Positions 1-64,000 of a stretch of 64,000 nt of DNA are shown one piece after another (within the stretch, counting starts at the first letter, position 1; every line of letters begins with the position of its first letter). This DNA is from Octopus vulgaris (lineage: Eukaryota): assembly GCA_951406725.2 (NCBI GenBank), contig OX597831.1:45880001-45944000 (forward strand), read 5' to 3'. Below the pieces are notes generated by a model. It ran no database searches. It saw only the letters and a list, made by a program, of their open reading frames with translations, and was not told where the DNA came from. The translations under genes and the position numbers were made by a program.

Positions 1-1873
1 TGGATAGATGGGTGGAGTACTACCAGGATCTCTACTCACGAGAGACCATGGTAGCTGAGGCTGCAATCGAGAGTGTCAATATCTTGACAGTCCACCATCT
101 ATAGCAGAGCTCACCAAGACTATTGACTCCCTAGCAAGTAACAAGGCCCCGGGAAAAGATGGCATCCCCTCACAGATCATCAAAGCCGGCAAGAACACCA
201 TCCTGCTTTGGCACCTTCATGAGCTTCTGTGTCAGTGCTAGAAAGAGGGTACAGTCCCTCAGGATATGCAGGATGCTAACATGATTACGCTTTACAAGAA
301 CAAAGGTGACCGTGGTGATTGTAACAATTACTGTTGGAAAGACCTTTGCTTGCGTTATCCTGTCCAGGCTACAACTGCTTGCTTCTCGAATTTATCCAGA
401 ATCGCAGTGTGGCTTTAGAAGAAGCAGATCAACTATTGACATGATATTCTCCATATGCCAACTTCAGGAGAGCAGAAAATGCCATTATATATGGCCTTCA
501 TTGATCTGACAAAGGCCTTTGACTTGGTAAGTAGGAAAGGCCTCTTCATCCTGCTTCAAAAAATCGGATGTCCACCAAAGCTGCTGAGGATCATCAAAGC
601 TTTCCATGATGATATGCAAGGCACCATACAGCACAATGGTTCAACATCAGCCACCTTCCAAATAAAAAACAGGGTAAAGCAAGGTGTCCTTGCTCCTACA
701 TTATTTGGCATCTTCTCGCTGCTGCTCTCACATGCCTTTCAGACATCAGATGATGGAGTGTTTCTGCACAGTAGAAGTGACGGGAAACTGTTCAATCTCT
801 CATGCCTGTGTGCCAAGACCAAAATCAGAAGCATCCTGATCAAGGAGATGCTATTTGCTGATGATGCCACTCTGGTATCACACATAGAAGCCCTACAAAG
901 GCTCATCAACTGTTTTGAGCAAGCATGTAACGACTTTGGCTTAGTTATCAGCCTCAAGAAGACCAACATCATGGGTCAGGCTACATTGGACATCCTAAAC
1001 ATACATATTGGAGACCACAGATTACAGGAGGTGGAGAAGTTTACCTATCTTGGCTCTACCGTCACCTACAACCTATCCCTTGATGCTGAGCTCAATATAC
1101 ACATTGGCAAGGCAGCTGCTGTGATGATCCAGCTCTCCAAACGGGCATAGGACAACAATAAGCTGACCAAGACAACCAAAAATGAAAATTTACCTGGCAT
1201 GTGTACTTAGCACTCTACTGTATGGAAGTGAGACTTGGATGCCATACACATGCCAAGAGCGTTGCCTAAATATCTTTCACCTGCGCTGCCTCCGGAAAAT
1301 CCTCTGCATCAAATGGCAGAACCATATCCCCAACAAAGATGTCCTCAGGCAAGCAGGAATACCAAGCATGTTTGCACTCCTCACACAAAGACGTATGAGA
1401 TGGCTTGGACATGTTAGCCGTATGGAAGATGGCAGAATCCCCAAGGACATACTCTACGGAGAGCTTGCTAGAGGCACTAGGTCTGTGGGAAGACCGTTCT
1501 TACGATACAAGGATGTTTGCAAAAGGGACATGAAGGTCTGCAACATCAATATTAGCAACTGGGAAGCAGTTGCCAGCAACCGTGGAGATTGGCGACGTAA
1601 GTAAAAGAGGGAACACAAATGAGTTACAGACAGAAAGAGAGAGAGAGAGGGGAGAAATTGAAAGAGAAGACAAGACGTCAACAAGAAACTAAGACATTAC
1701 AACCAGCCAGGAACAGTCTTCGCTACATTTGCGGCACCCGCCAGAGGGAGTGTTTGTCCAGGATAGGACTACACAGCCACAGCAGGAGATGTATTAGGAC
1801 ATGAAATGTAAAAGCCGGTCTAGATTATTTTAAGCGCAACTCCATTGTCTCCCGAGACAAAAAGGATGCCAAC
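1..1873 (+). mobile_element. RTE (BovB-like) non-LTR retrotransposon, disrupted ORF2 3' part, running off the window start
   Basis: Frameshifted ORFs 306-1804 carry RT motifs (PESQCGFR, AFIDLTKAFD, VKQGVLAPTLF, LFADD, FTYLGS, WLGHVSRMEDGRIPKDILYGEL) and the C-terminal C..C..RIGLHSH..C motif. 3' end ccattgtctcccgagacaaaaaggatgcc is RTE-like. In-frame stops and frameshifts are present. Confidence 0.93.
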
Positions 1874-2459
1874 AGATGGACAAAAGCATTATCAAGCACA
1901 GCAGCAACACTTCCGTAATCCACACACTCTGGCACAATCTGGACTGGTTTGCAACTTTTTGACAGGACTAATGACATACCCGACTCAACATAAACTCAAT
2001 AGGTTGAAGGGTCCTCATATGTCAAGACCGACTGGAGAATCGATATAATAATGTATATAAACTCTTAGAAATATAGACATTATAAACACAACGCATTTTC
2101 AATGCAAGCGAAAATAGTGTGCCTAGCTCCATCCAAAAATCTTTGTAGCGACTGAGTGACAGGAAAATTAAAGTGAAGACCACAAATTTTACAAATAAAT
2201 TATTCGGAATTAGACGAAAGAAAAAAGGTCATGTCTACGCTGTCAATTTGTTGTGCTCTCTCTCTCGCTATATATATTCGGAATTATTGCTTTATCCCTT
2301 TTACATAATTAGTATATTGACTCGTTATCTCTAAAAGAATATTAAAATGTCAAATATTCCGATTTAGTGGTTTTACATCATTAGCAAATCATCTAATTGA
2401 GTTTCAAAGAGAACTGGCGTAGATAAAATTTTCATTTGATATTTCTCATTTAAAAGGAC

Positions 2460-2718
2460 CCTGCTGGAGCACCGCCTTAAAGAGTTTAGCCAATCAAATC
2501 GACCCCAGTATTTAATCTGTCGGTCACTTTTACCGAACCGCTAGATTATGGGGCTTAAACAAACCAACACCGGTTGTCAAAGCTATATGTGGGTACTAAG
2601 ACATAAAAACGAAACCTCTTTGTTTCCTGATGTCTGATCCACTCACTAGGCTTCATTTGGCCTAGGGTTGTAGTGTTTGCCCAAGGTACAATGCAGTGGG
2701 GCTGAACTCGGAACCATC
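2460..2718 (-). mobile_element. Degenerate tRNA-derived SINE (family 1)
   Basis: Diverged match to the family-1 copies at 8362 and 10008 (gctggagcaccgcc, gaaccgcta, ggttgtcaa, cagtggggctgaac). Confidence 0.7.
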
Positions 2719-2997
2719 TAGAAAAAAAAATCATGAACTGCTAAAAATAAGCGGAAAATTATTACATGGAAAAGAAACGTTTTGTCTGGTTACTGCTGTC
2801 ACAAGGGAGCTAACTCCGTTTACTTTGAAAACTTCTAAAATGTCAGAAGTTTTAAGATTTAAAAAGTTGATTGTAATATGAGGTGATATAATGCTTTCTA
2901 CTGCTAGCAGTGTACAAGCAATGTGTTGTTGCCTATTTTAGCTGGTTGTCAGGAAAATGTAAGTGAACGAAAATAAATACAAAGAAAAACTACGTGA

Positions 2998-3082
2998 CAA
3001 TTTATCGAAAATGGCTAAACGAAAAACAAGACAGTTGTTCGAAGTAGCAGTTGCTCGATTCAACAATTAGTCGAATTATTAA
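2998..3082. repeat. Decayed left inverted terminal/subterminal repeat of the Mutator element
   Basis: aatttatcgaaaa...aacgaaaaa...tcgaattatt aligns with the reverse complement of 5425-5505; periodic tcga motifs. Confidence 0.6.
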
Positions 3083-3314
3083 CAGATTTTAGAAATATAG
3101 AAAGGATTGAAGGGCGGAAATTACATTGTCGTGTTTTTTTATTTTTAGAATGAAGTTGTATATAATGTGTGTGGTGTTGATAGTCTGAAAACCTGTGGCC
3201 TTTTGTCATAGCTCGTTCAAAGTCACAAGAAACTGAATCAATATTTAAAAAAGGTGCAAATGTTTTCGTTCTACAAACTATTTATTTAGCTGATGTAAAA
3301 AATTATAAAAAGCG

Positions 3315-5285
3315 TTATAGTCTCACGTTATGAGCTACTGCGCATAGATAGTCGACTACATTGGTGTATTCTTGAAACGATTCAGTGAGTTTTTTAAGTT
3401 GCTTGGCAGAAATGCGACATTCTTTAGTATTTGATTCGCACTCCATTCCGCTGAGTAATTTTTCTATATTAATCTCGTTCAGAGATTGTTCTCTCTTCAG
3501 CTCTTCTATAAATCTCCAAATTGTTGACCGGTTCGCCGAGACTTGATGCAAAAATGCTCGGTGCCATACTTCAATAGCGTTATTTGTTTCTGGTAAATTC
3601 TGTTGCACTCTGTCAAAACAGGACCACATCTTTAAGTCAAATATAGGTGGACGGCGACCATTGCGAATACATGGTCGTCCTAGCCACGTGTCTTCGAAAT
3701 AGTCAACTACTGGAAGGGCCTCTGGAGGATATACCGCTTCATCTACTAGCGCTCCAAATGCATCATACACTTGCTCTGTTGGAACAAAAGCTAGAGCTAA
3801 AAGCATGCGAATACTTAGTGAAAAATGGGCATCTGTGTCGTATTTCTCTTTTAGATCGAAGGCGCATACTTTTTTGTATAGGCAATGCCCTAAATGAAAA
3901 AAACTACCATACAGATTAACGGAATCGAATTCTGTCCTGACAGCCTTTATCATTGTCGGTTCAAAGTCTGTAGTAATTGAATCAATGTTTGAAAACGGTA
4001 CTAGTGTTTTTACTGTCTTAACAAATTTAATGTACGTTTCTTCTTTCCTATTGGGTAACAATCCAAATATCAAAGGAAGACAAAATCCATTTTTAAGACC
4101 TTGAATTGTATAGAGTTGATCAAATATTACCGGCACTGTTTTAAAGGAGCCATCCATGAAGACATTTTGACACGAATCAAGAACATACAGATTTTGTCGG
4201 GTCGAAAATATCAACATTCTGTCTTCACTTGGGCCCGAATCAAACAACAGGAAGTCGTCTCCCCTATTTGTTTTGGTATATTCGTCAAGAAAGGTTATGT
4301 CTTTTCTATGGTTGGGTACAGGTAACCCGCAAATTTCTCGTTGGCGCACTCGTCGAATCGTCCGTTTTATACTACTAAGCGGGGGTAGTGCGGGAACTGT
4401 TAGATTACTAATATCTGAAGCAGCATTTAAAATTACATATTGAGGTGAATCGTGAGTTTCTTTAGAGTCATTCTTAATTTTTTCCATAAATCGCCGCACT
4501 TCAACATTAACTGGATTACCGGCATGGTTATGTTCTCCAGAAACTGAAATGACCTCATCCCCATCTGTCTTGGCACGACATTTACAATATTTTTTATAAT
4601 TCTGACACTTCCAATATTTTTTATTTTTCAATTCCTTGTCTTTAACAAACAAATATCCATCTACTAACAACATAGGTTTTCCTTTTTCGCTTTGAACAAA
4701 TTTAGCTTTTTTAGTTTTGGTAGGGTCCTCTGGAAAATCTTTACTACATTTGGCTCTTTTTTCTCGAGGTACTTGTTGAATTGTTCGTTTCATGTTACTT
4801 ACTGAGGGTAGTACTGGAGTTGAAGCAAATCTATTATCTGAAGCTACAGTTGAAACTACATGCGGAGGTGAAGAGTCACATGTTTCAAGTTCAATCTTGA
4901 CTTTTCCCGTAAGTTGGGGCGCTTCGACATTAGCTGGAATAACTGTATGATTATGTAAAGGTAGTACTGGAGTGGTAACAGTGCTATTATGTGAAGCTAC
5001 ATTTGAAATTACAAACTGGGGTGAGTTAGGTGTTTCTTCGGGTTCAGTCTTGACTGTTTTCGCAATTCGGCGCGCTTCGACCTTAGCTGGATTAGCAGTA
5101 TGATTATGCTCACAGGAAACAGAAATAATCTCACCACCAGCGGTTTTGGCACGACAGTTACAGTGCTTATTATAATTCTGGCACTTCCAATACGTTCTGT
5201 TTCCAGCTTCCTTCTCTTTGACGAACAAGTATCCATTGAATAATAACAAGGGGTTTCCTTTTTCTTTTGGTACAAATTCAGCCAT
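3315..5285 (-). CDS. FLYWCH zinc finger x2 plus MULE transposase domain protein (Mutator-derived), 656 aa, intronless
   Basis: Uninterrupted ORF with two FLYWCH domains (GYLF..YWKC...C.CRA...HNH), catalytic-type motifs FMDGSFK, TTDFE and TNNAIE.WH, and GSFFH at the CxxH position. Minus-strand AATAAA at 3286-3281. Confidence 0.92.
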   Translation of the reverse strand: MAEFVPKEKGNPLLLFNGYLFVKEKEAGNRTYWKCQNYNKHCNCRAKTAGGEIISVSCEHNHTANPAKVEARRIAKTVKTEPEETPNSPQFVISNVASHNSTVTTPVLPLHNHTVIPANVEAPQLTGKVKIELETCDSSPPHVVSTVASDNRFASTPVLPSVSNMKRTIQQVPREKRAKCSKDFPEDPTKTKKAKFVQSEKGKPMLLVDGYLFVKDKELKNKKYWKCQNYKKYCKCRAKTDGDEVISVSGEHNHAGNPVNVEVRRFMEKIKNDSKETHDSPQYVILNAASDISNLTVPALPPLSSIKRTIRRVRQREICGLPVPNHRKDITFLDEYTKTNRGDDFLLFDSGPSEDRMLIFSTRQNLYVLDSCQNVFMDGSFKTVPVIFDQLYTIQGLKNGFCLPLIFGLLPNRKEETYIKFVKTVKTLVPFSNIDSITTDFEPTMIKAVRTEFDSVNLYGSFFHLGHCLYKKVCAFDLKEKYDTDAHFSLSIRMLLALAFVPTEQVYDAFGALVDEAVYPPEALPVVDYFEDTWLGRPCIRNGRRPPIFDLKMWSCFDRVQQNLPETNNAIEVWHRAFLHQVSANRSTIWRFIEELKREQSLNEINIEKLLSGMECESNTKECRISAKQLKKLTESFQEYTNVVDYLCAVAHNVRL

Positions 5286-5424
5286 TTTTCAATATCATCG
5301 ATCTCGGGACAAAGGGACGTAAATATGATGCATACGCACGCGCGCACATAAACGTTTTAAATTTTAAAAAGATGGTATTAATAAAACCATTATAAACCTT
5401 TTAAAAAACAAAATTGTTTTAATA

Positions 5425-5532
5425 TTTATAATTCGATTACTTTTTGATTCGAATAAATGTTATTTCCATCAATTGCTTTTTCGTTCATTTGTTTTCGATA
5501 AATTACGTTTCGATCAATGGGTCTGGATACTC
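5425..5532. repeat. Right inverted terminal repeat of the Mutator element
   Basis: Reverse complement reads gagtatccagacccattgatcgaaacgtaatttatcgaaaa...; ttcga/ttcgt recurs at about 15-nt multiples (5432, 5448, 5480, 5494, 5509). Confidence 0.6.
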
Positions 5533-5833
5533 AAAACTTAACATTACGCCTCTGCATTTGTATCTCTGTTAATGCAGGTCCGAAGTGAATGAAATTAAAC
5601 GGCGTGTTTACCCGAAAGTGGTTTACTAAACTAGATAGGCATAAAGCAAATGCTACCTTTAAAAAAAAGTATTAGCATATAATTTCTAGGAAATTAAATT
5701 GATATAGGAATGATAAAAATCAATAATGATAATACATGCACACGCTGTGCAGAAAGATGTGTAGACTACATCTAGTATGTACGATACATTTCTTCGCCCA
5801 CTTTATTATGTGTATGAATGAATGAGATTACTT

Positions 5834-5930
5834 GTGTGTGTGGGCTTCCATATATATGTATACGTTTTGTATGAATGTGTGTGTGCGGGGGCTTCCATAT
5901 ATATGTATACGTTTTGTATGAACGTGTGTG
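5834..5930. repeat. Two-copy tandem repeat (~49 bp unit)
   Basis: gggcttccatatatatgtatacgttttgtatgaa occurs twice. Confidence 0.8.
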
Positions 5931-7082
5931 TATATGTATAAATTGATGATCGAATCTGTTATTGTAGCAGTGCATATACAGAAATTAAGTTGGTTTTTGT
6001 TTGTTTTTCGGGGAGCGGAGGACTTTCGTTTCGATAGGTGGCAACAAAAGCTTTAAGTGGGCGAGAAACTTAACTAATAATTAATGTGTGAAGTATTCTA
6101 AACAAACACCGAAATCATTTTTCTTTGTGTGATTAACGAAGGCGGCGCGCTGACAGAAAATCCTTAGCACGCACGCCGGACAAAATGCTTAGCGGCATTT
6201 CGTCTTTAACTCCCAGTCACCAAAAAATAAAAAAAAATAACTGCCCAGAAACCGAATATGAAAACAAAAATTTGCGCAGACGAACGGATGGGGAGAGGAC
6301 TTTCGGAAAATTCACAAGATCCAATTTTTCCATCATAACTTTCAGGAAAATGGATATATATATATATTAGTGAAATTTTATAGAAATATCGTTCAAGTGG
6401 CATAGATTACGATTTTAAAGAAATTTGCGGGGGGGGAAATGTTTTCCGAAGGGGTGGGGAGACGACTTGGAAAATTCACGATCCGTAACTTTCAGGATCC
6501 TGTTTAGCACCCGGTCACCAAAAACAAAGTACTAGGTGTAAAAAAAAAAAATTGATTAAAATAAAGACCTTCACCCGGGAACAAAAAAAATAAACAACCA
6601 GCCTGGGGGATGTTAACATGTGTGGAAAACGAATCTGGGGGAGAAAAAAAAATGCGTGCTGACGTATTTCAAAGAGCCACTCTTGTATTCTGTCACACTG
6701 CATCTCCCTGAGAACTACATTCATTTCGTGAGCCGGCTGTTCCATCGATCAACTGGAACCCTCATCGTTGTAACTGATGGTGCCAGTTAATTTCATGTGT
6801 ATGTGTCAATATATAGTTCTGAAGTTATTCAGAAGGGCTCTTAACCAAGTTTTTAGAAAATTCATTTTTACTTTGAAGAATTTCAAACCTGATTTAAAGG
6901 GATGGGGGGGGGTGACTAGAATTAGTGCATGAACTTGAGAGAAATTAGATATTTTGGAGGTTAGATTCTCTTCCCCCACCACCACCTTCAATGCTCAGCA
7001 ACAGGAATCAGCTAATGTTTCTCGTGAAAATACTGACCACCAAGCCTGTGTTTTATAACCAAACTCAAAGAAATTCTAATAT

Positions 7083-7420
7083 ACTCTTTACTCTATTTGT
7101 TTCAGTCATTTGACTGCGGCCATGCTGGAGCACCGCCTTTAGTGCTTATTCTATCAGTCTCTTTTGCCGAACCGCTAAGTTACGGGCACGTAAACACACC
7201 ATCGGTTGTCAAGCGATGTTGGGGGGACAAACACACACACATATATATATATATATACGACGGGCTTCTTACAGTTTCCGTCTACCAAATCCACTCACAA
7301 GGCTTTGGTCGGCCCGAGGCTATAGTAGAAGACACTTGCCCAAGATGCCACGCAGTAGGACTGAACCTGGAACCATGTGGTTGGTAAGCAAGCTACTTAC
7401 CACACAGCCACTCCTGCACC
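7083..7420 (-). mobile_element. tRNA-derived SINE family 1
   Basis: Pol III A/B-box-like head on the minus strand (gtggctgtgtggtaag...ggttcagtcc), internal (TA)n/(CA)n, aagagt-repeat tail; many near-identical copies in the window. Confidence 0.9.
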
Positions 7421-7696
7421 TTATGGTGCAGTCTTTTATAGATAATAGCTAATGTACACACATCGCTATTTTACCCTGCTCTCTCTTATTATAGTCAACA
7501 ATGTCCACTGAAATGTCTTATTAAACAAGTAATATCTGAAAGAAAGATACATAAAGTTAATGGCTTAAATTTTTTACAGTAGATCTTGCATCATAGAACT
7601 GGCTGGGTGAGGTATATAAATAAAATTCCTAATAGCTACAATTATTTAAGCCTTTTAGAATGAAAAACTATATTTTTTTTTAATTCTTTGTTTTAG

Positions 7697-7788
7697 TGCA
7701 TATGAGTACACAGTCCCTTCTAAAGGAAAATTGCTAGCCAAAACAGATCTCCAGATAGCTTTACCTGAAGGCTGTTATGGAAGAGTGG
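7697..7788 (+). CDS. DUT: dUTPase exon (92 nt)
   Basis: ttttag|TGCATATGAG...AGAGTGG|gtaagt; [30 protein letters not shown]. Confidence 0.95.
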
Positions 7789-9960
7789 GTAAGTTATAAA
7801 CTAATTGTATTGACTTCATTTCCCTTGTAAAATATTACCTACTAGCAGAACCCATAAATATTTCACAGAATTAACAGTAAACTTATTGAGTTATTTCTGT
7901 AAACTTTATCCAAAAAACCTGAAAGCATAGCCTGTGTTGTTTCTATCAAAGGATAGTCGCTCATCTGCTAATGATTGAAAAGTAAAGGAAACTGGAATAC
8001 CATGATTACTTAATACTCAGCACGCTCACTATTTACCTTACCTTCTTTTTCTCCCTTTTCTTTCATTATTCGCTTTACCCTTCAACTAATCAGTGAAAGT
8101 GTTACAGACAGGCTAAGTAACGGAGAAAAAAAACTTAGTTCCTTGCTCACAACCACCTCTCTCCCTCATCTCTCCTCCCTTCCCTCTTCAACTGATCATG
8201 TGAAAACATTGCAGACAGGCTGAGTAATGGAGGAACAAGCAGAATTATAAGATGGAAGCAAGCCATTTTTATCAGTCAAATGGTTATTTGAGCAAATGTC
8301 TAGATTCTAGATTTCCCCTCATTAGTGTAGTTCAACACAAATATTTTCAGGTTGTTATGCTTACTCTTTTACTTGTTTCAGTCATTTGACTGCGGCCATG
8401 CTGGAGCACCGCCTTTAGTCGAGCGAATCAACCCCGGAACTTATTCTTTGTAAGCCCAGTACTTATTCTATCGGTCTCTTTTGCCGAACCGCTAAGTGAC
8501 GGGGACGTAAACACACCAGCATCGGTTGTCAAGCAATGCTAGGGGGACAAACACACACATATATATACATATATACGACAGGCTTCTTTCAGTTTCCGTC
8601 TACCAAATCCACTCACAAGGCATTGGTCGGCCCGGGGCCATAGTAGAAGACACTTGCCCAAGATGCCACGCAGTGGGACTGAACCCGGAACCATGTGGTT
8701 GGTTAGCAAGCTACACAGCCACTCCTGCTTGTTTTAAATTACTTAAGCAAATAAACTCCTTTGTGTACTTGGACCTGTTTTTATAACAAGTTGTTCCATT
8801 TCTACTTTGATTATTTCCTGGTAGTAGGAATCACATCCAGCTGTTATGATGAAATTGTTGACCAAGTACTATTGCAACCAATTTTTAGATTATTAATTAA
8901 AAATTTTGTTTTTAGCTGTCACTGGTGGTAATAGGTCTAATAGTCAGTAGAATAATACGAATGTTTTTATTGATCACTCATCCAGATCAGAAGAGCTGGG
9001 GCTAGTTATTATCTACCTTGCTCGGCAACATAGCAAAGTAAATATTAAGCTATGACAAGATAATGTGATCAGTATCAGGTTGCTTGTTTTTATGTCAGTT
9101 TTTACCTGATGGACTGTATTTTTATTTTGTAGCTCCTCGTTCAGGACTGGCTTTGAAGCATTTCATTGATGTTGGAGGTAAGTTCTCTTCTGTATTACCA
9201 TGTGATATCAAATCGAAGTTATTACTTGGTTACACACATTGTATTGACCACAGTCTACCGACCATGTAAACAAAATTGGGTTACTATGTTAATAAAATTG
9301 TCACAAGCATTATTTCCAATGTGACTGATACCATAATACGATTTTCTTGTATAGAAGTCCATATTTACATTTGTGTAATAAAAAGAGGTGGGAGTATGCA
9401 TTTCTGAAGTTAATCAAACATCAAGTTGGTGCTTCAAAAAAGAATTACAGCTGTCTTTGTTTCTCCTTTCAGCTGGAGTTATTGATCAAGATTACAGAGG
9501 AAATGTTGGTGTTCTTCTTTTCAATTTTTCTGAGACTGATTTCAAAGGTAGGTTGTATTTCCTTTTTCCATGTAATGAGAATAAAGAAAAAAATCATTTT
9601 ATTATTTTACTTTTCTTTATTTCCCAATATAACTGATCTGATCTTTCTGTTTTTTTTATACTTTAGTAAAAGTAATTGTTTTATTTATTTGATGTTTTGT
9701 ATCTCAGTCAACAAAGGGGACCGTGTTGCCCAGCTAGTGTTAGAGAGGATATTCACTGCAGAACTGGAAGAGTGTGTAGTAAGTTGGTTAACTATTGTTC
9801 TTTATTGAATTTACTTGCTCTGTTATAGATTTTTTTTTTCTTTCAATATATTTTTCAGACATGTAAATCTTGATTTTGATTTTCATTTCCTTCTATTTTT
9901 CAGAGTTTGGACGATACATTGCGAGGCGAGGGAGGTTTTGGATCAACTGGTGCAAAGTAA
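7697..9960 (+). CDS. DUT: dUTP diphosphatase (dUTPase), last five coding exons: 7697-7788, 9133-9177, 9473-9547, 9708-9778, 9904-9960
   Basis: Spliced GT-AG translation [112 protein letters not shown] contains motifs 2-5 (PRSG, GVID.DYRG, GDRVAQL, RG.GGFGSTG). AATAAA overlaps the stop (9959-9964). The motif-1 exon was not found in the window. Confidence 0.96.
8362..8728 (-). mobile_element. tRNA-derived SINE family 1 (in DUT intron)
   Basis: Near-identical to 10008-10403. Confidence 0.9.
9133..9177 (+). CDS. DUT: dUTPase exon (45 nt)
   Basis: tgtag|CTCCTCGT...GGAG|gtaagt; [15 protein letters not shown]. Confidence 0.95.
9473..9547 (+). CDS. DUT: dUTPase exon (75 nt)
   Basis: tttcag|CTGGAGTT...AAAG|gtaggt; [25 protein letters not shown]. 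Confidence 0.95.
9708..9778 (+). CDS. DUT: dUTPase exon (71 nt)
   Basis: ctcag|TCAACAAA...TGTGTA|gtaagt; [24 protein letters not shown]. Confidence 0.95.
9904..9960 (+). CDS. DUT: dUTPase terminal coding exon
   Basis: tttcag|AGTTTG...AAGTAA; [18 protein letters not shown]. Confidence 0.95.
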   Translation, partial: SLDDTLRGEGGFGSTGAK

Positions 9961-10007
9961 TAAAATTATTAAATTGTTGGTCTTTGTTTTTTTTTTTTAT
10001 GACAGTA

Positions 10008-10403
10008 TACTCTCTTTACTCTTTTACTTGTTTCAGTCATTTGACTGCGGCCATGCTGGAGCACCGCCTTTAGTCGAGCAAATCGACCCCAGGACTTATT
10101 CTTTGTAAGCCCAGTACTTATTCTATCGGTCGCTTTTGCCGAACCGCTAAGTGACGGGGACGTAAACACACCAGCATCGGTTGTCAAGCAATGCTAGGGG
10201 GAAAAACACAGACACACACACTTATATATATATATATATATGACAGGCTTCTTTCAGTTTCCGTCTACCAAATCCACTCACAAGGCATTGGTCGGCCCGG
10301 GGCTATAGCAGAAGACACTTGCCCAAGATGTCACGCAGTGGGACTGAACCCGGAACCATGTGGTTGGTTAGCAAGCTACTTACCACACAGCCACTCCTGC
10401 GCC
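10008..10403 (-). mobile_element. tRNA-derived SINE family 1, full length
   Basis: Complete head to aagagt tail, about 50 nt downstream of the DUT stop. Confidence 0.9.
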
Positions 10404-10907
10404 TAACATTCTCTAACATTCTGAATATTTATATTGTTGGAGCACTAGCACCATTGCAAGCTTTGGTTCTTAGGCAGTGCACCAGGTCAATCAGTCTTGG
10501 CAATTAGTACCTGTACTGCAGATAATGAATTGTTTTCACATAATATACACTCTTTTTTCACGCCTTGTCTTTGGGCCGTAACCATCATAAGCCTCTGCCC
10601 TGATATCCCCGACACAAATGTTTGAAATTCCCATTCCTGCACCATTTGTATCCTTATATTATTTTAAGTGGTTTTGTCATCAAGACTTGTAAAATTTGGG
10701 TTCAGTTATACTAAGTTACATCTACATCTACTTTAAGGGTATTATTCAAACTTCTGGTGTTGGTGCATCTGTTAACTCTAAACAATTGATTTATGCAACT
10801 AGTCCGATTTTGTACCTAGTTGCATTAATAATGCACATGTGTATAGAAATAGGTGTGTTAAAAAATACATGGAAATTAAAGGATTAATTTATGTACATAT
10901 ATAAGGC

Positions 10908-11116
10908 CTTACTGTATCTTATTTTGAGATGCTCTGTTTTTCTTTCAATTACTTTAAATACAACAAAAAATTTGGTAAAATAATTTAGTTATTCCTCTAG
11001 TGTTAGGAACATAGATTGTGACTAAGGCTTTGTAGAAGATTTGAATTCAAATCTTGTGAAAACAAGACATACTCAGAAACAGAGCCTGTTTCAGCTGGGT
11101 TGGTAACGAAAGGGTT
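10908..11116. mobile_element. piggyBac-like MITE (family also at ~25477-25696, 55078-55283, 15855-15985, 16455-16625)
   Basis: Shared body (gagatgctctgt...gtgactaagg...cagctgggttggtaacgaaaggg). The 25477 copy is flanked by TTAA with CC(C)TTT-type ends. Confidence 0.65.
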
Positions 11117-13409
11117 AGGGAATTTTCTTTGCAGCCATGTGGTTACGTGTTCAGTTTCAGCTCCACTGCATGGCCAAGTAATACTTTGTGAGTGGAATGA
11201 GCAGATGGAAACTGTAGAGGTGTGTGCATGTCTCTGCTTGATGATGGGTATCGGTTCATTCATATCCCCATAATGTTGATACTAATAAAATAATATGGAG
11301 TTGATTTCATTGACTAAACCCATTTCAGGCAGTATACTGTCATGGCCTCAGTATAACAACTGAGACAAGTTAAAGTATGCTGAAAACGCTTACAATTGTT
11401 GGCTATAAACAACAAAAACGTTTGAAAGATAAGAAATAAAAAATTGAGTGAAAGGATTCCGAAGAACTAAAAGAATATCTAAATGCAAAGGAAACATTTT
11501 TTAAACAGAAAATAAGGCAGGGTAATTTTTTAAAAAATTTAACAAAAATGTATTTAAATGGTAGGAGACAAGCAAAGTACTTAAGATTAGTTATTTTACT
11601 GCAGTTTACCCCCCAAAAAAATTTTTTGCTTTATAGTAAAGGTGTAAATATGGGGTTTATTTCATTGACTAAACCCTTTTAGGCAACTCCTGGTTTCCTC
11701 TACTGAGGAAGTCGTTGAGCCAGAAATGAACCTGGGGTTCCAACAGAGTGCCACTGAGCTGCTAAGATACCCTTACCATAAAGGAGAATTTTTTTTTTTT
11801 TTTTTTTTCACTGTGAACTGCAGTGAAATTGCCTTTAGAACTAACATAGTTTCTTTCCTATCACTGCGTTGTACTTTTACTTATATAAAAGTACTTTTGT
11901 TTTGGATATTTTAAGGATTACAAATACATGTATATATGAATTGGTTAAGGAAAGGTTGGGCTTTTTAACAATGCTTACCTGAAATATAAAATTTCTACAT
12001 GAGAACATAGTTATACCATACACCATAGAATAAGTTGTTTCAGGAATAGAACTTATCAATTTGTGAAAAAAATCATGTGATTCTCAGCATTAACAGTATT
12101 AATTACATTGCCTGGATTTCTAACTTAGCCAGAGGCATACAAAAGTTAATTCACGGAATCCAAGTTATACAGTGAATTATGCTCTTGCATAGACTTGAAC
12201 ATGCAAGTTGAGCAGGTGTGTTTGAGGGATTATTTCTCAATCATAAGGGTTTGAGACACTTGTCTGTGAAAATTGTTTGCCAGGTGACCTAGATCTCACT
12301 CTAATCAATGTCCCAAGAAGCTTGAAAATAGTCAATGAAACCCGGCTGCTATATAACCATGTGGGAGGTGAACAAGCTTGTATGAACTTGTTACCTAATA
12401 AAAGATGTGCTTTTCAAGAATCCAGGAGGCTTGCTGGAAGTCAACATTGAAGGTAGGGATGTTTCAAAAGAATAGTAGTTGGGACTAGAGGGGAGAAAAT
12501 ATATTGGGGAGTTGTTACTGCTGGCAACAAAAGCTTCTAACCAAAAAGCTAACTGAATGATTTGTGTGCATACTCCAAGGTTGGAAAGGAATTATTCAAG
12601 TATGCTGCCTTGGACATTAAAGTGTTAAGAGAAAAAGTGGGCATTGCCTGTAGTGAGCAAGAAGAGAAACAGCTATGGATATATGAAGAATAGCTGAGTA
12701 AAGTACTTCTACAGGAGGAAGCCAATGAAATGGTGAGATTTAGTATTTTAAGATGGGCTCAAAAGAAATTATAAGTAGCAAAATACTAATGAACCAGACC
12801 TTGATGCAGTATTATCTCCTATAAGCTTTAAGATTTCAATGACGTGATCGTTTATTTATTATTTTTTTTTGAATGACATCATAGGCGAGGTAAGAGATCA
12901 GATCCAGTCACTTTGGTCAATCAAATGCTTATGGGTTAGAAAAAATAATCATGAGCCGCCCAAGTTAGTGTAATGAAATAATTGGTTGAAGTAAAACCAT
13001 TTACAGGCAGGTACTGTTCATGGCTAAACTCCCTTTAGACATTTGAATGCAGAATATCTATCAGTGAATCGAAAGCAATTTTCGTCCATAGAAATTATTA
13101 CTACTAGTCAAGGGAGATAACTGGAAAAGTGGAACGGTTGAGTACAGTAAAAATTCTGGACAATTCGGTTTCATACCTCCTCGGTGAAGCATTTTCTAAT
13201 ATACTTACCAGGTCTGAGAGGATATACTTTTTGTATGAAAACTTATTCAGATTAAACTATTTAAAAATGACAGAAAAATATCCAACTGTATGCAGGTAAC
13301 GGTAGAATGCACATAGCTGAGTACAGCATCAATGAAACTAGGGGGATTCCTATGTATTGGAGTTATGATAGCAATACTAACAAAACAATTTTAATATTAC
13401 CACCATTCA

Positions 13410-13643
13410 AGACGGTGAGCTGGCAGAGTCGTTAGCACGCTGGGCGAAATGCTTAGCATTATTTCGTCTGCCATTATGTTCTGACTTCAAATTCTGTAGA
13501 GGTCGACTTGGCCTTTCATCCTTTCAGGGTCGATAAATCAAGTACCAGTTATGCATTGAGGTCGATGTAGTCGACTTAATCCGTTTGTCTGTCCTTGTTC
13601 ATGCCCTCTATGTTTAGCCCCTTTTGAGCAATAAAGAAATAAG
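13410..13643 (+). mobile_element. tRNA-derived SINE family 2
   Basis: Head ggtgagctggcagagtcgttagc...ttcaaattc and central block gcctttcatcctttcagggtcgataaa..aagtacc; further copies at 16775-17225, 33708-34345, 49007-49222 and 56010-56150. Confidence 0.85.
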
Positions 13644-14813
13644 AATTGTTAGAGCACCAGGTAAAATTTTTAGCATTTTGTCCATCAGGGTCAATAAAAT
13701 AAGTACCAATTGGAGACTGATGTAATCAACTTGCTCCTTTGAAATTGTTGGCCTTGTCCTCATAGTAAATAGAAATGTTATCACTACTCAAGGCAGTGTG
13801 AAGACACATGGCCTAGTGGTTAGAGCAGCAGACTCACAGGTTCAAATCTCAGACTGGGCAATGTGTGTGTTTATGAGCGAAACACAAACTTCTGCTGACT
13901 CTTTCCTCCTGCATCTTGCAGCTCACCGGTATTCCATCCAAGTGGGGAACCTATACACCAAGGAAGCCAGTCATGGCTTGAGAAGGAACAAGCAACAAAA
14001 CTCAAGGCAGTGAGTGTTTAGCTGCATTTTATGTTTTTACATTCTGAGTTCAGTTCAAATTCTGCCATGGTTGACTTTGCTTTTCATCTTTTGGGAGGAG
14101 GGGGGTCAAAAATATATGTACCAGCTGAACACTGAAGTCAATGTAATCAACTTACTCCTGCTCCTGAAATTGCTGGCCTTGTGCCGAAATTTGAAACCAA
14201 TACTACCGCAACTCAATATATAAATGAAAAGTGGGTGCGTCGTTAGCTAATTGGGGGTTAGTGACCAATTCACATTTATAATGACCAAGGTGCTAAAATC
14301 ATCAAAAAAGGACCCCTCATCTAAGTTCTGGAAGTAGTGGCTATATGCTAGGTGTCTGGGAGGGTAGTAAATTATCATAGAGGACAAGTACAAACAATTG
14401 TCTTACTACAAAGAGATACATGACTATTCTGCATTTTATAAGGGAAGATGTAATGGGGTACCAGAGCAAAGAGCAAGGTAGGATATGGGAATGGATCAAG
14501 AGGGGTGGGAGGTTACGAGTATGGTTAGAAATAGGGGCAAAAACCTTGCTGCAGCTGGGAACCAAAGCTTCTCACCCAGAGGTACCAGAAATATTCAAAA
14601 AGGTGATAAGAAAGGAAAGGAAAAAAAACTCGCAACATATTTTGAAATAACATTTATTATCAAATTTTCATAAGAAATTTTATTTAAAATAAAAAGGAAG
14701 ATATGAAACGAAGGCCATCTTGCATTATTTGTGTTCAGTCATCCACGTTAGCTCACTGAGCTTAATAAACCTAACACTCCTGGCCTAATAAACGTCCTCA
14801 AACCATCTTATGT

Positions 14814-32325
<17,512 letters not shown>

Positions 32326-32399
32326 GGTTTACTTCGCAAGCAAATAACCAAGTTGGATAAGATGAAATTGGACTGCTGTAGTAGTACGTGTAAGAGATG

Positions 32400-33085
32400 A
32401 ACGAAGAGAGAGAAAGATATATAGAGGTGTATAAGCTGACAAAGAGAGAGATAGAGCTTTAAGAGAGAGAGGGGAAATTGCGAGATAAAAGAGAGAGTTA
32501 TATATAAAGTAAAAGAGAGGAGAAATATATATATATATAGAGAGAGAGAGGGGGGAAATATATAGAGAGAGTGGGGGGAATATATATATAGAGAGAGAGA
32601 GGGGGAATATATATATATATATAGAGAGAGAGGGGGAATATATAGAGAGAGTGGGGGAATATATATATATATAGAGAGAGAGAGGGGGAGACAAATATAT
32701 TTTTCTGTGTGTGTATATATATATATATAAAATAGAAGAGAGGGGTCAGAGTGATATAGTTATATATAAAGTATGAGAGAGGGGAGAGATATAGTCATAT
32801 ACAAAGTAAGAGAGAGGAGAGAGATAACTATATACAAAATAAGACAGAGAGGAAGAAAGAGATTTATATTGAGAGAAAGAGAGAGGGAGAGAGAAATACT
32901 TATATAAAGAGAGGGTGAATAGAGATATAAAATATATAATTTAACAGAGAGGGGGGGGATTGCGAGATTAGAAAGAAAGAGAGAGAGGGAAAAGAAATTT
33001 GAGCGAGAAAAGGCGAGATTAAATAGAGAGGGAGAAAATGAGAGAGTAACTGTGAAATTAGAAGAAAATAGAAAGAGACAGAGAG
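32400..33085. repeat. Compound (GA)n/(TA)n/G-run purine-rich tract upstream of RPS27-A
   Basis: Repeated units gggggaatatatatatagagagagag; the plus strand is nearly devoid of C. Confidence 0.9.
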
Positions 33086-35349
33086 AAACAGTCACGTATT
33101 CAGCTGATAGTTCCCCTGCTTTAGTTAATATATTTGCTGCACTTTACTCAGAAACATTCCATTTACGCTAGAAAACGAAAAATACTATTCTGAGAACAAC
33201 TTTGTTTTGGATTTGTACAAATCCTATATTAAAAGTTGATGGCTACTGAAATGTGGTTATTCACTTCTTTAGGACTTTAGGGAGAAAATAGTAGAGACTG
33301 AAAATACTTTCTCCTGCTAATTAAACACAAATCCCTTACTAAGGAGAATAAATAGGATATTTTGACGCTATTTGTGTCGAGGGTGAAGTGTTATCTATGG
33401 TTTCAACCCAACATAGAAAAAAAAACTATTTCGCGGGTTCGATTGCTCTGAAAGTAACATCTCTGCTGCTTTTAGTTTCACCAGAATTGAAGTGAAAATG
33501 GTATCTTAACGTAGGGCCCGTGCAATTACAAAAAAGGCGTATTGTCGATAATGTTCAGGTGTTGTTGCTGGCGGAATTTGAACACAAAGAAATGAACTAA
33601 ATATTATCAGGCAACTGTTTCATGAAAAAAAAAGGAAAGAAATGGAATGGTCATAGAAGGAACGCTTTTTAATCCATATCCGATCAGTATGTCTGCCTTA
33701 AGACTAATAATCCTTTCTACTATAGGCAGAAGGCTTGAAATGTTAATGGAGCAGGGGTACTTGTCAATTACATCAATCCCAGTGCTCAACAGGGTAGCTA
33801 TTTCATCGACCCCGGGAGGATGAAAGGCAAAATCCACCTTGGCAGAATCTCAGAATGTAAAGACAAATGAAATGTTAATAAGAATTTTGTCTGGCATGCT
33901 AATAAGTCTGTTAGCCTGCCACCTTAGGATAGCTATTAATAATCCCTTCTATAGACACAAAGCCTGAAAGTTTAGCGCTGGGGGACTAGTTCGTTACATC
34001 GACATTGGTACTTATTTTATCAAACTTGGTGGAATTTGAACTCAGAATGTAAAGTCAGGAAAACTGCTACTAAGCATTTTGTACGACATACTAACAATAC
34101 TGTCTGCTCACCAACTTAGGAAGACTATTGTTTTCGAATGTTAGCAGAAGGCTAGCAATTTCAGAGGAAGGCATAAATCAATTACATCAGTTCCCGTGTT
34201 CAACTGGTATTTATTTTATTGACCCCGAAAGGAGGAAAAGCAAAGTCGACCTCACCAGGATCTGAACTCAAAACATAAAGACGGACAAAATGCTGCTAAG
34301 CATTGTGCCCAGTGTAGTGACAATTCTGCCAACTTGCCGCCTTGCACTTTAGGAAGACTATTGATAGTAATTCATTTATCTTTTACTTGTTTCTGTCATT
34401 AAATTGCGACCATGCTGCAAGCCCATAGCCAGACTTTGGTGCTTGGAGGTGCTTCAGAATATTCTGGGTGGTCACTAATTTTTGTAAATGCTATTTTCTA
34501 AATCTGAGGGTGCACCATTGAACAGTGAGAGGGCAGTGCCATCCAGTGCACCACCTTGAAGGATTAGTAAAACAAATCAACTCCTGCACTTGTTTTAAAG
34601 TCCAGTACTCATTTTATTGGTCACTTTGCTTAACCATTAAGTTACAGGGACATAAACAAAGCAACACCACATCAAATAATAGGAAGGACAAAGACACACA
34701 CACACATATACATCAAGCCTCCGCCTTTTCCATCTACCTCCAGTAGAAGACACTTGCTCAAGGTGCTGTGCAGTGGGACTGAACCTGAAATCACATAGTT
34801 GCAAAGCAAGCTTCTTAAGCTCATTCATGCCTGTGCCTATGCTTCCATTTGTTTTTAATTTAGGCACAGGGCCAGTAATTTTGAGGAGAGAGGATTAATT
34901 GATAATATCTATCCCAGTACTTGAATGGTACTTTATTTTATCAATGAAAGCAAGGATGAAAAACGAAGTTGATCTCAGCAGGATTTGAACTCAGTATGTA
35001 AAGGCTCATAACTAAATCATAACCTGAGTGAGCTAGGTTTCTGTTAGAAGCTAGCAAAAATTTAAGTTGTGTGTAGCCAGATCAAACTGATTTATATTTC
35101 TGATGCCGCACAAAAAACACCCATACTGCTTCCACATAAAAAACACCTTTGCTGGTGCCAGGTATAAAACACCCATGCCAGTGCCATATACAAAGCACCC
35201 ACGCAAGTGCTACGTATAAAGCACCCAGTACACTCTGTAAAGTGGAGGCACATGGCCTAGTGGTTAGAGTAGCAGACTTGTGGTCAAGGGATTGTGGGTT
35301 CGAATCTCAGACCGGGCGATGGGTGTGTTTATGAGCGAAACACCTAAAC

Positions 35350-35673
35350 TCCATGACTGACCATGGGATTACACCTAGAAAGTTACCCTCCCAGGCACAA
35401 GTTCGGGCAAGGTTGTTTATGGAAGACCAGCAGTCGCCCAAGCATACCAGCCTCCCCTCTCCACGCCACCAGTGTTATCCAAGGGAAAGGCAACAGCCGA
35501 TACAACTTAGCACCTGTGATGTCGCAACTCATTGCTACAGCTGAGTGAACTGGCGCAACGTGAAATAAAGTGTCTTGCTCAAGAACACAACTTGCAGCCC
35601 GGTCCAGGATTTGAACTCACAACCTCATGATCGTAAGCTCGACGCTCTAACCACTGAGCCATGCGCCTTCACA
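35350..35673 (-). mobile_element. tRNA-derived SINE family 3
   Basis: gtgaaggcgcatggctcagtggttagagcg...gagttcaaatcc head on the minus strand. Confidence 0.85.
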
Positions 35674-36368
35674 TGCTAAATACTGCATTTTTAGATTGCA
35701 TTGAAGAGAAACACATACACACACACACATACACATACCATCAAAATGGTTTGAATATATTCTTATAGAGTGGCTTGTAGGTTAAAATATCACATGAAAA
35801 TATTTTATAAGAAAGGTGACAATCTTGGGGGACAGTTGTATAGACGACTTAGGCCCTAAGTCTTAGGCTAAAAGAAAATTTGGGCTGGAGTGAAAGGTTG
35901 AGAAAAAAAGTAGCAATTTGGATGAGTCAATGCAATAGGAAGTGAAGAGCAAGGGGAGGGGGAGTAGTGATATAGTGAGAGAAGAGAAAGTAAGTAATTA
36001 AGAGGGGGAATAGTGATGGGATAAGGAAAAAGATATAAGAGAGTGGTTGCAAGAGTGATTTTCAATATAAAGGAAAGGAAAAGAGAGAGAAAGACTAGAG
36101 ATAATGGTGTGAGAGTTACAAAGAGAGTAAAAGATAAAAAGAAAGGAAGAAATGACATAACACAAATCAATATTGTGCAATTTTCTGTTTGGACATTGGA
36201 TGCTTTTCTATTCATAAATGCTTTTTAACCTTTAAAACCTGTCATGTCATATAAAAAAAAATCAGAAATTCCAAACACACTGACAAACTCTCTCTCTCTT
36301 CTCTCTCTCTTCCCCTATTTATGTGCAATCATTGCATAACCACTCATACTCTCAGAAATGTGAGCATA

Positions 36369-36957
36369 GGCACAGGCATGGCTGTGTGATAAGAAGCTTG
36401 CTTCACAACCACGTGGTTCCAGGTTCAGTCCCACTGCATGGCACCTTGGACAAGTGTCTTCTACTATAGCCTCAGGCCAACCAAAACCTTGTGAGTGGAT
36501 GTGGTAGACGGAAACGGAAAGAAGCCCATTGTATATATGTATATATATATATAGGCGCAGGAGTGGCTGTGTGGTAAGTAGCTTGCTTACCAACCACATG
36601 GTTCTGGGTTCAGTCCCAGTGCGTGGCATCTTGGGCAAGTGTCTTCTACTATAGCCTCTCAGGCCGACCAAAGCCTTGTGAGTAGATTTGGTAGACGGAA
36701 ACTGAAAGAAGCCCGTCGTATATATGTATGTATATATATATATATGTGTGTGTCTGTGTTTGTCCCACTAGTATTGCTTGACAACCAATGCTGGTGTGTT
36801 TACGTCGCCGTCACTTAGCGATTCGGCAAAAAAGAGCGATAGAATAAGTACTGGGCTTACAAAGAATAAGTCCCGGGGTTGATTTGTTCGACTAAAGGTG
36901 GTGCTCCAGCATGGCCGCAGTCAAGTGACTGAAACAAGTAAAAGAGAGAGAAAGAGT
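36369..36957 (+). mobile_element. SINE family 1: 5' half (36369-36535) followed by a full copy (36554-36957)
   Basis: Two consecutive heads; the second continues to the aagag tail. Confidence 0.88.
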
Positions 36958-37231
36958 ATATATGCATAAAACTGAGAATGTCAGTCTGCTTGTATGTGCG
37001 CACTCGAGAACTACCCAACTGATTTCATTCAAATTTTACACATGCCTTACTTAGGGACCATGAGTGTCATGGGCCAAAAGTTTTTCAACTTCTTGTCTAA
37101 TGCGAGCCCGGAGCAATCTCTTATCTCGTACACTATTTCAGTATTACATGTCAAGAGTGAAACTAACATTTCTACTGTAATGTGAGATATTTTTCAGTTT
37201 TAATAGTTTCACTATTAATACTTTCGTCATG

Positions 37232-37262
<31 letters not shown>

Positions 37263-38359
37263 CTTTTGTTAGTTTCACTATGTAATTATATACATGTTTG
37301 TATATATGTATAAAGATATATATATATGTGTGTGTGTGTGTATACATATACTTACAACCATAGAAACATTGCCAGATCAGACTGGGCCTGGTGCAGCCTT
37401 CTGGATTCCAAGACCCCGGTTGAACCGTCCAACCCATGCCAGCATGGAAAGCGGACGCTAAACAATGATGATGATGATGATATATTCATATATATATATA
37501 TATTTATCTCTTTGTGTATATATATTTGTATGTATGTGTGTATATATATATATATGTGTGTGTGTGTGTATGTATATTTTTATGTATGTATATATATTTA
37601 TATATAATCCTGAGCAGGGCCAGGTATCTCTGGTAGTATATAGATATTTACTACACTCTCAGAGTGGTTGGCGTTAGGAAGGGCATCCAGCTGTAGAATC
37701 TCTGCCAAATCAGATTGGAGCCTGGTGCAGCCACCTGGCTCACCAGTCCCCAGTCAAACAGTCCAACCCAAGCCAGCATGGAAAGCAGGACATTAAGCGA
37801 TGTTGATGAAGATGATATATATATATGTGTGTGTGTGTCTGTGTTTGTCCCCTCTACCATCGCTTGACAACCAATGTTGGTGTGTTTATGTCTCCGTAAC
37901 TTTGCATTTCAGCAAAAGAGACTGATAAAATAAGTAGTAGACTTGCAAAGAATAAGTCCTGGGGTCAATTTGTTCAACTAAAGGCAGTGTTCCTGTATGG
38001 CCACAGTCAAAATTACCGAAACAAATAAAAGAATTTGTATATAAGTTAGGGTTTTCTTTTTTGGGGTGGGTGGGGAGTTATAGATTTATGTTAACTTCTT
38101 TTCAGAATTCAAGCTTGTTACTTTGTTAATGGCAAGGTAATGAAACTTCTTTGAGTCAAGACAATTCTAGTTGAAGGCTACCAAACTTGCCACACACACA
38201 CAGACAACTTCAGCTTTATATATATATAAATTTATCTATGTATGTTATATGCACATATAGTTATTACTCTGTCCAGTGACAGCAAACTTGTTCTTTCTAA
38301 ATACAGATTCTATTATTTTTTTATGATAATAGTTTTTTTGGAGATTTAAAAAAAATTTT

Positions 38360-38835
38360 TACTCTTTTACTTGTTTCAGTCTTTTGACTGTGGCCATGCT
38401 GGAGCACTGCCTTTAGTCGAGCAAATCGACCCCAGGACTTATTCTTTGTAAGCCTAGTACTTATTCAATCGGTCTCTTTTTCCGAACTGCTAAGTTACGG
38501 GGGACCTAAACACACCAGCATCGGTTGACAAGCGATGTTGGGGGGACAAACATATACACACTCATACATATATATATAGCAAAAACTGTCCGACGAACAG
38601 GAACGTGAAACTCAGAGTAACAGGTTTTGTTGAATTTTCTGCTGCTTTTGAATAAAGTATATGTATATACATATATACGACAGGCCTCTTTCAGTTTCTG
38701 TCTACCAAATCCACTCACAAGGCTTTGGTCGGCCCAAGACTATAGTAGAAGACACTTGCCCAAGGTGTCACACAGTGGGACTGAACCCGGAAGCATGTGG
38801 CTCATAAGCAAGCTACTTACCACACAACCACTCCT
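38360..38835 (-). mobile_element. SINE family 1 with a Penelope-like 3' fragment inserted in its (TA)n tract
   Basis: The SINE halves flank a non-SINE insert at ~38578-38660. Confidence 0.85.
38586..38623 (+). ncRNA. Minimal type I hammerhead-ribozyme-like motif (core variant CCGACGA)
   Basis: ctgt-CCGACGA-acaggaacgt-GAAA-ctcagag-TA-acag: stem I ctgt/acag, stem III actc/gagt; AATAAA follows downstream. Confidence 0.6.
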
Positions 38836-39483
38836 ATTTTTGTATCTAGCATTTTAAAACAAACAATTTTTGAAAAATTGTGCATGTGGCTCCCCTATTT
38901 GGAGACCTATTTTAAACCATCTTTTTGTGCTAACCTGTTTCATCAGTCGATAACCCTTCATTATTATGCTGGAAACTATCATGTGCACAAGTAAATTTAT
39001 ACTCTATATTGTTTGGGACAGAACCAGTGAAAGGGGTAGACGCAGGAAGATGTAGGATGCAGTAGTAAGAAAGGATCTTCAGATGCTGGGCCTTACTGAG
39101 GAGATGGCAAGGGACCATAACTTGTGGTGGTTTGTTGTACTTGAGAAAACACACCAAGCAAAGTAAAATTACAGCTATCCATACATAGAGTCCTGTCCTT
39201 TATGGCCATACTTCATTCCCTCTCCCAGCTGAGAAGCTGGTGCCATGTAAAATGCACTTGTGCCTGTGTCATGATATAAAAAAAAAGTTATGCCAGTGCC
39301 ATGCAAAATGCACCCATGCTGGTGGCACACAAAAAGGCACTCAGTACACTTTGTAAAGTGTTTGGTGTTAGGATGGGTATCTGGCTATAGAAACCATGCC
39401 AAAACAGACAACTGGAGCCTGGACAGCTGCCCAGCTCCTGTCAAACCATCCAACCCATGCCAGCACAGAAAACGGACACTAAA

Positions 39484-39560
39484 CGATGATGATGATGGTG
39501 GTGGCGGCGGCGGTGATGATGATGGTGGTGGTGGTGGTGATGATGATGATGATGATGATT
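39484..39560. repeat. (GAT)n/(GGT)n/(GGC)n trinucleotide tail
   Basis: Expanded tail of an RTE-3'UTR repeat. Confidence 0.9.
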
Positions 39561-40414
39561 GTTTGCTCTTACATGTGACCACTCATCAAAGTAACTAACA
39601 TTGAATGTATTGGGGTTTGCAGTGTTTCTATCTATTTTATTATTTGGGTGTGTCATAAATTTATAGCGCAGCTTAAAATATTGATTGTGTGTGATTTGTT
39701 TATGTCAGTTTACCTTAACGATTTACCTTAGTTTTGGATTGATTTTATTTTATATAGTTATATTAGGGTTGATGGATGCTTGTGGGACTTGATAGACATT
39801 GACAGTATGAACATGGCAAAAGAAAAAAGAAAAATATGGCAATTTACATGTATCAGACACTCTCTTGTCAGGCAAATCCCCAACACTGAATACTAACATT
39901 AACTTTAGACTCATTGCATTCTTCTGTTGTTACAACACTGACACCATTACAATTTACTTGGCACAAATTTTGTTATCCTTATAAAAAATTCTCTCTCAGA
40001 CTCCTAACTAAACACTTTGCGGAAATCTTTCTCCTCCAAATTATCCCTCTGGAATTCCCTCCCTGCTTATGTTTCCCATCCAATCACCAACTTATTTGAG
40101 TTCTATCAATATCAACATTGATCTGTCAATGTTGCCAAGTTGTCCCTAAGGAATTACAAGTATTTATCCTTCCTTGGACTTGATAATAAAAAAAGCATAT
40201 ATGGTGCAACTAGAGGCTATAGGAATAGAATATATTTCATAATATCCAGTTGTAGGATTCATTAGAATCTAGGTATTTCAACATGTAGTATGCTGGGACA
40301 GGCTGGGAAATGAGCTTGCAAACTAAGTTGTTGTTAACTGGCTGTATGTTATAAGTATTCATATACATGTCCACAAGTTAATCAATATATAATTATATAT
40401 AGACAAACATCTAG

Positions 40415-40548
40415 ATCTATATCCATCTATCTATCTTTCTATCTATCTACCTACCTATCTATTTATCTATCTATCTATCTGTCTATCTATCTATCTATCT
40501 ATCTATCTATTTATCTATCTATCTATATCTGTATATATATATACACAC
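40415..40548. repeat. (TATC)n microsatellite
   Basis: Direct read. Confidence 0.95.
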
Positions 40549-40616
40549 ACCAGGATGCCATGATAGATCGTTAGCTCCTACACGCATTTTTTTCTCTCCT
40601 TGTTTTTTTCTGTGTA

Positions 40617-40654
40617 TCTTTCTGTTGAAGAGCGTAGGCTCGAAACGTAAAAGA
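40617..40654 (+). ncRNA. Minimal type I hammerhead-ribozyme-like motif (core variant CTGTTGA) in a Penelope-like 3' fragment (~40550-40750)
   Basis: tcttt-CTGTTGA-a-gagc-gtag-gctc-GAAACGTA-aaaga: perfect stem I and stem II, palindromic ACGT at stem III. Confidence 0.68.
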
Positions 40655-41386
40655 CTTTTTCTATTTCTATTCCTGAGCGCTATATTAATACATTTGTTTG
40701 TTTGTACTCTACCTGCCTTCGTCTTTTGTTTATTTTTGTAAACTTTCCCTTAATACATACATATGTACACACACATGTACCTGATCCAATATCAATTACA
40801 GATCCAACCTCAGGATTGTTCCAAATATGGCATATGTATAGAAGAAGAAAAAAAGTGAAGTTTAAAAATTCACAACAGCTGTTTCAGCAGCATTTTTTAT
40901 TGATGAATACATTGATTATTTCCATTATGTCATGGCAAAAATTCATTGCCATCAGTTGATATTTAAAAAAAATCATATAGGTAGGTAGAGGATGAAATTT
41001 AATTTGACCTTGAAATTGAATCATTTACATACCAATATTATTTTTGCTTAAAATCAACTGATGACAATAGATTTTTGTATTGATGTAATCAAAAGAATTG
41101 ATGTAGTCATCAATAAGAATTCATCTGAAACAGCTGTTGGGAAGTGTATATATATATATCTTAGCCTGCTTGCTTAGCCAGTGGGGTGGTGTCATCTGAA
41201 GGCTAAAACAATGCGAAGCACATTGTGACCAGCGATGTGTAGCAACATTTGATAGTCTGGTCGGTCACAGTGATCTATCTATATATATATATATATATTT
41301 AATTATTAAAGAGGACAACAAACATTAAGGCAAGGCAAACATCTCAAGTCATATACATTATTATTATTATTATTGGAGAAATTTCA

Positions 41387-41444
41387 GTCTTACAGCTGTT
41401 TCTGGGATATCCCAGACTGAATAGGATATTCTGTCATCAGACAC
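41387..41444 (-). ncRNA. Type I hammerhead ribozyme motif (inverted pLTR copy)
   Basis: Reverse complement gtgt-CTGATGA-cagaatatcctattcagtctgggatatccca-GAAACAGCTGTA-agac. Confidence 0.75.
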
Positions 41445-41838
41445 AAATAGGGAAAATGGGAAGGGTGTATATTAATGAAATGACAACATAGAGGAAGGGA
41501 GTAGAGGAACAAGGAGATGAAGGGAGAGAAGAAAAAAGAAACATAAAAGTTCATAGTTCAACTTTCCGATGTTGTAGAAACAAATGCCTAAGTCCTTAGG
41601 TACAATCCTGTAGAGATCCATGTTGGTTAAAATCCGGATATTATAAGCATCCAGAGAAAAAAGACGCAAACATATCTTATGTTCAATAACGGCATCTACA
41701 ACATCGGAAAGTTGAACTATAAACTTTTATGCTTCTTTTTTCTTCTCTCTCTTCATCTCCTTATTCCTTTAGTCCCTTCCTTTATGTTGTCATTTCATTA
41801 ATATACACCCTTCTCATTTTCCCTATTCTTCCCTATTT

Positions 41839-41896
41839 GTCTCTGATGACAGAATATCCCATTCACTCTGGGATATCCCAGAAACAGCTGTAAGAC
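41839..41896 (+). ncRNA. Type I hammerhead ribozyme motif with canonical core
   Basis: gtct-CTGATGA-[atatccca/tgggatat stem II]-GAAAC-agct-GTA-agac; predicted cleavage after 41892. Confidence 0.8.
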
Positions 41897-42271
41897 TTTG
41901 AATTTTTTCCAGTAATAATAATATATATGACTTGAGATGTTTGCCTTGCCTTAATGTTTGTTGTCCTCTTTAAGAATTATATAACTCTTGCATCAGAAAT
42001 CTGCAATGGTTCCATAACTACCATCTTGGCTACAACCTTGGAGCCCTAGTAATCCATTACAGCACTTACCTAGCATACCTAATCATTTAGATCACCTGTG
42101 AACTAAATCCCCATACTTTATATATATATATATACAACTATATATATATATATTGTAGTATTTAGGAATGGTCATTTTGCCAGTTTAGCCAATAAAAACA
42201 CACGTACTATATATTTGGTGTTACTTTGCTTCAGTGTTATTTATTTTTTACATTAATCTTAATCTTATCTC

Positions 42272-42316
42272 GGCCAGAGTTCTTTCGTCACACTCCTGTG
42301 ACTGCATCAGTGGTCC
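42272..42316 (-). ncRNA. Hammerhead-like motif (core variant CTGATGC) in a Penelope-like fragment (~42150-42400)
   Basis: Reverse complement ggacca-CTGATGC-a-gtcac-aggagt-gtgac-GAAA-gaac-TC-tggcc. Confidence 0.5.
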
Positions 42317-42798
42317 TTTGCTTTCTTCTTTCTTATTTGTGTGTCTCTCCTTACTAACCATCAGCCATAAAGGTAAGCTTCTATAAAAAATCTTGCACAA
42401 CAAATATATATATATGATATATGTAACCAATGAAGACATATCACAGCTGCTAAGATGGAAGACAAATTTGAAGAATAGAAGAATAGATTGCTGGTACTTT
42501 TTTCTTCTTAAGTTAGTACCATAGCTAGGGAGGAGATGTCTGCCCCGGGCAACAGTTTTATGGAGTTAGAACTTTTGAGTTTGCTGTATAAGCTGTATTG
42601 GCCCAGGATGGGGTCTGGCAAAGTCAAGAGTTGTGCCGGGCGCATGTACAAGCTATGCGATTGCTTTCAGTTGTGGAGCAGTTATTATAATGAATGAAAT
42701 AGTGTAAGACAGCAGCAATCTTTTCTCCAAACTTGTCACAGGTATTTAACACAGCCTATTTTTGCATATGAGACTTACAGTATTTATTTATGAATCTA

Positions 42799-43363
42799 TT
42801 GGGTTGTCCGGAAAGTTCGTGCTGATTTTTAAAGGAAAGAAAAAGGTCAATAAATACTTGCCATTACATTTTTAATCAACCAAATATAAACCATTTTGTT
42901 GCACAATGCGTCTTCATCTTTCCTTTAACTTGAAAATACCCTCTTCCCAGAATTGAGGTGGTTTCATTGAAATGAATTCATGAAAATATCTTTTTACGTC
43001 ATCCAAGGAATTGAAATTTTTACCATTTAGACTATTCTGCAGCGACCTGAATAAGTGGAAATCCAAAGGAGCAATATCTGGTGAATATGGAGGGTGTGGT
43101 AACACATCCCAGCTGAGCTTCAGCAATTTTTGTCTGGTTCCCAAAGCATCAAGTGCTGAAAATGAACTTTCTTATTTTCCATTTTAATGGGTTACAGAAT
43201 TAACACAGGTTATAGGAACATAAACCTTCTTCCGCGAAAAGACAGCTTAAACTGTGCTCTAAATGGAAGTGTAGTCAAATCCTATTTAATGGCTCAACCA
43301 TGTTCTAAAACAAGTCGAAATGTAAGCTTCTATAAATCGGCATGAACTTCCTGGACAACCGAG
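42799..43363 (-). mobile_element. Internally deleted mariner element
   Basis: TA|ttgggttgtccggaaagttcgtgctgattt...aaatcggcatgaacttcctggacaacc..|TA; transposase C-terminus WDVLPHPPYSPDIAPLDFHLFRSLQNSL. Confidence 0.92.
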
Positions 43364-43605
43364 TATTTTAAGAACAAGATGGAATACTTTCATAACATTG
43401 CTTACAAGTCATAGAAGGGATGCTATCTAGGCCTTTAGATTTTGTTTTAAGGAACATATTTGGTGGCTAAAAAGTATAAATGAATGTGCTGGGGATAGAA
43501 ATGGATCTGGGACAGTTTGCTTGACTAAATATTGCTGGTTGATGCCAGTATTTCTCTGAATAACATAAAGTACTGTATCAGCAAGCAAAACGAGTGAGCT
43601 ATAGC

Positions 43606-44209
43606 CAGAGCCATGGCTGTATCCCTGCAACCCCTGCAGTTTCAAAGGACCTCTGCAGTTGAGGGGCCCCATGTTAAGATCAAAGTTTGTAGATGAGTCA
43701 TCTATTTACTTTGGTTAAGATGTTGAAAAAGAATTAAACTATCTATGTTAACTGTAAATTTCAAGAAATAAAATGGTAACACATTGTACCTGCAAAAGTT
43801 CATGTAAAAATATTACATTGTACCAAAAACGTGTACCAAACTTTGTGGATTGTCTATGATATCTATTGGATATGAACTTAGCCCTCAGCTTGATTATTCT
43901 GAACTAATCGATGATTTCGTGAAGTGAAAAGTATGCCATGATTGTCTTTGAAAATTGACTGGATTATAAAAGTGTTTTTTTTATTCATGTCTGGAAATTT
44001 TACTTAATGAAATTTATAATAGACCTAGATAAATTGAACTTGTACTTTTAAAGATGTTCTTTAGGATAATGTGAAATATTGAACTTCAGTTAGAATAAAA
44101 TAAAATAAAGCTATGAATAAAAGGTGCATAGATTTTGAATTTTGATTGAAGGGATGGGGCCTCAAAACAAAAGTTCCAGGAGGCTTCTAAAAGTCACGCA
44201 ATGGAGCTG
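43606..44209 (+). mobile_element. Old deleted hAT element
   Basis: cagagcc...ggagctg ends with GGGCCC subterminal motifs; hAT dimerization-domain remnant GLSMISIGYELSPQLDYSELIDDF (~43847-43918); degenerate 8-bp TSD gctatagc/gccgtagt. Confidence 0.65.
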
Positions 44210-44681
44210 GCCGTAGTGGGGATTTGAAGCCTAACCACTAGACACTCAGTCAGACACCACGAGTGAACCACAAGTAGAGATATATCTATAAATCAACCAA
44301 TCAGCTTGAAGCTGTGGCATGATATAGTTTTCTCAAATGTTTTAAAATTTGACTTCTTGTATCCCCACAAAAACCGTTTGGCACGCAACTTAGAGCGCAG
44401 ACGATCCACAAACCGCCGACGCCACTGAATGCCTCGGAAATTTGCGCATATGACTTCGAGTATTTTTAGACTGACCACATGATGTCACGCAGATAGCTTT
44501 CTATATTTTCAGAGTATGCTTTAATTTGTCAACATCAAATATCTATGTCCAGCAATAAATATTCACGAATTTGCTTTAGTTATTCCATGTTTTCATTGAC
44601 CAGTTCAACTCAAGCGACATCAAACCCCACGCGTCAGAGTCAAGAATTACAAAGAAATTGGAAGTATTCGGGAAGGATTAT

Positions 44682-45518
44682 GGATCTTTTCCTTTTGAAC
44701 GGCACTTTTCAACACAATTTCTAGTTAACTAAACACTTTTAAACTTTGTATACTGGTAGAATGTGTTTATAAAACATCATTTTTTTTTTTGGCTTTATTG
44801 AGAAAATTCTATAGTTTGTAAGATATTTTGTCTGACATTTCGAGCATTTCGGCAATTTTAACCAATCGCTGGAGTCCATTTAGGTAAACAACATTCCGTG
44901 CTGTATGAATATGTCCCTCCTTTAAGAAACAGATTGGGTTTATTTACATTTGTGAAGAAAAAAGATACCCTTCCCCCACCACTAACCCTAACTCTCACCC
45001 TAAATCTAAAATAGATTGAAATGCAATAGATTACTAGGGCCATAATTATGCAATAATTATGCATAATTATGCATAAATGCAATAGAATACTAGGGCCATA
45101 ATTATGGGTGACAATTTCATACGACACTGCTCCGGAAAATGGGATTTTTTTCTAGCAGTGTCAAATGAAAATGTCACCCATAATTATGGCCCTAGTATCG
45201 ATCTATTGCATTTCAATCTATTTTAGATTTAGGGTTAGGGGTTGGGGAAGGGTATCTTTTTTTCTTCACAAATGTAAATAAACCCAATTTAAGGAGGGAC
45301 ATATTCATACGGCACGGAATGTTGTTTACCTAAATGGACTCCAGCGATTGGTTAAAATTGCCGAAATGCTCGAAATTTCAGACGAAATATCTTACAAACC
45401 TATAGAATTTTCTCAATAAAGCCAAGAAAAAAATGATGTTTTATAAACACATTCTACCAGTATACGAAGTTTAAAAGTGTTTAGTTAACTAGAAATTATG
45501 TTACAAAGGAAAAGATCC
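44682..45518. mobile_element. Palindromic MITE (inverted dimer of the 61685-62092 element), 8-bp TSD aggattat
   Basis: GGATCTTTT...AAAAGATCC ends; arms of about 400 bp are reverse complements around a ~20-nt spacer; TSD at 44674-44681 and 45519-45526. Confidence 0.92.
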
Positions 45519-46910
45519 AGGATTATTTATGTTAGTGAGGAAAGTTTAAGTGATATGACTGAGTGAATAGATTGTTTAATTACTAATTTGTGGGTCACTG
45601 GCTGCGGATATTTCCCGGCATTTTTAGTCAGGATACTTTTATTCTAGATGATCTCAATTCATCACTGAATGAAATATCTTAGTGCTTTACTTCTGTGAGT
45701 GTTTGTGCTAGTCTCAGCATGACTCTGATCGAACAGGCTTTATATTCAAAAGTGTTTCAACTGCGACCATTAGATCTTGGCATCACTTTCACAAACTTTA
45801 GCTTTCTTTCTTTTTATTTTTTTCAGTTTCGTAAACAGATAAATGATAGCAATATCAATAAAACTCTAGCCATAAGTATATTATACCCCAGCTATTACAA
45901 TATTCAATACATCCTTTCTTTATTTAAAACAGTAAGGTGTGATGTGAATGAAATTTGACTATTTCAAACGGGTTTACGTAGGGGAAACCTATCTTTGGTG
46001 GATCCCGTGTGTTATGTGTGAATGAGAGAGAGAGAGAGAGAATGCAGAAAGGGAAAGAGAGAGAGAGAGGAGGAATGTAGAGAGTGAGAGAGAGAATCTT
46101 CGGTATTTATGGCAAAGCTAATACGTTTAAGTCCCAAATGAACTCTGATTGACCGGACGTATCTATGATAATAGTATTACAGCCAACATCAGGAGCTCCG
46201 TCTCTTTTTCAACCATAATGTACATAAGACAATATTATCTAATAATGAAAATATGATTTGAAGATTTGGCTGCAATCTCCTGCGGGTCGAGTGAATTCAT
46301 AGAAACTGCGTCGTTGGTTCGTTGTAATGAAATAAACTGGAAAGGTGATGTTAACGGTGGGTCAAATGGAGTGTAGGGGAAGCGCGTGCTTAAGAAATAT
46401 TGGTGGGGTAACATATTTCTCAATAAAAATATATTGAGCAGTTCAGTCGCAAAGAGGAAAAAGGGAAAATTAATTTGATTAAAAATTAAGAAGCAAACTT
46501 GTTGCATATTGACAAAATTTCAAAATTACCCCCCTCCCCACGGTAAAGTATCAATGTCCATAATTAGGAGTTATACCCACGGAAAAAAAATGAGAAAGGA
46601 AACTATATTAAGTAGTATATTTGCCGCTATGTATATTAGAACAAGGAATAAAAAGGTGGATTTGATTTCAACGTTACGGTTTAACAAACTGAGTTTAATT
46701 TTCACCTAAATATGCAACACTTGTCACATTCTGAACTTAATTTCACTGATTTCAATATTCATGATATGCATTTGCTATATGAAGAATAAAAAAATATCAT
46801 AAAAAGCGTATATTTTCAGTTAGATATACGGCAAAATTTAATTAATTATAGAAAAAGATTAATGGCATGAATACGATACTATTGCTGAGAATGAGTCGTT
46901 AACTTTATTA

Positions 46911-46969
46911 CTATATATATAAGCAATTTCCCCCTTGAACTTCCTTTCTGTACGGTTTAACGGAACATC
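46911..46969 (+). promoter_or_regulatory. RPS27-B TATA box and polypyrimidine initiator / 5'TOP
   Basis: tatatatataagc about 25-30 nt upstream of cttcctttct (46940-46949), followed by a short UTR to the ATG; this is the typical ribosomal-protein promoter layout. Confidence 0.8.
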
Positions 46970-53914
<6,945 letters not shown>

Positions 53915-56756
53915 TAGAGTGATGACCTGAAGTTATTTATGGTTTAAAATAAAAGAAATTGAGCCTCAGCTTCGTGTTTTAGAGTTTTTGCTTTATTACA
54001 CAAATCTAGTTATTTCAGTGTTATTTAATATACATAGTAAGTGTTAAAATAGGTAGAGTTTCTGACAAAATATTTGGTTTCATTTCCATGTTTCAGTTGA
54101 AATTCTACTCTGACCATTTCATATTTAGGATCTGTAAAACATGGGCTAGTATGTACTCTTCTCCGAAAATGTATGGCATTTTGCCAATGTTAGATAAACA
54201 ATAGAATTACCAATTCATTTTCCTAATATTTCAATATTTCAAAATGGCGGTGCCCCAGCATGGCCACAGCTCATAAGCTGAAACTAGAATCAATCAATCA
54301 ATCAAAACTAAAACCATTTTAAATTTGATTTCAGAATCTAGTGTATTGCTTATTAACTTTTTCAATGTGGAATTATATTTCATTGGTTATTCCAGCAATG
54401 ATGGTAAATATCAGCCAAAGAATAGAATTGGCATTTTCCGCAAATCACATTGCCTCAATAAACTTGTTATAAATAGTTTCAAATATGCCATTCCTCAACA
54501 AAGGGTAGATTGGTAATGAAATTTTGAGCGGATGCATCTGATTTCCATAGCAAAAGAGATAACTAATTTCTGCAGTTTGTTGATTGGTCTTGGCTATTTC
54601 TGACAAACTTGAAGTTAGCATCTGTCTTCTGTCCTGGTTTGTGCCAAACTTGTGCATGAATCATAACATTGTTGGTGTTTATAGAACATTACTATGGTAT
54701 CAGAAATGTGATACAAGAGAGTGGATAATAAGCAAGGGCTAAATAAGGAAACGAGCCAGTGTGTGTTGGGGTTGGATAATAAAGATTGTGCTTGGGTGTA
54801 TCTTTGAGTGTGCACATTCTCATAGAAATATATATTGGTGAATTTCTAAGTTAGGAGGAAGTGTATATTTCTGCAGGTTTGCTCATGCTGAGAGTTTGTA
54901 GAAATAAAATTTCTCTTCTACCTGATTGTCTAAAGGGGAAAGGCACATTGTAAAATGTACTGGAATAAATGAGATAATCATGGCTTCAGCACTGGATTAT
55001 ATACAGCTGATTTTGGCATAACATCTTATTTTTATTGAAATTGAGGCTGTTTTTCTGCTGAAATACAATGACTTTAACCCTTTCATTACCATATTTATTT
55101 TGAGATGCTCTGTTTCTTTCAATTAATTTTAAATATAACAAAGAATTTAATTAAAATAACTTAGTTATTATTAATATTAGGAACATAAATTGTGACTAAA
55201 GTTTGATGGAAGATTTTAATTCAAAACTTAAACGAGACATTTGTATTACAGCACCAGTTTCAGCCTGGTTGGTATCAAAAGGGTTACCTTAATTTTAAAT
55301 TGTGAAAATAATGAACAATTTAGTAAAATAACTTTTATTATTAACCTGATAGTAGGAACTTCGATAGGTTTTAATTAAAATTGCTTTAAAACAGGAAGTT
55401 AATATTGAATGAAGAAAAATTTAACATCAAAAAAGTTCATGTTGCAAGTTCTGTTGACACAGCTCAATAGATCCTACTGGAAATCAATACTGGAATGTCA
55501 GATAAGCCATTTCCACTTTATTGATGTTTGAAGGTGATGAGTTTGTTGATTATCATTAAGCTTGGTGAAGTTATAGGCTCCTTAGTTTAACCCCAGGTCA
55601 AACCTGATTAGAGGCATTTCGATCCTAACTGCCTCATTTAGGGAACTCCAGATCAGTGTGGCTATTTTGTAGAGGATAATTTTAGTGTGATTTGGCTGCT
55701 ATTTCTAGCATGTTGCACCATGTAGATACTCTCAGTTACCAATGAATTTAACATCTCAGATCCTAATATTTGGTTTCCAGCACCTTTCTAACATTACTAT
55801 TTTCAGCAGTCTTAGCTGGCTTTAGTTACTCATTTTATGGCTGGCTAATCATGCTGTTAATTGCTTTTAGTCTAAAGTAGGCATGGGTAAACTTAATTAC
55901 ATGCAATGGGCCAGGCCATAAGAGATTACCCAAAAAAAATCTGTCCACACCACTAACAGGATAATACTGTAGGAAGTAGGAGGGGGTGAGTTGACTGAAT
56001 TGTTTATATGCTGGGTGAAATGCTTAGTGGTAATTCGTCCGTCCTGACGTTTAGAGTTCAAATTCCGCTGAGGTTGACTTTGCCTTTCATCTTTATGGAA
56101 TTGATATAAGTACTAGTTGAGCACTGGGGTTAATGTAATTGACTTGACTTCTGGGTATGAATATAAAAACTGCACCTCTCTTGAGTCTGTGTGGTGGATT
56201 AGGTTCATTAAACCAGTATGATCTGAAGCTCAAATTCATGGCCTACAAATCAGTCTGGCTAGTGGAGAGAACATGCATGTCTGTTTATATCCAACTGCTT
56301 TACTACCAAATGTTGGATTGGTTTGTTTATGTCCATGTAACTTAGCAGTTTGGCAAGAGATCTATAGAATCAGTACCAGTCGGGTTGATGTGTTTTTTTT
56401 TTCTTAACCCCTTCAGGATGTTGCCTCTGCATAGCTGTAGCCCAATGACTGGATTATCGTTGTTTAATGTCTGTTTTCCATGCTGGCATGGGTTGGAGGG
56501 TTTGAAAAGAGCTGTCTAGACTACAATTGTCTATTTTGATATGGTTTCTGTTGTGGAGGACACCCCGAGTGAGAGAAGTAGGCTGTTGCACTACAAATAA
56601 ATAGTGGACAGACACAACCAGTGGTGTCAGACTGCGAGGTGTGCCATTCAGGCCAGTCATACAGACAAGTACATCATAATGCAGGACAACCACTTTACAG
56701 AGTATGCTGGTTACTTTTCATGTGCCACCAGCACAGGAAGAGCTGACTTTGATATA

Positions 56757-57350
56757 CATCATCATCATCGTTTAACGTCCGCTTTCCATGCTAGCATGGG
56801 TTGGACGGTTCAACTGGGCACCAGGCCAGTCAGATCTGGCGGTGTTTCTACAGCTGGATGCCCTTCCTAACGGCTACGCTCGGATGGTGTTTTTTACGTG
56901 CCACTGGCACGGAAGCCAGGCGAGGCTGGCACAGCCACGATCGGATGGTGTTTGTTACGTGCCACCAGCACGGAGGCCAGCTGATGCGGTGCTGGCTACG
57001 GCCACGTTCGGATGGTACTCTTATGTGCCACAGGCACTGGTACCACAAACTACAAATTCCATTGATGTTGATCGATTTCGATTTTCACTTGCCTCAACAG
57101 GTCTTCACAAGTAGAGTTATGTGTCCCAAGAATGAAGGTATGCACAGGTGGACTGACTACGTCCCAGGTAGGGGCCACGGGTTGTGACCTCACTTGTCCT
57201 GCCGGGTCTTCTCACGCACAGCATACTTCCAATGGTCTCGGTCTCTGGTCATTTCTTCGGTGAGACCTAAAGAGCGAAGGTTGTGTTTCACCACCTCGTC
57301 CCAGGTTTTCCTGGGTCTACCTCTTCCACAGGTTCCCTCAACCGCAATCG
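56757..57350 (-). mobile_element. RTE LINE 3' end (ORF2 C-terminus, 3'UTR and (GAT)n tail)
   Basis: EGTCGRGRPRKTWDEVVKHNLRSLGLTEEMTRDRDHWK continues into the abundant (GAT)n-tailed repeat, identifying its source. Confidence 0.88.
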
Positions 57351-59838
57351 AAAGGGTTGCTTGTGGCCCCAATGTCATGGGTTTCTCATGCTTGAGCTAA
57401 AGTATACACTATTAAATCAATTTCCGTCCATTTGGATTTTACTGACCACACTACACTAAGTTCTTTACTGTTTACCAGTTTGCTGAATGCAGCCAATTTA
57501 TTGTTGGAGTTAAGTGACCCATTCTAAAATTTCATACCAGACATCATATCTTGTCGTTTTGAAGTCCACTTTTCTATATTTGCATGTTGGATAAGTTTTG
57601 TTAAAGTGCATTTACTACGGCTGATGACCTTTTCGTTGCCAACCCTTGCCTGTTTCCAAGTAAAGTAATCATTCTCTTTGACCAGACGTTTTCATGGAAG
57701 ATGAACGAAGGACAGTAACATTTGTTTACAAATATCAAAGCAAAGAGACAGTTAACACACACACACATATAATAGGCTTCTTTAGGTTTCCGTCTACCAA
57801 ATCGCATGGCTTTGGTTGGCCCAGGGCTATAGCAGAAGATACTTGCTCGAGGTGTCACAAAGTGGGATTGAACCTGGAACCATGTGGTTGGGAAACAAAC
57901 TTCTAACTACATAACACCTGCACCTTATTCTTGATATGTCACCTTTCAGAGAAAAAATTAAATCTGTACCTTAATATAGGATAATTTTATCTTAAGTATG
58001 TATACAATTTGGAATAATACATCGAGTCAATAAATAATAGCATTTTTTTCTTTTTTTACAATTGTGATTAGAGTCCGAAAATGTTTATTCCTCTGTAGAT
58101 TTCTTGGCTGTCTCAGCTTTGTATCTGAATATACTGCATGGCAATCAGTTTTTCTCTGATCTTCATCTAAAACATTCGTTATTCAACGTAATATCAGCCA
58201 TTTATGAAAAGAGAAAAGGAATACAAAAGCCGAATGAGAAATATTGTAAATGCAGTTTACACAAGAAATGCAAGATTCAATCTATTAATATTCTAATCAG
58301 TTTGTTTCCATGCTGTAAAAACCCATTGCTAAAACTAGTTATAAATAGACATGATGGGCCAACACTCTTGATAGCAAGTTACTCATACTGCACCTCCAGC
58401 AGTCAAAAGAAATCAGTTTTTTTTTTTTTGTCTGGGATGTTGTATATGTGTGTGGCCTAGGTGTTGCATTCATCAATGCAAGATCATGGTTTCAATTTCC
58501 AGGCTGGTAGTGCACTGTGTTGTTGAGCGAAACACTTTGCTCCAGTTCACCCAGCTGTGAATGGGTAACCCTGTAATGGATTAGAATTCCTTCTGAGGGG
58601 AACGTTGGCCTGCCTACCTAGTGAGCAGGTTGATATTGGAAAGTAAAACAACATGAGTAAGTGCATTGTGACCAGCATCATCTAATGTCTGTTTTTCTTG
58701 CTGGTATGGGCAGGATGATATGACAGGAGCTAGCAAGCCAGAGGACTGTACCAAGCTTCACTGTCTATTTTGACATGGTTTTTACACATGGAAGCCCTTC
58801 ATAATGCCAATCATGTTAGAGAGTGGACTGGGTACTTTTTACATGGCACCGGATACATATATAAATGTATATATATATAAAGCATCATCCGAACGTGGCC
58901 GATGCTAGTGCCGCCTTGGCTGGCTTCTGTGCCTGTGGCACGTAAAAAGCACCAACCGATCGTGGCATGTAAAAAGCACCCACTACACTCACAGAGTGGT
59001 TGGCGTTAGGAAGGGTATCCAGCTGTAGAAACACTGCCAGATCAGACTGGAACCTGGTGCACCCTCCTGGGTTCCCAGACCCTGGTCGAACCGTCCAACC
59101 CATGCTAGCATGGAAAACGGATGTTAAACGATGATGATGATGATGATACATATTTTTAAAGGAATCCCTTCAGTCATAAATTACCATGGGATTGCACCTA
59201 GAAAGTTTCCTTCTGAGGCACAAGTTTGGGCAAGGTTGTTTATGGAAGACCAACAGTAGTCCATGCACACCAGCCTCCTTTCTCCATGCCACTGATGTTA
59301 TCCAAGGGCAAGGCAAAGGCTGATACAACTTAGCACCAGTGATGTCACAATTCATTTCCACAGCTAAGTGAACTGGAGCTACACGAAAAAGTGTCTTGCT
59401 CAAGAACATGACACACAGCCTGGCCCAGGAATCAAACTCACCACCTCATGATTGTGAGCCCAACACTCTAACAATGTGCCTTCACACATACATAAAATAA
59501 TTTATTAAAAGTATTTTTGTATAGATAAAAGCAACAAACATTAATTGAAATAAAGACTCAGTATAAATGTAGAGTCTGATATTTAAAATGATTTACTTTT
59601 GTTGACAGCAATCTTAAAATTTCTTAAACCATATATCAGTGAAACTTCAAATTCTCTATCAACACACTTACAGATATGTATATATTTGTATGTGTGTTTG
59701 GAGACACATAATAACATTTACAATAATCCATTACAATATAATATATAATATACATTACAATATAATATATAATATATAATATACAATAATTCATGTTGGT
59801 GAAAATGAATTTTAAACAGTTATATATATATAAAATAA

Positions 59839-62345
59839 TTACCTCTGTAACGTTGTTGGGGCAGATTGAGATGTATTTCCATGGGCCTTGTTGAGACGCT
59901 GTCGGCGCTTTTGATGTGCAAGTGACAAAGAGGCACTTCTTATATTTATTGGAGTATCACGATTATTTGATAACTGACGAAGACTAAGGGAAGCTTGCCG
60001 AATAGAAGTGTACTGAGTCAGCTCAGATCTGCAATGTAATGTTTGTGTAATAGGTAAAACCAATGGAGCTTTAAGGATGTAGGATTTAGACCAGTGGCTA
60101 AACAAACACAGCAAATAGATGAAGGGTAGAGAGATGTACTCCATATATATCATTAGGACTGGCACAAACTATGTGTCATCTGGTTTAATACTTTAATACA
60201 CATATTTCTTCATTCCATGCAACGAATATTTTTTTTATTTATTCATTTTGAATCTGTATATAAGGAAGAATGAGTATACAAATTTTTGGGGATCAGTTAT
60301 GATTTATTCCAAAGTTACTGATAGAAATGATAGTTAGTGGTAGAAAACAGGAATAACACCACAGACGAAGTATGGCCCAATGCGTCCATGCTGCCAACAA
60401 AGCACGCGGAGTTCTGTTTTTGGCTCGACGGTCATTCGGAATGCTCACAGCAGCCATATTCCTACCGCTCTATGTCACGCTGGTGAGACCCATATTGGAC
60501 TACGGGCTTCAAGCCTCTTCTCCTTATCTCCTCAAAGACATATATCATCTCAAAAGAGTCCAGAAGCTGCTACCCGCATGGTTCTTGGTCTCAAGCATTT
60601 GACTTATGAAGGAAGGCTGAAGACGCTCGACCTTTATTCTCTCGATAAACGACGCCACCGTGGTGATCTCATTCTCGCTCACAACATCATAAGCGGAAAG
60701 TGTAACCTCTCGAAAGAGCTGTTCTTCACTCCAGCTCCAGAGCATCGGCTGCGGGGTCACTCCGAAAAGCTCTGTCTACGCCGATTTCATCTCAATTGAA
60801 GGAGAGGGGCTTTCTCCGTCCGGGTTGTGGATCCGTGGAATAAGCTGCCGGACGAGATAGTGAAGATGCCGACGACTGCTCGGTTCAAAGTCTCTCTTGA
60901 CCAGAAATGGCCTGAATTCTTTGTATGAACACTCTCCCTGTACATAACTCCATGTCCCCCTACATGGCCTTGCTTTTGCTTTTTGAGCCAAAAAAATAAA
61001 ATTATTTCAGGTTAGAAATAAGTGACAGATACCTCAGAGTACAGTGAATGTATATTTTCAATTAAATATATATTTACCCGATATCTCTGAATGAAAATAT
61101 ACAGCATAATATGTTAAGAGGTTAATGCTGATTTGGATACCAGAATTGCAGGTGCTGGCACAGTAATGTGCTAGCTCCAGCATTCGATCCATAGCAAAGG
61201 ATATGTGTAAAAAACAACTCACTATCTTCAATTCGGCTTTTGTGCCTATCCTCACCTATAGTCAAGAATGTTGGGTAACAACTGAAATATTGTTCCTCTG
61301 AAAGGTCTCTGGAGTGATGTTAATAGACAGGATGAGTAGCTCAGAGATCAGGGGGAGGTTCTCCAGCTCGAGTTGCTACTTCTCTGCACTGAGAAGTCAC
61401 AGCTCTGACACTAAAGACATTTTATTAGAATGTCACAGGAAAGAATCGCAAGACAAATTCTTTGGGCTGAGCTAACCAGCAGGATTCCTCGAGGGGTACC
61501 AAAAATGAGATGGTTGGATAATATCCATCGTCTCTGTTGGACACACTTGGGAATCCAGTTGGACAGTATAATGATGGCTGCTTCTGATAAAACCCCAAGG
61601 TATGCCTTAGGGCTACCTAGACGACCCTCCCAGGAACAGAAAGTGAAGATGGATGGAAAAATATTAGTGGATTGAATAGCTTTGGGATCTTTTCGGTTTG
61701 AACGGCAGTTTTTAACATAATTTCTAGGTAACTAAAAAATTTTAAACTTCGTATACTGGTAGAATGTGTTTATAAAACATCTTTTTCTCTTGGCTTTATT
61801 GAGAAAATTCTATAGTTTGTAAGATAGTTGTTGGTTTTTTTTTCTTCAATTTCTGCAACTTCAACCAATCACTGACGTCTATTGAGGTAAACAACATTCT
61901 GTGCTGTATGAATATGTCCCTTGTTTAAGAAACAGATTGGGTTTATTTACATTTCTGAAGAAAAATAGATACCCTTTCCCCCCACCCCTAACCCAGATTA
62001 AAAGGCAATAGATCGATACTAGGGTCATAATTATGGGTGACAATTTCATATGACACTGCTAGAAAAAACTGCCGTTCAAACCGAAAAGATCCTAGCTTTG
62101 TAAATAACAAGAGAAGCATACATTGCCATGTATTTTATATAAGATCTTTTTTATGACAACTGTTTTATCAGACAGTTGAACCAGTACATGAGTAATATGG
62201 AGATGAGCAAAGAGTCTTGTCCCACTACAAAATGCAATAATTGTGATTGGGTGTTAAACTATGAGACAAATAACTCAATATTGATCATTGTTTCTAAAAA
62301 TAAAAAAAATTAACTTACTCTGGTGTCTGACAAATTCTTTTCTCT
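59839..62345 (-). CDS. 3' part of an unidentified gene: exons 62345-62319 (27 nt), 61086-61078 (9 nt, candidate), 60028-59843 or 59839
   Basis: Strong acceptors and donors (ttctttccag|...|gtaagt; ttttcattcag|AGATATCGG|gtaaat; ttgcag|...). All three are phase 2-2 and give EKRICQTPEDIGSELTQYTSIRQASLSLRQLSNNRDTPINIRSASLSLAHQKRRQRLNKAHGNTSQSAPTTLQR. Only one frame is open in the 186-nt exon. No homolog was recognised. Confidence 0.62.
60370..61000 (+). mobile_element. CR1/Jockey-type LINE 3' fragment
   Basis: LYVTLVRPILDYG, LTYEGRLKTLDLYSLDKRRHRGDLI, LRGHSEKL and RVVDPWNKLP motifs with a frameshift; A-rich tail. Confidence 0.9.
61200..61625 (+). mobile_element. Decayed RTE LINE fragment
   Basis: RMSQERIARQILWA...RIPRGVPKMRWLD resembles the RTE ORF2 C-terminus. 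Confidence 0.65.
61685..62092. mobile_element. 408-bp MITE, 8-bp TSD tagctttg (Merlin-like by GG ends and TSD length)
   Basis: TIR ggatcttttcggtttgaacggcagttttt / aaaaactgccgttcaaaccgaaaagatcc; TSD at 61677-61684 and 62093-62100. Confidence 0.92.
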
Positions 62346-63086
62346 CTGGAAAGAAGAAAAAAAAACATTTTAGATAACTGTTAGTATATTTTTTGCATTT
62401 ATTTGCAACTTCATAAAAATATACTGATAAACCATTTGATATTTTAAAGTGAGAGAATGAAAAATCAGGACTGATTATTTATCCAGTAATATAAATTAAA
62501 TTAGTGAAATTGATTCTCACTTTTATCAAAATTACTTCCCGTTCCTAACACCTCTAGGCTATTGTTTACTTTCTCCTATTAAAAAAGAATATTTTGCATA
62601 TGCCTTTCAATTAATCCTCCCACCCCCATATATCTTATATACTAACAGTGGCCATACTACAGCTCTCAAAGCTACGATGGTCATCTCCTCATATAATGTT
62701 GAGCTTTGGTGTTATTTTATCTAAAATGCCTTTAGCAATTGACCAGGAAGCAGTGATTAATAAACACTATACTTTAGTGAGTAAAATTCTGTTGCAGTAT
62801 ATTTTCTTATTTATAGACATAATTTTAAAGATACATGTTGTGGCTCTTGAACATAAAACAAAAATCATATATGGCTCATCATATTATGAAATTTGGTCAT
62901 ATAACCAGATTGGAAAACCAATCAAATATATAATGACTGTCATCAACATCATATCATTTTCACATCCACTTTTCCGAGCTTGCATGGGCCATATGGAATA
63001 TTACAAGTTGATTCCCTTTCTGTTGCCAGCATTGCAAAGATAATGTTTTTCCATGGCTAGAACTGAATGACATAGCTTGATAGCTT

Positions 63087-63129
<43 letters not shown>

Positions 63130-63262
63130 CACACATATATATATTATTATCATCAACATCTGTTTTTATGCTAGCATAGGTTGGATGAACTGATAGGAAC
63201 TGACAAAACCAGGGGCCTGCACTGGGTTCCATAGTCTGTTTTGGTTTTTCTAAGGCTGGATG

Positions 63263-63298
<36 letters not shown>

Positions 63299-63299
63299 A

Positions 63300-63576
63300 T
63301 GTTTGTTCCTTCTCGAGCCATGCCTGACTCATAGGGCCAGTTTCCCAGTTTCCGTGGTGTATAGGTTCCCCAACTGGATGGGATGCTGGCCCGTTGCAGG
63401 TGAGCTGCAAGATGCAGGAGGAAAGAGTGAGAGAAAGTTGTGAAAGAGCCAGCAGAATTTTGCTGGAACCGCGTGGGGCTAAGGTGTTTTGCTCATAAAC
63501 ACACACACATCACCCGGTCTGAGATTCAAACTCGTGATCCCTCGACTGCTGCTCTAACCACTAGGCCATGTTCCTC

Positions 63577-63580
<4 letters not shown>
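63300..63580 (-). mobile_element. tRNA-derived SINE (related to 13796-13995)
   Basis: Head gtggaggaacatggcctagtggttagagcagc on the minus strand; tail ggctcgagaaggaacaaac. Confidence 0.8.
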
Positions 63581-63622
<42 letters not shown>

Positions 63623-64000
63623 CACCAATGGGTACGGACGCACATACACGCAAATGCTTTTCATCCACCAAGCCCATTCACAAGGCTTTGGTCAACCTGG
63701 GGCTATAACAGATGGTGCCCTCCATGATGGGATTGATCCCAGTCCCACGTGACTGATAAGCAAACGTCTTAATCACACTGACAAGCCTACGTCTATAATG
63801 CATTCATAATAATGACAACACGGAATGAGCAATCAGCTTGATTAAATTTAGAGGAAGGTGAAGTGACTCTCAGATAGAGCATTAGAATTAGATTGAATGG
63901 CTTACAGAATTTAATTCTATTCCAGTAAGTTCAAACCCAGTCTTTATATTTCTTCCTTTCTTTATAATTTATATTTCTTCCCTGCAGAGTCGTTGTAAAA

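Follow-up and report, generated by a model that had tools for sequence, protein, structure and literature searches.

How does a transposase reading frame without a single interruption come to lie between decayed terminal repeats, and does it still serve a transposon or has it become a gene of the host? This question is raised by a 64,000-nucleotide stretch of Octopus vulgaris DNA (the window, taken here at its full length), for which an original prediction had described an intact Mutator-type transposase ORF as an immobilised, selected cephalopod gene with domestication possibly in progress. We consider it likely that the ORF is a single-copy, intronless host gene whose ancestor was a Mutator transposon of the Phantom type (FLYWCH + MULE), with a product that likely binds DNA, and that it is probably immobile.

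The predicted 1971-nt frame was confirmed (Table 1). It encodes 656 amino acids, includes its stop codon, is stop-free and intronless, and is the longest open frame of the window, with 657 amino acids from stop to stop compared with 236 for the runner-up. Two FLYWCH domains were identified in the protein by Pfam (E 7.5e-35), and MULE scored 27.5 bits, 0.1 below the gathering cut-off of 27.6. The FLYWCH unit has been expanded to ~2.5 copies, and although Tandem Repeats Finder detected no repeats across 2800-5700, the N-terminal units being too diverged, they are visible by inverted/direct repeat search. A protein of Octopus sinensis, LOC115219713, differs at 2 residues (P430L, D483N); it carries only the name “uncharacterized protein” in the database, and no mention of it was found in the literature searched. 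By hand comparison, 62/63 of the nucleotides immediately preceding the ATG match the 5' UTR in the available O. bimaculoides cDNA, a conservation far above that of synonymous sites. The duplicated coding stretch in the 3' UTR also occurs in other decayed copies of the family and is a family feature.

Table 1. Coordinates of the features of the ORF, its termini and its host gene in the window.
Feature	Position	Strand	Remarks
FLYWCH-FLYWCH-MULE protein ORF, 656 codons + stop	3315..5285	-	Pfam, open frame
FLYWCH finger 1, residues 1-62	5100..5285	-	87% identity to orthologue P0002
Fast-evolving linker, residues 63-192	4710..5099	-	Includes partial third repeat unit; predicted disordered
FLYWCH finger 2 and its linker, residues 193-330	4296..4709	-	Most conserved part of the protein
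MULE/IS256-type RNase-H-like transposase core, residues 331-600	3486..4295	-	
C-terminal tail, residues 601-656	3318..3485	-	Helical
D378 codon	4152-4154	-	
D440 codon	3966-3968	-	
S461 codon	3903-3905	-	AGT, replacing Cys
H464 codon	3894-3896	-	
W554 codon	3624-3626	-	
E572 codon	3570-3572	-	
63 nt directly upstream of ATG	5286..5348	-	Likely 5' UTR or core promoter
3'-UTR copy of D440-region coding stretch (3946-4010)	3202..3266	-	75% identical
Right (5') TIR	5425..5523	-	ATCGAAA-type subterminal repeats; tip ~5523 by homology with L008, L011
Left (3') TIR	2996..3082	+	One subterminal repeat fewer than right arm
dUTPase host gene	7697..9960	+	Exons ~7697-7788, 9133-9177, 9473-9547, 9708-9778, 9904-9960
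dUTPase stop	9958-9960	+	

The protein was modelled with a mean pLDDT of 78, and its predicted core has its best structural match in the IS256-family transposase ISCth4 (probability 1.00; PDB 6XGX, 6XG8, and 6XGW). IS256 is described as the prokaryotic sister group of MULEs in the accessible text of PMC5225508; ISCth4, however, shares 10-13% identity with the window protein, has no FLYWCH finger, and belongs to a bacterial mobile element. A PDB sequence search with the protein returned the FLYWCH finger only. The predicted finger resembles the human FLYWCH1 finger 2RPR (TM 0.75; profile match E 4e-11), and finger 2 was modelled at pLDDT 82-92, with a zinc-ligand pattern (W225, C227, C234, H252, H254) that is invariant in 27/27 aligned proteins.

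The catalytic D, D, and E had been reported as retained (FMDG, TTDFE, NNAIE), and this holds for D378, D440, and E572, which together with W554 occupy invariant or near-invariant columns of the 27-protein alignment. The conserved Trp stands 18 residues ahead of the Glu in the core, and by spacing the four residues would correspond to D214, D283, E419, and W401 of Muta1. The CxxH motif had been read as GSFFH; the position is indeed SFFH in the window protein and is SFFN in the orthologue P0002, with Cys in 25/25 and His in 24/25 of the non-octopus homologues. As judged from this alignment, the window protein keeps the DDE triad but its CxxH motif is broken.

These residues bear directly on an alternative in which the gene was domesticated with its enzymatic activity, as a host nuclease or recombinase that cuts or joins DNA site-specifically, a possibility we rate as unlikely. 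RAG1, PiggyMac, and the MULE-derived alpha3 of Kluyveromyces are reportedly precedents for such a fate. The fold is confidently predicted to be that of a DDE transposase, 54 of the 56 columns that are near-invariant across 25 outside homologues are retained (including D378, D440, E572, and W554), and residues 331-656 have changed more slowly than the disordered linker in comparison with P0002 (36/326 vs. 33/130 substitutions, P 2e-4). However, the columns that have changed are those of the CxxH motif (C461S in both proteins, H464N in P0002), with T380S of the window protein as the sole exception, and the core is ~five times less constrained than FLYWCH2. For Muta1, the accessible text of PMC5225508 gives a 99.5% reduction of transposition upon mutation of the matching His to Ala; this His is still present in the window protein. 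On a bolder reading, which is distinctly unlikely, octopuses retain the full-length transposase, whose DDE triad is unbroken and whose DNA-binding finger is almost frozen, as a working host enzyme that recognises the scattered terminal repeats of its extinct family and cuts or tethers DNA there. If true, it would be the first time in an animal that a whole MULE transposase has been taken over to process DNA in a programmed manner or to control transposons.

The termini and copy number of the element can be set against another alternative, a low-copy Phantom/MULE transposon, still autonomous or recently dead, with Octopus copies that are non-orthologous and persist vertically under selection of their own. 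We regard this as quite improbable. The DDE triad and W554 are intact and the TIRs with their subterminal repeats can still be recognised, but the Cys of the CxxH motif has been lost, in P0002 along with the His, and the inverted termini have strongly diverged as originally described, with arms that are only 71% (3017-3082 and 5425-5490) and 82% (2999-3026 and 5477-5504) complementary. The further claim that the outermost left terminus is gone is doubtful. In the window, GAGTATCCAGACC is not matched well anywhere else (2 matches counting itself, the second with 2 mismatches, which was equalled in 17/100 shuffles), and alignment of both arms with the related genomic copies L008 and L011, two outside copies only, places the homologous tips at ~2996 (GACAATTTATCG) and ~5523 (GACCCATTGATCG). 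On this alignment, positions 5524-5532 would belong to the flank, and what the left arm lacks would be one of the internal subterminal repeats, with its tip still in place. A 9-bp TSD, sought by eye at either tip pair, was not found, with 2-3 of 9 positions matching, and may have been lost by decay.

A DNA search of the animal's own 2.8-Gb genome yielded 20 matches including the element itself, the best other being 67% identical over ~900 nt. Every other relative is decayed and at most 70% identical, and the absence of a second copy above this level argues against the transposon. A protein search with the core gave 127 matches in the same genome, and none of the 126 others is stop-free across the core. 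The ORF is single-copy in its genome. In the tree, its nearest relative is L002, which is decayed and has a long branch; the window protein and P0002 have short ones. MITE-like deletion derivatives, L008 and L011 among them, exist in the genome, as a transposon may be expected to leave behind, but they are 72-84% identical and therefore old. An additional search for further orthologues among shorter proteins recovered nothing above 65% identity, and the nearest relatives of full length, proteins of ~465 aa, come from decapods and a springtail. The decapod relatives look like active families, including a Macrobrachium cluster in which 13 members share at least 90% identity, and this too would favour a transposon. 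Horizontal transfer from decapods was considered, but its direction is unsupported: octopus and prawn sequences interleave in a tree that includes decayed copies and unnamed sequences. In the octopus the signals of mobility have been lost: the TIRs are decayed, a TSD is unseen, one copy is present, and the CxxH motif is broken.

In B and C, sister organisms that are both <1% diverged from the window, the element is found at the same locus. One contig of organism B (2876-5916) and two of organism C (2551-4096, 4364-5869) join it to the same unique flanks. The locus is seen as shared only in organisms this close, which is compatible with a transposon, but the substitutions are of another kind. 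Between the window and the DNA of organism B (X4), 6 of only 7 ORF differences are synonymous and 1 is non-synonymous (binomial P 0.0006-0.003), and all six indels lie in the flanks and none in the ORF. Selection for transposition cannot yield such an excess of synonymous change in one fixed copy. Oddly, and counting against the host-gene reading, synonymous divergence from organism B (6/430 sites) is higher than the divergence of the unique flanks, where 3-4 differences fall in ~1100 nt. The orthologue P0002, a protein of 654 aa that is 87% identical, is separated from the window protein by 80 substitutions and in-frame gaps only, with no stop, whereas in a neutral simulation at this divergence the frame stayed stop-free in 0.6% of 1000 runs (P 0.006). 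The substitutions are distributed unevenly, with 3/138 in FLYWCH2 and its linker, 33/130 in the disordered linker (residues 63-192, which also has 6 gap columns), and 29/270 in the core (Fisher P 7e-6). The tightest constraint thus falls on FLYWCH2 rather than the catalytic core, which also speaks against a transposon.

The comparison with O. bimaculoides, which spans the available 84 codons and 350 residues, all outside the CxxH position, is in agreement. The first 84 codons of its cDNA differ from the window at 12 synonymous and 11 non-synonymous codons by hand count, giving dS of ~0.28 and omega of ~0.21 with computed site counts, so that dN/dS is well below 1. The visible part of its protein is ~91% identical, and FLYWCH2 with its linker, likewise compared by hand, has changed at 1 of 138 residues, where ~71 non-synonymous changes would be expected. 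These substitution patterns demonstrate purifying selection, with a strength that differs by domain. A neutral relic, i.e., a dead transposon copy with a frame open by chance that was picked up by gene predictors, can hardly be entertained: its intronic location among transposon debris and its bare database name would suit such a copy, but the frame so rarely survives in neutral simulation, synonymous change is in excess, FLYWCH2 is nearly unchanged, and indels are confined to the flanks.

Three outcomes that the original prediction had named as refuting it were looked for and did not occur: near-identical copies in the genome, absence from the orthologous site in close relatives (organisms B and C), and dN/dS near 1. 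The reading of the ORF as an immobilised, selected gene is therefore supported, but domestication does not appear to be in progress; it is rather an established gene of several Octopus lineages. The term cephalopod gene holds for the genus Octopus, and the evidence is no wider than this genus. At the level of sequence, an origin from a FLYWCH + MULE transposon family can be taken as demonstrated. The ORF lies antisense within a dUTPase intron of ~11.8 kb; the exon preceding this intron is found ~4.1 kb to the left of the window start. We propose that purifying selection has preserved this transposase-derived gene across several Octopus lineages, with its second FLYWCH finger likely conferring sequence-specific DNA binding and its ability to transpose probably lost. 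It may then play a regulatory role, for example where ATCGAAA-type terminal repeats of its own family survive as relics.

Phantom, from which we derive the host gene, is a subclass of Mutator-like elements that includes Muta1 of Aedes aegypti (primary description by Marquez and Pritham, 2010; accessible text of PMC3169594, PMC6446971, PMC5225508), and its transposase consists of an N-terminal FLYWCH domain and MULE (PMC3169594, PMC6446971). The likeness extends to the N-terminal finger, the MULE DDE core with its conserved Trp, the TIRs with subterminal repeats, and the deletion derivatives. Unlike Phantom, the window gene is single-copy, with decayed TIRs, an unseen TSD, ~2.5 FLYWCH copies, a replaced CxxH Cys, and between-species substitutions of the host-gene type. 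An O. bimaculoides gene, Ob_68647 (XP_014769500, LOC106868647), appears in Table1.XLSX of Mukherjee and Moroz (2023; PMC10027918) under the label “FLYWCH MULE”. It shares the two-finger architecture and a nearly identical 5' UTR in its available sequence, and is on this comparison the orthologue of the window gene. There it is a single entry in a list of 788 candidate transposon-derived factors. The accessible main text makes no mention of 68647, nor does that part of the paper treat orthology, copy number, the dUTPase intron, CxxH loss, or domain-specific constraint. The statement, in the same text, that the candidates lack homologues in their closest neighbours is contradicted within Octopus by the window gene. 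Animal FLYWCH factors listed there include human FLYWCH1, C. elegans FLH-1/2/3, and Drosophila Mod(mdg4) (PMC10027918). Their W-C-C-H-H zinc-finger ligands are conserved in the window protein, which differs from them in having retained a full transposase. To our knowledge, none of these factors carries a MULE core.

Domestication of whole Mutator transposases is well documented in plants, by FHY3/FAR1 and by the MUSTANG genes, which are likewise said to be MULE-derived. Yeast alpha3 is reportedly a further whole-transposase domestication within the Mutator superfamily. FHY3/FAR1 are MULE-derived transcription factors according to the available text of PMC13306707 and PMC8599713. As proposed for the octopus gene, whole MULE transposases have in these plant cases become immobile, conserved, nuclear DNA-binding proteins; they differ in their FAR1/WRKY-like DNA-binding domain with SWIM, in their kingdom, and in having proven functions, whereas the window gene is known from sequence only. 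For animals, the literature searched holds catalogue-level candidates only. This kind of system is already known and the O. bimaculoides counterpart is already catalogued in the supplement of PMC10027918; what the locus offers is a testable animal case, in which a single-copy gene with orthologues in three or more Octopus lineages has a DNA-binding finger that is almost frozen and a catalytic core that has kept DDE but lost CxxH. Such a case could reveal what a host keeps of a Mutator transposase, and for what reason, and the gene would be a candidate lineage-restricted regulator for a clade noted for its unusual genome and RNA biology.

The expression evidence is ambiguous. None of the sequencing runs covering the ORF is on record as RNA, and four small ones are guessed to be RNA. 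In each of these four, the ORF is covered by a single contig, colinear and unspliced (X7 3135-5871, X9 3200-5731, X13 3067-5109, X17 3363-5489), at a depth of 3.4-11. This cover does not count as proof of a transcript and may represent dUTPase pre-mRNA, since the contigs are unstranded and the intron of this highly expressed host gene is covered too (neighbouring intron pieces at a depth of 2-4, dUTPase exons at ~600-780). X13 has three extra non-synonymous differences, K382R, caused by T>C at 4141, as well as C35R and C42R at a depth of 2.2, the latter two of which would alter zinc ligands of finger 1. Other transposon debris in the window includes a reverse transcriptase fragment (440-1150) and a Mos1 HTH fragment (26733-27263).

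The data fit a host gene derived from an old Phantom-type insertion and established before the sampled Octopus lineages split, in agreement with the domestication first predicted for this Mutator-type transposase: the frame is kept, synonymous changes are in excess, the CxxH motif is lost and the second finger is near-unchanged. After such a recruitment, the finger unit would have expanded to ~2.5 copies, CxxH would have been lost, and the second FLYWCH finger and its adjoining linker would have become nearly frozen, with the core under moderate constraint. We infer a DNA-binding role for the protein, plausibly at the relic termini of its own transposon family. Domesticated transposases are a known kind of gene, the ORF is annotated and its orthologue catalogued; a literature search turned up no study of the function or evolution of this gene.

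The predicted intact ORF is indeed open (657 aa from stop to stop), and the next longest of the frames in the 64 kb has 236 aa. A Pfam search gives two FLYWCH zinc fingers (E 7.5e-35) and, at 27.5 bits where the cut-off is 27.6, a MULE transposase domain. In an AlphaFold model based on 27 aligned homologues (mean pLDDT 78), both fingers and the core are confident, with residues 78-189 disordered. Structurally, the model best matches the ISCth4 transposase of the IS256 family (probability 1.00) and finger five of human FLYWCH1 (TM 0.75, rmsd 1.6); its matches to Hermes and retroviral integrase cores are weaker. By sequence search, a solved relative was found for the FLYWCH finger and for no other part. 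Two units and a partial third of an old internal repeat make up the N-terminal part of the coding sequence. The stretch around the second catalytic Asp recurs in the 3' UTR, a copy also present in three decayed family members (L002, L005, and L008).

Features of the FLYWCH-MULE gene and its surroundings (window positions unless stated)
Feature	Position	Detail
ORF	3315-5285 (-)	1971 nt with stop, 656 aa
N-terminal repeat units	4384-4683 / 4960-5259	73% identical; overall 4384-5259
Partial third unit	4807-4955	
3' UTR copy	3202-3266	65 nt, 75% identical to 3946-4010
Inverted arms	2999-3082; 5425-5504	
GAGTATCCAGACC	5520-5532	
FLYWCH1	residues 1-62	8/62 substituted vs P0002
Disordered linker	residues 63-192	33/130 substituted vs P0002
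FLYWCH2 plus linker	residues 193-330	3/138 substituted vs P0002
Core	residues 331-600	29/270 substituted vs P0002
Tail	residues 601-656	7/56 substituted vs P0002
dUTPase gene	7697-9960 (+)	GT..AG introns
Upstream dUTPase exon	C18:45875881 (L033)	30-nt loose-end match
High-copy short repeats	2400-2770, 6800-7600, 8000-8800, 10000-10400	
RVT_1 fragment	440-1150 (+)	E 1e-15
Mos1-type HTH fragment	26733-27263 (+)	E 1e-9

The closest protein is NCBI "uncharacterized protein LOC115219713 [Octopus sinensis]", which differs at 2/656 residues (P430L, D483N). P0002, a second full-length octopus protein of 654 aa, shares the two-finger layout at 87% identity (BLASTP; 88% in alignment A1). The remaining 25 matches (>= 360 aa) carry a single finger, are mostly ~455-510 aa, are 30-60% identical, and include a Macrobrachium rosenbergii protein in one cluster and two Orchesella cincta proteins; a search for shorter proteins gave none above 65% identity.

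As expected of a gene rather than an active transposon, no near-identical copy was found in the 2.8-Gb own genome, where the window occupies C18:45880001-45944000. A DNA search with 2998-5532 returned 20 matches including itself, the best other being 67% over ~900 nt on C13. The 327-residue core gave at least 127 matches (122 of 662 candidates scored), with non-self identity of 26-52%. Among the matches listed, none was a stop-free second copy across the core, every non-self match spanning most of it having stops; the ORF is the sole family member here with its frame preserved. Besides the decayed copies there are MITE-like derivatives with deletions, among them L008 and L011 (72-84% identity, BLAST against fetched loci), and the family was therefore formerly active in this genome. 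In a tree built by FastTree from 50 of the 51 query-anchored rows (the dropped row covered <180 residues), the window protein and P0002, on short branches, are sister to the decayed C13 copy, on a long one. Octopus genomic copies interleave with decapod proteins (Macrobrachium, Palaemon) on the family tree, a decayed copy grouping with a Macrobrachium protein (L017, C1:98226017-98229751, and L002, C13); this is a hint of horizontal transfer between the lineages of predator and prey, in a direction that the tree does not tell.

Against P0002, the protein has 80 substitutions and six gap columns, all in frame. When neutral change was simulated to the same protein divergence (~115 substitutions), a mean of 4.6 stops arose and 0.6% of 1000 runs were stop-free. 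The substitutions are very unevenly distributed (FLYWCH2 plus linker vs the rest, Fisher P 7e-6). A full-text search for octopus and FLYWCH yielded one relevant paper, PMC10027918, whose Table1.XLSX (sheet FLYWCH) holds a third orthologue, the Octopus bimaculoides row "68647" (XP_014769500, LOC106868647, class "FLYWCH MULE"), which its main text nowhere mentions. The cell sizes stated for it imply ~659 aa and a ~2.2 kb cDNA; our hand comparison covers its N-terminal 350 residues, short of the catalytic half, and the initial 350 nt of the cDNA. Within its first 84 codons, 12 synonymous and 11 non-synonymous differences counted by hand (51.7 and 200.3 sites) give dS ~0.28, dN ~0.06, and omega ~0.21, well below neutrality as the original prediction implied. 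Residues 85-192 differ by ~17 changes and two in-frame indels, whereas residues 193-330 differ by one (H279R), with ~71 non-synonymous changes expected at the synonymous rate. Directly before the ATG, 62 of 63 nt are identical (P 3.5e-6 at the synonymous rate).

The element is joined to the same unique flanks in DNA run X4 of organism B (contig 2876-5916), in run X8 of organism C (contigs 2551-4096 and 4364-5869), and in a second sample of organism A. Within the ORF, the window differs from X4 at six synonymous sites and one non-synonymous (P430L), a 6:1 pattern with P 0.0006-0.003 by transition bias (430 and 1538 sites; seven changes only), and none of six indels in 2400-6100 falls inside it. 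However, synonymous sites have diverged from organism B (6/430) several times more than the unique flanks have (3-4 in ~1100 nt), in small numbers, and run X13, guessed to be RNA, adds K382R, as well as C35R and C42R in a contig at depth 2.2. The X13-only differences (4141, 5162, 5183, 5453, and 5456; two sites at depth 2.2) are absent from DNA of the same coded organism and comprise, on the plus strand, one T>C (K382R in the ORF sense) and four A>G. Such a pattern would be consistent with A-to-I editing where sense and antisense RNAs overlap, or could reflect alleles or errors.

Among 56 columns invariant or nearly so in 25 non-octopus homologues, the window protein keeps 54 (changes T380S, C461S) and so does P0002 (C461S, H464N). 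As predicted, D378, D440, and E572 are retained, as is W554, which precedes the Glu by 18 residues; it is therefore the CxxH motif that has been lost, and its Cys-to-Ser change is older than the divergence of the two lineages. That the protein has kept an enzymatic role is a minority alternative to a host DNA-binding protein. According to PMC5225508, Muta1 no longer transposed when any one of D, D, and E was mutated, and CxxH His-to-Ala reduced transposition by 99.5%, Trp-to-Phe by 79%; the window protein keeps the His and has Ser for Cys.

Expression evidence is ambiguous. Spliced contigs from RNA-like runs (depth ~600-780) define a plus-strand dUTPase gene, three of whose exons each match Pfam dUTPase with colinear profile positions. 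Ahead of the first exon in the window, a loose end of 30 nt has one genome match, 4.1 kb left of the window start, and thus the ORF lies antisense within a ~11.8-kb dUTPase intron. In each of the four RNA-like runs an unspliced contig lies over the ORF (depth 3.4-11), which is weakened as evidence by this intronic setting: adjacent intron pieces are covered too (depth 2-4), contigs carry no strand, and one of the contigs ends at 5871, as the DNA contigs do (5869-5871), at a repeat.

The inverted termini have diverged strongly, as claimed, the arms being just 71-82% complementary. The reported loss of the outermost left terminus is doubtful, since it depends on GAGTATCCAGACC being the right tip, and this word lacks a good match elsewhere in the window. 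Alignment of both arms with L008 and L011 gives homologous tips at ~2996 and ~5523, with the arms differing in their number of ATCGAAA-type subterminal repeats; Muta1 derivatives likewise vary in this number (PMC5225508). Resting on two outside copies, these tips are the better-supported alternative, short of proof, and neither pair of tips is flanked by a visible target-site duplication. Short repeats of very high copy number lie nearby, with a summed contig depth of 10^3 to 10^5 in each run; every assembly breaks at the repeat edges, which delimit the contigs that span the element. Further transposon debris is present in the window.
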